Shown here one piece after another: positions 1 through 64,000 of a stretch of DNA of 64,000 nt. Source of the stretch: Gammaproteobacteria bacterium (lineage in GTDB: Bacteria; Pseudomonadota; Gammaproteobacteria; SZUA-140). A program made the translations under genes and the position numbers. Within the stretch, counting starts at the first letter, position 1; each line of letters opens with the position of its first letter. The DNA lies in contig JALSGV010000074.1 in assembly GCA_026982565.1 (NCBI GenBank), positions 331 through 64,330 of the forward strand, given 5' to 3'. Below the pieces are notes generated by a model, which was not told where the DNA came from, did not search any database, and worked only from the letters and a program-made list of their open reading frames with translations.

Positions 1-681
1 GCTGGTCACCATGAGTATGGGCAGATCGGCCTGGCCGCTCTGGTGGCGTATGTGGCCGACCAGCTCGGCGCCATTCATGTGCGGCATGTTGTAGTCTGTC
101 ACCACAAAGTCGAAAAGGGCATGCTCCAGGATCTGCGCGGCCTCCTGACCATTGGCGGCTTCGGTGATTTTTTCAATACCGAAACCTTCCAGCGTGCGCC
201 GAATATGATGACGGGCGAATTGACTGTCGTCCACGATCAACACTTTCAACTCCTCTGCAAAGAGATCTCCCAGTTGCAGCGTATCCGGATCCAGGAACTC
301 CACCGTGGCATACAAGGCGCGCTTCAATTCCTCCGCCTGAAAGGGCTTGGGCAGAATCGCCACCACGCCGGCCTGGCGCACCTCGTCCAGGCACTCGAAG
401 CCCTGCTCGCTGGAGATCAACATGAAAGGCACCTGTTTCAACTTGTCATCCTGCCGCATTCCGGCCACCAGCTCGGCGCCCGTCATGTCCGGCAGGTACA
501 TGGCGCTGATGACCAGGTCAGGGAGCGTTTTGTTCAGCGCGGCAAACACCTCCCGCCCTTTCTGGACATGCTCCAGATATTTCACGCCACACTGTTCCAG
601 ACTCTCCTGAATCACGCGGAACTGCATGCCGGAAGGCTCCGCCAGCAATACTTGCAGTTCACCAATGGAAATTGATTTCAT
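1..681 (-). CDS. Tandem receiver-domain (REC-REC) response regulator, runs off the left edge
   Basis: Not in the ORF track. Manual translation from ATG at 681: MKSISIGELQVLLAEPS...PDLVISAMYLPDMTG...LPKPF...LKVLIVDDS...FDFVVTDYNMPHMNG...LPILMVTS. Two CheY-like domains; the first lacks the phospho-acceptor Asp. Confidence 0.9.
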   Translation of the reverse strand, partial: MKSISIGELQVLLAEPSGMQFRVIQESLEQCGVKYLEHVQKGREVFAALNKTLPDLVISAMYLPDMTGAELVAGMRQDDKLKQVPFMLISSEQGFECLDEVRQAGVVAILPKPFQAEELKRALYATVEFLDPDTLQLGDLFAEELKVLIVDDSQFARHHIRRTLEGFGIEKITEAANGQEAAQILEHALFDFVVTDYNMPHMNGAELVGHIRHQSGQADLPILMVTS

Positions 682-804
682 CCGAACGGCCTTCCCACGC
701 TCATACGTTTAACCCAAATCATAGATCTGCCGATGACCCCAGTATGAGCCCAACCGGCAGCCATACAGGAATTTACGGCAGAAACGGAACAGTACTTGAC
801 TGAA

Positions 805-1857
805 ATGCACCAGGAAAAAACCATCATCCCCATCGGCGGCGGCAAGGGCGGCATCGGCAAGAGCCTGCTGAGCGCCAATCTGGCCATCGCCCTGGCAACC
901 ATGGGCCACAAGACCGTGGTCGTCGACCTGGACCTGGGGGGCTCCAACCTGCACAGTTTTCTCGGCTTGCACGGCGAGGCGCCGGGCATCGGCACCTTTA
1001 TCCACACGGAAAAAAGCAAGCTCGGGGAATACCTGACATCGACACACTGGCGGAACCTGTCCTTCATTCCCGGCGACTGCGACGTGCCGTTCACGGGCAA
1101 TATCCATTACCAGACAAAACTCCGCCTGATGCGCAACCTGCTGGCCATCCCCTGCCGCTACCTGCTCCTGGATCTGGGCGCCGGCTGCAGTCACAATACC
1201 CTGGATTTCTTCAGGATGTCCGACCGGGGCATGGTGGTCACCACGCCGGAAGTCACGGCCGTCAGGAACATGCTGGCCTTCTTGAACAACCTGGTATTCC
1301 GCGTGATCGAAAGATCGCTGAGGAACAAGCCCCATACCCACAAGGCCCTGAAGAGCATCATCCGCCGCAGCGGCGCAAGCCAGACCACCCTGTCGGTTGA
1401 GGACATCCTGGCCGAGGTCGGCGCCATCGACCCGGAGGCGGCCGCCGGGATTCAGGCAGCCTGCCTGAGATACCGCCCGCGACTGGTCCTCAATATGGGG
1501 CGCCACCCGGACGATCTCATACAGATCGAAGGCACTTTTGCCGCCACCCGCAAACTCCTGTCCCTGTATACGGACCCCTTCGGCTTCGTTTTCGACGACC
1601 CGGTTGTACGGGAGAGCATCAACCACGGCACGCCCCTGGTGGAATATGACCCGGACAGCGTGGCGGCAAGAAGCATCGCCCACATTGCGCAGCGCATCGT
1701 ATACGTGTGGGACAAAACCCTGGATGAGCCCGACCAGGCGCTGCTCAATCATACCCGCAAATTCTACGAATATATCCAGAAGGATAATCAGCGGCGAATC
1801 CCCCACAAGCTGTTTTCCACTCCCATCCGGAACCTCTTCCCCAATCTCTTCAGTTGA
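805..1857 (+). CDS. MinD/FlhG/ParA-family P-loop ATPase
   Basis: Deviant Walker A GGKGGIGKS, DLDLGGSNLH and LLDLGAG motifs; ATG at 805 (TTG at 796 is an alternative start). Confidence 0.85.
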   Translation: MHQEKTIIPIGGGKGGIGKSLLSANLAIALATMGHKTVVVDLDLGGSNLHSFLGLHGEAPGIGTFIHTEKSKLGEYLTSTHWRNLSFIPGDCDVPFTGNIHYQTKLRLMRNLLAIPCRYLLLDLGAGCSHNTLDFFRMSDRGMVVTTPEVTAVRNMLAFLNNLVFRVIERSLRNKPHTHKALKSIIRRSGASQTTLSVEDILAEVGAIDPEAAAGIQAACLRYRPRLVLNMGRHPDDLIQIEGTFAATRKLLSLYTDPFGFVFDDPVVRESINHGTPLVEYDPDSVAARSIAHIAQRIVYVWDKTLDEPDQALLNHTRKFYEYIQKDNQRRIPHKLFSTPIRNLFPNLFS

Positions 1858-1873
1858 CCGGGGGATGTAGGTT

Positions 1874-3127
1874 ATGATGCGCTCCATGACGCATCGAGCC
1901 CCCCTACTGTCCGAGTCGCAGGCCCTGCGATGCCTGCTCGACGGCATCGCGCCCGTCGGGGAACGGGAGCAAGTCGATTTGCCAAATGCCCTGGCCCGCG
2001 TCGTCAGCGAGCCGGTAATGGCGCAGAGCGATGTCCCCGCTTTCGACAACAGCGCCATGGATGGTTATGCCGTCGCCTGCGGCGATATTGCCGCGCATGG
2101 CGAAACCCGCCTCGCGATCAGCCAGCGCATCACGGCGGGACGGCAGCCAACCCCCCTCGTGCCCGGCACGGCCGCGCGTATTTTCACCGGCGCCCCCCTG
2201 CCGCCTGGCGCGGATACGGTGGTGATGCAGGAAAACTGCCGTGAAGAAAGGGGACATGTCGTCATCCAGGGGCCTCTCGCCAAGGGCGGACACGTCAGAA
2301 AGGCCGGCGAGGATATCGCGGCCGGGCGTTGCGTCCTGGAGCAGGGAACCGTGATCCGCCCCCAGGAGATGGGACTGGCCGCATCCCTGGGCCGCGCCAC
2401 GCTCCCGGTCTATCGCAGGGTGCGCGTCTCCATCGTGGTGACCGGGAATGAACTGGTGGCCCCGGGCGCGCCCCTGGCGCCCGGGCAGCTCTACAATTCG
2501 AATCGCTATACCCTCTCGGGCCTGCTGTCCGCCCTGGGCTGCGAACTCAGTTACAGTCGCTGCATTCCCGATGACCTGGACGCCACCCGTGACGCACTGG
2601 CCCGGGCGGCACGGGCCTCGGATTTCATCTTGACCAGTGGCGGGGTTTCCGTGGGAGAGGAAGACTACGTCAAGCGTGCCATAGCGGATCTGGGCGCGCT
2701 GCACGTCCATCACATCGCCATCAAACCCGGCAAGCCTCTCACCTATGGCACTATCCACGGCACCCCCCTGCTGGGCCTGCCCGGCAACCCCGTATCCCTG
2801 TTCGTCACCTTTGTGATCTTCGCCCGCCCGGCCATTCTCAAATTGCAGGGGCGCACTGAACTGGCGCCCGCCAGGCTCTGGGCGCGGGCGACATTCGAGC
2901 GCCGCAACCCCATCAAACGGCGAGAATACCTGCGCGCCAGGCTTCAAGAAGCACAGGACGGCCATGGCCACGAGGTCTCAATCCATTCCCGTCAGGGCTC
3001 GGCCGTGCTTTCCTCCACTGCCTGGGCGAATTGTCTGGCTGTCATACCGGAACACGGCACCGTGGCGCCGGGTCAGGCCATAGCGGTCATGCCCTTCTCC
3101 AGCCTGCTGTCACCGCTGTCTGATTGA
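1874..3127 (+). CDS. moeA: Molybdopterin molybdotransferase MoeA
   Basis: FDNSAMDGYA, RIFTGAPLP, SGGVSVGEEDYV, KPGKP and GLPGNPVS motifs; the start may be 1877 or 1886. Confidence 0.95.
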   Translation: MMRSMTHRAPLLSESQALRCLLDGIAPVGEREQVDLPNALARVVSEPVMAQSDVPAFDNSAMDGYAVACGDIAAHGETRLAISQRITAGRQPTPLVPGTAARIFTGAPLPPGADTVVMQENCREERGHVVIQGPLAKGGHVRKAGEDIAAGRCVLEQGTVIRPQEMGLAASLGRATLPVYRRVRVSIVVTGNELVAPGAPLAPGQLYNSNRYTLSGLLSALGCELSYSRCIPDDLDATRDALARAARASDFILTSGGVSVGEEDYVKRAIADLGALHVHHIAIKPGKPLTYGTIHGTPLLGLPGNPVSLFVTFVIFARPAILKLQGRTELAPARLWARATFERRNPIKRREYLRARLQEAQDGHGHEVSIHSRQGSAVLSSTAWANCLAVIPEHGTVAPGQAIAVMPFSSLLSPLSD

Positions 3128-3138
3128 CCCGGCAGCAC

Positions 3139-5169
<2,031 letters not shown>

Positions 5170-5194
5170 TGCCCGGTCCTGTTCATGATTCCGT

Positions 5195-6634
5195 TTATCT
5201 TGAGAGGGTGCGGGGGTCGAAGGCGTCGCGCACCGCGTCCGAGAACAAGTTGGCCGCCAGCACCAATATGAACATGAAGACGAAGGCCGCCAGCAGCGAC
5301 CACCACACCATGGGATCCCGCGCCATCTCCAGGCGCGCGCCATTGATCATATTGCCCCAACTGTGCATGGAGGGGTCCACCCCCACGCCCACGTAAGACA
5401 GTATCGCCTCCGCCAGCACCAGGCCGCTGAAGTCGAGCACCACCGTGATGAGGACTATGTGCATGACATTGGGCAGCAGGTGGCGGCTCATGATGCGGGA
5501 ATGCCTGACGCCGAAGGCGGACGCCGCCTGGACGAATTCCGCCGCGCGCATTTTCATGGTCTCGCCGCGCAGCAGCCGGCACAGGCCCGTCCAGCTCGTT
5601 ACGCCCAGGATGATGCACAGGAACAGCAGGCGCATGTCGGCGCGCGCCGCGTCGGTCTCGAACAGGTCGGGGTGGGTATCGATATAGACCTGCAGCATGA
5701 GAATCGCCGAGGCGATGAGCAGAATGCCGGGAATGGAATTGAGGGTGGTATAGAGGTACTGGATGACGTCGTCCACCCAGCCGCGCAGATAACCCGCCAT
5801 GATGCCGAACAACAACGCGAAGGGCAGCATGACCAGGGTCGTCAGGGTGCCGATGACCAGCGCGGTGCGGATGCTCTTGATGGCCTGGTACAACACGTCG
5901 TTGCCCACCTTGTCGGTGCCGAAGATGTGATAGTGGCCGGCCAGGCTGGCGATAACGGCGATCAGCACCAGAAAGACGCCCGCCGTATACAGCATCATGT
6001 GCCAGGGAATGGCGGTCCGCCCACCCAGGATCTGTTTGAGGGTGACGGAAAACGATGCGCGCGCGCGCCGCGCCATGCCCCATATGAACAAGGCGCCCAG
6101 GGCCACCCACGCCAGCAGCCCCGCCCCCGCGCCGGACAGGCTGCGCAGCAGGATATCGCGCCCCTTGTCCCGTTGCGGGTCTTCCAGGTGCGCGCCGCCA
6201 TATTCAAGCCGCGGATAGAGGCGCGCGCTCGAGCCGTCGGGCAACTCGACCGTTTCCTTGGCATAGAGATGGGTGGCGAAAGGAGCGGAATAGGTCTTCT
6301 CCACCTGGGTCTTGAGAGGCCCCAGCATCAGGTCCAGCAGGCTGATGACCTCCACCGAGTAGAAGGTCTCGCCATCATGCCCCTTGTTTTCCAGGGGCTC
6401 GCGCATATGGATGGAATCCAGCAAGGCCACCGTTCCGTAGAAGACGATGACCACCGCCGCCACCATGCCGGTGCGGCTGGAAAACACCTTGCGCCACGGC
6501 GCGCGCAGATAGGCCTTGCCGCGCGCGTATGCGCCAAAGGCGATGATCACCGCCAGCAGCATGAATATCAGGGCGTCGGTCTTCAACAGCACCGGTTTCA
6601 CGCTGGAAAAATAGGCCATGCCCTCCATCAACAT
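5195..6634 (-). CDS. Peptide ABC transporter permease (DppC/OppC-like, with large periplasmic insert)
   Basis: HIFGTDKVGNDV, EAA-loop EFVQAASAFG...HLLPN, EAILSYVGVG...SWGNMI. Confidence 0.9.
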   Translation of the reverse strand: MLMEGMAYFSSVKPVLLKTDALIFMLLAVIIAFGAYARGKAYLRAPWRKVFSSRTGMVAAVVIVFYGTVALLDSIHMREPLENKGHDGETFYSVEVISLLDLMLGPLKTQVEKTYSAPFATHLYAKETVELPDGSSARLYPRLEYGGAHLEDPQRDKGRDILLRSLSGAGAGLLAWVALGALFIWGMARRARASFSVTLKQILGGRTAIPWHMMLYTAGVFLVLIAVIASLAGHYHIFGTDKVGNDVLYQAIKSIRTALVIGTLTTLVMLPFALLFGIMAGYLRGWVDDVIQYLYTTLNSIPGILLIASAILMLQVYIDTHPDLFETDAARADMRLLFLCIILGVTSWTGLCRLLRGETMKMRAAEFVQAASAFGVRHSRIMSRHLLPNVMHIVLITVVLDFSGLVLAEAILSYVGVGVDPSMHSWGNMINGARLEMARDPMVWWSLLAAFVFMFILVLAANLFSDAVRDAFDPRTLSR

Positions 6635-6650
6635 CCCGGGTTCCCTCCAT

Positions 6651-7628
6651 TCATGACAGGCGTATCCTCGGATCCACCAGGGTATAGGAGATATCCGTCA
6701 GAATCAGGCCAATGATATACAGGACGGAGCCCACGAAGACCATGGACCTGACGATGGCGAAATCCTGCGCCTGGATGGCGTCGATGACATAGCTGCCCAG
6801 GCCGGGAATGCCAAAGAAAGACTCCAGGATCAGGCTGCCCATGAACAACAGGGGCAGGAGCACCACCACGCCCGTGAGAATGGGGATCATGGCGTTCTTC
6901 AATACGTGGCGGAACAGCACCAGGCGCTCGCTCAAACCCTTGGCGCGCGCCGTCCTGACATAGTCCTTGCCGATCTCTTCCAGGAAGATGGTGCGGTACC
7001 AGCGCCCCCCCGATCCGATACCGTACAGGAGGGCCACCAGCACCGGCAGCACGATGAATTTGAGGGCGTTCATGCCTGAGTCGTAGCCGGAGATGGGCAC
7101 CAGGTGGAGCAGCTTGCCGATGACATACTGGCCACCGATGATATAGAACAGGGAAGAAATGGACATGAGCGCCACCAGCATGATCACGCCCGTCACATCG
7201 ATGTAGGTGGCGCGGAAAAAGGCCAGCAGCATGGCCACGGTGATATTGGTCAGCAGGCCGAAGACCAGAATGGGCACGGCGATGGCAAGGCTGGGCCACA
7301 TGCGTTGATAGATATCATGGCCGATATCCCTGCCATCATCGGAGAGACCGAAATCAAAGGCAAACAGCCTGACGGATTTCTGGAAAAAGATGGTATCAGT
7401 GAAAGTGGAGAGGCCTTGCGCCTCCTCATTGTAGAGCAACGGCTTGTCGTAACCGCGCTCCGCCTTCCATTTCTCGATGGCCTGCGGCGTGACATGTTTC
7501 ATGCCCAGATGCATGCGCGCCATGTCATCCGGGGTGTTGACGATGAAGAACAGCATGAAGGTGATCAGGTTGACCCCGATCAGGATGGGCACGGCATAAA
7601 GGAGACGGCGCGCTATATAGGCCAGCAT
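6651..7628 (-). CDS. Peptide ABC transporter permease (DppB/OppB-like)
   Basis: MLAYIARRLLY start, DYVRTARAKGL...HVLKNAMIP, ESFFGIPGLG, DISYTLVDPRIR. Confidence 0.92.
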   Translation of the reverse strand: MLAYIARRLLYAVPILIGVNLITFMLFFIVNTPDDMARMHLGMKHVTPQAIEKWKAERGYDKPLLYNEEAQGLSTFTDTIFFQKSVRLFAFDFGLSDDGRDIGHDIYQRMWPSLAIAVPILVFGLLTNITVAMLLAFFRATYIDVTGVIMLVALMSISSLFYIIGGQYVIGKLLHLVPISGYDSGMNALKFIVLPVLVALLYGIGSGGRWYRTIFLEEIGKDYVRTARAKGLSERLVLFRHVLKNAMIPILTGVVVLLPLLFMGSLILESFFGIPGLGSYVIDAIQAQDFAIVRSMVFVGSVLYIIGLILTDISYTLVDPRIRLS

Positions 7629-7678
7629 GGAACGCGGGCTCCGGCTATGTTGAAACGAACAGGACTCGGCATTGTGGC

Positions 7679-9883
7679 TCAGGACTCTCCGCGTATGGCC
7701 GGGGCGCGGTGCTCGCGCCGTATATAGGTGAACACCGCGGGCACGATCAGCGCCACCAGCAGCAGGCCCAACAGGCCCAGCGGCCACAATACAGGCTGGT
7801 TCCACTGGGCGCGTTTCTCCTTGCGCAAGACCGGGTCGATGCGCTTGTATTTCAGGGTGTTGTTCGCCATGAGGTTGGGCTTGGCATTGTGGTACCAGCT
7901 GTGATACAGGGCGAAACTCTTGGGGTGAAGTCCCCAGATCCAGGGCGCGTCACGACGCACGATATCGTTCATCGCCTCGATGATGCGCAGTCTTTCCGGG
8001 CCGTTGTCCATATTCTTCATTTGTTCGAACAGGCGGTTGAATTCGGGGTTGTCGTAGTTGGCCGCGTTCTCGCCATGATACTTGACCTTGCCATTGGGGC
8101 CATAGAGCAGGAAAAAGAAATTCTCCGGGTCCGGATAATCGGCGTTCCAGCCCCACATGAAGATCTGGGCGTTGCCGTTGCGCATCTTGTCGCGAAAGCG
8201 GTTGTAGTCCGTGTTGCGCACCACCAGCTGGATATCGAGCTTCTGGAACTGCTTGCGGTACCAATCCATGCGCGCCTTGTCGTCGGGTCCCCCACCCGTG
8301 ACATCGAAATACAGCACCAGGGGCTTGCCCGTTTCCTGGTCTACGCCCTTCTCGTAACCGGCCTCCGCCAGCAAACGGCGCGCCTCTTCGATGGGTTTTC
8401 GCACGGCGCGGCCGTCGATCCAGTCGTAGACATAGGGGTTGATGCCGTCCTGCCCTTCGCGATAACCGAAGATACCCGGCGGGATGGCGCCCTGGGCCGG
8501 AATACCGCGCCCATTGGCGAAGATGGAAATAAATTCCTCGTAATCCAGGGCGATGGAAATGGCCTGCCTGAGCTTGCGCTGACGCTCGCTGTAACCACCC
8601 GTCACCGGGTCCATCATATTGAACCCCATATAGAATATGGAGGTATTGACAGCCGTCTGCAGGCGTATGCCCTTGGCCCGCATGCGCTCGGTGAGGGCGA
8701 TGTCGCCCTGGCTGCCGATGCTGATGGCCTGGTCGAAGCTGTCGGAACTGATGCCGGAGGTGTCGTAGTAACCCTGCAGAAACTTGTTCCACAGGGGAAT
8801 ACTCTCCTTTTCCAGGCTGTAGACCACCTTGTCGATGAAGGGCAGGGGCCTGCCGGCATCGCTCAACAGCCCCGCCGCGGCGTCCCCCGCCTCGCCTTCC
8901 CGGGGATAGGTTTCGCCGTGGAAATGGGGATTGCGCGCCATGACCATCTTGCGGTTGGGATCGTTGACCGTCAGGTAATAGGGTCCGGTGCCGACAGGGT
9001 ACCAGTCAAAGGTGAAATTTTTCTCCGCCATGCCCGGCTGGGAATAGAAGATGTCCGCCTCGACGGGTACGGGGGAGAAGAACGGCATGGCCAGCCAGTA
9101 CACCAACTGGGGATACTTCCCTTTGACCGTGATGCGGTAGGTATAACGGTCGACGGCCTGCACCCCTTCCAGTGCGTAACGCCGGAGATCCAGAAACTTC
9201 CCCTCACCCTCACTGTCCAGGGCCTTATAGGCATTTTCCAGTGTTTTGGCGTAAGCACTCAAGCCAACGATGTATTCGCTCATGATACCCAGGATGGGAG
9301 AAAACAAGCGTGGATGGGCGAGGCGTTTGATCTGATAGACATAGTCTTCGGCAACCAATTCCCTCGTACCCGTGCGGGTAAAATCCGCCAGGGTATAGAG
9401 ACTTTCTATTTCCCCGCGCGTCAAGTCATGATAGAGAAAGCGGCCTTCGCCATCCTTGGCGAAGGCCGGGTGTGGCTGGTAGCGGATGCCGGGCCGGATA
9501 CGAATGTCATAGACGCTGTAGGCCACCTCCATGTCTCCGTCATCGGGCATCTCATTGCCATCGGCATCGTAGTAACGGGGATGCGGCACGGCCTCCGCGG
9601 TCAACGGTATGAGGGCATAGGGGCGTTTGAGATAGTGATACTGCAAGGGCGGCTCGTAGATCTGGCCGATGAACTGATATTCGCTGGCGCTGTAGGAGCG
9701 GGCGGGATCGAGATGCTTGGGACGTTCCGAGAAAGATGAATACATGATGTTCTGATCATCTTCTTCGTGGGGATAGGGATTGTTCCAGGGCCGGCCATCA
9801 CAGGCGCCCAGCAGGATCAGCAACAACAGCAAGCAGATCTTGTCATTCGATGCCCGCAGACAGGCCGTTATATTCTTCAACAA
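7679..9883 (-). CDS. ABC transporter substrate-binding protein, family 5; lipoprotein with C-terminal TM helix
   Basis: Lipobox LLGAC, PKHLDPARSY, PVGTGPY, WGWNADYPDPENF; hydrophobic C-terminal segment. Confidence 0.88.
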   Translation of the reverse strand: MLKNITACLRASNDKICLLLLLILLGACDGRPWNNPYPHEEDDQNIMYSSFSERPKHLDPARSYSASEYQFIGQIYEPPLQYHYLKRPYALIPLTAEAVPHPRYYDADGNEMPDDGDMEVAYSVYDIRIRPGIRYQPHPAFAKDGEGRFLYHDLTRGEIESLYTLADFTRTGTRELVAEDYVYQIKRLAHPRLFSPILGIMSEYIVGLSAYAKTLENAYKALDSEGEGKFLDLRRYALEGVQAVDRYTYRITVKGKYPQLVYWLAMPFFSPVPVEADIFYSQPGMAEKNFTFDWYPVGTGPYYLTVNDPNRKMVMARNPHFHGETYPREGEAGDAAAGLLSDAGRPLPFIDKVVYSLEKESIPLWNKFLQGYYDTSGISSDSFDQAISIGSQGDIALTERMRAKGIRLQTAVNTSIFYMGFNMMDPVTGGYSERQRKLRQAISIALDYEEFISIFANGRGIPAQGAIPPGIFGYREGQDGINPYVYDWIDGRAVRKPIEEARRLLAEAGYEKGVDQETGKPLVLYFDVTGGGPDDKARMDWYRKQFQKLDIQLVVRNTDYNRFRDKMRNGNAQIFMWGWNADYPDPENFFFLLYGPNGKVKYHGENAANYDNPEFNRLFEQMKNMDNGPERLRIIEAMNDIVRRDAPWIWGLHPKSFALYHSWYHNAKPNLMANNTLKYKRIDPVLRKEKRAQWNQPVLWPLGLLGLLLVALIVPAVFTYIRREHRAPAIRGES

Positions 9884-10036
9884 AAGACTGTTCTTGCCCG
9901 GTTAAATACCATTACAATAGCCGTAAATCACATCGTGCAACCCGAAATCGCAAAGCGGGAGGCCTTTATATTACCTGAATCCGAGGGTTCGGGTATTACA
10001 CAAAATCATATCTTAACTTAGGAAAAGGGTAAAACA

Positions 10037-10819
10037 ATGGGATTTCTGGAAGGTAAACGCGCATTGATCGTCGGCGTCGCAAGCAAGCGCTCCATCGCCT
10101 GGGGAATCGCCCAGGCCATGCACCGGGAAGGCGCCCAACTGGCATTCACATATCAGAACGACAAGCTGCGGGACCGCCTGGAGAAGCTGGCGGCGGAATG
10201 TGACTCCGACATCGCCCTGCCCTGCGATGTCTCCAAAGACGAAGAAATCGATGAAGTCTTCGAGCGCCTCGATGATTACTGGGATCACATCGATATCATC
10301 GTGCACTCCGTGGCCTTCGCGCCACGGGAGGCGCTGGAAGGTCCCTACCTGGACTGCCTGACCCGCGAGGGCTTTCTGCTCGCCCACGAGATCAGCTCAT
10401 ACAGTTTTGCCGCGCTGGCCAAGGCCGGCATCAACATGATGGAGGGACGCAACGGCGCCATGCTCACCCTGAGTTACCTGGGCGCGGACCGTTCCATTCC
10501 CAACTACAATGTCATGGGTCCGGCCAAGGCCAGCCTGGAGGCCAATGTGCGTTATATGGCCCAGGCCCTGGGTCCGGACGGCATCCGCGTCAATGCCATC
10601 TCGGCGGGCCCCATCAAAACCCTCGCCGCGGCCGGGATCGGCAACTTCCGCCGCTTTCTCGACTATGCCGAGAAAAATTCACCCCTGCGCCGCAATGTCA
10701 CCATCGAGGAAGTGGGTAACACGGCCGCATTCCTGTGCTCCGATCTGGCCAGCGGCATCACGGGCGAAATCACCTACGTGGACTCGGGCTACAACACCAT
10801 CGGCATGGGACAGATCTGA
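10037..10819 (+). CDS. fabI: Enoyl-ACP reductase
   Basis: [50 protein letters not shown]. Confidence 0.97.
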
Positions 10820-10919
10820 GCGATCACGTGCTATTATTAACCCGGCAGCAATATATATTGTTGCCGGGCAGGCTCAAGCCTATCCACAGCGCGAGGAAGT
10901 GGAAAGCCCTGCGGAAATA

Positions 10920-12830
10920 TCAGAGATTTTCCTGAATGATCTCGATCTCGCTGCGCTTTCTGATACCATCCAGAGTGCCGTTGCCGATCTGGGTTCCATA
11001 TTTTCGCAAGATCAGATTTTTGAAATCGTCGGCATCTTCTTCACCCCCGGCTGCCTCGCTGCTGCGCACCGCCTTGACGGCGATGACCGCATAGTCACCG
11101 GATGCCAGCGTGACACCCGCCGTACCCGCTTGATCTGAGGCTGGTGGTACAACACTGAATGCCGCTCTCAGCACCTCGCCCGGCACTGAGCTGTCATCCC
11201 GTTTGACTGATTCCGCCTCATGCCATTCCAGCTTATATTCCCTTGCCAGCGCGACGGGGTCCTCGCCTGCTGCCATGCGCTCACGGAGAGTCTCTCCCAG
11301 ATCCTTGACCTTCTCCCTCGCGGCATCGCGCTCCAGGCTTGCGACGATTTCATCCTTCACTTCCTCCAGCGGCCGGTGGCTGGTGGGCCGGTGATCCTTG
11401 ATGCGCAGGACGACCACATGGTTGGGAGCGAGCGTAACCGGCTCACTATTGTTACCGGCTTCCATCACATCGGGACTGAAGGCCATGGCCCTCACCTTGG
11501 GGTTGGCGGCGATGCCCTGCCCCGCATGACGGCTGAATAAGGGAGTAGTCTTGATCTCCAGCTCCAACTCCTGGGCAGCGACTTCCAGGGTGTCGGGTAC
11601 TTCATAGGTAAGATCGGCCAGCCGTTCGGCAAGGTCGTAGAATTGATCTTCCGCCTTCAACTCCCGGTACTCCTGCTCAAGGGCATCCCGCACTTCCTCG
11701 AAGGTCTTGCCCTGGCGCGCCTTGATATCGGTCAGCTTGATGATGTGATAGCCGAAATTGGTCCGAACGGGCTCGCTGATATCCCCCACGGCCATGCTGA
11801 ACACGGTATCTTCGAACGGTTTGACCATCATGCCTCTTCCAAAGAAGCCGAGATCCCCACCCTCCGCGGCGGAGCCCGGGTCCTGGGATTCCGCCTTGGC
11901 AATCTCTCCGAAGGATTCTCCCGCGCGGATGCGCTCCAATAATTTGAGTGCCTTGTCGCGGGCCGCCTTGTCAGTGGCTTCGTCCGCATCGGGATCAACG
12001 GTGATGAGGATATGACTGGCGCGCCTTTCTTCCGCCTGTATGAAGTCAGCCTGCTGCACTTCATACATATTGCGCAAAGCCTCCTCATCCACGTCGACAT
12101 TGCCTAACAGATCCGATGCCGATATTTCCAGGTATTCAATGCTGACTTGCTCCGGCAAGGCAAAGCGATCCAGGTTGCTCTCATAGTAGGCCTTGATATC
12201 CTCATCGGTAGGAGTGATGTCCTCGCTGAAATCCCTGGCCGGCAGGATCATGTAGCCGATGTCACGCTCCTGGTTAACCAGGGTGGCAATCTCCTGCAAC
12301 TCCTTATCGGTGGCGAATTCACTGCCCGTGATGCCGGAAATCAATTGCTCCACCAACATGTCCTGCTTGACCTGGGCCTCGAACTCCTTTTCAGTCAGGC
12401 CCATGCTGTTGAGAATGCGGGCGTAGAGTTCGCCATCGAAACGGCCATCACGCTGAAACTGGGGATTCTGTATGATTTCCCGCGCCAGTTGCGTATCGCT
12501 GATGCGCAGTCCCGCCTCAGCGGCGGCCTGGGCGACGGCCTCAGAATTGACCAGGCGATCGATGACATCCCGTTTGATGAGGGCATCGTTCAACAAGGAT
12601 GGATCGGCATTCTCGCCCAGCAATTGCTGGCGGCGCGCCCTTTCCCTTACATAGACGCGCTGGAATTCGCCCGTGGTGATTTCCACGTCGTTCACTTTGG
12701 CAACCACGGTGTCGGCGGCTCCGCCGCCAAAATAGGAATTGATTCCCCAAAAGGCAAAAGGGATGATGATGAGGATGACAATCAACCAGGCAAAGAAGCC
12801 CTTGGCATGTTCCCGGATAGTGTTCAGCAT
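10920..12830 (-). CDS. ppiD: Periplasmic parvulin-type chaperone PpiD
   Basis: N-terminal TM anchor, SurA-like N-domain, ERRASHILI...SQDPGSAAEGGDLG...FGYHIIKL rotamase; downstream of hupB as in the conserved locus. Confidence 0.92.
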   Translation of the reverse strand: MLNTIREHAKGFFAWLIVILIIIPFAFWGINSYFGGGAADTVVAKVNDVEITTGEFQRVYVRERARRQQLLGENADPSLLNDALIKRDVIDRLVNSEAVAQAAAEAGLRISDTQLAREIIQNPQFQRDGRFDGELYARILNSMGLTEKEFEAQVKQDMLVEQLISGITGSEFATDKELQEIATLVNQERDIGYMILPARDFSEDITPTDEDIKAYYESNLDRFALPEQVSIEYLEISASDLLGNVDVDEEALRNMYEVQQADFIQAEERRASHILITVDPDADEATDKAARDKALKLLERIRAGESFGEIAKAESQDPGSAAEGGDLGFFGRGMMVKPFEDTVFSMAVGDISEPVRTNFGYHIIKLTDIKARQGKTFEEVRDALEQEYRELKAEDQFYDLAERLADLTYEVPDTLEVAAQELELEIKTTPLFSRHAGQGIAANPKVRAMAFSPDVMEAGNNSEPVTLAPNHVVVLRIKDHRPTSHRPLEEVKDEIVASLERDAAREKVKDLGETLRERMAAGEDPVALAREYKLEWHEAESVKRDDSSVPGEVLRAAFSVVPPASDQAGTAGVTLASGDYAVIAVKAVRSSEAAGGEEDADDFKNLILRKYGTQIGNGTLDGIRKRSEIEIIQENL

Positions 12831-12887
12831 TGTACGATCCCGCCTGAAATCTGTTGTCCGTATGGAAACGGGCTTCCTTGTGTCAGC

Positions 12888-12925
12888 AAAAAAAGGGCAC
12901 ATCATTCATCGTGAGTGATGTACCC
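12888..12925 (-). terminator. Intrinsic terminator after tRNA-Asp
   Basis: GGGTACATCACTCA-CGA-TGAATGATGTGCCC followed by T7 on the minus strand. Confidence 0.8.
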
Positions 12926-12937
12926 CATTCTCATCTA

Positions 12938-13014
12938 TGGCGGAGTGGACGGGATTCGAACCCGCGACCCCCGGCGTGACAGGCCGGTATTCTAACCAGC
13001 TGAACTACCACTCC
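12938..13014 (-). tRNA. tRNA-Asp(GTC)
   Basis: Cloverleaf with TTCGAA T-loop, anticodon GTC and encoded CCA. Confidence 0.97.
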
Positions 13015-13026
13015 TGATATAGGCTT

Positions 13027-13102
13027 TGGTGGGTGCTGAGGGACTTGAACCCCCGACATTCGCCTTGTAAGGGCGACGCTCTCCCAACTGAGCTAAGCAC
13101 CC
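13027..13102 (-). tRNA. tRNA-Val(TAC)
   Basis: Cloverleaf, anticodon arm CGCCC-TTACAAG-GCG, encoded CCA. Confidence 0.97.
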
Positions 13103-13146
13103 TGTTACTTCGGATCTTCACGATCCCATGCCATGGCATGAGGTCG

Positions 13147-13419
13147 CTATTTTATGGCATCTTTGAGTGCTTTACCAGCCTTGAAGACAGGTTGTTTGGA
13201 AGCCTCGATCTTTATTTCCTCCCCGGTCTGGGGATTACGCCCCGTGCGGGCTGCGCGATCGCGTACAGAAAACGAACCGAATCCGACCAGGGATACGCTG
13301 TCGCCCTTCTTCAGGGTCTTGGTTATTGCCGCCATCATGCCGTCGACCGCCCTGGCGGCATCAGCCTTGGAAAGATCCGCCGAAGCCGCGACGGCTTCTA
13401 TCAATTCCGATTTATTCAC
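13147..13419 (-). CDS. hupB: DNA-binding protein HU
   Basis: [11 protein letters not shown]...LVGFGSFSV...RTGRNPQTG...[10 protein letters not shown]; directly after lon. Confidence 0.96.
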
Positions 13420-13503
13420 TTAGTATCCCCCATTAATTAATGCAGCCAGCCGTAACAAACGTGATTCCAATACATACAGCCTGTTCCAGCCAATGGACGC
13501 GAC

Positions 13504-13533
13504 TTTATACCAATGGCCGCCAACCCCTGTCAA
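13504..13533 (-). promoter_or_regulatory. sigma70 promoter for hupB
   Basis: TTGACA-N18-TATAAA with a TG extension on the minus strand. Confidence 0.7.
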
Positions 13534-13553
13534 GGCGGGCTTCCATCATTTAC

Positions 13554-13581
13554 AAAAAAGAGCGCAACGCATGCGCTCTTT
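13554..13581 (-). terminator. Intrinsic terminator after lon
   Basis: AAAGAGCGCA-TGCGT-TGCGCTCTTT ending in a T run. Confidence 0.75.
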
Positions 13582-13610
13582 AAAGGATTACCGGGAATCG
13601 GCGCGGCTGA

Positions 13611-16052
13611 TCAATGGGGCCGGATATGACCACCCTTCTTCAGCTTTTTCGAGATGCCCTTGCGCTCGATGATTTCCTCCTCTGATGCGCCATCGAGAAG
13701 GGGCTCAGGCATGCGCTGCAGGGCCGCTTGCAGTACCTCATCGATCCACTTGACGGGTTTGATTTCCAGGTGTTGCTTGATATTCTTTGGTATATCAACG
13801 AGGTCCCTGACATTCTCCTCGGGTATGAGGACAGTCTTGATGCCACCGCGATGGGCAGCCAGGAGCTTTTCCTTCAGGCCGCCGATAGGCAATACCTCGC
13901 CGCGCAAGGTGATCTCTCCCGTCATGGCGACATCGGCGCGCACCGGAATACCGGTCAGGGCCGAGACCAGGGCGGTACACATCCCGATTCCCGCGCTGGG
14001 CCCATCCTTGGGAATGGCGCCCTCGGGCACGTGGATATGCACGTCGTGCTTCTGGTAGAAATCGGCATCGATATCGAGCATCTCGGCGCGGCTCCTCACC
14101 ACAGTCATGGCCGCCTGCACGGATTCCTGCATCACATCGCCGATCTGCCCGGTGATCATCAGCTTGCCCTTACCTTTCATGACGGTTCCTTCAATGGTCA
14201 ACAGATCTCCACCCGTCTCCGTCCAAGCCAGGCCGGTGACATGCCCCACTTGGTCATGTTCCTCGGCCAGTCCATAACGAAAACGCTTCACGCCAAGATA
14301 TTTGTTCAGATTTCTTGAACTGACATGGGCCTTGTCACGCTTCTTGTCGAGGAGAATCTCTTTCACAACCTTGCGGCAGATCTTGGAGACCTCGCGCTCC
14401 ACGTTACGCACCCCCGCCTCTCGGGTGTAGTAGCGGATCATGTCGCGCACAGCGCCGTCGGAAATCACGATCTCTTCTTCCCTGAGACCATTGTCCCGAA
14501 TCTGTTTCGGTATGAGATAGCGCTGGATGATATTGCGTTTTTCGTCCTCGGTATATCCCGACAGGCGTATGACCTCCATGCGATCCAGGAGCGGCGCGGG
14601 GATATTCATGCTGTTGGCCGTGCACACGAACATGACATCCGACAGGTCGTAATCCACCTCCAGATAATGATCATTGAAGGCATTGTTCTGCTCGGGGTCC
14701 AGCACCTCGAGCAAGGCCGATGCGGGATCCCCACGGAAATCCATGGCCATCTTGTCGATTTCGTCCAGGAGAAAAAGAGGGTTGCGCGTTTCCGCCTTGA
14801 CGAGATTCTGGATGATCTTGCCCGGCATGGAACCGATGTAGGTACGCCGGTGCCCGCGGATCTCCGCCTCGTCGCGCACCCCACCCAGGGACATGCGCAC
14901 GAACTTGCGATTGGTGGCGCGCGCGATGGAACGCCCCAGAGAGGTCTTGCCCACGCCGGGCGGCCCCACCAGGCAGAGTATGGGGCCTTTCAGCTTGTCG
15001 ACGCGCTGTTGTACGGCGAGATACTCCAGAATCCTTTCCTTCACCTTTTCCAGGCCATAGTGATCCTTCTCCAGCACGGCCTCTGCACGCGCCAGATCAC
15101 GGCAGATCTTGGTGCGCTTCTTCCATGGCACATTCACCAGCCAGTCGATATAGTTGCGCACCACCGTCGCCTCGGCGGACATCGGCGACATCATTTTGAG
15201 CTTGCTGAGTTCCGAGTTGGCCTTTTTCCTGGCCTCCTTGGTCATGCCCGATTTGTTGATCTTCTGGGTCAGTTCCTCGATTTCATTGGGAACATCCTCG
15301 AGTTCACCCAGTTCTTTCTGAATGGCCTTCATTTGCTCATTCAGATAATACTCACGCTGGCCCTTTTCCATCTGGCGCTTGACCCGGCCACGCACCCGTT
15401 TTTCCACCTGCAACAGATCGAGCTCCGACTCGATCAGCGCCATGAGGCGCTCGAGGCGCTCCTGTACTTCCAGCAGTTCCAGCAATGCCTGGCGCTGCTC
15501 GACCTTGAGGGTCATATGGGCGGCGATGGTGTCGCCCAGACGGCTGGGGTCCTCGATACCGGCCAGTGAAGACAATACCTCGGGAGGCACCTTGTTGTTG
15601 AGCTTGACATACTGCTCGAACTGACCGAGCACCGAACGGCTCATCACCTCACCTTCGCGTTCCGAGGGCGCCATGGACTTCATGACAGCGATCTGGGCGG
15701 AGAAATATTTTTCCGTATCGACAAAACGTACGATCTTGGCCCGCTCCAAACCCTCGACCAGCACCTTGACGGTGCCGTCAGGCAGTTTGAGCAACTGAAG
15801 AATGGTTGCCACAGTACCTACCTGGTACACGTCCTCTGTGGATGGGTCGTCCATGGAGGCGCTTTTCTGCGCCACCAGCATGATCTGTTTGTCTGCTTCC
15901 ACAGCCGCATCCAGCGCCTCTATGGATTTTTCACGGCCAACAAACAGGGGGATGACCATGTGCGGATAGACTACGACATCGCGCAGCGGTAATACGGGCA
16001 GTATCTGCTGATCCATGTCTTTCAATACAGGTATGTTTTCGTCTTGTGACAT
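13611..16052 (-). CDS. lon: ATP-dependent protease La
   Basis: [27 protein letters not shown] (catalytic Ser), IGGLKEK. Confidence 0.98.
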
Positions 16053-16149
16053 AACCTATTTCCTCAGCGACTTGACAAACCCGCCCCCGTGACGGGAAGG
16101 GCTGTATTATTTGAACTACTAACAGGAGATGATGCTCTCCTGAAAAGGG

Positions 16150-16178
16150 ATATGAGGCTGAACCGGCCCCTTTTCAAG
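16150..16178 (-). promoter_or_regulatory. sigma32 (RpoH) promoter for lon
   Basis: CTTGAAA-N14-CCTCATAT on the minus strand, matching the CTTGAAA-N13/14-CCCCATNT consensus. Confidence 0.8.
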
Positions 16179-16263
16179 GAAAGACAAGGACTATCTGCTA
16201 TTTCAGGAAGCGATATGCGTTGGCAAGGCGCCGCCATGCCCCAGGCATGGCGGATAAAGCACC

Positions 16264-17544
16264 TCAGTCCTTGCTCAACGATAATTGTTTTTCTCCGCCA
16301 TCGAAGATAAGGATCGGATCCGACTCGCCGTCGATGACGCCGGCGTCGATGACGACCTTGGAGACCCCCTCCAACGACGGCAGTTCGTACATGGTATCCA
16401 GCAGAATATGCTCGAGGATGGAGCGCAGCCCCCGCGCGCCCGTTTTACGCTCCATGGCCTTGCGCGCAACGGCGCGCAGGGCATCCTCGCGGAATTCAAG
16501 TTCCGTGTCTTCCATTTCGAAGAGCTTGGCAAACTGCTTGGTCAGCGCATTCTTGGGCTCGGTCAAAATACGGATCAATGCGTCCTCGTCCAACTCCTCC
16601 AGGGTTGCCACCACTGGAAGGCGGCCGACGAATTCCGGTATCAGGCCATACTTGATAAGGTCCTCAGGCTCCACCGAATAGAGGACCTCACCCACGCTTT
16701 TGGTCTCGTCCTTGCCTTTCACCTCGGCGGAGAAACCGATCCCCCCCTTCTCCGAGCGGTCACGGATGATCTTGTCCAATCCGGCAAACGCGCCACCACA
16801 GATGAACAGAATATTGGAGGTATCCACTTGCAGAAACTCCTGCTGCGGGTGCTTGCGCCCGCCCTGAGGCGGCACCGAGGCAATGGTCCCCTCGATCAGT
16901 TTGAGGAGGGCCTGCTGCACCCCTTCACCGGAAACATCACGGGTAATGGAAGGATTGTCCGACTTGCGGGATATCTTGTCTATCTCATCGATATAGACGA
17001 TACCGCTCTGGGCCTTCTCGACGTCGTAGTCGCACTTCTGCAACAGCTTCTGAATGATGTTCTCGACATCCTCACCCACATAGCCGGCTTCCGTCAGCGT
17101 GGTGGCGTCTGCAATGGTGAAGGGCACGCTGAGCAGGCGCGCCAGGGTCTCCGCCAGCAGGGTCTTGCCGCAGCCCGTGGGACCGATGAGCAATATGTTG
17201 CTCTTGGAGAGTTCCACGTCATCTTTCTTGACGCCGACTTCCAGGCGCTTGTAGTGATTGTAGACCGCCACGGACAGGACTTTCTTGGCGCGCGCCTGCC
17301 CTATAACGTATTCATCCAGGATGGCGTTGATCTCCTGCGGCACGGGCAGCTTGCTGCCCTTGAGGCCCGCTGATTTTTCCTGGACTTCCTCGCGGATGAT
17401 ATCGTTACAGAGTTCCACGCATTCATCGCAGACGAAGACCGATGGCCCTGCAATGAGCTTGCGCACTTCGTGCTGACTCTTCCCGCAAAACGAGCAATAA
17501 AGCAGTTTGTCGCTGTCTTCGCCCCTGTTTTTATCGTCACTCAT
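16264..17544 (-). CDS. clpX: ClpX ATPase
   Basis: CSFCGK...CDEC zinc finger, [11 protein letters not shown] loop, RKHP. Confidence 0.98.
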
Positions 17545-17715
17545 AGCCTACCCTGCCGCTTCATGATTTAACACAGACCGTCCCTGCAAATCTTTCCCGT
17601 GATCCTTGAGACTTCATCTGGCATTCAGGCGTCAGCCCGAATCCCCATCATTCTTTCCACTGCGCTGCTGATGTTCGTGTATCCGGCGCCCCATACCAAG
17701 TGTTCAGACTTTCTC

Positions 17716-17817
17716 CTAGGAGCCTGTCGGGTTTGGGATGAATCTGCTGCGGTGGTGAGAAATGGGTCCATTTACCACCCGCCTCGCTACGATCACCTAA
17801 ACCCGACAGGCTCCTAG
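17716..17817. mobile_element. Putative MITE (about 100 bp) with terminal inverted repeats and CTAG at both ends
   Basis: CTAGGAGCCTGTCGGGTTT ... AAACCCGACAGGCTCCTAG, 19 bp perfect including CTAG; no transposase ORF. Confidence 0.7.
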
Positions 17818-18440
17818 CGGCTCGTCAGCACTTCGTCGATCAGACCGTATTCCACGCCCTCTTCGCTGGACATGAAAAAATCGCGGTCGGTGTCGGCCTG
17901 AATCTTGTCAAGGAGTTGTCCCGTGTGCTTGACCAGAATTTCGTTCAGGCGATCCCGGGTGCGCAGTATTTCCCGTGCATGGATGTCGATATCGGTCGCC
18001 TGCCCCTGAAAACCACCCAGCGGCTGGTGAATCATCATGCGCGCGTGGGGCAGCGCGAAACGCTTGCCTTTCGCTCCCCCCGCCAGCAGCAGGGCGCCCA
18101 TGCTGGCGGCCTGGCCCAGGCACATGGTGCTGACATCCGGCTTGACGAATTGCATGGTGTCGTAGATGGACAAGCCTGCACTCACTGAGCCACCGGGCGA
18201 ATTGATATACAAATGGATATCCTTGTCAGGGTTCTCGGATTCCAAAAAGAGAATCTGGGCGGCAATCAGATTCGCCATATGGTCTTCCACAGGCCCGACC
18301 AGGAAGATGACCCGCTCCTTGAGGAGGCGCGAATAGATATCATAGGCGCGCTCCCCTCGCGATGATTGTTCCACCACCATGGGAACCAAATTCATTGAAC
18401 TCATTCCTTGTATCCCCTGCACAGTATTCGTATCGGTCAT
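17814..18440 (-). CDS. clpP: ATP-dependent Clp protease proteolytic subunit
   Basis: [46 protein letters not shown]. Confidence 0.98.
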
Positions 18441-18529
18441 TTGATTCCCACGCTTTAATTATAACCCAGTTAAAACAACTATTTTTAGTCTTGACAACAA
18501 AAAATCTGACACTTTTCCCCAGGCCGGGT

Positions 18530-19840
18530 TCAACGCTTGTTCTTCATCATCTCGTCAAAGGTGGTCGGTTCTTCCGTAACATCGGCATTTTCTGTAACCC
18601 AATCAACCACCTGATCCTCGAGGACGAGTGATTCGATGGAACCGAGGCGCTGCGGGTCGGCGTAATACCAGTTCATCACACTCTCCGGACTGTCGTATCC
18701 CGCTGCCACGGATTCCACCTTGGCGCGCACCACATCGGGCGCCGGCACCATGTTCTGCTGCTTGACGATTTCGGCCGTCAACATACCCAAGGCCACACGT
18801 TTTCTGGCCTGCTCCTCGAACATGGAGCGTTCCAGCTTCAGGTCGCCAAACTGTACCCCCTGGCTCTGCAGAGTCTCGCGCATCTGGGACATGGAGAGAT
18901 CGATCTGTTCCTCGACGCGGCCCTGAGGCAACTCGACGGGATTGGCCTTCAATAGGGCCTCCATGACCTGTTCCTTGATGTTGTCACGAATGGCCTGGTC
19001 GAGCTCGTCCTGCATGCTCTTGCGGATTTCCTCGCGCAGACTCTCGATGGCGCCATCGGGCACATCATAACTGCGCACGAATTTCTCATCCATTTCGGGC
19101 AGCACGGGCTCTGAGACAGAGTGTACCTTGACCTCGAAGACAGCCTCCTTCCCCGCCAGGTCCTTGGCATGATAGTCCTCGGGAAAGGTGACATTGATGG
19201 TGCGCTCTTCCCCTGCCACGGCCCCTTCGAGCTGCTCTTCGAAGCCGGCTATGAATTTTCCGGACCCCAGGACGATAGGCACCCGCGTACCTTCATTGCC
19301 CTCGAAATCCTCGCCCTCGATAGTGCCCTTGAAATCGATGGTCAATTGGTCGTCCGTCTGTGCCGCCCGTTCCACCTCCTGCCAGGTCGCCCGTTGCTTG
19401 CGCAGGTTTTCCAGCATATTGTCGATATCCTGCTCGCTGATCTCCGCCACGGGCTTGGTGATCTTGATATCCTTGACCGGCGCAATATCGAAACGCTCGA
19501 TGACCTCGAAGACGGCCGTGTACTCATAATCCTCGCCGGCCTTGGCCCCCGTCTCGCGCGGCTCGATACGAGGCCTGCTGGCCAGTTCGATCTTCTGCTC
19601 CTCGATGGCATCGCGGAATGTCGTCTGGGTCATCTCATTGATCACCTCCTGGCGGACATGAGGGCCGTAGCGCTTGGTCACCACGCTCAGGGGCACCTTG
19701 CCAGGACGGAAACCCTTGATCCTCACCGTGCGGGTCAGTGACTTGAGGCGACTGTCTACTTCTTTTTCAATCTGCTCCGCAGGGATGGTCACCGTCATGC
19801 GGCGCTCAAGGCCTTCGGTCGTTTCAACAGATACTTGCAT
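18530..19840 (-). CDS. tig: Trigger factor
   Basis: MQVSVETTEGLERR, GFRPGKVP ribosome-binding motif, FKBP domain. Confidence 0.97.
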   Translation of the reverse strand: MQVSVETTEGLERRMTVTIPAEQIEKEVDSRLKSLTRTVRIKGFRPGKVPLSVVTKRYGPHVRQEVINEMTQTTFRDAIEEQKIELASRPRIEPRETGAKAGEDYEYTAVFEVIERFDIAPVKDIKITKPVAEISEQDIDNMLENLRKQRATWQEVERAAQTDDQLTIDFKGTIEGEDFEGNEGTRVPIVLGSGKFIAGFEEQLEGAVAGEERTINVTFPEDYHAKDLAGKEAVFEVKVHSVSEPVLPEMDEKFVRSYDVPDGAIESLREEIRKSMQDELDQAIRDNIKEQVMEALLKANPVELPQGRVEEQIDLSMSQMRETLQSQGVQFGDLKLERSMFEEQARKRVALGMLTAEIVKQQNMVPAPDVVRAKVESVAAGYDSPESVMNWYYADPQRLGSIESLVLEDQVVDWVTENADVTEEPTTFDEMMKNKR

Positions 19841-19974
19841 GTAAATCACCTCAACTTAAAATAATGAATCAACAGTTTTTGTTGCCTGAATCCGCGGGTT
19901 CAGGCATGAGCGTCTCCACGACCGCCTTTCCGGTCCCGGCGGTCAGTATTCTGGCCTCGTAAGATCCAAGTTCA

Positions 19975-20059
<85 letters not shown>

Positions 20060-20286
20060 GCATCCCGCCGTGACGCAGGTTTGCTTCTGCCCCGCCACCT
20101 TGACAGCCCCGGCGCCAGCGCCCGGTATTATACTGGAATTTGCGGTAATGTACGCAAAAACAGTCACTATTAACCCGGCACGCAATGGCTGAATACGATA
20201 TATATTGTTGCCGGGTTGATAAAACAATCCGGAGAGCGGTTTTACAGGGAATTGGACGGGCAGCTTACGCTGCCCGGGAAGAATAA

Positions 20287-20362
<76 letters not shown>

Positions 20363-20415
20363 ATTATCTTTAGAAATCAATCATCCCGCACATGAAGCAC
20401 AGGATCATAGCAATA

Positions 20416-20492
20416 TGGGGTGAACGATGGGACTCGAACCCACGACAACCGGAATCACAATCCGGGGCTCTACCAACTGAGCTACGCTCACC
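20416..20492 (-). tRNA. tRNA-His(GTG)
   Basis: Anticodon GTG, G-1 present, encoded CCA. Confidence 0.96.
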
Positions 20493-20533
20493 ACAATTCT
20501 CAATACACTCTGTCCGCCTTCCCGCGGCACACT

Positions 20534-20610
20534 TGGCGCGCCCGGCAGGATTCGAACCTGCTACCCTCGGCTTAGAAGGCCGATGCTCTATCCAGATGAG
20601 CTACGGGCGC
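20534..20610 (-). tRNA. tRNA-Arg(TCT)
   Basis: Anticodon TCT, encoded CCA. Confidence 0.96.
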
Positions 20611-20672
20611 ATAAGCATCTTGCCAACCGTTCGACCGCCCTGAAGGCGCGCTGTTCAGTCTGTCCCTGCGCG

Positions 20673-20749
20673 TGGTCGGGGTAGAGGGATTCGAACCCCC
20701 GACATCCAGCTCCCAAAGCTGGCGCGCTACCAGACTGCGCTATACCCCG
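20673..20749 (-). tRNA. tRNA-Pro(TGG)
   Basis: Anticodon TGG, encoded CCA. Confidence 0.96.
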
Positions 20750-20802
20750 ATTCTAACGTGTTTTCCCGCCTCGCGACTACCCGGCGAGCCATAAGGGTGT
20801 GG

Positions 20803-20831
20803 ATAATACGCCGGGGCAAGTCTGTCGTCAA
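20803..20831 (-). promoter_or_regulatory. sigma70 promoter of the tRNA array
   Basis: TTGACG-N17-TATTAT on the minus strand. Confidence 0.75.
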
Positions 20832-20849
20832 ACCCTTTCCTGGACACGG

Positions 20850-22013
20850 CTAAACGGATTCACGACTCCCGGAAAGCAAGGGGGATACACCGGGACGCAG
20901 CCAGCGCCACGCGATATGGAGCGCCACGGCGCTGACCACGGCAGCCAGAAAATAAGTCGCCTGCGGCCCGATGGAGTCCCAGGCGTAACCACTGGCGAAG
21001 CTGCCCAGGGCCCCGCCCGCGCCGAAACTGAGACTGCTGTACAAGGCCTGCCCCCGCCCCTGGTATTGTCCGGAAAAATACTTATGAATCAATGAAATCA
21101 TCACGGCATGATAGACACCGAAGCTGGCCGCATGAAGAATCTGGGCAGTGACGACGAGTGCGGGATGGGTGACGAAGAAGGCGATGAGAAGCCAGCGCAA
21201 GGTGGTCAGCGCCAGACTGACCATCAACAACATCCTGGCCCCGAGGCGCGGCAGGAGGCGGTGCATCACCAGAAACACGGCGATCTCAGCGATCACGCCC
21301 AGGGCCCACAGTTGGCCCACTACGCTGCGCGCATAGCCATTGTCTTCGAGATAGATGGAAAAAAAGGTGTAATAAGGGCCATGACTCAGTTGCATCAGGA
21401 AACACAGCAACAGCACGGCCATGATCCCGGGCTGGCGCAGGGCATCGAAAATGGAACCCCCACGCCGTACCGTCTCGACATGCCCCTGTTCCGGCACGGC
21501 GAGGCTGCTCAGCCATATTGCCAGGAACAGCAGCATGAGCACCCAGGGCAAGAGGACGATTCCAAAACGCTCCAGAAAATACCCCAAACCGATGACGGCC
21601 AGAATGAATCCCATGGAACCCCACAGGCGGATACTGCTGTAGCGGTGAGTCTCGCTTCCCAGGTAATTCAGCGTCAGTGCTTCGAACTGGGGCAGGGATG
21701 CATTCCAGAAAAAGCTGAACAGACACATGACCAGGGCCAGCCACCAGAAGCCATTGCCCAAGAAAACGCCACCGAAGGCCACGAAGGCGAGCAGCGATGC
21801 CAGGCGCACGATGCCGATGCGCCGCCCGCTGTGGTCGGCAATCCACCCCCAGATATAGGGCGCGACGATCTTGGTCACCATGATGATGGCGATCAGGGCG
21901 CCGATCTGCTCCGCCCCAAACCCCAGAAACTTGAGATAGACGCTCCAATAGGGCACCAGGGCGCCAATGGCGGCGAAATAGAACAGGTAGAATCCGGACA
22001 GGCGGTAGTACAT
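20850..22013 (-). CDS. MFS transporter (HcaT/MFS_1-like)
   Basis: About 12 hydrophobic helices; WGWIADHSGRR, YSSIRLWGSMGF, GVIAEIAVF. Confidence 0.88.
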   Translation of the reverse strand: MYYRLSGFYLFYFAAIGALVPYWSVYLKFLGFGAEQIGALIAIIMVTKIVAPYIWGWIADHSGRRIGIVRLASLLAFVAFGGVFLGNGFWWLALVMCLFSFFWNASLPQFEALTLNYLGSETHRYSSIRLWGSMGFILAVIGLGYFLERFGIVLLPWVLMLLFLAIWLSSLAVPEQGHVETVRRGGSIFDALRQPGIMAVLLLCFLMQLSHGPYYTFFSIYLEDNGYARSVVGQLWALGVIAEIAVFLVMHRLLPRLGARMLLMVSLALTTLRWLLIAFFVTHPALVVTAQILHAASFGVYHAVMISLIHKYFSGQYQGRGQALYSSLSFGAGGALGSFASGYAWDSIGPQATYFLAAVVSAVALHIAWRWLRPGVSPLLSGSRESV

Positions 22014-22023
22014 GGGGTCAGGG

Positions 22024-22084
22024 TAAAGAGTAAAGAGGAAAGATAAAAGGGAAAAGTTCTTTTATCTTTCCTCTTTACTCTTTA
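22024..22084. repeat. Perfect 26-bp inverted repeat built from 7-nt units
   Basis: TAAAGAG TAAAGAG GAAAGAT AAAAG, 9-nt loop, then the exact reverse complement; overlaps the aroC stop codon. Confidence 0.9.
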
Positions 22085-23175
22085 GTTGCCGGAACGACTG
22101 GCGTCTCCGACTGGACCTCCAGGTTCTGGGCGCGATGGCGCAGCACGTGGTCCATTAGCACAATGGCCAGCATGGCCTCGGCGATGGGCGTGGCGCGGAT
22201 ACCCACACAAGGGTCATGGCGGCCCTTGGTGACCACCTCACAGGCATTGCCGTGGCGGTCGATGGAAAGGCAAGGCAGCCTCAGGCTGGAAGTCGGTTTC
22301 AGGGCGATGCTGGCGACGATGTCCTGACCGCTGGAAATCCCCCCCAGCACCCCACCCGCATGGTTGCCGAGAAAACCTTCTGGAGTGATCTCGTCTCGAT
22401 GTTCCGTGCCCTTCTGTTCTATACACGCAAAACCCGCCCCGATCTCAACGCCCTTGACGGCATTGATGCTCATCAGGGCATGGGCGATCTCCGCATCCAG
22501 GCGGTCGAAGATGGGTTCGCCCAAGCCCGGAAACAGGCCGCTGGCCACCACGTTGATGCGCGCGCCGATGGAATCCCCTTCCTTGCGCAGGGCATCCATG
22601 TAGGCCTCCAGCTCGGCCACCTTGTCCTTGTCGGGACAGAAAAAGGGGTTGTTCTCCACCTCGGCCCAATCGAAGGCCTCCGCCTTGATGGGCCCCAGTT
22701 GCGCCAGATAGCCGCGCACGGTGATGCCATAGCGGGTCAGGAGGTATTTCTTGGCGATGGCGCCGGCCGCCACGCGCATGGCGGTCTCACGGGCCGAGGA
22801 GCGCCCGCCGCCACGGTAGTCGCGGAAACCATATTTCTGCTGATAGGTATAGTCGGCGTGACCCGGCCGGAAGGTGTCCTTGATATCCGAGTAATCCTTG
22901 GAGCGCTGATCGACATTCTCGATGAGCAGACCGATGGGCGTCCCGGTGGTCTGCCCTTCGAATACGCCGGAGAGGATTTGCACTTCATCGGTCTCGCGGC
23001 GCTGCGTGGTATGCCGTGACTGCCCCGGTTTGCGGCGGTCGAGGTCACGCTGCAGATCGGCAGTAGACAATGCCAGGCCGGGTGGGCAACCATCCACGAT
23101 ACACCCGAGCGCAGGCCCATGACTCTCGCCAAAGGTCGTAACGGTGAAAAGCTTGCCGATGCTGTTGCCTGACAT
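22075..23175 (-). CDS. aroC: Chorismate synthase
   Basis: MSGNSIG...[29 protein letters not shown]. Confidence 0.98.
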
Positions 23176-23184
23176 GGGGATATT

Positions 23185-23248
23185 GTAAGGGGAAAGGGAC
23201 AAGATACAAGGGACAAGACCCCACCCCTTGTATCTTGTATCTTGCCCT
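23185..23248. repeat. Heptamer tandem/inverted repeat between hemN and aroC
   Basis: GTAAGGG GAAAGGG ACAAGAT ACAAGGG ACAAGAC ... CCCTTGT ATCTTGT ATCTTGC; 14-bp perfect stem 23199-23212 / 23225-23238. Confidence 0.8.
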
Positions 23249-23252
23249 GAGT

Positions 23253-24641
23253 CTAAATCACCTTCGAAAAGCGCTGCTCCGACTTCTCCCGCAAATAGCG
23301 GTCGAAAACCATGCAGATATTGCGGATCAGCAGGCGGCCGGCGGGATTGACCCGGATCGAAGCGGCGTCCAGTTGCAGCAGGCCGTCAGCCTGCATGGCG
23401 CCCAGTTCCTCGAGCTCAGAGGCGAAATAGGCGCCGAAGTCGATGCCGTAACGTTTTTCGACGGTTGCGAAGTTCAGTTCGAACTGGCAGATCAGTTGGG
23501 TTATGACCTCACAGCGCAGCAGATCGTCGTCGTTGAGCTGGATACCGCGGTAGACCGGCAGTTTACCCTGGTCCAGCAGGCGCTGATAATCCTCGAGCTG
23601 CTTGACGTTCTGGCTGTAACTGTTGCCCACCATGCTGATGGATGTCACGCCAAGGCCGATGAGATCGCAGTCAGCGTGGGTGGAATAGCCCTGGAAGTTG
23701 CGATACAGGCTGCCCTCGCGCTGGGCCACCGCCAGTTCGTCTTCAGGGCGTGCGAAATGATCCATGCCGATATACACATAGCCGGCATTGTTCAGTTTCT
23801 CGATGGTCATCTGCAGGATGTCCAGCTTTTCCGCCGCCGAGGGCAGATCGGCCTCGTTGATGCGGCGCTGCGGCTTGAACAACTCCGGCAGGTGGGCATA
23901 GTTGAACACGGACAGACGGTCGGGCCCCGCCGCGATCACCTTGTCCACGGTGCGGGAAAAACTCCCCATTCCCTGAAACGGCAAGCCGTAAATCAGATCG
24001 ACACTGACCGACTTGAAGCCCTCCTCGCGCGCCTGTTCCAGCACCGAGAAGGTCTGCTCCTCGGACTGGATGCGATTGACGGCCTTCTGCACCCGCTCGT
24101 CGAAATCCTGCACGCCCATGCTCATGCGGTTGAAACCCAGTTCGCGCAAGAAACGAATGGTGTCGGATTGCACCTCGCGGGGATCGATCTCGATCGAGTA
24201 TTCGCCCGTGTCGTCGTCATGGAGCCTGAAATGGGCGCGGGTCTGCGCCATCAGGTCCGCCATCTGCTGGTGGTCGATAAAAGTGGGCGTTCCACCGCCC
24301 CAGTGCAGTTGATCCACCACCCGGCTGCCGTCGAACAGCGCCCCCTGCAGGGCGATCTCGCGATGGACATTCTCCAGATAGGGAACGGCATGGGCGCGAT
24401 TCTTGGTGGCGATCTTGTTGCAGGCGCAGTAAAAGCACAGGGTGTCGCAGAAAGGAATATGGAAATACAGGGATATGGGGCGCAAGGGCGTCTCCCGGTT
24501 GGTGGCCTCCACGCAGGCGCGGTACTCTTTCTCGCCAAACCCTTGGTGAAACTGCACCGCGGTGGGATAGGAAGTATAACGGGGTCCGCTCTTGTCGTAG
24601 CGCCGGATAAGGTCGATATCGAATACCAGGGATTGGTCCAT
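23253..24641 (-). CDS. hemN: Oxygen-independent coproporphyrinogen III oxidase
   Basis: [24 protein letters not shown] radical SAM motif, [16 protein letters not shown]. Confidence 0.97.
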
Positions 24642-24652
24642 TGTGTATTTCC

Positions 24653-24666
24653 TTGATTTCTATCAG
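24653..24666. promoter_or_regulatory. FNR-like box at the hemN 5' end
   Basis: TTGAT-TTCT-ATCAG (9/10 match to TTGAT-N4-ATCAA); minus-strand TATAAT at 24670-24675. Confidence 0.5.
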
Positions 24667-24710
24667 CCCATTATAGAGGTTTTTTTACAGCGCGGCGAAC
24701 GGCCCGGCCT

Positions 24711-25676
24711 TCATGGCTTATTGGCGCCCAATTCGAGCAGTTGCCCGTGGGTCAGAAGAAAAACCCCGCTGCCGCCATGCGCGAACTCCAGCCACATGAA
24801 GGGCACATTGGGAAAACGCCGCTCGAGGGCCGCCTGGCTGTTTCCGACTTCAACAATCAGGATACCGTCCTCGCTCAGATAGTCTGCCGCCCGCGCCATG
24901 ATTTCTATGGCGAACTCCAGCCCCTCTTCTTCCGCCACCAGCCCAGTGACAGGTTCGTGGCGGTATTCATCGGGCAGCACGGCCATCTCTTCCTGGGGCA
25001 CATAGGGTGGATTGCTGACGATGATATCGTAGGAACGCCGTGGCAGGCCGGCAAACAAGTCCGACTCCAAGGGATGGACGCGTCGACCCAGGCCATGGCG
25101 CTCGACGTTGATGCGCGCGACGGCCAGGGCGTCAGGTGAAATATCCGCGGCATCCACCTCGGCCTGGGGAAAGGCGTGGGCACACGCGATGGCGATGCAG
25201 CCACTGCCGGTGCCCATATCCAGGATACGGTGGACGGCCTGCCCCGGTCTGATCCACGGGCTGAACCCGCCAGCGATCAATTCGGCGATGGGTGAGCGCG
25301 GCACCAGCACGCGTTCATCGACATGGAATTCGAGGCCGCAGAACCAGGCTGTACGGGTAATATAGGCGGCGGGAATGCGCTCCCGAATACGACGCGAGAC
25401 CATTTCATGCACAGTCTGGCGCGCCGTCTCATCCAGGCGCCGCTGCAAGGCCCCTTCCAGGTCATCATATGAGAGATGCAGCGCATGGCTTACCAGGCAG
25501 GCCGCCTCATCCAGGGCATTGTCCGTCCCGTGCCCAAAAAAAACGCCTGATTGCTCCAGTTGCCGCGCCGCCCACCGGATCGCGTCATCTACCGTGCTGA
25601 ACTTGTCCAGCTCCCCCGCCACAGAATCTCCACCTTCGACTGCCGAATCAATGCCGCAGTTTACACCTTCCGACAT
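24711..25676 (-). CDS. prmB: 50S ribosomal protein L3 glutamine methyltransferase
   Basis: [47 protein letters not shown]. Confidence 0.96.
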
Positions 25677-25751
25677 CCCCTTTCCTATGTTTATGGATTC
25701 CTGCTATTCTTCGCCAATGTTTTGAAACCGGCGCGATCCCAGATTCGAGTT

Positions 25752-27416
25752 ATGGCCCAATATATCTACTCCATGAACGGCGTGGGAAAAATCGTCCCAC
25801 CGAAACGCACCATCCTCAAGGACATTTATCTCTCTTTCTTCCACGGCGCCAAGATCGGCGTGCTGGGGCTGAACGGCGCGGGCAAATCCACTTTGCTGCG
25901 CATCATGGCCGGGCTGGACACGGAAATCGAAGGCGAGGCGCGGGCGCAGGCGGGCATCCGCATCGGCTACCTGCCCCAGGAACCCCAGCTCGATCCGGCC
26001 AAGGACGTGCGCGGCAACGTGGAAGAAGGACTGTCGGAGATCACCGAGGCGCAGCGCAAGCTGGAAGCGGTCTATGCCGCCTATGCGGAACCCGACGCCG
26101 ACTTCGACGCCCTGGCGGCGGAACAGGCGCGCCTGGAAAACATTCTCCAGGCCGCCGATGGTCACAACCTGGAACACAAGCTGGAGGTGGCGGCCGACGC
26201 CCTGCGCCTGCCGCCCTGGGATGCCGATGTCACCAAGCTGTCAGGCGGTGAGCGCCGCCGCGTGGCCTTGTGCAAGCTGCTGCTGTCCAGCCCCGACATG
26301 CTGCTGCTGGACGAACCCACCAACCACCTGGATGCCGAGTCCGTCGCCTGGCTGGAACGTTTCCTCCATGAATTTCCGGGCACGGTCGTGGCCATCACCC
26401 ACGATCGTTATTTCCTCGACAACGTCGCCGGATGGATCCTGGAACTGGACCGCGGGCAGGGCATCCCCTGGGAAGGCAACTACTCTTCCTGGCTGGAACA
26501 GAAGGAAAAACGCCTGGAGATCGAGGAACGCCAGGAGAGCGCCCGCCAGCGCGCCATCAAGGCGGAACTGGAATGGGTGCGCAGCAACCCCAAGGGGCGG
26601 CACAGCAAGAGCAAGGCCCGACTGGCGCGCTTCGAGGAACTCAACAATCAGGAATTCCAGAGGCGTAACGAGACGCGCGAAATTTATATTCCACCCGGCC
26701 CCCGCCTGGGCGATCAGGTCGTCGAGGCCAAAGGCCTGCGCAAGGGCTTCGGCGACCGCCTGCTCATCGACAATCTCGATTTCAGCCTGCCTCCCGGCGC
26801 CATCGTCGGCATCATCGGCCCCAACGGGGCGGGCAAGACCACCCTGTTCCGCATGATCACGGGCCAGGAGCAACCCGACAGCGGAGAGATCCGCATCGGT
26901 GAAACGGTGCAGATCGCCTACGTCGATCAGAGCCGTGATTCACTGGATGACAACAAGACGGTCTGGGAAGAGATCTCGGATGGCCAGGACATCATCACCG
27001 TCGGCAAATACGAGACACCTTCGCGCGCCTATTGCGGCCGCTTCAATTTCAAGGGCAACGACCAGCAAAAGCGCATTGGCGACCTGTCGGGCGGCGAACG
27101 CAACCGCGTCCACCTGGCCAAACTGCTGCGCAGCGGCGGCAACGTCCTGCTCCTCGACGAACCCACCAACGATCTCGACGTGGAAACCCTGCGCGCCCTG
27201 GAAGAGGCGCTGCTGGCCTTCCCGGGCTGCGCCGTGGTCATCTCCCACGACCGCTGGTTCCTGGACCGCATCGCCACCCACATCCTTGCCTTCGAGGGCG
27301 ACAGCCATGTGGAATGGTTCACTGGCAACTATGCCGACTACGAAGCGGACCTGCACCGCCGCCTGGGCATCGACGCCGACCAGCCGAAGCGCATCAAGTA
27401 CAAGAAGCTGGGGTGA
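25752..27416 (+). CDS. ettA: Energy-dependent translational throttle ABC-F protein
   Basis: [19 protein letters not shown], two ABC cassettes, [12 protein letters not shown] linker; 554 aa. Confidence 0.97.
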
Positions 27417-27849
27417 GTTCGATGGCGAACAACAGGGCGTCCTCCCGTCCCTCGGCCGCCGGATAATACGCCGGTCGCACGCCTACTTCGTTGAAACCGA
27501 AGCGCCGGTAGAGGCTGATCGCGCCGCTGTTTGAAACCCGCACCTCCAGCAGCATGCACTTCGCCCCTCGTTGGCGCGCCTGCTTCATCAGGAAACGCAG
27601 GATGGCGGTGCCGTGGCCCAGCCGGCGGCGCCCGGGATTCACGCACAGGTTCAGCACATGACATTCACCCGCGGCCACCGAAATCACGCCATAGCCGACG
27701 ATGTCCCGCCCGGCCTCAGCCACATAACAGAGATGGCCGGCGCGCAGGCAGTCCCTGAAAATGCCTTCACTCCACGGGAAGGGGTAAGCGGAACGCTCGA
27801 TGGCAAGCACGGCCGGGAGGTCCTCCGGCACCATACGACGCATGTACAT
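27394..27849 (-). CDS. rimI: Ribosomal protein S18 alanine acetyltransferase
   Basis: [30 protein letters not shown]...EDA. Confidence 0.93.
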
Positions 27850-27865
27850 GACAGGCCTTTGCCCC

Positions 27866-28537
27866 TTACTCAGACAACAACCGCCTCACCCGCTTGAGAT
27901 CCTCCCAGGCCTTGCGCTTTTCCTTGGGCGAGCGCAGCAGATAAGCCGGATGATAGGTCACCACCACGGGAATTTCCCCGTCGCCATAGTGGTAACGCTG
28001 CCCGCGCATGGCGCCGATGCGCTCCTCGCGCTTGAGAAGATTCTGGGCGGCAATCCTGCCCACGGCCAGGATCACCTGTGGCCGCAACAGCTCGATCTGG
28101 CGTTTCAGCCAGGGCTCGCAACTGACCACTTCCTCCGGTCGCGGATCGCGGTTGTTGGGCGGACGGCATTTGAGGATGTTGGCGATGTACACGGTTTCCC
28201 GCTGCAGGCCGATGGCGCGCAGCATCTCGTTGAGCAGCTTGCCGGCCCGTCCCACGAAGGGCTCGCCCTGGCGGTCCTCGTCGGCGCCCGGGGCCTCGCC
28301 AATGATCAACAGGCGCGCCTCGTGGCTTCCGACGCCGAAGACAGTCTGCGTGCGGGTCTTGTGCAGTTCGCAGCGCGTGCAGGCGGCGACCTGGGCCTCC
28401 AGGGCGCGCCATTCAGCAGCAACATCAAAGGCGACAGCATCATCCACGGCCGCCTCGGGAACAGCCGCGTCACGGGATATCCACACGGGTATCCCCATGG
28501 CATCCAGATAGTGTCTCTGTCGCTCAGTGACGCCCAT
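27866..28537 (-). CDS. Family-4 [4Fe-4S] uracil-DNA glycosylase with a psi(HolD)-like N-terminal peptide
   Basis: CTRC, GEAPG (motif A), [22 protein letters not shown] (motif B). Confidence 0.92.
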
Positions 28538-28550
28538 CAGCCCCCCGGCA

Positions 28551-30092
28551 TCACACCTGGGGATGGGCGCGGCTGCCCGGCTCGATGATCTTGTTCAGGG
28601 CGTTGATATAGGCCTTGGCCGAGGCAATGACGATATCGGTGTCCGCGCCCTGGCCGTTGACGATGCGCCCCCCCTTCTCCAGGCGTACCGTCACCTCGCC
28701 CTGGGAATCCGTCCCGCTGGTGATGGCATTGACTGAGTAAAGCTGCAGCTCGGCCTCGCTCTTCACGATGGAATCGATGGCGCGGAAAGTGGCGTCAACG
28801 GGACCACTGCCTGATGCCGTCACCCGGGTCTCCTGGCCGCCGAACCACAGGGTCACCCCGGCCTGGGGTTTCTCACCGGTCTCAGAACATACTTTGAGGG
28901 CCACCAACTTGATGAATTCGTTCTCGGCCGCCAGGTTGGCGTCCGTGACCAGGGCCTGCAGGTCTTCATCGTAAATCTCGTGTTTCTTGTCGGCCAGGTC
29001 CTTGAAGCGCGCGAAGGCCTCGTTCAGTTCCTCCTCGGAGGCGAACTCGATATCCAGTTCCTTGAGGCGGGTGCGGAAGGCATTGCGCCCGGAATGCTTG
29101 CCCAGCACCATGCGATTGGCGTTCCAGCCCACGTCCTCGGCGCGCATGATTTCATAGGTCTCGCGATTCTTCAAAACGCCGTCCTGGTGAATACCCGATT
29201 CATGGGCAAAGGCGTTGGCGCCCACGATGGCCTTGTTGGGCTGTACCGCGAAGCCGGTGATGCCCGCCACCAGGCGGCTGGTGGGCACGATCTGTGTGGC
29301 ATCGATATTGGTCTCGCAGGGAAAGACATCCTGGCGCGTGCGCACCGCCATCACCGTCTCTTCCAGGGCGGCGTTCCCGGCCCGCTCGCCCAGGCCGTTG
29401 ATGGTGCATTCCACCTGGCGGGCGCCGTTCATGACCGCTGCGAGGGAGTTGGCGACGGCCAGCCCCAGGTCGTTGTGGCAATGAACGGAAAAGACGGCGC
29501 GGTCTGAATTGGGCACACGTTCAATGAGGTTGCGGATCAAATCGCCGAACTGCTGGGGAATATTGTAGCCCACGGTATCGGGAATATTGATGGTCCCGGC
29601 GCCGGCGTCGATGACGGCCTCGATGACCCGGCACAGGAAATCCGTATCGGAGCGCCCCGCATCTTCCGGCGAAAACTCCACGTTATCCGTATAGCGGCGG
29701 GCATGCCTGACGGCCTGTACGGCCTGCTCCAAAACCTGGTCCGGACTCAGACGCAGCTTCATCTGCATATGTATGGGGGAAGTGGCGATAAAGGTGTGGA
29801 TACGCGACGAGGCGGCCTCCTTCAAGGCCTCGCCGGCGCGGTCGATGTCCTTCTCGAGGGCGCGCGCCAAACCACACACCGTACTCTCGCGCACCGCCCT
29901 GGCGACGGCCTGCACGGCTTCGAAATCGCCGGGACTGGCGATGGGAAAACCGGCCTCGATCACATCCACCCGCATGCGCTCCAGCGCCTTGGCGATACGC
30001 ACCTTTTCGTCACGGGTCATGGAGGCGCCGGGGCTCTGCTCCCCGTCCCGAAGGGTCGTATCGAATATAATGAGTTTTTCTTTGCTATTCAT
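28551..30092 (-). CDS. leuA: 2-isopropylmalate synthase
   Basis: [35 protein letters not shown] and C-terminal regulatory domain. Confidence 0.98.
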
Positions 30093-30218
30093 AACCTAGC
30101 TCCAAACAGTCTACAGTGTAACCCACTCGCGGGATTACAAAAAATCTTCATCACTCCGCGGGGCGGAGGCATCACAGTGGTCATCGGGGATTGAGGTGGT
30201 ACGGTAGAATGGGCTGCC

Positions 30219-30332
30219 TTACGGCAGCAGCAGACGCAGGCAGGTGAAACCGGCGCAGCGGGGTACGGGAGCCCCGCCTTTCACACGGAAAGGGCGCATG
30301 TTCTGTGAGTTTATGGAGTGCTTCTCATACAT
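30219..30332 (-). CDS. Putative leuA leader peptide (37 aa, ends CLRLLLP)
   Basis: Manual translation MYEKHSINSQNMRPFRVKGGAPVPRCAGFTCLRLLLP*; four CTG codons near the stop, 126 nt upstream of leuA. Confidence 0.7.
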   Translation of the reverse strand: MYEKHSINSQNMRPFRVKGGAPVPRCAGFTCLRLLLP

Positions 30333-30338
30333 GGCTCA

Positions 30339-30367
30339 AATATAACCCAGCAGTCAGGGAAAGCCAA
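30339..30367 (-). promoter_or_regulatory. sigma70 promoter for the leuA leader
   Basis: TTGGCT-N17-TATATT, followed by 6 nt and then the leader ATG. Confidence 0.6.
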
Positions 30368-30375
30368 GCAACGGC

Positions 30376-31161
30376 TCAGTCTTTATCTTCTTCGGCTGAA
30401 TCCCCATCCTCCCTGAGCCCCGCCCTTCTCATGGCGCGCTTCTTACGCACCTGCAGCAGCGTCATGATCAAGCCTGAAAAGGCATAGGTCACGGCCATGG
30501 CGAACAGGACGATGGGGGGGTCGATGGACACGAAGACGAAGATCAGCACCAGCAGCAGGATGGCGACAAAGGGAACCTTGCCCCTGAGGTCGATATCCTT
30601 GAAGCTGTAGTAGCGCACGTTGCTCACCATCAGGAGCCCGGCTCCCAGGGTGAGAATGAAGGTCAGGTAGCTGATATCCTCGCCCTTGATGTCGTAGTCG
30701 CTGCTCAGCCACACCAGGCCGGCGATGAGGGCCGCCGCTGGCGGCGAAGGCAAACCCTGGAAATAGGCCTTGTCGCCGGTCTCCGACTGGGTGTTGAAGC
30801 GCGCCAGGCGCAGCGCCGCGGCGGCGGTGTAGATGAAGGCCGCCAGCCAGCCGAGCTTGCCGAGGGAGGAGAGCGACCACACATAGACCACCAGGGCCGG
30901 CGCCAGGCCGAAGGCCACCATGTCGGAGAGGCTGTCGTACTCGACGCCGAAATCGCTCTGGGTGTTGGTGAGGCGCGCGACGCGCCCGTCCACCCCGTCC
31001 ATGAACTGGGCCACGAAGATGGCGATGCCCGCGGCCTCGAAGCGCCCACCGATGGCCGCCACGATGGCGTAGAAGCCGGCGAACAACGCCGCCGTGGTAA
31101 ACAGGTTGGGCAGCAGGTAGATGCCCCTGCGGCGCTTTGGCGCCTTGATTTCTTCTGTCAC
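30376..31161 (-). CDS. pssA: CDP-diacylglycerol--serine O-phosphatidyltransferase (type II)
   Basis: GIYLLPNLFT, DGVDGRVAR...FGVEYDSLSD, LRLARFN, FQGLPSP. Confidence 0.94.
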   Translation of the reverse strand: MTEEIKAPKRRRGIYLLPNLFTTAALFAGFYAIVAAIGGRFEAAGIAIFVAQFMDGVDGRVARLTNTQSDFGVEYDSLSDMVAFGLAPALVVYVWSLSSLGKLGWLAAFIYTAAAALRLARFNTQSETGDKAYFQGLPSPPAAALIAGLVWLSSDYDIKGEDISYLTFILTLGAGLLMVSNVRYYSFKDIDLRGKVPFVAILLLVLIFVFVSIDPPIVLFAMAVTYAFSGLIMTLLQVRKKRAMRRAGLREDGDSAEEDKD

Positions 31162-31826
31162 CCCGCTTGACCCTCTTCCCCGGTTGTACGTGTGAATGAG
31201 GCGATTATATCCGAACCGGCGCGGACCTTGTCACCTTCCTGGACTTCGATACGGGCATCGACGGGCACATAGACATCGATGACGCCCCCCAGGGCGATGA
31301 TTCCGCAACGTTGCCCCTGGCCAATACGCTGCCCGACATGAATATAACATTGAGGCCGGAAGGACCATGGCTTGAGGTGAATCACCATGACGGCGTCGTC
31401 CCCCTCGTCGGTCTGCACCCAGATGGCATAGCGCTCGGCAGCCCCTCTGGAAGCTGGCTCACATTCCAGTTCCTCCTCGTCGGGCAGAAAGATTTTCATT
31501 ACCTTGCCCTCCGTGGGAATGCGCAGGGTATAGCTGCCCATGGGGTCCATGCGCAATGAAATACACACGGCGGGCCGGTCGAGATGGCGGTCGCGCTCCT
31601 CGGCGATACGGGTCACCACCCCATCGGCGGGACTGACCAGTCCCAATGGCGAGGGGGGAATGTTCCGCTCAGGATCACGATACAGATAAGCCACCACCCC
31701 GGCCAGCAACCAAGCCGGCATGGACCAGGCCACCCCCGCCATGAAGTGCAGCATCAGCGCCGCCACGACGCACGCCAGTATCAGAGGCCAGCCCTGGCGA
31801 GCGATAAAGGGGTATTCCGAGGTCAC
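31158..31826 (-). CDS. Phosphatidylserine decarboxylase homolog, catalytic residues absent
   Basis: RDPER, SPADG and GQRCG...VDVYVP-like scaffold; LGGVID at the site where FGSRVD is expected. Confidence 0.8.
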   Translation of the reverse strand: MTSEYPFIARQGWPLILACVVAALMLHFMAGVAWSMPAWLLAGVVAYLYRDPERNIPPSPLGLVSPADGVVTRIAEERDRHLDRPAVCISLRMDPMGSYTLRIPTEGKVMKIFLPDEEELECEPASRGAAERYAIWVQTDEGDDAVMVIHLKPWSFRPQCYIHVGQRIGQGQRCGIIALGGVIDVYVPVDARIEVQEGDKVRAGSDIIASFTRTTGEEGQAG

Positions 31827-31898
31827 GGGTGGGACACTGTCCTTGCGTCCATCATTTCATCTGAACCAACCCCATCCATGGCCTGTCCCGCCCGGACC

Positions 31899-32927
<1,029 letters not shown>

Positions 32928-33011
32928 TTAATGATAACGATAAACCAATTGTTTCACGGATACTGCGGAGCGGGCGAGCTTGTTACAAGGCAGGCCCCGG
33001 CCGGCGAGGCC

Positions 33012-33503
33012 TCACACCTGCAGGCTCTTCTCCCCGCGGGCGATGCCCGTCACGCCCGAGCGCACCGTTTCGATGATGAGTTCCTTGTCCAGGGCCTCGA
33101 TGAAGGCATCCAGCTTTTCACTGGCGCCGGTGATCTCGATGGTAAAGGACTGCTCCGTGACATCGATGATGCTGCCGCGGAAGATATCCGTCAGGCGCAT
33201 CACTTCCTCGCGGCCGCTGTTCATGGCGCGCACCTTGATGAGCAGCATCTCACGCTCGATATGGGTGCCTTCCGTCAGGTCCTGCAGCTTGATCACGTCG
33301 ATGAGCTTGTTGAGCTGCTTGGTGATCTGCTCGATGATCTCCTCGGATCCCCGCGTCACCAGGGTCATGCGCGACATGGAGGCATCCTCCGTCGGCGCCA
33401 CCGTCAGTGACTCGATATTGTAGCCGCGCGCGCTGAACAGGCCCGCCACCCGCGACAGGGCCCCGGCCTCGTTTTCCATCAATATGGATATGATATGCCT
33501 CAT
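33012..33503 (-). CDS. ilvH: Acetolactate synthase small subunit
   Basis: MRHIISILMENEAGALSRVAGLFSARGYNIESL. Confidence 0.96.
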   Translation of the reverse strand: MRHIISILMENEAGALSRVAGLFSARGYNIESLTVAPTEDASMSRMTLVTRGSEEIIEQITKQLNKLIDVIKLQDLTEGTHIEREMLLIKVRAMNSGREEVMRLTDIFRGSIIDVTEQSFTIEITGASEKLDAFIEALDKELIIETVRSGVTGIARGEKSLQV

Positions 33504-33505
33504 GG

Positions 33506-35200
33506 TCACACCAGAATCATTTCATTCAGCCCGGCGCCCGCCGGGATCATGGGATAGACATTCTCGGTCTGATCCGTCACGAAGTCCATAAAAACCAGGC
33601 GTTTCTTCATGGCCATGGCCTCTTTCAAGGCCGGCGCCACATCGGCGGGATCCTCGATGCGCATGCCCACATGGCCGTAGCTCTCGGCGAGCTTGACGAA
33701 ATCCGGCAGGGATTCCATATAGGACATGGCGTAACGACCTTCGTAGAAAAACTCCTGCCACTGCCGGACCATGCCCAGAAAACGGTTGTTGAGGGTAATG
33801 ATCTTGATGGGCAGGCCGTACTGCAGGCAGGTGGCCAGCTCCTGAATGCACATCTGAATGCTGCCTTCACCGGTCACACAGGCAACCGTGGAGCGGGGGT
33901 GGGCGATCTGTACGCCCATGGCGGCGGGCAGGCCGAAGCCCATGGTGCCCAATCCCCCGGAATTGATCCAGCGGTAGGGCTTGGAAAACTTGTAGAACTG
34001 CGCCGCCCACATCTGGTGCTGCCCCACGTCCGAGGTGACATAGGCGTTGCCGCGCGTGACCTTGTAGAGGTTCTCCAGCACGAATTGGGGCTTGATGACC
34101 TCCGGGGAGGTTTCATATTTGAGGCAGTCCGTCTTGCGCCACTCTTCGATCTGCTTCCACCAGGCCTTTATGGCGGCCTTGTCCGGCCCGCCCTTCTTCT
34201 CCTTGAGAATACGCAGCATGTCCCGCAACACCTGCTCCACCGTACCGACGATGGGAATATCCACACGTACGTTCTTGGAAATGGACGAGGGATCGATGTC
34301 CACGTGGATGATCTTGGCCTTGGAACAGAATTTCTCGATATTCCCTGTCACACGGTCGTCGAAACGCGCACCGATGGCGATGAGCACATCGCAATGGTGC
34401 ATGGCCATATTGGCCTCATAGGTGCCATGCATGCCCAGCATGCCCAGAAACTGCTTGTCCGTGCCGGGATAGGCGCCCAGTCCCATGAGGGTATTGGTGA
34501 TGGGAAAACCCAGCAGGCGCGTCATTTCGGTGAGCAACTGACTGCCGCCCCCCAGCACGACGCCGCCGCCCGTATAGATCATGGGGCGTTCGGCGCTGAG
34601 CATGAGCTTGACGGCGCGCTTGATCTGGCCGATGTGCCCCTTGGTGACCGGCTTGTAGGAACGCATCTCCACCTTGCGGGGGAACACATAATCGGTCTTT
34701 GCGGCCGTGATGTCCTTGGGCACATCGACGACGACGGGACCGGGCCGCCCCGTGGTGGCGATATAGAAGGCGCGCTTCAGGGTGATGGCGAGATCCTCCA
34801 CCCGCTTGACCAGAAAATTGTGCTTCACGCAGGGCCGCGTGATGCCGACGGAATCCACTTCCTGAAAGGCATCGTTGCCGATGAGGTTGGTGGGCACCTG
34901 GCCGGTGATGACAACCATGGGCACCGAGTCCATATAGGCCGTGGCAATGCCGGTCACGGCATTGGTCGCGCCCGGGCCAGAGGTGACCAGGGCCACACCC
35001 GGCTTGCCCGTCGCGCGGGCGTATCCATCCGCCGCATGGGTGGCCCCCTGCTCATGCCGCACCAGGATGTGCTCAACCTTGTCCTGCTTGTACAGCGCAT
35101 CATAGATATGAAGCACCGCTCCGCCTGGATAGCCGAATACATGTCTGACGCCTTCATCCTTCAGAAAGCGGACCAGGATTTCAGCACCTGTCAATTCCAC
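33506..35200 (-). CDS. ilvI: Acetolactate synthase large subunit
   Basis: FGYPGGAVL, RHEQGA, GMLGMHG, SGGLGTMGFG, GMVRQWQ. Confidence 0.96.
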   Translation of the reverse strand: MELTGAEILVRFLKDEGVRHVFGYPGGAVLHIYDALYKQDKVEHILVRHEQGATHAADGYARATGKPGVALVTSGPGATNAVTGIATAYMDSVPMVVITGQVPTNLIGNDAFQEVDSVGITRPCVKHNFLVKRVEDLAITLKRAFYIATTGRPGPVVVDVPKDITAAKTDYVFPRKVEMRSYKPVTKGHIGQIKRAVKLMLSAERPMIYTGGGVVLGGGSQLLTEMTRLLGFPITNTLMGLGAYPGTDKQFLGMLGMHGTYEANMAMHHCDVLIAIGARFDDRVTGNIEKFCSKAKIIHVDIDPSSISKNVRVDIPIVGTVEQVLRDMLRILKEKKGGPDKAAIKAWWKQIEEWRKTDCLKYETSPEVIKPQFVLENLYKVTRGNAYVTSDVGQHQMWAAQFYKFSKPYRWINSGGLGTMGFGLPAAMGVQIAHPRSTVACVTGEGSIQMCIQELATCLQYGLPIKIITLNNRFLGMVRQWQEFFYEGRYAMSYMESLPDFVKLAESYGHVGMRIEDPADVAPALKEAMAMKKRLVFMDFVTDQTENVYPMIPAGAGLNEMILV

Positions 35201-35425
35201 ACCTTTTTCCTCGTAATCGATAGCCGGGGTCGCGCACCCGATAGGCCATGCAAAACGTGCTATTGTAATAAGAACCCGCGGTAAAAGATAGATACGGATT
35301 TGTCGTGTGAACCCGGATAAAGCCCGGGGGATTTATACCCGCACGATGATCCGGATTCAGGTTTTATTAATCCGGCAATAATATATATCGTATTCAGGAC
35401 TTCAACTCAGTCACGAGGAATCAAC

Positions 35426-35770
35426 ATGCCGTTTCTGAAACTGCAAACCAACGTCGAGATATCCCCGGATACCCAAAGGACATTGATGGAGACGCTGTCA
35501 CGGGAAACCGCCAGCCAACTGGGCAAGCCGGAACGTTATGTCATGGTCGCACTGGAACCCGCTCGCAGCATGCTCTTCGCCGGCAGTGACGCCCCCCTGG
35601 CATACCTGGAACTGAAAAGCATCGGCCTGCCCGGGGACCTCACCCCGGCGCTTTCCGGGGCTTTGTGCAAACGGGTGAGCGAAACCCTGGACATTCCCGG
35701 CGACCGCATCTATATCGAATTCGCCGACGCGCCGAGGACCATGTGGGGATGGAACGGCGGGACTTTCTGA
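35426..35770 (+). CDS. MIF/phenylpyruvate tautomerase-family protein
   Basis: N-terminal catalytic Pro (MPFL), LGKPERYVMV, ELKSIG, RIYIEF, WGWNGGTF. Confidence 0.9.
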   Translation: MPFLKLQTNVEISPDTQRTLMETLSRETASQLGKPERYVMVALEPARSMLFAGSDAPLAYLELKSIGLPGDLTPALSGALCKRVSETLDIPGDRIYIEFADAPRTMWGWNGGTF

Positions 35771-35798
35771 CCCGGATCTGTCGCGACGCTGAAAGGAA

Positions 35799-36470
35799 TT
35801 ATTTCGTCAGCAGGGCCTGCTTGCCGGCGCCCTTGAAATTGGCATCCAGGAACTTGACCGTTGCGGCCCATGTTTCCTCATGCACCCTTGCGCCCTCTTC
35901 GTATTCGGAAGGATCCAGCAGGCTGTGATCGGAAACCACTTCCAGCAAGGGAAGATTCAGGCGCCGCGACGTATCCCGCGCTGCCGTCGCACGCTGATGG
36001 TAGGTAACCAGCGCCGAAAATGCGCCGGGGATCTGGCGGGCGAGGCTGGCCACATGATGGGCGCCCTGCCCCCATGAGACGCCCACGATCCTGCGCCCGG
36101 GCTTCACCAAAACGTCTATTGCCGCTCGCAGATTCGCTTCCACCCACACATGATCGATGGATTTGATGACTTCCCTCGCCATGGTCTGGTTTCGCACCTC
36201 ACGTCCGTCGAAAAAATCGATGGCGACGACCCGGTAACCCAAGGCCGCCAGTTTGTCCGCCCAGCGGATGAGCTGCGCATTGAATCCCCAGCGGTCGTGC
36301 ACCAGCAGGGCGCCATAGGGCGCATCCTCCGGCCCGGCCATGTAGGCCTGGAAAGTGGTGTGATAGGCCGTCTTCAGGTATACCATCCGGCCTTCCTGTG
36401 GCGCTTCCCCGGCCTGAAGAGGTAACTGGACAGCGCCGAGCGCCATAATCAATATCAAATGCCGCCACAT
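35799..36470 (-). CDS. Secreted dienelactone-hydrolase-like alpha/beta hydrolase, degenerate
   Basis: Signal peptide; LLVHDRWGFN, LAALGYRVVAIDFFDG; nucleophile elbow reads SWGQGA. Confidence 0.65.
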   Translation of the reverse strand: MWRHLILIMALGAVQLPLQAGEAPQEGRMVYLKTAYHTTFQAYMAGPEDAPYGALLVHDRWGFNAQLIRWADKLAALGYRVVAIDFFDGREVRNQTMAREVIKSIDHVWVEANLRAAIDVLVKPGRRIVGVSWGQGAHHVASLARQIPGAFSALVTYHQRATAARDTSRRLNLPLLEVVSDHSLLDPSEYEEGARVHEETWAATVKFLDANFKGAGKQALLTK

Positions 36471-36542
36471 GATCCCGACCAAATACACTTTATCAAAGAT
36501 CCCTGCCTCTGAGCTGATTTCCCCTTAATCATACCGATCATT

Positions 36543-39035
36543 CTACGCCCTTTCCATCAAAGTTTGCAGGGGCGGGCGATCCAGCACGCGGCGCGTCCCC
36601 AAATACCCCGCAATACAGACACCCACTCCCCCGGCCAAGGTACCAAGGAGAATCATGACAGGATCGAGGGCATAGGGCAGGTGAAATACCCGCGCGCCCA
36701 GCACCATGCCCAGCAGCGTGGCCGCCCCCGAAGCCACCAGACCCGCCAGCAGGCCGACGGCGGCAAATTCGACGAGCAGGGCGCGCACCAGCTGGGCGCG
36801 CCCCGCCCCCAGGGTGCGCATGATGGCATTCTCCCGTATTCGCTCATCCAGGGTCGCCTGAATGGTGGCAAACAACACCAGCAGGCCCGACAGCAAGGTG
36901 AAGACAAAGACATAGTCCACCGCCAACACGATGCGCTCCATGACCACACGCACATAGTCCATGATGGCGGCCACGTCGATCACCGTCACATTGGGGTAAT
37001 CCCGCACTATGGCGCTGAAATCCTCCGCCTTGCCGGGCGGGATGTAGAGACTGCTGATATGGTTGGCGGGATAGCCGTCCAGTATACCGGGCGCGGCGAT
37101 GACGAAGAAATTGACCCGGAAACTGTCCCACGCCACCTTGCGCAGGCTGCTCACCTGCCCGCTGAAAATACTGCCGGCCACTTCGAAGTCCAGGCGGTCT
37201 CCCAAGTGTATCCCCAACGTTCTGGCAAGCCCCTCCTCTACGGACAGCCCGTCACCACCCTTTCCCTCATCCCACCATGATCCGGCCGTAATCTCATTAT
37301 CCACCTGCAACTGCGCCGCCCAGGAGAGATTGAATTCCCGCGCCACCAGGCGCTGGGCGCGCTCGTCCCGGTAGCTGTCTGGCGCCACAGGGGCGCCGTT
37401 GATGGCCACCAGCCGCCCCCTGACCATGGGAAAAATGCCAGCCCCCCCGATACCGGCAGCCTGGAAGCGTCGATGGAGCTCTTCCACCTGGTCACCCTGA
37501 ATGTTGATCAGAAAACGGTTGGGCGTATCCGGCGGCAGGGTATTCTCCCAGGAGGCAAGCAGATCCACGCGCACCATTGTCAGCAGCAGCAACACCGTCA
37601 TGCCTACGCCAAAGGCGGCAACCTGGATACTGTTGCCGCCCGCGCGATGCGTCAGGCTCATCACACCAAAGCGCCACGAGCGCGGGACACGGTGCTGCCA
37701 CACACGCAACAGATAAATCAACATCGCGGCAATACCGGCGAGACTCAACAAGACCCCCACCACGCCTGACAGCGCATAGGCGCTCATGGCCCAGTCCCCG
37801 GTCTGCCAAACGACCAGCAGGCCGAAGGCAATGATGCCGGCGCCATAGATGGAAAGACTGTAAGCGGGCAAGGCGCCCAGTTCCCTGCGCAAGACGCGCA
37901 GCGCGGGCACCCGGCCGATGTGCAACAAAGCCGGCAGGGCGAAGCCCAGCACCGTGACCAGCCCTGTCAACATCCCCGCCACGACGGGAAAAAACGAGGG
38001 GGCGGGCAGCTCCAGCGCCACCAGGGAACCCAACAGGCCAACCAGCCCCAACTGGGCCAGATAGCCCGCAAGGCAACCCAGCAGACTGGCGAAGATGGCC
38101 AGAAACAACAATTCCAGAAAGTAGGCCGTGACGATTTCACGCTGCGAGGCGCCAAAGCAACGCATGATGGCGCAGTCATCCAGGCGGCGCCCGGCAAAAC
38201 GACGCGCGGCCATGGCGATGGCGATGCCCGCCAGCATCACGCTGACCAGCGCGGCCAGGCCTAGAAACCTGCCGCCACGCTCCAGTGCGGACCGGATTTC
38301 CGGACGCGCGCCTTCAGGCCCGGTAATGCGCGCGCCACTTGCCAGCACCTCCTCTGCGGCGCGCCTGAAGGCGCGGATCCTGTCGGCCGGCCCACTGAGC
38401 AGGAGCGAGTATGTGACGCGGCTGGCGGGCTGCACCAGGCCGGTAGCCGGCAGATCCGCCAGGGAGAGCAGCAGGCGCGGCGCGAGCGTAAACAGGGTGC
38501 CCGAGGCGCGGGCAGGCTCATTCACCAATGCCGCCGTAATGTGCAGGCGGGCATTTCCCAAGGTCACTTCATCCCCAATCTCCAGACCAAGATGCCGCAG
38601 AAGGCGTGGCTCCAGCCACACCTCACCCGCTTGAGGCATATCCTGTGCCGCATGGGGCGGGGCGGGAGATCGCTTCGTTATGTGAATGCCCCCCCGCAGG
38701 GGATAGGCCGGGCTGACGGCCTTGATGGACGCCAGGCGCGCGGCATCGTCGGACATGACCATGGAAGGAAACTCGACGACCTCCGCCTGCGCCAGCCCGG
38801 CCTCCCGCGCCAACTGCCTCACGGCGGCGGAAATCGGGCGTGTTGCAGTGACCTTGAGATCGCCCCCCAGCAATTCACCTGCCTGCAATTCGAGGGCCTG
38901 GTTGATGCGGTCGGTGAAAAAACTCACTGCGGTGACGCTGGCCACGGCTACAACCAGGGCCATGCACAACAGGCGCAACTCACCAGCCTGCCAGTCCCGG
39001 CGCAGCATGCGCAGCGCAAAGCGCAGCCCCTTCAT
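36543..39035 (-). CDS. ybbP: ABC transporter permease YbbP (FtsX-like)
   Basis: RRDWQAGELRLL, LLGGDL, YPLRG, PNRFLINIQ, REFNLSW, WDSFRVNFF. Confidence 0.9.
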   Translation of the reverse strand: MKGLRFALRMLRRDWQAGELRLLCMALVVAVASVTAVSFFTDRINQALELQAGELLGGDLKVTATRPISAAVRQLAREAGLAQAEVVEFPSMVMSDDAARLASIKAVSPAYPLRGGIHITKRSPAPPHAAQDMPQAGEVWLEPRLLRHLGLEIGDEVTLGNARLHITAALVNEPARASGTLFTLAPRLLLSLADLPATGLVQPASRVTYSLLLSGPADRIRAFRRAAEEVLASGARITGPEGARPEIRSALERGGRFLGLAALVSVMLAGIAIAMAARRFAGRRLDDCAIMRCFGASQREIVTAYFLELLFLAIFASLLGCLAGYLAQLGLVGLLGSLVALELPAPSFFPVVAGMLTGLVTVLGFALPALLHIGRVPALRVLRRELGALPAYSLSIYGAGIIAFGLLVVWQTGDWAMSAYALSGVVGVLLSLAGIAAMLIYLLRVWQHRVPRSWRFGVMSLTHRAGGNSIQVAAFGVGMTVLLLLTMVRVDLLASWENTLPPDTPNRFLINIQGDQVEELHRRFQAAGIGGAGIFPMVRGRLVAINGAPVAPDSYRDERAQRLVAREFNLSWAAQLQVDNEITAGSWWDEGKGGDGLSVEEGLARTLGIHLGDRLDFEVAGSIFSGQVSSLRKVAWDSFRVNFFVIAAPGILDGYPANHISSLYIPPGKAEDFSAIVRDYPNVTVIDVAAIMDYVRVVMERIVLAVDYVFVFTLLSGLLVLFATIQATLDERIRENAIMRTLGAGRAQLVRALLVEFAAVGLLAGLVASGAATLLGMVLGARVFHLPYALDPVMILLGTLAGGVGVCIAGYLGTRRVLDRPPLQTLMERA

Positions 39036-39709
39036 GTCAAACGACCCGCATCCAGGTGCAAAGCCCGCGAGCAGCGCTCCGCCAGGGATGCATCATGGGT
39101 CACCATGAGGAGTGTGGCGCCCTGCTCCCGATTGATTTCGAACAACAGCTCGATGATGCGTCTGCCCGTGGCGCTATCCAGATTACCCGTCGGCTCATCG
39201 GCAAACAGCAAGCGTGGACGGGTGACGAAGGCCCGGGCGATGGCCACACGCTGCTGCTCGCCACCCGACAAGTGGCGGGGATAATGGGTCAGGCGCGCCG
39301 CCAGGCCGACCCGCGCCAGGATTTCCGCAGCCTGCTCGCGAGCATCATGACGATCGCCCAGCTCCAGGGGCAGCATGACGTTCTCCAATGCGGTAAGATT
39401 GGGAAGCAACTGGAAGGCCTGAAATACGAAGCCAATGGCATCGCGCCGCAACAGGGCGCGCCCGTCCTCATCGAGGGCGAACAGATCCCGGCCGCTGATG
39501 CGCACCTCGCCATCAGAGGGAATATCCAGCCCCGCCAATATCCCCAGCAGAGTGGATTTTCCAGACCCGGAGGCCCCGGTGATGGCCACGGCCTCCCCCG
39601 GCAGGATGCTGAAATGTATATCCTGCAGCAAGGTCAGCTCACCTCCCTGGGTAGGCACACGCTTGGCCAGGCCATTGACCTCGATGATGGGATTGTTACA
39701 CTGCGCCAT
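39032..39709 (-). CDS. ybbA: ABC transporter ATP-binding protein YbbA
   Basis: GASGSGKST, LSGGEQQR, FADEPTGNLD; divergent from tesA. Confidence 0.9.
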   Translation of the reverse strand: MAQCNNPIIEVNGLAKRVPTQGGELTLLQDIHFSILPGEAVAITGASGSGKSTLLGILAGLDIPSDGEVRISGRDLFALDEDGRALLRRDAIGFVFQAFQLLPNLTALENVMLPLELGDRHDAREQAAEILARVGLAARLTHYPRHLSGGEQQRVAIARAFVTRPRLLFADEPTGNLDSATGRRIIELLFEINREQGATLLMVTHDASLAERCSRALHLDAGRLT

Positions 39710-40313
39710 GATGAAAAAGCCACTCCTGTCGATTTTTCTGCTCCTGCTGCTGCAGACGGCCCATGGGGCGCCGCAGATCCTGGTAATGGGTGACAGTTTA
39801 AGCGCAGCCCACGGCATGGAGCAAAACGCCGGATGGGTCAGCCTGCTGCAGAGGCGCCTCGAAAAAGAAGGCTATCCTCACCGGATCATCAATGCCAGCA
39901 TCAGCGGGGAAACCAGTAGCGGGGGTCTGATGCGCCTGGCCAGAGAGCTGGATGCGCACCAGCCCCAGATCGTGATCATCGAACTGGGCGGCAACGATGG
40001 ACTGCGCGGCCTCCCTCTCCAGGATCTCGAAATGAACCTGGGCGCCATGATTACAGAAATCCAGGACCGTAACATATCAGCCCTGCTCATTGGAATGCGC
40101 CTCCCCCCGAACTATGGCCCTGCCTATACGCGCCGGTTTTCTGAGATCTACCCAGCCCTTGCCCGGCGTTTCGGTATCCCTCTGGCGCCCTTTCTCCTTG
40201 AGGGCCTGGAAAACGATTTCACTTTCTTTCAGACCGATGGTATTCATCCCAATGTTTCAGCACAACCCAAAATGCTCGACAATGTATGGCCCCATCTGCG
40301 GGAATTACTCTAG
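39708..40313 (+). CDS. tesA: Arylesterase/thioesterase I (SGNH)
   Basis: Signal peptide, GDSLS, NASISGET, ELGGNDGLRG, DGIHP. Confidence 0.93.
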   Translation: MMKKPLLSIFLLLLLQTAHGAPQILVMGDSLSAAHGMEQNAGWVSLLQRRLEKEGYPHRIINASISGETSSGGLMRLARELDAHQPQIVIIELGGNDGLRGLPLQDLEMNLGAMITEIQDRNISALLIGMRLPPNYGPAYTRRFSEIYPALARRFGIPLAPFLLEGLENDFTFFQTDGIHPNVSAQPKMLDNVWPHLRELL

Positions 40314-40669
40314 CACTTCCACATTGAGCGGCCCACAGGCGTAAGATTTTTCCCACCAGAGGCCTGACAACTTACTGTTAATATTTGAATATTTGTATAC
40401 CAAAGCCCGAGCGCAAGCGTTATAATTGACAGTTATTCAGATCCTTAGACGAGAATAAAGAGGCGATCTCTACGAACCTGCAACCTTGCAGCGAGCATCG
40501 AAACAAAACTATAACGGCCAAGTCACACGAAATCCCGCTAAAGAATATTCGGCCGGGGGGAGATATAGACAATAATGCATCTGTTTCATGACACGTTGAC
40601 CAACAGCACGAGATTGTGCCCTCAGCGCCTTGAGTGTGACAGCCAAACATAAGCGCTGAAAAAACGAAA

Positions 40670-41944
40670 ATGAATGATCCTGTAAGTTATTTGTTTGCCT
40701 TTTTCGCGACGGTCGTGCTCATCGGCGCTTTGACGCCCTTGGCGCACAAGGTTGGCCTGATCGACCGCCCCACTGCCAGAAAAAGACATGAAGCCGACAC
40801 CCCCCTCGTTGGCGGTTTGGCCATCTATATGGCCGTGGTTATCAGCATCATGATGCTCGACTACGAATTCTCTGCGTTTGCCAGTTTCTTCATTCCATCC
40901 ATTCTCATCATAAGCGTCTGCCTGTGGGACGACCTGCGAGATCTTTCCTATACCATACGCTTGGCCGCACAAGTAATTGCCGTGCTGCTGATGTGCATGC
41001 TGGGCGGCGTAATCGAGAATATTGGCATCCTCACCCCGGATGGGTCTTTATTCTACCTGGGAATACTCGCGATCCCCTTTACCATTTTCTTTTCCGTTGG
41101 ACTCATCAACTCATTCAACATGTGTGACGGCATCGACGGGCTGGTCGGCGCGCTGGCCCTGATCGCCTTGACAGGGTTCAGCGTCGCCAGCATGCATGCC
41201 GGGCGCACAGAAGAACTGCAACTCATCCTGATCCTGATGAGCGCCATCATTGCTTTCCTGGTATTCAATTTCAGAACCCCCTGGCGCAAGCGCGGCCTGG
41301 TCTTCCTGGGTGATGTAGGCAGCATGTTTATCGGATTTGCCATGCTGTGGCTTGCCATACGGCTGACCCAGGGAGAAGAAAGGGCATTGGCCCCGATTAC
41401 CGCCATGTGGTTCCTTGCCTTCCCCTTGTTTGATTCTCTGAGCATCATATTGCGGCGCCTCGTGCGCAGGCGCTCGCCCTTCTCCCCGGACAGGGAGCAT
41501 TTCCACCATGTCCTGCTACTGGCTGGTTTTACCGTCAACCAGTCGGTCGGCATTATTATCCTGCTGGCCACCCTGGGCGTAGCCTTCGGCCTGACCGGTG
41601 AAGCCCTAGGCGTCCATGAGCTGGTCATGCTGTTCCTCTTTGCGTCCTTATTCGGCCTCTACTACTGGGGCATGATGCGCGCATGGAAGGTGATGCGCTT
41701 TCTCAACCGCTCTATCTGCAGAAGGGCGGGGCTCGATCGGCGCAGGAATCGCGACCGCCGCAAAAAAGTCATCGAGGATTGGGGAGCCACCCATACGGAG
41801 CGCAGAACCGCCGGCAGCGACCGGCGCGTGAGTGACAGACGGAACACCATACATAGAAGCCCTGCCAGCGCACATCAGAGCATCGACATGCACAAGCAGG
41901 ATGAGCCCCGTCCTACAAAAGTGGCCAGCAAGCTGGTTAAATAA
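40670..41944 (+). CDS. wecA: Undecaprenyl-phosphate GlcNAc-1-P transferase (WecA/MraY family) with Arg-rich C-terminal tail
   Basis: DRPTARKRH...PLVGG, WDD, NSFNMCDGIDG, FLGDVGS, DREHFHH. Confidence 0.88.
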   Translation: MNDPVSYLFAFFATVVLIGALTPLAHKVGLIDRPTARKRHEADTPLVGGLAIYMAVVISIMMLDYEFSAFASFFIPSILIISVCLWDDLRDLSYTIRLAAQVIAVLLMCMLGGVIENIGILTPDGSLFYLGILAIPFTIFFSVGLINSFNMCDGIDGLVGALALIALTGFSVASMHAGRTEELQLILILMSAIIAFLVFNFRTPWRKRGLVFLGDVGSMFIGFAMLWLAIRLTQGEERALAPITAMWFLAFPLFDSLSIILRRLVRRRSPFSPDREHFHHVLLLAGFTVNQSVGIIILLATLGVAFGLTGEALGVHELVMLFLFASLFGLYYWGMMRAWKVMRFLNRSICRRAGLDRRRNRDRRKKVIEDWGATHTERRTAGSDRRVSDRRNTIHRSPASAHQSIDMHKQDEPRPTKVASKLVK

Positions 41945-41965
41945 GATTGTTTTGGAGTCCCTTTA

Positions 41966-42688
41966 GTGACAGCAATAAGCGAACCGAAAGAAGCCTTTCT
42001 TTATCAGCCACCAGATGACATCACAAAAGAAAGATACAAGAATATTTTTGCTCTTTCCCGCCCCCTGCCATCCAGGCCACTGAAAGTCGCCTTTGATAAA
42101 GCTTTCGCCGTTACTGTTTTAACGATCGCCTCCCCTGTCATCGCTGGACTCTACTTGGCGAACCTTATCGAAGGCCTGCTGATCCCGGAAAACAAAGGGC
42201 CTTTTATTTTTTACTACAATGCCATCAGCGGGGGAAAATTATTCAAGAAATACAAGATCCGCCTCATCAAGACAAAATACATCGACCAGGAGGGCGCGAA
42301 GCGCGGTGACTGGCATGCCTATTCCGCCGAATGGACTCCGGACAGCAGAACTTATGTGGGGCGATTCGTCAAGAAATTCTACCTGGATGAACTGCCCCAG
42401 TTCTATTGCGTCCTCAAGGGAGACATGAGCATCGTGGGGCCACGCCCCCTGGCCGTCCATCATTATGAAAGAGACCTCAAACAAGGCAACGTCACCAGGA
42501 AACTGCTGAAAGGCGGTATCGTGGGAGCGGGGCATGTGCTCAAAGGAAAGCCTGAGATGGGCAATGCCGCCGTCGAATACGATTATATCGAAAAATACCT
42601 CAGCCTTTCCCAACCGGCCCTGCTGCTCATGGACATGAAAATCCTGTGGAAGGCGGTGCTGGTCTTATTTGAAGGGAAAGGTCTTTAA
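41966..42688 (+). CDS. Monotopic phosphoglycosyl transferase (bacterial sugar transferase)
   Basis: LKVAFDK, GRFVKKFYLDELPQFYCVLKGDMSIVGPRP (DE catalytic dyad). Confidence 0.85.
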   Translation: MTAISEPKEAFLYQPPDDITKERYKNIFALSRPLPSRPLKVAFDKAFAVTVLTIASPVIAGLYLANLIEGLLIPENKGPFIFYYNAISGGKLFKKYKIRLIKTKYIDQEGAKRGDWHAYSAEWTPDSRTYVGRFVKKFYLDELPQFYCVLKGDMSIVGPRPLAVHHYERDLKQGNVTRKLLKGGIVGAGHVLKGKPEMGNAAVEYDYIEKYLSLSQPALLLMDMKILWKAVLVLFEGKGL

Positions 42689-42708
42689 CAGACCAGGCCC
42701 GCCATCAT

Positions 42709-43410
42709 TCACTCTGGATCACCTACCGCGATTTCCCGTACAAACGGAACAGTCAAACGGCGCTGCGCAACCTGGGATGCATAATCCAACCTGTCGAGCA
42801 CGGCAAGCAATGCATGCAGATCACGGGAAAAGTGGCGCAACAGGTAGAGCGCAACCTCATCCGGCATCTGCATGCCGCGCTCCCTTGCCCATTGCTGCAG
42901 TATCCCGACCTTATGTTCATCCGCCGGTTGTTCGAGATGCAGCACCATGCCCCAGGCCAAGCGTGAGCGCAGATCCGGCAATCCAATATCCACCGCGCCG
43001 GGAGACACCCTGGCGGCAAAGATCATAAGGGCATCCTGCTCACGCAGACGATTGTACAAATGAAAGAGTCCGGTTTCCCAGTCCTCCTGACCGGCTATTC
43101 TGTCTACATCATCGATGCATACCAAGCGCATGGCCTCAAGCCCCTCAAATATTCCAGGAGCAAGCTCCGCGGCATGGGCAAGTGGAATATAGGCCGTCGC
43201 CCCCCCTCTCCCGGCTACGAAGTGACTGGCTGCCTGTAGCAAATGGGATTTTCCACAACCTCCGCCACCCCACAGATAAATACTCTGCCCTTCCTCTTGG
43301 CATACGGCCTCTCCCAGGTAATCCAAAGCCTCAATATTCCGCCCGGCGATGAAATTCCCGAAAGTTGCGGTATTTGGCAAACGAATACCCAGCGGCAACT
43401 GGATACTCAC
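42709..43410 (-). CDS. hda: DnaA regulatory inactivator Hda
   Basis: QLPL clamp-binding motif near a GTG start with RBS, GCGKSHLL, LFHLYN, LPDLRSRLAWG, RRLTVPFVR. Confidence 0.93.
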   Translation of the reverse strand: MSIQLPLGIRLPNTATFGNFIAGRNIEALDYLGEAVCQEEGQSIYLWGGGGCGKSHLLQAASHFVAGRGGATAYIPLAHAAELAPGIFEGLEAMRLVCIDDVDRIAGQEDWETGLFHLYNRLREQDALMIFAARVSPGAVDIGLPDLRSRLAWGMVLHLEQPADEHKVGILQQWARERGMQMPDEVALYLLRHFSRDLHALLAVLDRLDYASQVAQRRLTVPFVREIAVGDPE

Positions 43411-43438
43411 TTCCTGTCTAGCAACCACGCCAGCAGTC

Positions 43439-44011
43439 TCAAGCCCGGTTTCCATCATTGGCGCGGCGCGCCTGACAGGCGCGCCGCCCCCAGGTCCAGA
43501 CATAATCCACGCCACTCACCACTGTCGTACCCAGCACCACCAACACCAGCCAGTCCGTCAGCCATGACGGCAAGAACCCCAGCAGACTTTGTGACAAGAC
43601 AACGGCAAGCCCCAGAATGATCTGGGCAAAGGTATTCACCTTGCTGATCAGGCTGGGCTCCATTGCATACTTGCCGACGAGAAGAAAGTAAGCGGCGGCG
43701 CCGGCGACGATCAGGAGATCGCGCAAGATGACGGCCATCACCAGCCACAGGGGCAACAGCTCCAGCCACGCCAATGTAATATAGGTGCTCACCAGCAATA
43801 ACTTGTCTGCTAGAGGGTCCAGGACAGAACCAAGGCGGCTGACATAGTTATAACGCTTGGCTATATAGCCATCCAAGCCGTCCGAGATGCCAGCGACCGT
43901 ATAGAGTAACAAGGCGTAGGAGAATTCCTCATGGAGCAGCAGCGTGACAATGGGCACTACCAGGAGAATGCGCAGCAGCGTAATGATATTGGGTATTTCA
44001 GCGTAGTTCAC
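43439..44011 (-). CDS. CDP-alcohol phosphatidyltransferase family protein
   Basis: IPNIITLLR, DGLDGYIAK...LGSVLDPLADK. Confidence 0.9.
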   Translation of the reverse strand: MNYAEIPNIITLLRILLVVPIVTLLLHEEFSYALLLYTVAGISDGLDGYIAKRYNYVSRLGSVLDPLADKLLLVSTYITLAWLELLPLWLVMAVILRDLLIVAGAAAYFLLVGKYAMEPSLISKVNTFAQIILGLAVVLSQSLLGFLPSWLTDWLVLVVLGTTVVSGVDYVWTWGRRACQARRANDGNRA

Positions 44012-45114
44012 TGTAACAAGCGATAAGTGATGACCATACCGGGCTCATCGGCAGGGGGCGGCGGGCCAGCGTCCGGCGCCAGGGTGCCGCCAAAGGCGAT
44101 GGCCTGCCTCAAACCTGACTCATCCCCTCTGATTCTCAAGCGGAAGAATACATGATCCCCCTCCACCCGGGAGACCTGGAGACTGCTAACGGGATCGATG
44201 GATTCCAGATAATCCAGCACCCTGGCATAATCCTTCAGGGTATGGATGGCAGATACAGCAAGGATGCTCACCCGGTCAGCGCTCCCCCCCCCTCTTTGCG
44301 CGAAACGCAGGGCGAGACTGTCGGCCGTACTGTCGATACCCGCCGCCAGCACTGCGCTGGCTTCGCTTGCTGTCGCGGACCAGTACTGTGGTTCGGCATC
44401 GCTGTACAAAGTCCAGCGCGCCTCCCATTCACCACCCTGGCGATGGTACAGGCGCCCCACCAGGACTGCCTCGCTCTGGTAACGCCGCGAAGCCGCCAGA
44501 ATGCTGTCCTGAAAATTCCCCCACACATCCGTGAAATGCACAGCCGCCCGGTCCTCGAGATCCAACAGGGGAAAGAGCACGGGAATACCACGCCGCCGCG
44601 CCTCCAGGACAATTTCATCCTGAAGGGTCCTACCTGAATCGGAACCCACCATAAAACGGGATGTCTGATCCTGGACCGCCAGCCATATCAGGGTGGTGGG
44701 CCGGGCGCGCCCCCAGACAGGGTTGCCTGTATCGAACAGCAACTGGTTGACGGCCCTGGGATCGAAACTGATGCGTAATTCCAGGGTGGGTAATTCCACG
44801 TCTCCTGGTTCACCCCCCTGTCTGGGCAGTTTGTGATAGCGGTATTGCTGAACATACCTCAGGGTATCGGTAAAGGCGTCTTTCAGGGCAGCTTGCGATG
44901 GCGTATCGCGATCACCGCTCACCTTGACCAACACCTCGGCAAAGGCTTCTCGTATGGCGCGCCCCCGCTCCACGGGTCCCTGCCCCGAAACGGGCACGGC
45001 CACTTCATAGAGCGTGGTCACCTCCGCCGCGAAAAGGGTCGACGACAAGGCGCCCGCCCCGATCAGGCACATCGTCAGGCCAAGCCATCCAATCGATGCA
45101 AAACGTCGTTTCAT
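44008..45114 (-). CDS. DUF2066-family periplasmic protein
   Basis: Signal peptide, LYEVAVPV, VLVKVSG, PVWGRARP, RRGIP...PLLDLED; conserved position divergent from purM. Confidence 0.8.
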   Translation of the reverse strand: MKRRFASIGWLGLTMCLIGAGALSSTLFAAEVTTLYEVAVPVSGQGPVERGRAIREAFAEVLVKVSGDRDTPSQAALKDAFTDTLRYVQQYRYHKLPRQGGEPGDVELPTLELRISFDPRAVNQLLFDTGNPVWGRARPTTLIWLAVQDQTSRFMVGSDSGRTLQDEIVLEARRRGIPVLFPLLDLEDRAAVHFTDVWGNFQDSILAASRRYQSEAVLVGRLYHRQGGEWEARWTLYSDAEPQYWSATASEASAVLAAGIDSTADSLALRFAQRGGGSADRVSILAVSAIHTLKDYARVLDYLESIDPVSSLQVSRVEGDHVFFRLRIRGDESGLRQAIAFGGTLAPDAGPPPPADEPGMVITYRLLQ

Positions 45115-45280
45115 TATCCTGTTGACTTCATTTTGGCCCGTTTTTCCGTAAGCGGATTGTACCGCCTTCTTTGGCGCTTTGTCAGGTCCTGGAGGTTATT
45201 GAATGAGTCAAGGGGCTGTAAGCGCATCGGATTTACGTTAGAATGAGCACCCTTTTCACATAGTGCCGGCTTATCTGGAA

Positions 45281-46327
45281 ATGAAATCTGACCAAGACCC
45301 CCCTTTTCTCAGCTATCAGGACGCTGGCGTGGATATCGATGCCGGCAACAGGCTGGTGGACAGGATAAAGCCCATCGCACGGCGAACCACCCGCCCCGGC
45401 GTACTGGCGGGCCTGGGAGGATTTGGGGCCCTGTTCGAACTCCCCCTGGAACGCTACCGTCAGCCGGTGCTGGTCTCGGGCACCGACGGCGTCGGCACCA
45501 AGCTGAAACTGGCCATGGCATCGGGCCGGCATGACACCATCGGCATCGACCTGGTCGCCATGTGCGTGAACGACCTTATCGTGCAGGGCGCCGAACCCCT
45601 GTTCTTTCTCGATTATTTCTCCACCGGCCGCCTCGATGTCGACATGGCCGAGCAGGTCATCTCAGGGATTGGCCAGGGTTGTGAACTGGCCGGCGCCGCC
45701 CTGGTGGGGGGCGAGACCGCCGAGATGCCGGGCATGTACGAGGGCGATGAGTACGACCTGGCCGGGTTCTGTGTCGGCATCGTGGAGAAGGAGCGCCTTA
45801 TCGACGGCAGCCGCGTGAGCCCCGGCGACGCCTTGATCGCTCTCGCCTCCTCCGGCCCCCATTCCAATGGCTATTCGCTCATTCGCAAAATCATCGAGGT
45901 CAGCAGTGCGGATCTTCATCAACACCACGAAGACGGCACGCTGCTGGACGCCCTGATGGCGCCCACGCGCATCTACGTCAAACCCCTCCTGCAGCTGTTC
46001 GAGCATGTGCCAGTGAACGCCCTGGCCCACATCACGGGCGGAGGCGTCCTGGAGAACCTGCCCCGCGTACTGCCGACCCATTGCAAGGCCGTCATCGATG
46101 ATTGGCAGTGGCCCGCCATCTTCCACTGGCTGCAGGCGCAGGGCAAGGTGGCGCGGGAGGAAATGCTGCGCACCTTCAACTGTGGCGTGGGGATGATCCT
46201 CTGTGTCGGGCGCCAGGATGCGAAGCAGACACTGGATCGCCTGGAACGGCTCGGGGAAACCGCCTGGGAGATCGGCGCCATCGCTGAGCGCTCAAATGAT
46301 GAGGCCGCGGTTCAGATCCCCGCCTGA
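45281..46327 (+). CDS. purM: Phosphoribosylformylglycinamidine cyclo-ligase
   Basis: [47 protein letters not shown]. Confidence 0.98.
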
Positions 46328-46348
46328 CGCAGCACAGGGCATCGATCC

Positions 46349-47029
46349 ATGGCGACACCGCAGCGCAAACTGGACATTGTCGTCCTTGTCTCCGGCAATG
46401 GCGGCAATCTGCAAGCCATCATGGACGCCATCGCCGGGAAAGAGCTGCCCGCCACCATCCGCGCCGTCATCAGCAACAGGGAAGACGCCTATGGGCTGCG
46501 GCGGGCCGCGGCGGCCGGTATCCCGGTCGCGGTCGTCAATCACCGCGAGTTCCCCGACCGGCAGGCCTATGACCAGGCTCTGCGGGCGGTGATCGACCGC
46601 TACCATCCCGGCCTGGTGGTGCTCGCCGGCTTCATGAGAATCCTCACCCCAGGCTTCGTGGCCCACTACGCAGGCCGCATGTTGAACATCCACCCCTCCC
46701 TGCTGCCCGCTTTTACCGGCCTCAATACCCACCAGCGCGCCCTGGAGGCCGGTGTCAAGGAACATGGCGCCAGCATTCACTTCGTCACCGCTGATCTGGA
46801 CGCCGGGCCGGTGATCGTTCAGGCGCGTCTTCCTGTCACGCCCGCTGACACCGCCGAGACCCTGGCGTCAAGGGTCAAACTCCTGGAGCACCAGATCTAT
46901 CCCCTGGCCATTCGCTGGTTTGCGGAGGGCCGTGTGCGCCTGCAGGACGATCAGGTCATCTTCGATGACAAGCCACTGCGCGCTCCCCTGGATTATGCCC
47001 AAATAAGCGGCACGGTTTCCCCCTCATAG
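46349..47029 (+). CDS. purN: Phosphoribosylglycinamide formyltransferase
   Basis: LVSGNGGNLQA, LAGFMRIL, NIHPSLLP, DLDAGP. Confidence 0.97.
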   Translation: MATPQRKLDIVVLVSGNGGNLQAIMDAIAGKELPATIRAVISNREDAYGLRRAAAAGIPVAVVNHREFPDRQAYDQALRAVIDRYHPGLVVLAGFMRILTPGFVAHYAGRMLNIHPSLLPAFTGLNTHQRALEAGVKEHGASIHFVTADLDAGPVIVQARLPVTPADTAETLASRVKLLEHQIYPLAIRWFAEGRVRLQDDQVIFDDKPLRAPLDYAQISGTVSPS

Positions 47030-47042
47030 GCAGCGTACGGCT

Positions 47043-47609
47043 TCAGGCCCTGGGGAGGGTCACCCCCTGCTGCCCCTGATACTTCCCTCCCCGGTCACGG
47101 TAGGAGGTTTCACAGACCTCGTCGGACTCGAAAAACAGCACCTGGGCGACGCCCTCATTGGCGTAGATCTTGGCCGGCAGGGGCGTGGTGTTGGAAAACT
47201 CCAGGGTGACATGCCCCTCCCACTCGGGCTCCAGGGGGGTGACATTGACGATGATGCCGCAACGGGCATAAGTGGATTTGCCCAGGCAGATGGTGAGGAT
47301 GTTGCGCGGAATGCGGAAATACTCCACCGTGCGCGCCAGGGCGAAGGAATTGGGCGGGATGATACAGACATCGGATTTGATGTCCACGAAGCTGTTGGCG
47401 TCGAAATTCTTGGGATCGACGATGGCGGAGTTGATATTGGTGAAGATCTTGAAGTCCTCCGCACAACGGATGTCGTAGCCATAGCTGGATGTCCCGTAGG
47501 AAATCACCCGGTCATCCTCGCGACTCCTGATCTGGCCCGCCTCGAAAGGCTCGATCATGCCATGCTCCAGCGCCATGCGGCGTATCCAGCGGTCTGATTT
47601 AATGCTCAT
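47043..47609 (-). CDS. dcd: dCTP deaminase
   Basis: [35 protein letters not shown]. Confidence 0.97.
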
Positions 47610-47670
47610 TGGTTTTTCGTGTTTTCTCTTCGTGTTCTTCGCGCCAACCCGGCAGCCTCCCAGCCTGCCT

Positions 47671-48762
47671 TCAGGTATTCTGTATGACGATCTCCGGAAA
47701 ACGCGCGCTGTAGTCCTTGGCCTGGAGCGCCAGCCTGGCCGCCAGTTTGCGCGCGATCTCCCGATAGGCCTGCGCCACCGAACTGTCCGGCTTGGCGATC
47801 ACCGTGGGATTCCCATCATCCACGTCCTTGCGGATCTGCAGATCGAGGGGCAGTGCGCCCAGCAGTTCAATACCATATTCCCCGGCCATGCGCTGTCCGC
47901 CCCCGGCGCCGAAAACAGGTTCCTCGTGCCCGCACTGACTGCAGACATGGGTGCTCATGTTCTCGATCACGCCCAGCACCGGCACCTCAACCTTTTCGAA
48001 CATCTTCACCGCCTTGCGCGCGTCCAGCAGGGCGATATCCTGGGGAGTGGTGACGATCACGGCGCCACTGACGGGGATCTTCTGCGCCAGGGTCAGTTGC
48101 GTATCGCCGGTACCCGGCGGCAGATCGATCACCAGATAATCCATTTCCCTCCAGTTGGTATCTCCCAGAAGCTGCTGCAGCGCGGCCGTCACCATGGGAC
48201 CGCGCCAGATCATGGGGGTCTCGTCGTCCACCAGGTAACCGATGGACATGGTCTGCAGGCCATGACTGACGATGGGCTCCATGGACTTGCCATCACGGGA
48301 CTCGGGCTTGCCGCGGCATCCCAGCATGCGCGGCTGGCTGGGCCCGTAGATATCCGCATCCAGCAGCCCCACCCGGGCGCCCTCGGCCGACAGCGCCAGG
48401 GCCAGATTGACTGCCGTGGTCGATTTACCCACACCGCCCTTGCCTGAAGCCACGGCAATGATGTTCTTTATGTTGGGTAAAGGCTTGATGCCTTTCTGCA
48501 CGGCGTGGGCGATCACATCATGGCTTACGGACACAGTCAGGCTTGCCATCCCCTCCATGGCGGACAGGGCGTCTCTCACCTCGCGCTCCACTTGGGCAGC
48601 CACACCGGCGGATGGATAGCCGAGGACGATCTTCAGGGACACCCGGCCGTCCTCGACGGACAGATCCTTGATTGCACCGGCCGCAACCAGATCCTGCCGC
48701 AGATAGGGATCCTGGCAGGTTTTCAAGGCGGCTTCGATTTGCTCGCGTGAGATATTACCCAT
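47671..48762 (-). CDS. apbC: Fe-S cluster carrier ApbC/Mrp
   Basis: [35 protein letters not shown]. Confidence 0.96.
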
Positions 48763-49014
48763 GTATGACTTCCTCTGAATGCACTTTGAATACGTTAGCA
48801 TATTCCGCGGGCGGCAAGTGTAACCTGTATTCAGCGCGAGTTACACCCGGCATTCTTGCCCTGCCACGGGGAAGATGTATAACTGTCTAACACCAGGGGA
48901 TTAAACGGGCGTTCAAGAATGCATCGAATACGCTATAATGAATAGTTTTACTTATGCCTTAGATCCAGGGTTCTGGTTATTCAGGCCTTGGCGCGGGCCC
49001 CGCGAAGAACAGCG

Positions 49015-51099
49015 ATGACAACGACAGCCAACAAGAGAAAAATCCTGGTTACCAGCGCCTTGCCCTATGCCAACGGCGCCATCCACATCGGTCACCTCGT
49101 GGAATACATCCAGACGGACATCTGGGTGAGGCACCAGAAGATGAGCGGCCACGAGTGCTATTATATCTGCGCCGACGACACCCATGGCACGCCCGTCATG
49201 CTGCGCGCCGAGCAGGAGGGCGTCACGCCCGAGACCCTCATCGAGCGCATGCACGGCGAACACCTGCGCGACTTCAACGATTTTCACATCGCCTTCGACA
49301 ACTATTATTCCACCAATTCGCCGGAAAACCGCGAGCTGGCCCAGGGGATCTATTCCCGCCTCAAGGAAGACGGTTTCATCGATATCCGCCCCATCGAGCA
49401 GTTCTACGACCCGCTCAAGGAGATGTTTCTCCCCGACCGCTACATCAAGGGAGAATGCCCCCGCTGCCATGCCGGGGACCAGTATGGCGACGCCTGCGAG
49501 GCCTGTGGCGCCACCTACAGCCCCACCGAACTGATCGACCCTGTTTCCGTCGTCTCCGGCGCCACGCCCATCAAAAAACAGTCGGATCACCATTTCTTCA
49601 AGCTCAGCCAGTGCCGCGCCTTCCTGGAAGAATGGACGCGCCATGGCGGTTCCGCGGATGGCGCCCCTCCCCTGCAGAAAGAAGCCGCCAACAAGCTGGA
49701 AGAATGGTTCGAGGCGGGCCTGCGCGACTGGGATATTTCCCGTGACGCGCCTTACTTCGGATTCGAGATACCCGGGGCGGAAGGCAAATACCTCTATGTG
49801 TGGCTGGACGCGCCCATCGGCTACATGGCCAGTTTCAAGAACCTCTGCGAGCGCAAGGCCCTGGATTTCGATGCCTGGTGGCGTCCTGGCAGCGAGGCGG
49901 AACTGTACCATTTCATCGGCAAGGACATTCTCTATTTCCACGCCTTGTTCTGGCCCGCCACGCTGCATTTCTCGGGCTACCGCACCCCGAGCAAGATCTT
50001 CGTGCATGGTTTCCTCACCGTCAATGGCCAGAAGATGTCCAAGTCCCGCGGCACTTTCATCAATGCGCGCACCTGGCTCAAGCATCTCGACCCGGAATAC
50101 CTGCGCTATTATTTCGCCGCCAAGCTCAATGACCGCATCGAGGACCTGGATCTCAACCTGGACGACTTCACCGCGCGCGTCAACAGCGACCTGATCGGCA
50201 AATACATCAACATCGCCAGCCGCTCCGCCGGCTTCATCAGGAAATCCTTCGGCGGCCGCCTGGCGGCGCCAGACAATGGCCGGGACCGGGCCATCCTCGA
50301 TACCCTGCTGGAGGCGACCGCCACGATCCAGCAGCACTATGAGGCGCGCCGCTACAGCGAGGCCGTGCGTCTCATCATGGACCTGGCCGACCAGGCCAAT
50401 GCCTATATCAACGAACACGAACCCTGGAAGACCATCAAGGAACCTGACTTGCAGCGCCGCACGCACCAGGTATGCTCCACAGGCATCAATCTGTTCCGCC
50501 TGCTGACCCTGTTTCTGAAGCCCATCCTGCCGCAACTCGCCCAGCAGGTGGAGGATTTTCTCAATATCCCGCCCCTGCAATGGCGTGATGCGCAGACCCT
50601 TCCGGCTGGGCATGAGATCAAGCCCTATCGTCACCTGGCCAAACGCATCGAGGCGCGGCAGACCGATGCCTTGCTGGAAGACAGTCGCGAATCCATTGCC
50701 AGCGCGCCACCCGAGGCGCATTCCCCCACCCGCCATGGGGAAACCCAGCAACACGTTCCCCCGCCCATTGCGGAGACCATCACCATCGACGACTTTGCCA
50801 AGATCGACCTGCGTATCGCCCGCATCGTAGCGGCGGAACACGTGGAGGGCGCCGACAAACTGCTGCGGCTCACACTGGACCTGGGTGAAGAAAAAAGGAA
50901 TGTTTTTGCCGGAATCAAGTCCAAGTACAAACCGGAAGAACTCATCGGCCGGCACACGGTCATGGTGGCCAACCTGGCGCCGCGCAAAATGCGCTTCGGC
51001 GTATCAGAAGGCATGGTGCTGGCGGCCGGGCCGGGGGGCAAGGACCTGTGGCTGCTGCAACCCGACGAAGGCGCGCGGGCCGGCATGCGGGTCAAGTAA
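49015..51099 (+). CDS. metG: Methionine--tRNA ligase
   Basis: HIGH, zinc knuckle CPRC/CEAC, KMSKS, C-terminal tRNA-binding domain. Confidence 0.98.
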
Positions 51100-51216
51100 A
51101 ACCGGGCGCCTGCATGACGACATGATGAACATTCAATGAGAGCTGCCGTTACCAAGATGAACATCGCTATTACTGACAACAACCATGGCGGGCTGCGCGC
51201 CCTCTGAACCACCCCT

Positions 51217-51798
51217 ATGACTGAATACCTGCTGGTCCTGGTGAGCACCGTCCTGGTCAACAACTTCGTACTGACCAAGTTTCTTGGACTGTGCCCCTTC
51301 ATGGGCGTCTCGCGCAAGCTGGAGACAGCCACGGGCATGGCGCTGGCCACCACCTTCGTACTGACCCTCTCCTCCGTGGCCAGTTACCTGGCCAACACCT
51401 ACCTGCTGGCGCCTCTGGGCCTGGAGTACCTGCGCACCATCACTTTCATCCTGGTCATCGCCGCGGTGGTGCAATTCACGGAAATGGTGATCCACAAGAC
51501 CAGCCCCCTGCTCTACCAGGTGCTGGGCATTTTCCTGCCCCTTATCACCACCAACTGTGCCGTGTTGGGCGTGGCCCTGCTGATCGTGCAACAAGAGACC
51601 GGCTTTCTTTATGCCGCCCTGTATGGCTTCGGCGCCGCCGCCGGTTTTTCCATGGTATTGATCCTGTTTGCCGCCATGCGCGAACGCATTACCGTGGCCG
51701 ATGTCCCCGTCCCGTTCCGCGGCCCGGCCATCGCCCTGGTGACGGCGGGCCTGATGTCACTGGCGTTCATGGGCTTCTCGGGCCTGGTAAAAGGTTAG
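51217..51798 (+). CDS. rnfA: Rnf/Rsx complex subunit A
   Basis: [28 protein letters not shown]. Confidence 0.96.
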
Positions 51799-51802
51799 TC
51801 TC

Positions 51803-52354
51803 ATGCTGGCCGCGATCATGGTATTAAGCGCCCTGGCCGTCATCTTCGGCCTGTTGCTGGGCTTCGCCGCCGTCCGCTTCAAGGTGGAAGGGGATCCCCT
51901 GGTGGACAAGATCGACGCCCAACTGCCTCAGACCCAGTGCGGCCAGTGCAGCTATCCCGGCTGCCGTCCCTATGCCGAGGCCATCGCCAAGGGCGAGGCG
52001 GACATCAATCAGTGCCCGCCGGGCGGCGAAACCACCATCATGGCCCTCGCCGACCTGCTGGACCGCGACCCCAAACCGCTCAACCCGGAGAATGGCGTGC
52101 CCCAGGAAAAGACCGTCGCCGTCATCGACGAGAGCCGTTGCATTGGCTGCACCCTGTGCATACAGGCCTGCCCCGTGGATGCCATCCTCGGGGCCGCCAA
52201 GCACATGCATACGGTGATCGCCAGTGAATGCACGGGCTGCGATCTGTGCGTCGAACCCTGCCCCGTCGACTGCATCGACATGGCGCCCATCGAACAGGAC
52301 ATTCTGACCTGGAAATGGCCTTACCCTGAGAACCGACTGGAGAAGGCCTCGTGA
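51803..52354 (+). CDS. rnfB: Rnf/Rsx complex subunit B
   Basis: [14 protein letters not shown], two ferredoxin CxxCxxCxxxCP motifs. Confidence 0.96.
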
Positions 52355-54006
52355 GCCGGGAAACCGGCGCCACACGCCGCCTGTGGAAATTCCACGGCGG
52401 CGTCCATCCCCCGCAGCACAAGGAAATCTCCACCACGCTGCCGGTGAGTGCGGCGCGCATGCCCGCGCGCCTTGTGCTCCCCCTGCACCAGCACATTGGC
52501 GAGCCTGCGGAGCCCACCGTCGCAAAAGGGGAAAAAGTATTGAAGGGGCAGATGATCGCACGCCCGCAGGGCTACGTCAGCGCCCCCGTCCATGCCCCCA
52601 CCTCCGGCACCATCGCCGATATCGGAGACTATCCGGTCCCCCACCCCTCCGGGCTGAGCGCCGCCTGCATGGTCATCGAGCCCGACGGCGAAGAGTGCTG
52701 GATGGAACGCCAGCCCATAGAAGACTATACGACCCTCCCTCCCAGCGAACTGCGCAACCTGATCCGCGAGGCGGGCATCGTCGGCCTGGGCGGCGCCGGT
52801 TTTCCCGCCTACATCAAGTACAACCCCGGCCATCAAAAGGCCATTCAGACCCTGATCCTCAACGGCGTGGAGTGCGAGCCCTTCATCACCTGTGACGACA
52901 TGCTGATGCGCGAGGCGCCCGGGGACATCATCGGCGGTCTGCGCGTCATCCAGCATGCCCTGCAGGCCCGGGAGTGCCTCATCGCCATCGAGGACAACAA
53001 ACCGCAGGCCATTGCCGCCTTGCGCCAGGCCGTGGCCGGATATGATGACATCGAGGTCGTGGAGGTGCCCACCCTGTACCCCCAGGGCAGTGAAAAACAA
53101 TTGATCAAGGTGCTGACGGGCAAGGAAGTGCCGGCCGACGGCCTGGCGCTGAACATCGGCGTGGTGTGCGCCAACGTGGGCACGGCCGCCGCCGTGCATC
53201 GCGCCATCAATCGCGGCGAACCACTCATATCCCGTTACGTCACCATCACGGGCAGCGCCGTGGGCGCGCCACGCAACCTGGATGTGCTGCTGGGCACCCC
53301 CATGCGCGATCTCATCGAGGAGTGCGATGGCGACCTCGGCCGCATCGAGCGCCTCATCATGGGCGGCCCCATGATGGGCTTCGCCCTGCATCGCCACGAC
53401 CTGCCGGTCATCAAGACCACCAATTGCATTCTGGCGGCAACGGCCAAGGACCTGCCGCCCCAACGCCCGGAGCTGCCATGCATACGCTGCGGCGCCTGTG
53501 CCGACGTATGCCCGGTCAATCTGCTGCCGCAACAGCTCTACTGGTACAGCAAGCACCACAATCTCGACAAGGTGCAGGAATATGACCTGTTCGACTGCAT
53601 CGAATGCGGCTGCTGTTCCTATGTGTGCCCCAGCAACATTCCCCTGGTGCAGTATTTCCGTTATGCAAAAGGCGATATCTGGACCCAGGAGCGGGAGAAG
53701 GAAAAATCGGATATCGCGCGCCGCCGCCATGAATTCCGCCAACTCCGGATCGAGCGCGAAAAGGCGGAGCGCCTGGCCAAACGCAACAGGAAAAAGTCCG
53801 CCCTCAAGGCAGATACCGCCATGGCGGAGAGAGACAAGAAAAAGGCGGAAATTCAGGCGGCAATCGCCCGCACCCAGGCCCGCCGCCAGGCGGCCATGAA
53901 AGAAGCCGAAAAACGCCGCAAATCCTTTGGCAAGGAAGCGCGCGGCCCCATGGACGAAACGCCCCAACAACCGGATAATGCATCCGATAACGAACGAAAA
54001 GAATAA
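52351..54006 (+). CDS. rnfC: Rnf/Rsx complex subunit C
   Basis: [36 protein letters not shown]. Confidence 0.96.
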
Positions 54007-54059
54007 ATGCGATTCTTCAATGAGCCTCTGAACGCCGCCCACGGGACGACCATGACGCC

Positions 54060-55136
54060 ATGACCTTGCCTCCTCCCACATCACCGCACGCCCAGGCGGC
54101 AAGCTCTGTCACGCGCACCATGCTGCGCGTCATGATTGCCCTGATTCCCGGGCTCGCCGCCTACATCTGGTTCTTCGGCTGGGGCATCACTGTCAATATC
54201 GCCTTTGCCGTAACCGTTGCTGTCGCTGCAGAGGCCGTCATGCTGTCGCTGCGCAAGCGCCCCATCCTGCCTTTTCTCAGCGACTGCAGCGCCATCGTCA
54301 CCGCCATCCTGCTCGCCTTCGCCATTCCGCCCCTGGCGCCCTGGTGGGTCACTTTTATCGGCGTCCTGTTTGCCATCATCATCGCCAAGCACCTCTATGG
54401 CGGCCTGGGATACAATCCTTTCAATCCCGCCATGGTGGGCTACGTCGTACTGCTGATCTCTTTCCCCCGGGAGATGACCAGCTGGATTCCCACACTCAAC
54501 TTTTTACCTCAAGAACTCAGTTTCGCGCAACACGCCGCCTTCATCTTCACCGGACAACTGCCCGCGGGGCTGACCATCGACGCATTGACCGAGGCCACCC
54601 CCCTTGACACCCTCAAGACCAACCTGGGGCTGGGCAACACCGTCAGCGAGATCAAATCCCAGCTCGGACTGGACGAGGCCACCAGCATGCTGTTGAGCGT
54701 CATTCCCATCTTCGGCCTCTTTGGCGGCAAGGGCTGGGAATGGATCAACGTGGGCTTCCTGCTGGGCGGCCTGTGGCTGATTTACAAGAAGGTCATCGGC
54801 TGGCAGATTCCGGTTGCCCTGCTGGGTTCGCTGAGCGCCATGTCGGTCCTGTTCTATATTTTCAATCCGGACCAGTATGCCTCGCCGGCCTTTCACCTCT
54901 TCAGCGGCGCCACCATGCTCGCGGCCTTCTTCATCGCCACGGATCCGGTGACGGCGGCCACCAGCCCCACCGGGCGCCTGATTTATGGTGCGGGCATCGG
55001 CATCCTCATGTATATCATCCGCGCCTGGGGCGGCTATCCCGACAGTGTGGCCTTTGCCGTGCTGTTGATGAACATGACGGTTCCCATTATCGACTATTAC
55101 TTCAAGCCCCGCGTCTTCGGACGTAATGGAGACTAG
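54060..55136 (+). CDS. rnfD: Rnf/Rsx complex subunit D
   Basis: KHLYGGLGYNPFNPA, ATPL FMN site, FFIATDPVT, GGYPD. Confidence 0.96.
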   Translation: MTLPPPTSPHAQAASSVTRTMLRVMIALIPGLAAYIWFFGWGITVNIAFAVTVAVAAEAVMLSLRKRPILPFLSDCSAIVTAILLAFAIPPLAPWWVTFIGVLFAIIIAKHLYGGLGYNPFNPAMVGYVVLLISFPREMTSWIPTLNFLPQELSFAQHAAFIFTGQLPAGLTIDALTEATPLDTLKTNLGLGNTVSEIKSQLGLDEATSMLLSVIPIFGLFGGKGWEWINVGFLLGGLWLIYKKVIGWQIPVALLGSLSAMSVLFYIFNPDQYASPAFHLFSGATMLAAFFIATDPVTAATSPTGRLIYGAGIGILMYIIRAWGGYPDSVAFAVLLMNMTVPIIDYYFKPRVFGRNGD

Positions 55137-55794
55137 CGTGGTGCTGATCCGCCACATGCTCGTCACGGCCCTCCTGTTGGGTGTATTCGCAGTGCTGGGT
55201 ACGGGCATGGTGGCGCTGACCCATCACAATACAGAAGAACGTATCGAACAGAATGAGCGTGACTATCTGCAGCGCACCCTGAATACCCTGATACCACCTT
55301 CTGAGTATGACAATGTGCTCTATGAGGACACGATCACCGTGGAGTCCCGCGAACTGCTGGGATCCAAAAAACCCGTCGTCATCTATCGCGCGCGCAAGAA
55401 CGGCAAACCCGTGGCGGCCATTCTCACCCCCGTCGCCCCCGACGGCTACAGCGGCAACATCAAACTGTTGGTGGCCATTCGCCACAATGGCGAAATCATG
55501 GGGGTGCGCGTGGTCTCCCACCTGGAAACCCCCGGCCTGGGTGATGGCATCGATATCGCCAAATCGGACTGGATCAAGAGCTTCAATGGCCATTCCCTGG
55601 ACAACCCGGATGAACTGGGCTGGCGCGTGGAGAAGGACGGCGGCATCTTCGATCAGTTCACCGGCGCCACCATTTCACCGCGCGCGGTGGTCAAGGCCGT
55701 CTATAACAGTCTAAAATATTACCAGCAGCACCGGGACGAGATCTTCGGCCTTCCCGAGCAACCACAAAAGGAACCATCCCATGGCGCAGCATGA
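55126..55794 (+). CDS. rnfG: Rnf/Rsx complex subunit G
   Basis: [31 protein letters not shown]. Confidence 0.96.
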
Positions 55795-56476
55795 CTATTC
55801 CGAGATCACCCGGCAGGGGCTGTGGAAAAACAACCCAGCCCTGGTGCAGATACTTGGCCTGTGCCCCCTGCTGGCCGTCACCAGCACGGTCGTCAACGGC
55901 CTTGCCCTGGGCCTCGCCACCCTGCTGACCCTGATCCTTTCCAATGTGACGGTCTCCCTGATACGCCATTATGTCTCGCCGGAGATCCGTATTCCCGTAT
56001 TCGTCCTGGTCATCGCCTCAATCGTGACGGTCATCGAACTGGCCATGCACGCCTATTTCCACGAACTCTACCTGATCCTCGGCATATTCATCCCCCTCAT
56101 CGTCACCAATTGCAGCATCATTGCCCGCGCCGAGGCCTACGCCTCGAAGAACCCCGTCGGCCCGGCCTTCGTCGACGGCCTGATGATGGGGATAGGCTTT
56201 GCCGCCGTACTCATCGTGCTGGGCGGAATGCGTGAAGTCCTGGGCCAGGGCACCCTGTTTGCCAACGCCCACCTGCTGCTGGGCGAAATGGCGCGCGGAT
56301 TCGAGGTCATCGTTATCGAGGACTACCGGGGATTTCTCCTCGCCATTCTGCCGCCCGGCGCCTTTATCGGCCTGGGACTGCTGATCGCCCTCAAGAACGT
56401 CATCGACAGCCGCCAGGAGAAACGGCTACAGACGGCGCCCGCCGTATCCACCGAGGCCACGGCAGGCACCGCCTGA
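55781..56476 (+). CDS. rnfE: Rnf/Rsx complex subunit E
   Basis: [35 protein letters not shown]. Confidence 0.96.
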
Positions 56477-56491
56477 CGGAACCAGTTCGAC

Positions 56492-57124
56492 GTGAACCAG
56501 AAGAAGCGCCGCGAGATCTTCGAGCGCCTCAGGGAAGCCAACCCTGCGCCCACCACCGAGCTGCATTACAAAACCCCCTTTGAGCTGTTGATCGCCGTCA
56601 TTCTCTCCGCCCAGGCGACCGACAAGGGCGTCAACAAGGCGACCAGGGAACTGTTCAAAGCGGCCAACACGCCCCAGGCCATACTGAAGCTGGGGAAGGC
56701 GGGCCTGAAGAAACACATCCGCACCATCGGCCTCTACAACACCAAGGCCGACAATATCATGAAGACCTGTGAAATCCTCGTCCGGGAGCATGATGGCAGG
56801 GTGCCGGATGACCGCAAGTCCCTGGAGGCCCTGCCTGGGGTCGGCCGCAAGACCGCCAATGTCATCCTCAATACCGCCTTCGGCCAGCCCACCATCGCCG
56901 TCGACACCCATATCTTCCGGGTCTGCAACCGCACCGGAATCGCGCCCGGCAAGACCGTCCGCGAGGTTGAAGACAAGCTGATGAAATGTGTCCCGGACGA
57001 ATTCAAGCACGACGCCCATCACTGGCTGATCCTCCACGGGCGCTACACCTGCATCGCGCGCAAGCCGCGCTGCGGGAGTTGTATCATCGAGGATTTGTGT
57101 GAATATACGGATAAGACAGAGTAG
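56492..57124 (+). CDS. nth: Endonuclease III
   Basis: LSAQATD, HhH LPGVGRKTANV, VDTH, CxxxxxxCxxCxxxxxC. Confidence 0.97.
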   Translation: MNQKKRREIFERLREANPAPTTELHYKTPFELLIAVILSAQATDKGVNKATRELFKAANTPQAILKLGKAGLKKHIRTIGLYNTKADNIMKTCEILVREHDGRVPDDRKSLEALPGVGRKTANVILNTAFGQPTIAVDTHIFRVCNRTGIAPGKTVREVEDKLMKCVPDEFKHDAHHWLILHGRYTCIARKPRCGSCIIEDLCEYTDKTE

Positions 57125-57146
57125 CAAAGAGTAAAGATAAAAGTTG

Positions 57147-57578
57147 ATGTTTACGCAGGACCGCAATCAGATTCGGCAGTTTTATTTTGATACTTGGCGC
57201 AAACGGCTGGACGGGGTGCCGCTTGAGCCCATGGAAAGCCTGGTGGCGGGTGTCATCGAACAGCACCCGGAATATCACAAGTTACTTGAAAACCCGGAAG
57301 CGGCCATCGACCGGGACTACCTTCCTGAGATGGGAGAGTCGAATCCTTTCCTGCACATGGGCATGCACATCGGGCTGCATGAACAGATCAGCAGCAACCG
57401 TCCCCAAGGCATCGGCGAGATCCATCGCACCCTCACCACCAAGACCGGGGATCCTCACGAAGCGGAACACCGCATGATGGAATGCCTTGCCGAGGCGCTG
57501 TGGCAGGCGCAGCGCGAGAACCGCCTCCCCGACGAGACGGCCTATCTGGAGGCGCTGCAGCGCCTGGTCACGCCATAG
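57147..57578 (+). CDS. DUF1841-family protein
   Basis: RQFYFDTWRK, HPEYH, NPFLHMGMH..LHEQI, HEAEHRMMECL; typical neighbour of nth. Confidence 0.85.
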   Translation: MFTQDRNQIRQFYFDTWRKRLDGVPLEPMESLVAGVIEQHPEYHKLLENPEAAIDRDYLPEMGESNPFLHMGMHIGLHEQISSNRPQGIGEIHRTLTTKTGDPHEAEHRMMECLAEALWQAQRENRLPDETAYLEALQRLVTP

Positions 57579-57612
57579 CCTATTACGGTTACGGGGAGAG
57601 CCCCCTCGACCG

Positions 57613-57762
57613 TCACCGCCCCATCATGACCAGCAAGGCAGGCACTGTCAGCCAGGCAATGCCTTTCAGCAAAAAGAACAGGAAACCATAGAGCCCCAGG
57701 CGCCGCAACCAGGGCGGAAGCGGGCAGCGTTGAACAATGACTTTTACGAGCTTGCTTTCCAT
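57613..57762 (-). CDS. Small membrane protein (49 aa)
   Basis: MESK...WLRRLGLYGFLFFLLKGIAWLTVPALL; the GFLFFLxKGxxW pattern resembles a conserved tiny uncharacterised family. Confidence 0.65.
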   Translation of the reverse strand: MESKLVKVIVQRCPLPPWLRRLGLYGFLFFLLKGIAWLTVPALLVMMGR

Positions 57763-57923
57763 TGTTGACCTGTGCGCATATTGCAGCTCCACTCTCTTAA
57801 TGAAACATATCGGCAAAACAATGTATCGCTTGAAAAAAGTCAATTATTTGCCGCCACATGCCTCAACGACTGGTTTTCTTGACATCAATAGCAAACAAAC
57901 AAGGTCTTCATAACAGAAAAACG

Positions 57924-57939
57924 TGGCACGCAACCTGCA
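57924..57939 (+). promoter_or_regulatory. sigma54 (-24/-12) promoter
   Basis: TGGCACGCAACCTGCA (GG-N10-GC), 43 nt upstream of ATG 57983. Confidence 0.75.
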
Positions 57940-57982
57940 TCCTCCTTAGCGCATCAGTTTTTTCTTACATGAGGAAGAGATA

Positions 57983-59503
57983 ATGATTACTACAGGTAGT
58001 AAGGGACGAATGTTCAAATGGAAACCTGTCAGGCTGATGACCATGATTCCCATGGCGCTGGTCGTGACGTTTCTGATCCAAATCGGTGATGCCAATGCCA
58101 TCCCGGCATTTGCAAGGAAATACCAGGCCAACTGCGCCCTGTGTCATACCAACGAGCCGCGCCTGACCGTATTCGGCCAGCAATTCAAGGAAAACGGCTA
58201 CCAGATGCCAGGAAGCACGGACGGCGGCGAAACAGCCAAGGATATCCTGGAAGGCGCCCAAGGCCCCGTCAGCGTCGACAAGATATCCAATATCATGGCT
58301 GTGCGCATCCGCGCGGACGTCCAACGCGTCTCCTTCGAGGAAGTGACGGATGAGATGAAGGACGAGAACGTGCGCGAGCAATGGGACGTCGATGTGCCCC
58401 GCATCGTCAACCTGTTCTTTGGCGGCACGGCCACCAAGAACCTCAGCTATTTCATGGAAACCGAGTTCAATACCCAGGAAGGCGGTGACCCGGCGGTCAA
58501 GTTCGAGCGCACCTTTTTGATCTTCTCCAACCTGGGCGGCAAGCAGGGCATTGCCAACCTGAAGGTCGGTAAATTCGACCCCTCGGGGCTGTTCTCTTTT
58601 CCGACCCACCGCCAGCAGATCAACCCGGTGGGGCCGGTTGCCGAAGCCAGCAATTTCCCGCCAACCATCAACAGGGTCCCCCTGCTCCCGTTGGCCTTCG
58701 CCAGCAAGATGTTCGGACTGACAAAAGGCCCGAGTTACGAGGGCAATGAAGACTACGCCCTGCTGCCGGTGCAGCCCTATCTTTACAACGCGCCGGTACA
58801 GACCAGCGTCTCCCTCTACGGCCGGCCCTTGGGCTTTGGCAGCCCCTTCATGTACCAGATCGGCGTTGCGGTCAACGACAAGGTCAGCACATCCGCGCAG
58901 GACAAGGAAAACCGCTACGACACCTACGTCATGGGCCGCTACGACTGGACCATGCTGGGCGGCAAGGCCTTCCAGGCTTCCGCCTTCTATTACCAGGCGC
59001 CTGACGCCGCCATCTCCACCCTCAATATGAGTGGAAATATCGTCTACGCCAGCAAGGCCACGGGCATCACCCGTTACGGCTTCGGCGCCCGCGGCACCTG
59101 GGGCCAGTGGGACATCTACGGCACCTACATCGTCGACAAAATCGACGAGCCCACTTTCTCGGGCATGGCGGCCAATTCGGTGTGGGAGGATACGGGCAAG
59201 GGCATGAGCCTGGAAGCCGACTGGCGCATGAACGACCACTGGATGCTGGGGCTGCGCTACGACTGGATGGCGCCCGGTGGCCTGAAGCAATTGCCCATGG
59301 GCAGCACGGAGCAGTTGAATATCGATGCTTCATTCCTGGCGCCCATCGTCAAGTACTATCCCCGTCCCAATATCGGGCTCTATGCGCGCGCCCACTTCAA
59401 TCTTGAAGACAGCGCCAAGAATCCCATCGGCGGCGGCACGGCGGAACACCCGCTGACCAACCTGACGAACCTGGTTTCGCTGGGCGTGGATATGGCCTTC
59501 TGA
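57983..59503 (+). CDS. Cyc2-like fused monoheme cytochrome c / outer-membrane beta-barrel porin
   Basis: Signal peptide ending ANA, IPAFARKYQANCALCHTNEPRLTVFGQQFKENGY, amphipathic strands, terminal Phe (GVDMAF). Confidence 0.85.
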   Translation: MITTGSKGRMFKWKPVRLMTMIPMALVVTFLIQIGDANAIPAFARKYQANCALCHTNEPRLTVFGQQFKENGYQMPGSTDGGETAKDILEGAQGPVSVDKISNIMAVRIRADVQRVSFEEVTDEMKDENVREQWDVDVPRIVNLFFGGTATKNLSYFMETEFNTQEGGDPAVKFERTFLIFSNLGGKQGIANLKVGKFDPSGLFSFPTHRQQINPVGPVAEASNFPPTINRVPLLPLAFASKMFGLTKGPSYEGNEDYALLPVQPYLYNAPVQTSVSLYGRPLGFGSPFMYQIGVAVNDKVSTSAQDKENRYDTYVMGRYDWTMLGGKAFQASAFYYQAPDAAISTLNMSGNIVYASKATGITRYGFGARGTWGQWDIYGTYIVDKIDEPTFSGMAANSVWEDTGKGMSLEADWRMNDHWMLGLRYDWMAPGGLKQLPMGSTEQLNIDASFLAPIVKYYPRPNIGLYARAHFNLEDSAKNPIGGGTAEHPLTNLTNLVSLGVDMAF

Positions 59504-59534
59504 CAAACAGCATTTCACTCGCCTGCAAACCTGG

Positions 59535-59573
59535 GGGCGGTTACAGCATCAGCCGTGACCGCCCTTTCTTTTC
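59535..59573 (+). terminator. Intrinsic terminator after the cytochrome-porin gene
   Basis: GGGCGGTTAC-N10-GTGACCGCCC followed by TTTCTTTTC. Confidence 0.75.
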
Positions 59574-59578
59574 ATTTC

Positions 59579-59983
59579 TTATGGAAAACATGCCGCATAA
59601 TCCCCGCCTTGGATCAATCGCAGCCCCCGGGTCGCATGGAGGTACTCGTAACACCAGGCTTTTACAGACTCGCCATTGTCCATCTGCAAGGACACCAGCA
59701 CACGGCGGTATTCATGGGGTTCAGGGTGCTTGGGCGAGCATTGTTCATAATCATCCAGGTCCCTCAAGGTTGCGTGGGGCTCCAGAAGGCGGTAGACCTC
59801 TCCCTTGACGTGGCTCCCTGCGCCACCCGAAAACGACAAACCCGGATATCCCCCGGCATCGTACAGACAACCTGATATCCAGGCGTCTCCCATGTATTCT
59901 GCCTTGCCGGCCAGGAGGCTGTGCATGGAGTTGGGAACAGCTCGCCGCAAGGTGCCGTAGGCGAAAAGGTAGTGCGCGCTCAT
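59579..59983 (-). CDS. Gamma-glutamylcyclotransferase (AIG2-like) family protein
   Basis: LFAYGTL, LYDAGGYPG, VKGEVY, LDDYE. Confidence 0.88.
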   Translation of the reverse strand: MSAHYLFAYGTLRRAVPNSMHSLLAGKAEYMGDAWISGCLYDAGGYPGLSFSGGAGSHVKGEVYRLLEPHATLRDLDDYEQCSPKHPEPHEYRRVLVSLQMDNGESVKAWCYEYLHATRGLRLIQGGDYAACFP

Positions 59984-59986
59984 TTG

Positions 59987-60865
59987 TCAGCCGATGACGC
60001 GAGATAGGCGGCGTGCCCAACTTCCCAGTTGTTCGGCCTCGGGCTTGAAGCGATAAACAGGCCGCTCCCCCGGTTCCTGATAATAAGGCAGCATCTCCGG
60101 CGCCAGGTCCCGCAGGCTCTCAATTCTCGTTTGAGGCGCGGGGTGTGTGCTTAAGAGTTCCGGCGGCGCCTTGCCACCGCTGACGCTTTTCATCTTTTTC
60201 CACAAGCTTACGGCTGCGCGGGGATCATAGCCGGCGCGCGCCGCCAGTTCGATGCCGATGCGGTCCGCCTCGCTCTCCGCCGTCCGGCTGTTGGGCAACT
60301 TGACGGCCAGGGCTGCCGCAAGGGAGGCGCCGGCCAGAGCCAGTCCGCTGTTGTCCTGGCTCACCGCCACGGCTGTCACGGCCAGGTCGCTGGCCAGCGC
60401 CACGGACATCTTCTCCGCCGTATGCTTGGCCAGGGCATGGGCAATCTCGTGACCGAGCACCTGTGCCAGTTCATCATCCGTCGGCCCGATTTTCTCAACC
60501 AGGCCGGTATACAAGGCCATGCGCCCCCCCGCCATGGCCCAGGCATTCACCGTTTCCGGCTCGTCGATGATGTGTATGCTCCATTTCCAGTTGGCCGTCT
60601 CGGGGCGCAATTTAATGGCCTGGGCAATGAGACGCCCGCTGATGGCCTCCACCCGCGCCTTGAGCCGGGCATCGTTGTCGATCTTGCCCTCTTCCGCGGG
60701 CTTCTTGAGCATTTCGAAATAGGCTGGCTCCGACGCCTTGATGGCCGCCTCCTCCGAAATCAAAAGAAACTGACTGCGCCCGGTAATGGGCGCCGATGCA
60801 CACCCGGCGAGAAACAATGCAAGCACCAGCATGACGGCCAGCTTGTTTTTCCCGATCAAAGCCAT
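59987..60865 (-). CDS. M48-family Zn metallopeptidase lipoprotein
   Basis: Lipobox LAGC, NAWAMAGG, LGHEIAH, ESEADRIG, LSTHP. Confidence 0.92.
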   Translation of the reverse strand: MALIGKNKLAVMLVLALFLAGCASAPITGRSQFLLISEEAAIKASEPAYFEMLKKPAEEGKIDNDARLKARVEAISGRLIAQAIKLRPETANWKWSIHIIDEPETVNAWAMAGGRMALYTGLVEKIGPTDDELAQVLGHEIAHALAKHTAEKMSVALASDLAVTAVAVSQDNSGLALAGASLAAALAVKLPNSRTAESEADRIGIELAARAGYDPRAAVSLWKKMKSVSGGKAPPELLSTHPAPQTRIESLRDLAPEMLPYYQEPGERPVYRFKPEAEQLGSWARRLSRVIG

Positions 60866-60943
60866 GGACTTCTTCCATCTCCGCCTACAATGCCCAGGAA
60901 ACAATAGCCCAAACCGTGACCGTATTCAATCACGGTCCATTTC

Positions 60944-60959
60944 TGTGACGCGCTTCACA
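60944..60959. promoter_or_regulatory. CRP/Vfr-family binding site
   Basis: Perfect TGTGA-CGCGCT-TCACA, extended by TTC/GAA; candidate -10 TAAATT at 60981-60986. Confidence 0.75.
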
Positions 60960-61065
60960 GAAGTGGATCGCCACGCGTACTAAATTCCAGATGAGCAAGT
61001 GTGACGGCGTTCCTTGCAACAGCGCGGGCACACTTTTCCATCATCATCTCGGGAGGACAGGAAAC

Positions 61066-61278
61066 ATGGGAAGCAAGACATCGCGTGAATACGTCTGTTT
61101 GAACAAGAAGGACCAGGAATTCCTGGAGAATACCTATCTGGAAGACGTTCTCGATATCGAGGGCAGGAAAAACGTCCCTGTCAGATCGGAGAATGTCCGC
61201 AAGGCCATCGAGCGTCATTTCGAGCGCCAGCGCCTGAAGAACCAGATCATCGATTTCGATCTCTACGACGAACACTGA
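61066..61278 (+). CDS. Small acidic/basic protein (70 aa), PA3496/DUF3545-like C-terminus
   Basis: RBS GGAGG...AGGA; C-terminal VRKAIERHFERQRLKNQIIDFD helix; has its own terminator. Confidence 0.7.
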   Translation: MGSKTSREYVCLNKKDQEFLENTYLEDVLDIEGRKNVPVRSENVRKAIERHFERQRLKNQIIDFDLYDEH

Positions 61279-61302
61279 AACGGCGCAGCGCCCCTGTTTC
61301 TG

Positions 61303-61340
61303 GCCACGCACCCGGGTTCCGGATGCGTGGCTTTTTCTTT
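61303..61340 (+). terminator. Intrinsic terminator
   Basis: GCCACGCACCCGG-GTT-CCGGATGCGTGGC followed by TTTTTCTTT. Confidence 0.8.
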
Positions 61341-61405
61341 CGAGCGGCGGTCCCAGTCCCTATCCCCTCCCAGTACTATCTTGCTATACTCCCCCACTGA
61401 GTTTT

Positions 61406-61482
61406 GCCCCGATAGCTCAGCTGGATAGAGCGTCCCCCTCCTAAGGGGAAGGTCACACGTTCGAATCGTGTTCGGGGCGCCA
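61406..61482 (+). tRNA. tRNA-Arg(CCT)
   Basis: Anticodon arm TCCCC-CTCCTAA-GGGGA, encoded CCA; extended -10 TGCTATACT at 61382-61390. Confidence 0.96.
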
Positions 61483-61537
61483 TCCCGCTGCACGCGCTCA
61501 AGCCATCCATCCCGGAAAAATATTAAGGTGACAACAC

Positions 61538-63511
61538 ATGCAAAACCTATGGAATGACCAGGAAGCCGCCCAATTTACCGATGATCTCGCCCTGCGCGTC
61601 TATACGTCGAGGCTGCTGGGGAAGGAAAAGACCCTGGTCCTGCACGGTGGCGGCAACACCTCCGTCAAGATCCGCACCCGCAATATCCTTGGCGAGGAAG
61701 AGGATATTCTCTACGTCAAGGGCAGTGGCTGGGACCTGGAAACCATAGAGGCGGCCGGTTTCTCACCCGTGCGTCTCGATCACCTGGTGGCGCTGGCCGG
61801 CCTGACCGAACTGAATGATATCCAAATGGTCAACGAGCTGCGCACCCACATGACCCTCGCCAGCGCTCCCACCCCGTCGGTAGAGGCCATCCTGCACGCC
61901 ATTCTTCCCTTCAAATACGTGGATCACACCCATGCCGATGCCGTGGTCTCCATCACCAACACCCGTGACGGCCTGCAAAGGATCCGCGAAATCTATGGTG
62001 AAGACATGGTCATCATTCCCTATGTCATGCCGGGCTTCGACCTGGCGCGCATCTGCCACGAAATCTACAGCCGGGACGCCACGGACAAGACCATCGGCAT
62101 GATTCTCATGAATCATGGAATATTCTCTTTTGGAGAAACGGCCAAAATCGCCTACAGCCGCATGATCGAGCTGGTGAGCCGCGCCGAAAACCACCTCGCC
62201 GCGCACCAGGCCTGGAACCTGCCCAGGCCTGCCGCCACCGACGAGGCGGAGAGTCTGCGGGTGGACATTGCCGGGCTGCGCCGCGAGGCCTCGCGGGAGG
62301 CCGGTTTCCCCCTGTTGCTCATGACTCACCGTGACGATCACTGCCTGGGCTTCGCCCAGCGCGACGACCTGAAGGTCATCAGCCAGCAGGGACCGGCCAC
62401 ACCCGATCATGTCATCCGCACCAAGCGCGTCCCCTTGCTGGGCCGGGACATCGCCGCCTATAGCAGACAATACCAGGCCTATTTCGATGAATACGCGCCC
62501 CAGGCCAGGGACCCCAAAACCATCCTGGATCGCGCGCCCCGCGTCATCCTCGACCCGCAACTGGGCCTGTGCGCGCTGGGACGCAGCGCCAAGGACGCCA
62601 ATATCGTGGCGGACATCTATCGCCAGACCATGGACACCATCCTGCGCGCGGAGCGACTGGGTGGCTACCGGGCTTTGCCCGCCAAGGATATTTTTGACGT
62701 GGAATACTGGGATCTGGAACAGGCCAAATTGAAGAAGGCCGGCGCGCCCCCACTTTTCGCCGGTGAAATCGCCCTGGTGACCGGGGCCGCCTCGGGCATC
62801 GGCAAGGCCTGCGCCGGGCACCTCCTCAAACAGGGCGCCGCGGTGCTTGGCATCGACATCGATCCCGCCATCGAAACCCTTTTTGACCACCCGGGATTCA
62901 TGGGGCGCGTGTGTGACGTCACGGATACGCAGGGCATCTCGGATACGGTCGAGGCCTGCGCCCGAAAATTCGGCGGGCTGGACATGTTGATACTCAATGC
63001 CGGCATCTTCCCTGCCAGCCGCCCTATCGACTCCCTGGATAAGGCATTCTGGAACAAGGTGTTCGACATCAATCTCGATGCCAACCTCGATCTCATGCGT
63101 GAATGCCACCCTCTCCTCAGGCTGGCGCCCAAAGCGGGGCGGGTGGTGATCATCGGCTCCAAAAATATAGCCGCGCCCGGCCCGGGCGCCGCCGCCTATT
63201 CCGCCTCCAAGGCCGCCCTCAACCAGCTCGGCCGCATCGCGGCCCTGGAGTGGGCCGGGGATGGCATACGCATCAACACCGTACACCCGGATGCGGTATT
63301 CGACACGGGAATCTGGAGCGACGACATTCTGCAGTCCCGCGCCAGACATTACGGACTCAGCGTCGAGGAATACAAGACCAAAAACCTGCTCAAGACCCAC
63401 ATCACCTCCCATGACGTGGCCGAGCTGGTCGTCGCCATGTGCGGCCCGCTGTTCGAAAAAACCACGGGCGCCCAGTTACCCATCGACGGCGGCAACGAAC
63501 GCGTCATCTAG
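61538..63511 (+). CDS. Bifunctional class II aldolase / short-chain dehydrogenase
   Basis: HGGGNTSVK, VKGSGWDL, PSVE, HTH, NHG; then TGAASGIG, NAG, YSASK. Confidence 0.92.
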   Translation: MQNLWNDQEAAQFTDDLALRVYTSRLLGKEKTLVLHGGGNTSVKIRTRNILGEEEDILYVKGSGWDLETIEAAGFSPVRLDHLVALAGLTELNDIQMVNELRTHMTLASAPTPSVEAILHAILPFKYVDHTHADAVVSITNTRDGLQRIREIYGEDMVIIPYVMPGFDLARICHEIYSRDATDKTIGMILMNHGIFSFGETAKIAYSRMIELVSRAENHLAAHQAWNLPRPAATDEAESLRVDIAGLRREASREAGFPLLLMTHRDDHCLGFAQRDDLKVISQQGPATPDHVIRTKRVPLLGRDIAAYSRQYQAYFDEYAPQARDPKTILDRAPRVILDPQLGLCALGRSAKDANIVADIYRQTMDTILRAERLGGYRALPAKDIFDVEYWDLEQAKLKKAGAPPLFAGEIALVTGAASGIGKACAGHLLKQGAAVLGIDIDPAIETLFDHPGFMGRVCDVTDTQGISDTVEACARKFGGLDMLILNAGIFPASRPIDSLDKAFWNKVFDINLDANLDLMRECHPLLRLAPKAGRVVIIGSKNIAAPGPGAAAYSASKAALNQLGRIAALEWAGDGIRINTVHPDAVFDTGIWSDDILQSRARHYGLSVEEYKTKNLLKTHITSHDVAELVVAMCGPLFEKTTGAQLPIDGGNERVI

Positions 63512-63722
63512 ACCCAGAGGGATTATTTCATTTATTTCATAATATTAGCTCACCTTTATAAGGAACTGGTCGATAATTCAACGGGAAGCACGGCGAAACA
63601 GCGTGTGCCGGGAGGTAATTTATTAACAAATCACCTATAATAGACTGACTTGATTAAGAATCACTGGTCATCGCGGCGCTATGGGACGGCGCTGTCCCCC
63701 AGCGCAACCCAGTGCTGCAAAG

Positions 63723-64000
63723 ATGAATAAAATCCTCAATATGCCACCGACCGCCCCATCCGGGGCCAAGCAGGCCGACCTTGGCGAACTGACCCGGGTC
63801 ATCGCCATCACCAGCGGCAAGGGCGGGGTGGGCAAGACCAACATCACCAGCAACCTGGGCATCGAGCTGGCGGCCCGCGGCGCACGGGTATGCATCTTCG
63901 ATGCGGACACCTCCCTGGCCAACATCAATGTCCTCATGGGGCTCAGCCCCCAGCACACCATCGGAGACCTGCTCTGCGGCGACAAGTCCATCGATGACAT
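63723..64000 (+). CDS. FlhG/MinD-family ATPase, runs off the right edge
   Basis: Not in the ORF track. Manual translation MNKILNM...[26 protein letters not shown]...IFDADTSLANINVLMGL. Confidence 0.88.
   Translation, partial: MNKILNMPPTAPSGAKQADLGELTRVIAITSGKGGVGKTNITSNLGIELAARGARVCIFDADTSLANINVLMGLSPQHTIGDLLCGDKSIDD

Follow-up and report, generated by a model that had tools for sequence, protein, structure and literature searches.

Within a window of 64,000 nucleotides, by which we mean the whole stretch of DNA analysed, a gene was found whose sequence and predicted fold place it in the Cyc2 family, the members of which are candidate iron oxidases, and whose nearest relatives support its assignment to Cyc2 Cluster 3. 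Fe(II) oxidation or electron uptake by its product is plausible. Cyc2 is the main genetic marker for inferring microbial iron oxidation from genomes, and Cluster 3 has less functional support than any other part of the family. The gene adds a well-formed Cluster 3 member from a hydrothermal-vent gammaproteobacterium of an order other than that of Candidatus Tenderia electrophaga. The protein is of an already explored type, since its orthologue Tel_03480 was described as a Cyc2 homologue in publications from 2015-2017 onward; taken alone, the window gene leaves existing knowledge unchanged, and its value lies in the genomic context.

The gene and its product

The ORF map places a reading frame of 506 aa on the + strand, exactly where the preliminary description, made from the letters of the window, had put it, and all the protein features listed there were recovered at their coordinates. 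The features of the locus are as follows.

57579..57982 (no strand): gap of 404 nt between the DUF1841 gene and cyc2, the presumed promoter region; ORF map, DUF1841 by Pfam
57971..57975 (+): Shine-Dalgarno-like GAGGA, 7 nt 5' of the ATG, read from the sequence
57983..59503 (+): cyc2-family gene, fused monohaem cytochrome-porin, 506 aa, stop codon counted in the coordinates
57983..58099 (+): signal-peptide-like N-terminus, residues 1-39, ending in A-N-A; translation inspected, model helix 14-33
58097..58165 (+): Cyc2 signature A39-L61, consisting of AIPAFARKY, QAN, CALCH, TNE and PRL; consensus of PMC8406198
58133..58147 (+): CALCH, C51-H55, the sole haem c attachment site; CXXCH count in the protein = 1
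58292..59500 (+): predicted beta-barrel porin body, residues 104-506, with Phe end; AlphaFold2 pLDDT and Foldseek
58577..58798 (+): long loop between barrel strands 5 and 6, residues 199-272, with FPTHRQ; strand map
59533..59580 (+): intrinsic-terminator-like hairpin (59533-59566) with U-rich tail; folding of 59504-59590

By inspection, the N-terminus carries five Lys/Arg among residues 7-17, a hydrophobic stretch at 18-34 and A-N-A at 37-39, and thus resembles the signal peptide proposed earlier; the model has a helix in this segment. The mature N-terminus reads IPAFARKY-QAN-CALCH-TNE-PRL-TV-FG-QQ-FKENGY, which is the previously noted motif IPAFARKY-x3-CALCH-x3-PRL-x2-FG-x2-FKENGY; five residues lie between R45 and C51, and P59-R-L61 starts at the fourth residue past H55. 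The claims of a single CxxCH and of a terminal Phe likewise hold, the chain ending in GVDMAF. Keffer et al. (2021; PMC8406198) give the Cyc2 consensus as AXPXFAR[Q/K][T/Y] before CXXCH with PXL four residues past it, together with a length of at least 365 aa, and the window protein has all the sequence characters that these authors list for the family. The signature is well above chance, because the product has 232 protein matches at E<=1e-3 among 6968 candidates, matches 1741 representative clusters at the same threshold, and in the whole 2.64-Mb genome the pattern FAR..x3-7..CXXCH occurs in just four stop-to-stop frames of at least 60 aa. Pfam and NCBIfam, neither of which includes a Cyc2 model, returned nothing over threshold for the product, the only Pfam match being a sub-threshold Cytochrome_CBB3 at residues 42-58 (E = 0.13). 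A sequence search of the PDB gave only a chance match to a ribosomal protein (E = 1.6).

Predicted structure

The AlphaFold2 model of the product (pLDDT 79.1, pTM 0.78) has a confident barrel, with pLDDT of 69-94 in the 10-residue blocks from residue 111 on. Long beta strands span residues 104-505, in agreement with the beta-rich region described before, and the DSSP string contains about 16-17 long strands; structure prediction, which had been proposed as a check of barrel size, thus gives a barrel of the 16-strand class. The top Foldseek matches were VhChiP, OprP, OprO, Omp32 and OmpF, with E from 7.5e-13 to about 1e-9, 9-14% identity and TM-scores normalised to the target of 0.58-0.69. OprP (2o4v) ranked fourth and OprO (4rjw) seventh, both with prob 1.00; the same two structures were matched earlier by Keffer et al. 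(PMC8406198), and a C-terminal porin of the OprO/OprP type with 16 strands is what the model predicts here. The Cyc2 architecture claimed in the preliminary description is therefore found both in the sequence characters of Keffer et al. (2021) and in the predicted 16-strand-type porin. The haem region is modelled with low confidence (pLDDT <50 at residues 35-51).

Since porins of the OmpF and OprP types have a similar barrel, we considered that the protein might be an ordinary diffusion porin or a TonB-dependent receptor in which the CXXCH is incidental. Two homologues (P0055 and P0057) do bear the NCBI name 'TonB-dependent receptor', and a few homologues have precomputed PF13609 or PF00593 matches. 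However, the window protein itself has no Porin_4 (PF13609) or PF00593 match at E<=1 in Pfam, nor one in NCBIfam, and the modelled barrel, which belongs to the 16-strand class, has no plug domain. OprP, OprO, OmpF and VhChiP share its barrel fold class but have no haem domain. In an alignment of 73 rows, made up of homologues from many phyla, A39, C51, C54, H55 and G65 are identical in 73/73, and F43 (69/73), R45 (70/73), P59 and L61 are each kept in at least 67 rows. C51, C54 and H55 are thus fixed in every row and F43 and R45 in nearly all, as would not be expected if the CXXCH were incidental, and we regard an ordinary porin or receptor as highly improbable.

The 74-residue loop at 199-272 has F206, P207, T208, H209, R210, Q211, P215, P233 and P236 as invariant columns in 47 sequences, and its position in the model may match that of constriction loop L3 of classical porins. 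Among the 73 rows H209 is kept in those of the Tenderia type only, the Nitrospira-type rows being without it, and no His or Met column that could supply a distal haem ligand is conserved family-wide.

Family placement and distribution

The best named relative is Tel_03480 (ALP52279.1) of Ca. Tenderia electrophaga, with 69% identity over 94% of the query. It has a like motif (AVPAFARKY-EAN-CALCH-TNE-PRL) and the same GVDMAF end. The window protein has a signal-peptide-like N-terminus, whereas Tel_03480 as deposited has none, because its annotated start lies only about 10 residues ahead of the motif. Tenderia belongs to a different order, and no 100% match to Tel_03480 occurs in 36 genomes of the order of the window organism.

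In a tree of 71 rows, the window protein and Tenderia fall in a 7-row clade (support 100/98), which is nested with Woeseia, Thiohalomonadales and Nitrospira in a 31-row clade (100/100). Leptospirillum, Acidithiobacillus and Mariprofundus were left out of this tree and Gallionellaceae-type rows stood in for Cluster 1; every such row lies outside the 31-row clade and is separated from the window protein at 100/100, Gallionella and Sideroxydans forming a clade of their own. Ca. Nitrospira defluvii and N. lenta join Tenderia and the window protein in the 100/100 clade. Both a tree and FeGenie have put Nitrospira Cyc2s in Cluster 3 (bioRxiv 2024.12.25.630300), and the Tenderia protein has been placed in 'cluster III' (PMC9769843). 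With Tenderia and Nitrospira as indirect anchors and Cyt572 outside the comparison, the sequence evidence supports the assignment of the window protein to Cluster 3, as the preliminary description had guessed.

Leptospirillum Cyt572, which has Fe(II) oxidase activity and serves as the reference for Cluster 3, belongs to the same family and is a member of the same cluster by way of the literature rather than by sequence comparison; it comes from an acidophile and has a long branch and an unusual haem (PMC8406198). The Cyc2 proteins of Mariprofundus ferrooxydans PV-1 (Cluster 1) and Acidithiobacillus ferrooxidans (Cluster 2) share with the window protein the signal peptide, the motif, one CXXCH, the PXL and a fused 16-strand porin resembling OprO/OprP. 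The window protein differs from Cluster 1 and 2 Cyc2 in having FARKY in place of FARQT, in being longer, and in the conserved loop.

A search based on a 32-sequence alignment with the pattern A[IVL]PAFAR[KQ]Y, which by design excludes FARQT-type genes and is not a census, returned at least 599 stretches. Among the matches listed, full-length relatives with 32-35% identity occur in Nitrospira, which are nitrite oxidisers, and there are no loci of Tenderia, Leptospirillum, Acidithiobacillus or Mariprofundus. Within the order of the window organism, Tenderia-type cyc2 is carried by 6/36 genomes in 3/11 genera, and it is therefore dispensable there. The window Cyc2 has 91% and 75-80% identity to same-order orthologues; because these values resemble those of the neighbouring genes, the gene appears to be under purifying selection.

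Locus and transcription signals

The cyc2 gene appears to be transcribed alone. It had been credited with its own promoter and terminator, and of these the terminator stands: the fold of 59504-59590 contains a hairpin of 12+2 pairs with an MFE of -28 kcal/mol (z = -3.85), and 0/200 shuffles were as stable. A simple terminator scan had missed this hairpin because its loop is too large. The promoter did not find the same support, as a simple scan of the + strand over 57400-60100 detected no sigma-70-like site. The downstream gene is convergent, and Rfam gave no match at E<=0.1 on 57000-60200. An M48 peptidase encoded near cyc2 has at most 40% identity to its counterparts in five other genera, in genomes without this cyc2 type, and is thus too divergent for gene order to be compared informatively with theirs.

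The description of the gene as stand-alone is right for the locus, where, as in three orthologous loci examined, no further CXXCH-bearing ORF flanks cyc2, but not genome-wide, as the bin contains a further three Cyc2-like genes and numerous candidates for a periplasmic partner. A multihaem porin complex of the Mto/Pio/Mtr type was ruled out, given one haem site within the barrel polypeptide and no flanking CXXCH gene. MtoAB/PioAB/MtrAB and Uet perform the same general task, the transfer of electrons through the outer membrane, yet they do so with a separate porin and a deca- or undecahaem wire, in contrast to the one polypeptide and one haem found here.

The cyc2 gene of A. ferrooxidans lies in the rus operon, adjoining cyc1; such a partner gene is absent at the window locus. 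In 7/26 homologous loci (Woeseia, Nitrospira), a dihaem c4-like gene follows cyc2 by 4-7 nt on the same strand, which indicates that a class-I cytochrome of the periplasm serves as partner in the Tenderia/Woeseia/Nitrospira branch.

Genome context and proposed function

The draft genome bin (2.64 Mb, 90.8% complete), to which the short contigs C97 and C161 are assigned provisionally, contains three further Cyc2-like genes besides the window cyc2, and the Cyc2 lineages in the genome are three and deeply different, namely the Tenderia type, the Gallionellaceae type and a third type common to Gemmatimonadota, Calditrichota and Zixibacteria. It also holds a Uet-like NHL-NHL-undecahaem-...-TPR block in the order published for uetH-uetI-uetJ, two trihaem class-I cytochromes, one full-length haem-copper oxidase that is divergent and cbb3-like and has a CcoO-like neighbour, a RuBisCO large subunit and two NiFe-hydrogenase-like genes. 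The search for periplasmic cytochromes and a cbb3 oxidase, suggested in the preliminary description, was thus answered by the trihaem cytochromes and the cbb3-like oxidase. In the 90.8%-complete bin SoxB was not found and DsrA gave none above the cut-off. This inventory is consistent with lithoautotrophy. The Tenderia genome likewise combines an undecahaem with NHL proteins, trihaem cytochromes, a cbb3-like oxidase and RuBisCO. The sole sequencing run with most of the window DNA is labelled hydrothermal vent metagenome, and there is no RNA run among the three runs containing window DNA.

By analogy with characterised systems, we think it fairly probable that the window Cyc2 takes extracellular electrons, most probably from Fe(II), and that these would reach periplasmic cytochromes, the cbb3-like oxidase and RuBisCO-based fixation. 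The following steps are inferred for the window Cyc2, from the attachment of the haem and its place in the pore to the donor, the partners and the direction in which electrons move. After a Sec signal peptide, a domain of about 60 residues would hold one haem c at CALCH, fused to a 16-strand-type porin barrel in the outer membrane, so that the haem would lie in or at the pore of the barrel. As in characterised family members, the haem would accept electrons one at a time from a reductant outside the cell, which in a neutral-pH, hydrothermal-vent setting is most probably dissolved Fe(II). Soluble c-type cytochromes of the periplasm, whose genes lie at other loci, would then receive the electrons from Cyc2 and deliver them to the cbb3-like oxidase, and reverse electron flow would feed RuBisCO-based CO2 fixation.

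The functional precedent comes from two acidophile proteins and the PV-1 Cyc2, all of which oxidise Fe(II) in the account of Keffer et al. (PMC8406198). The expression of Tenderia-like Cyc2 on biocathodes and in inactive sulfide chimneys, described below, is a further hint in favour of the main reading. The same authors call the function of Cluster 3 'most uncertain' and consider Cyt572 possibly unrepresentative (PMC8406198), which agrees with the caution on function expressed in the preliminary description. None of the Cluster 3 members near the window branch has a verified activity. Further points against the main reading are the relatives in nitrite-oxidising Nitrospira, the lack of a partner gene at this locus and its three orthologues, the small share of genomes in the order that carry the gene, the poorly modelled haem region, the missing conserved distal ligand and the auxiliary rank given to Cyc2 in Tenderiales (Eddie et al. 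2022).

The natural donor of the same protein could instead be a solid, either conductive metal sulfides or, for Tenderia, an electrode, in which case it would serve as an electron-uptake port, alone or with the Uet multihaem system, and not as an oxidase of dissolved Fe2+. In Tenderia, Tel_03480 is plentiful in the biocathode proteome and responds to the electrode potential, its transcript being 0.69 log2 higher when the potential is less favourable (PMC5371394). Tenderia-like Cyc2 homologues have been detected as expressed proteins in inactive sulfide chimneys (PMC6850669), and the vent label of the main run and the Uet-like undecahaem block of the bin point in the same direction. However, Keffer et al. 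(PMC8406198) argue that Cyc2 needs dissolved Fe2+ because a single haem within the pore is out of reach of a solid surface, and Eddie et al. (2022) give Uet as the main uptake route in Tenderiales, with Cyc2 at most auxiliary. A solid donor is, in our view, unlikely.

It has also to be considered that this redox porin has another job, such as Mn(II) oxidation, outward electron transfer with Fe(III) or a different compound as acceptor, or a part in redox sensing and the detoxification of Fe(II), and that energy-yielding Fe(II) oxidation is not its role. The Cyc2 homologue of Ca. Manganitrophus, for which Mn(II) oxidation is proposed, belongs to Cluster 3, as do Nitrospira sequences (bioRxiv 2024.12.25.630300); iron reducers contain Cluster 3 genes, the gene is patchy in its order (6/36 genomes), and the actual oxidation of Fe(II) could fall to the Gallionellaceae-type Cyc2 that the bin also encodes. 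Against this, alternative roles have been demonstrated for no Cyc2, and the three proteins mentioned above (PMC8406198) all oxidise Fe(II). We hold such a role to be improbable, and uptake of electrons from Fe(II) remains the preferred reading.

Because one genome combines three Cyc2 types with a Uet-like cluster and RuBisCO, and without detected Sox/Dsr, the lineage is suited to asking whether Cyc2 clusters differ in donor. It is conceivable, though we consider it doubtful, that the Tenderia-type branch is a functionally separate Cyc2 class whose electrons come from metal-sulfide minerals or from donors other than Fe2+, as one of several parallel, donor-tuned ports. Its marks may be a length of ~500 aa, FARKY, the conserved, inward 74-residue loop with FPTHRQ and many conserved Arg/Asp positions in the barrel. 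If so, the three Cyc2 lineages and Uet would be parallel entry ports, each adapted to its own donor or potential, and the users of Tenderia-type Cyc2 would be vent and sediment Gammaproteobacteria.

Results

The Cyc2-type protein and its predicted fold

The ORF map gives the window protein as 506 aa at 57983..59503 (+), exactly the coordinates of the preliminary description, and a GAGGA lies 7 nt 5' of the ATG. Translation bore out the sequence features described there, namely a signal peptide, the Cyc2-like motif, one CXXCH over the full length and a terminal Phe (GVDMAF). The signal-peptide-like N-terminus has basic residues K7, R9, K12, K14, and R17, a hydrophobic stretch at 18-34 and A-N-A at 37-39, after which the mature protein begins IPAFARKY-QAN-CALCH-TNE-PRL-TV-FG-QQ-FKENGY. 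At E<=1e-3, 232 of 6968 scored candidates matched, and HMMER run in full against 1.84 billion representatives matched 1741 clusters at that threshold (171 at 1e-10, 19 at 1e-30); moreover, FAR..x3-7..CXXCH occurs in only four stop-to-stop frames of at least 60 aa in the organism's 2.64-Mb draft genome. The Cyc2-like pattern is therefore not due to chance.

Pfam and NCBIfam hold no model for the protein, and no PDB chain matches it by sequence. In the sections of Keffer et al. (2021; PMC8406198) that define Cyc2, the family has a signal peptide, a single CXXCH preceded by AXPXFAR[Q/K][T/Y] and followed four residues later by PXL, a minimum length of 365 aa, and a fused 16-strand porin like OprO and OprP; every sequence feature in that definition is present in the window protein. 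In an AlphaFold2 model built with 47 homologues of 47-94% identity (mean pLDDT 79.1, pTM 0.78), long strands span residues 104-505. Confidence is low at the haem region (35-51), which was to be expected of a model lacking the cofactor; we infer both the attachment of the haem and its position. The top Foldseek matches in the PDB are 16-strand porins, with VhChiP first (E 7.5e-13), OprP (2o4v) fourth and OprO (4rjw) seventh, then Omp32 and OmpF, at target-normalised TM-scores of 0.58-0.69. The modelled strands and these matches together predict the porin barrel on which the preliminary description depended. We regard a plain porin or receptor as a very improbable explanation. Residues 199-272 form a 74-residue loop joining the fifth and sixth strands, which has the strongest conservation outside the haem domain (F206 to Q211 invariant in 47 sequences) and may be the positional counterpart of the constriction loop of classical porins.

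Relatives and cluster assignment

The best named relative is Tel_03480 of Ca. Tenderia electrophaga (ALP52279.1; 69% identity, 94% coverage). Where Eddie et al. (2017; PMC5371394) treat this gene, it is named a cyc2 homologue, is abundant in the biocathode proteome, and has a transcript change of +0.69 log2 at 470 mV vs 310 mV. Gammaproteobacteria with Tenderia-like Cyc2 homologues, some expressed as proteins, appear in inactive sulfide chimneys in the relevant part of Meier et al. (2019; PMC6850669). With such a relative on a biocathode, direct electron uptake from solids has to be weighed, and we think it unlikely; Eddie et al. (2022) judged Cyc2 auxiliary in Tenderiales, which also counts against an Fe(II)-oxidizing role. 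The window gene is a clean addition to the known Cyc2 family, with its orthologue at 69% identity already published. The deposited Tel_03480 begins about 10 residues ahead of its AVPAFARKY motif, so annotation has probably placed its start codon too far downstream, which leaves the protein without its signal peptide. Two other homologues (P0055, P0057) bear the NCBI name 'TonB-dependent receptor', which looks like a mis-annotation.

The tree was built on 71 rows with IQ-TREE (LG+C20+F+G4 by PMSF; ultrafast bootstrap and SH-aLRT); a long-branched Chlorobium sequence (L070) and a duplicate Woeseia were omitted from the 73 assembled. The window protein falls with Tenderia in a 7-row clade (100/98), although their direct join within a 6-row clade has only 93/69, then with Woeseia and Thiohalomonadales in an 18-row clade (100/98), and in a 31-row clade (100/100) that also takes in Ca. 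Nitrospira defluvii, N. lenta, other Nitrospirota and one Rokubacteria sequence. Every Gallionella, Sideroxydans, and Nitrosomonadales row lies in a separate clade. Excerpts of two publications place the Tenderia sequence in 'cluster III' with Leptospirillum (PMC9769843) and all Nitrospira Cyc2s in Cluster 3 by tree and FeGenie (bioRxiv 2024.12.25.630300). These two independent anchors and the clade support uphold the earlier guess of Cluster 3, in a tree built without Cyt572, A. ferrooxidans Cyc2 or PV-1 Cyc2.

In the organism's order (36 species genomes, 11 genera), Tenderia-type Cyc2 occurs in 6 genomes and 3 genera, including 4 of the 25 rated high-quality. Tel_03480 has no identical counterpart in any of the 36, and Tenderia itself is therefore not in this order as sampled. 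Other genera carry a Gallionellaceae-type Cyc2 (G007, L014; G013, L015), a type in common with a Thermodesulfovibrionales MAG (G015, L013) or a Nitrospira-like Cluster 3 type (G016, L010), and the Cyc2 repertoire therefore differs widely inside the order.

Gene neighborhood and transcription signals

The window cyc2 sits among housekeeping genes:

Upstream: purM-like, purN-like, Mrp/ApbC-like ATPase, metG, rnfC, rnfD, rnfG, rnfE, nth, DUF1841
57983-59503 (+): cyc2
Downstream: convergent GGACT gene, M48 peptidase, 95-aa ORF, aldolase/SDR fusion

A genome of the same genus (G002; Cyc2 91% identity) retains the entire order rnfCDGE-nth-DUF1841-cyc2-GGACT-M48-orf95-aldolase, and two genomes of another genus retain only cyc2-M48-orf95 (Cyc2 75-80%, neighbors 63-80%). 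In the window and in these orthologous loci alike, the ORFs flanking cyc2 are free of CXXCH, in keeping with the initial report of a gene lacking a partner cytochrome. At 7 of 26 homologous loci examined, a dihaem gene follows cyc2 by 4-7 nt on the same strand (Woeseia L024, 2521..3354; Nitrospira L027, L032, L034, L035, L038, and L043), and at L045 a dihaem ORF lies directly upstream; two of these proteins, when tested, had the double class-I cytochrome c domains of c4-like cytochromes. This Cyc2 branch thus works with a periplasmic cytochrome partner, and that of the window Cyc2, if any, would be encoded away from the locus. In Woeseia and several Nitrospira genomes it is a Cluster-3-type cyc2 that is paired in this way; these pairs recall the cyc2-cyc1 pair carried by the A. 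ferrooxidans rus operon, whereas the window locus is without such a partner.

Of the promoter and terminator first attributed to the gene, the terminator stood. A simple scan found none at the cyc2 end because the loop exceeds its limit, but in the fold of 59504-59590 (MFE -28 kcal/mol, z = -3.85, 0/200 shuffles as stable) UUUCUUUUCAUUUCUU comes after a GC-rich hairpin spanning 59533-59566, which supports a terminator. The same scan gave no sigma-70-like site on the + strand of 57400-60100; a promoter of its own is only implied, by the 404-nt gap after DUF1841 and the convergent gene downstream. There were no Rfam matches at E<=0.1 in 57000-60200. Elsewhere in the window, 40001-44000 has lower GC (0.53-0.54 vs about 0.59-0.60) and carries a family-4 glycosyltransferase and a bacterial sugar transferase adjoining an Hda-like gene.

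Electron transfer genes and proposed function

The organism's bin (214 contigs, 2.64 Mb, window included; 90.8% complete, 2.1% contamination) contains:

C153:39044-46553 (L021 3045..10554), - strand: Uet-like block of two NHL-repeat genes, an 882-aa 11-CXXCH protein, a 349-aa ORF, and a TPR protein
C153:4727-5653: RuBisCO large subunit, on the same contig as the Uet-like block
C146:34376-37546 (L020 4377..7547), - strand: divergent cbb3-like CcoN and CcoO-like neighbor

The Uet-like block has the published gene order uetH-uetI-uetJ...nrfG of Ca. Tenderia electrophaga; its 349-aa ORF matched no NCBIfam family, and a three-CXXCH ORF lies at the end of the contig. The cbb3-like CcoN is the only full-length haem-copper oxidase found in the bin (225 bits, CcoN equivalog cut-off 583), and at other places in it are three more COX1-like fragments, all short (182-197 aa). 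There are also two trihaem class-I cytochromes, one pentahaem cytochrome, a thioredoxin-domain protein carrying 6 CXXCH, and two NiFe-hydrogenase-like genes. Neither SoxB nor an above-cut-off DsrA was detected in this 90.8% complete bin.

The original interpretation of a Cyc2-type electron transfer candidate is supported, and on balance we lean towards Fe(II) oxidation. A haem-loaded Cyc2 in the outer membrane would be reduced by dissolved Fe(II) and in turn reduce periplasmic class-I cytochromes, from which the electrons would reach the cbb3-like oxidase; reverse electron flow would serve CO2 fixation. The analysis establishes the Cyc2 signature, the fold class, the clade, the terminator, the gene context and the genome inventory, and it is the donor, the partners and the direction of flow that we infer. 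Several points weigh against Fe(II): no verified activity lies close to this Cyc2 branch, passages of PMC8406198 and bioRxiv 2024.12.25.630300 warn explicitly about Cluster 3, nitrite-oxidizing Nitrospira carry full-length relatives, the distribution across the order is patchy, and no conserved sixth haem ligand was found in the 73 assembled rows. We consider it improbable that the protein has some other redox task, for example Mn(II) oxidation or the outward transfer of electrons.

Further Cyc2-like genes

Besides the window gene, the bin has three Cyc2-like genes:

L002 3..869, end of C97 (2.1 kb), - strand: partial second copy of Tenderia-type cyc2, 289 aa to the contig end, 74% identity to the window protein
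L003 760..2055 (C63), - strand: third-lineage gene, 431 aa, AIPAFARKY-NLS-CVACH
L004 40..1422 (C161, 1463 bases, filled by the gene), - strand: FARQT gene, 460 aa, AIPAFARQT-SQA-CTACH

The C97 copy is either a paralogue or a related-strain fragment; the same-genus genomes G001 and G002 showed only one Tenderia-type copy. The C63 gene groups with Gemmatimonadota, Calditrichota, and Zixibacteria sequences (100/98). The C161 gene shares a 15-row clade (90/87) with its more distant relatives, which come from Gallionella, Sideroxydans, and Nitrosomonadales at 27-33% identity, and it is probably of Cluster 1 type. The contig is so short that its place in the genome is uncertain. The tetranucleotide make-up of C97 and C161 agrees with the genome, a weak indication that they belong to it. 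What is notable is that three Cyc2 lineages and a Uet-like system occur together in one bin, in an order other than Tenderiales. The only run with most of the stretch is labeled hydrothermal vent metagenome, and the runs listed for it include no RNA run. About 1 kb from the C63 gene, an ORF (L003 3007..3573) is, by eye, a putative HypD gene.
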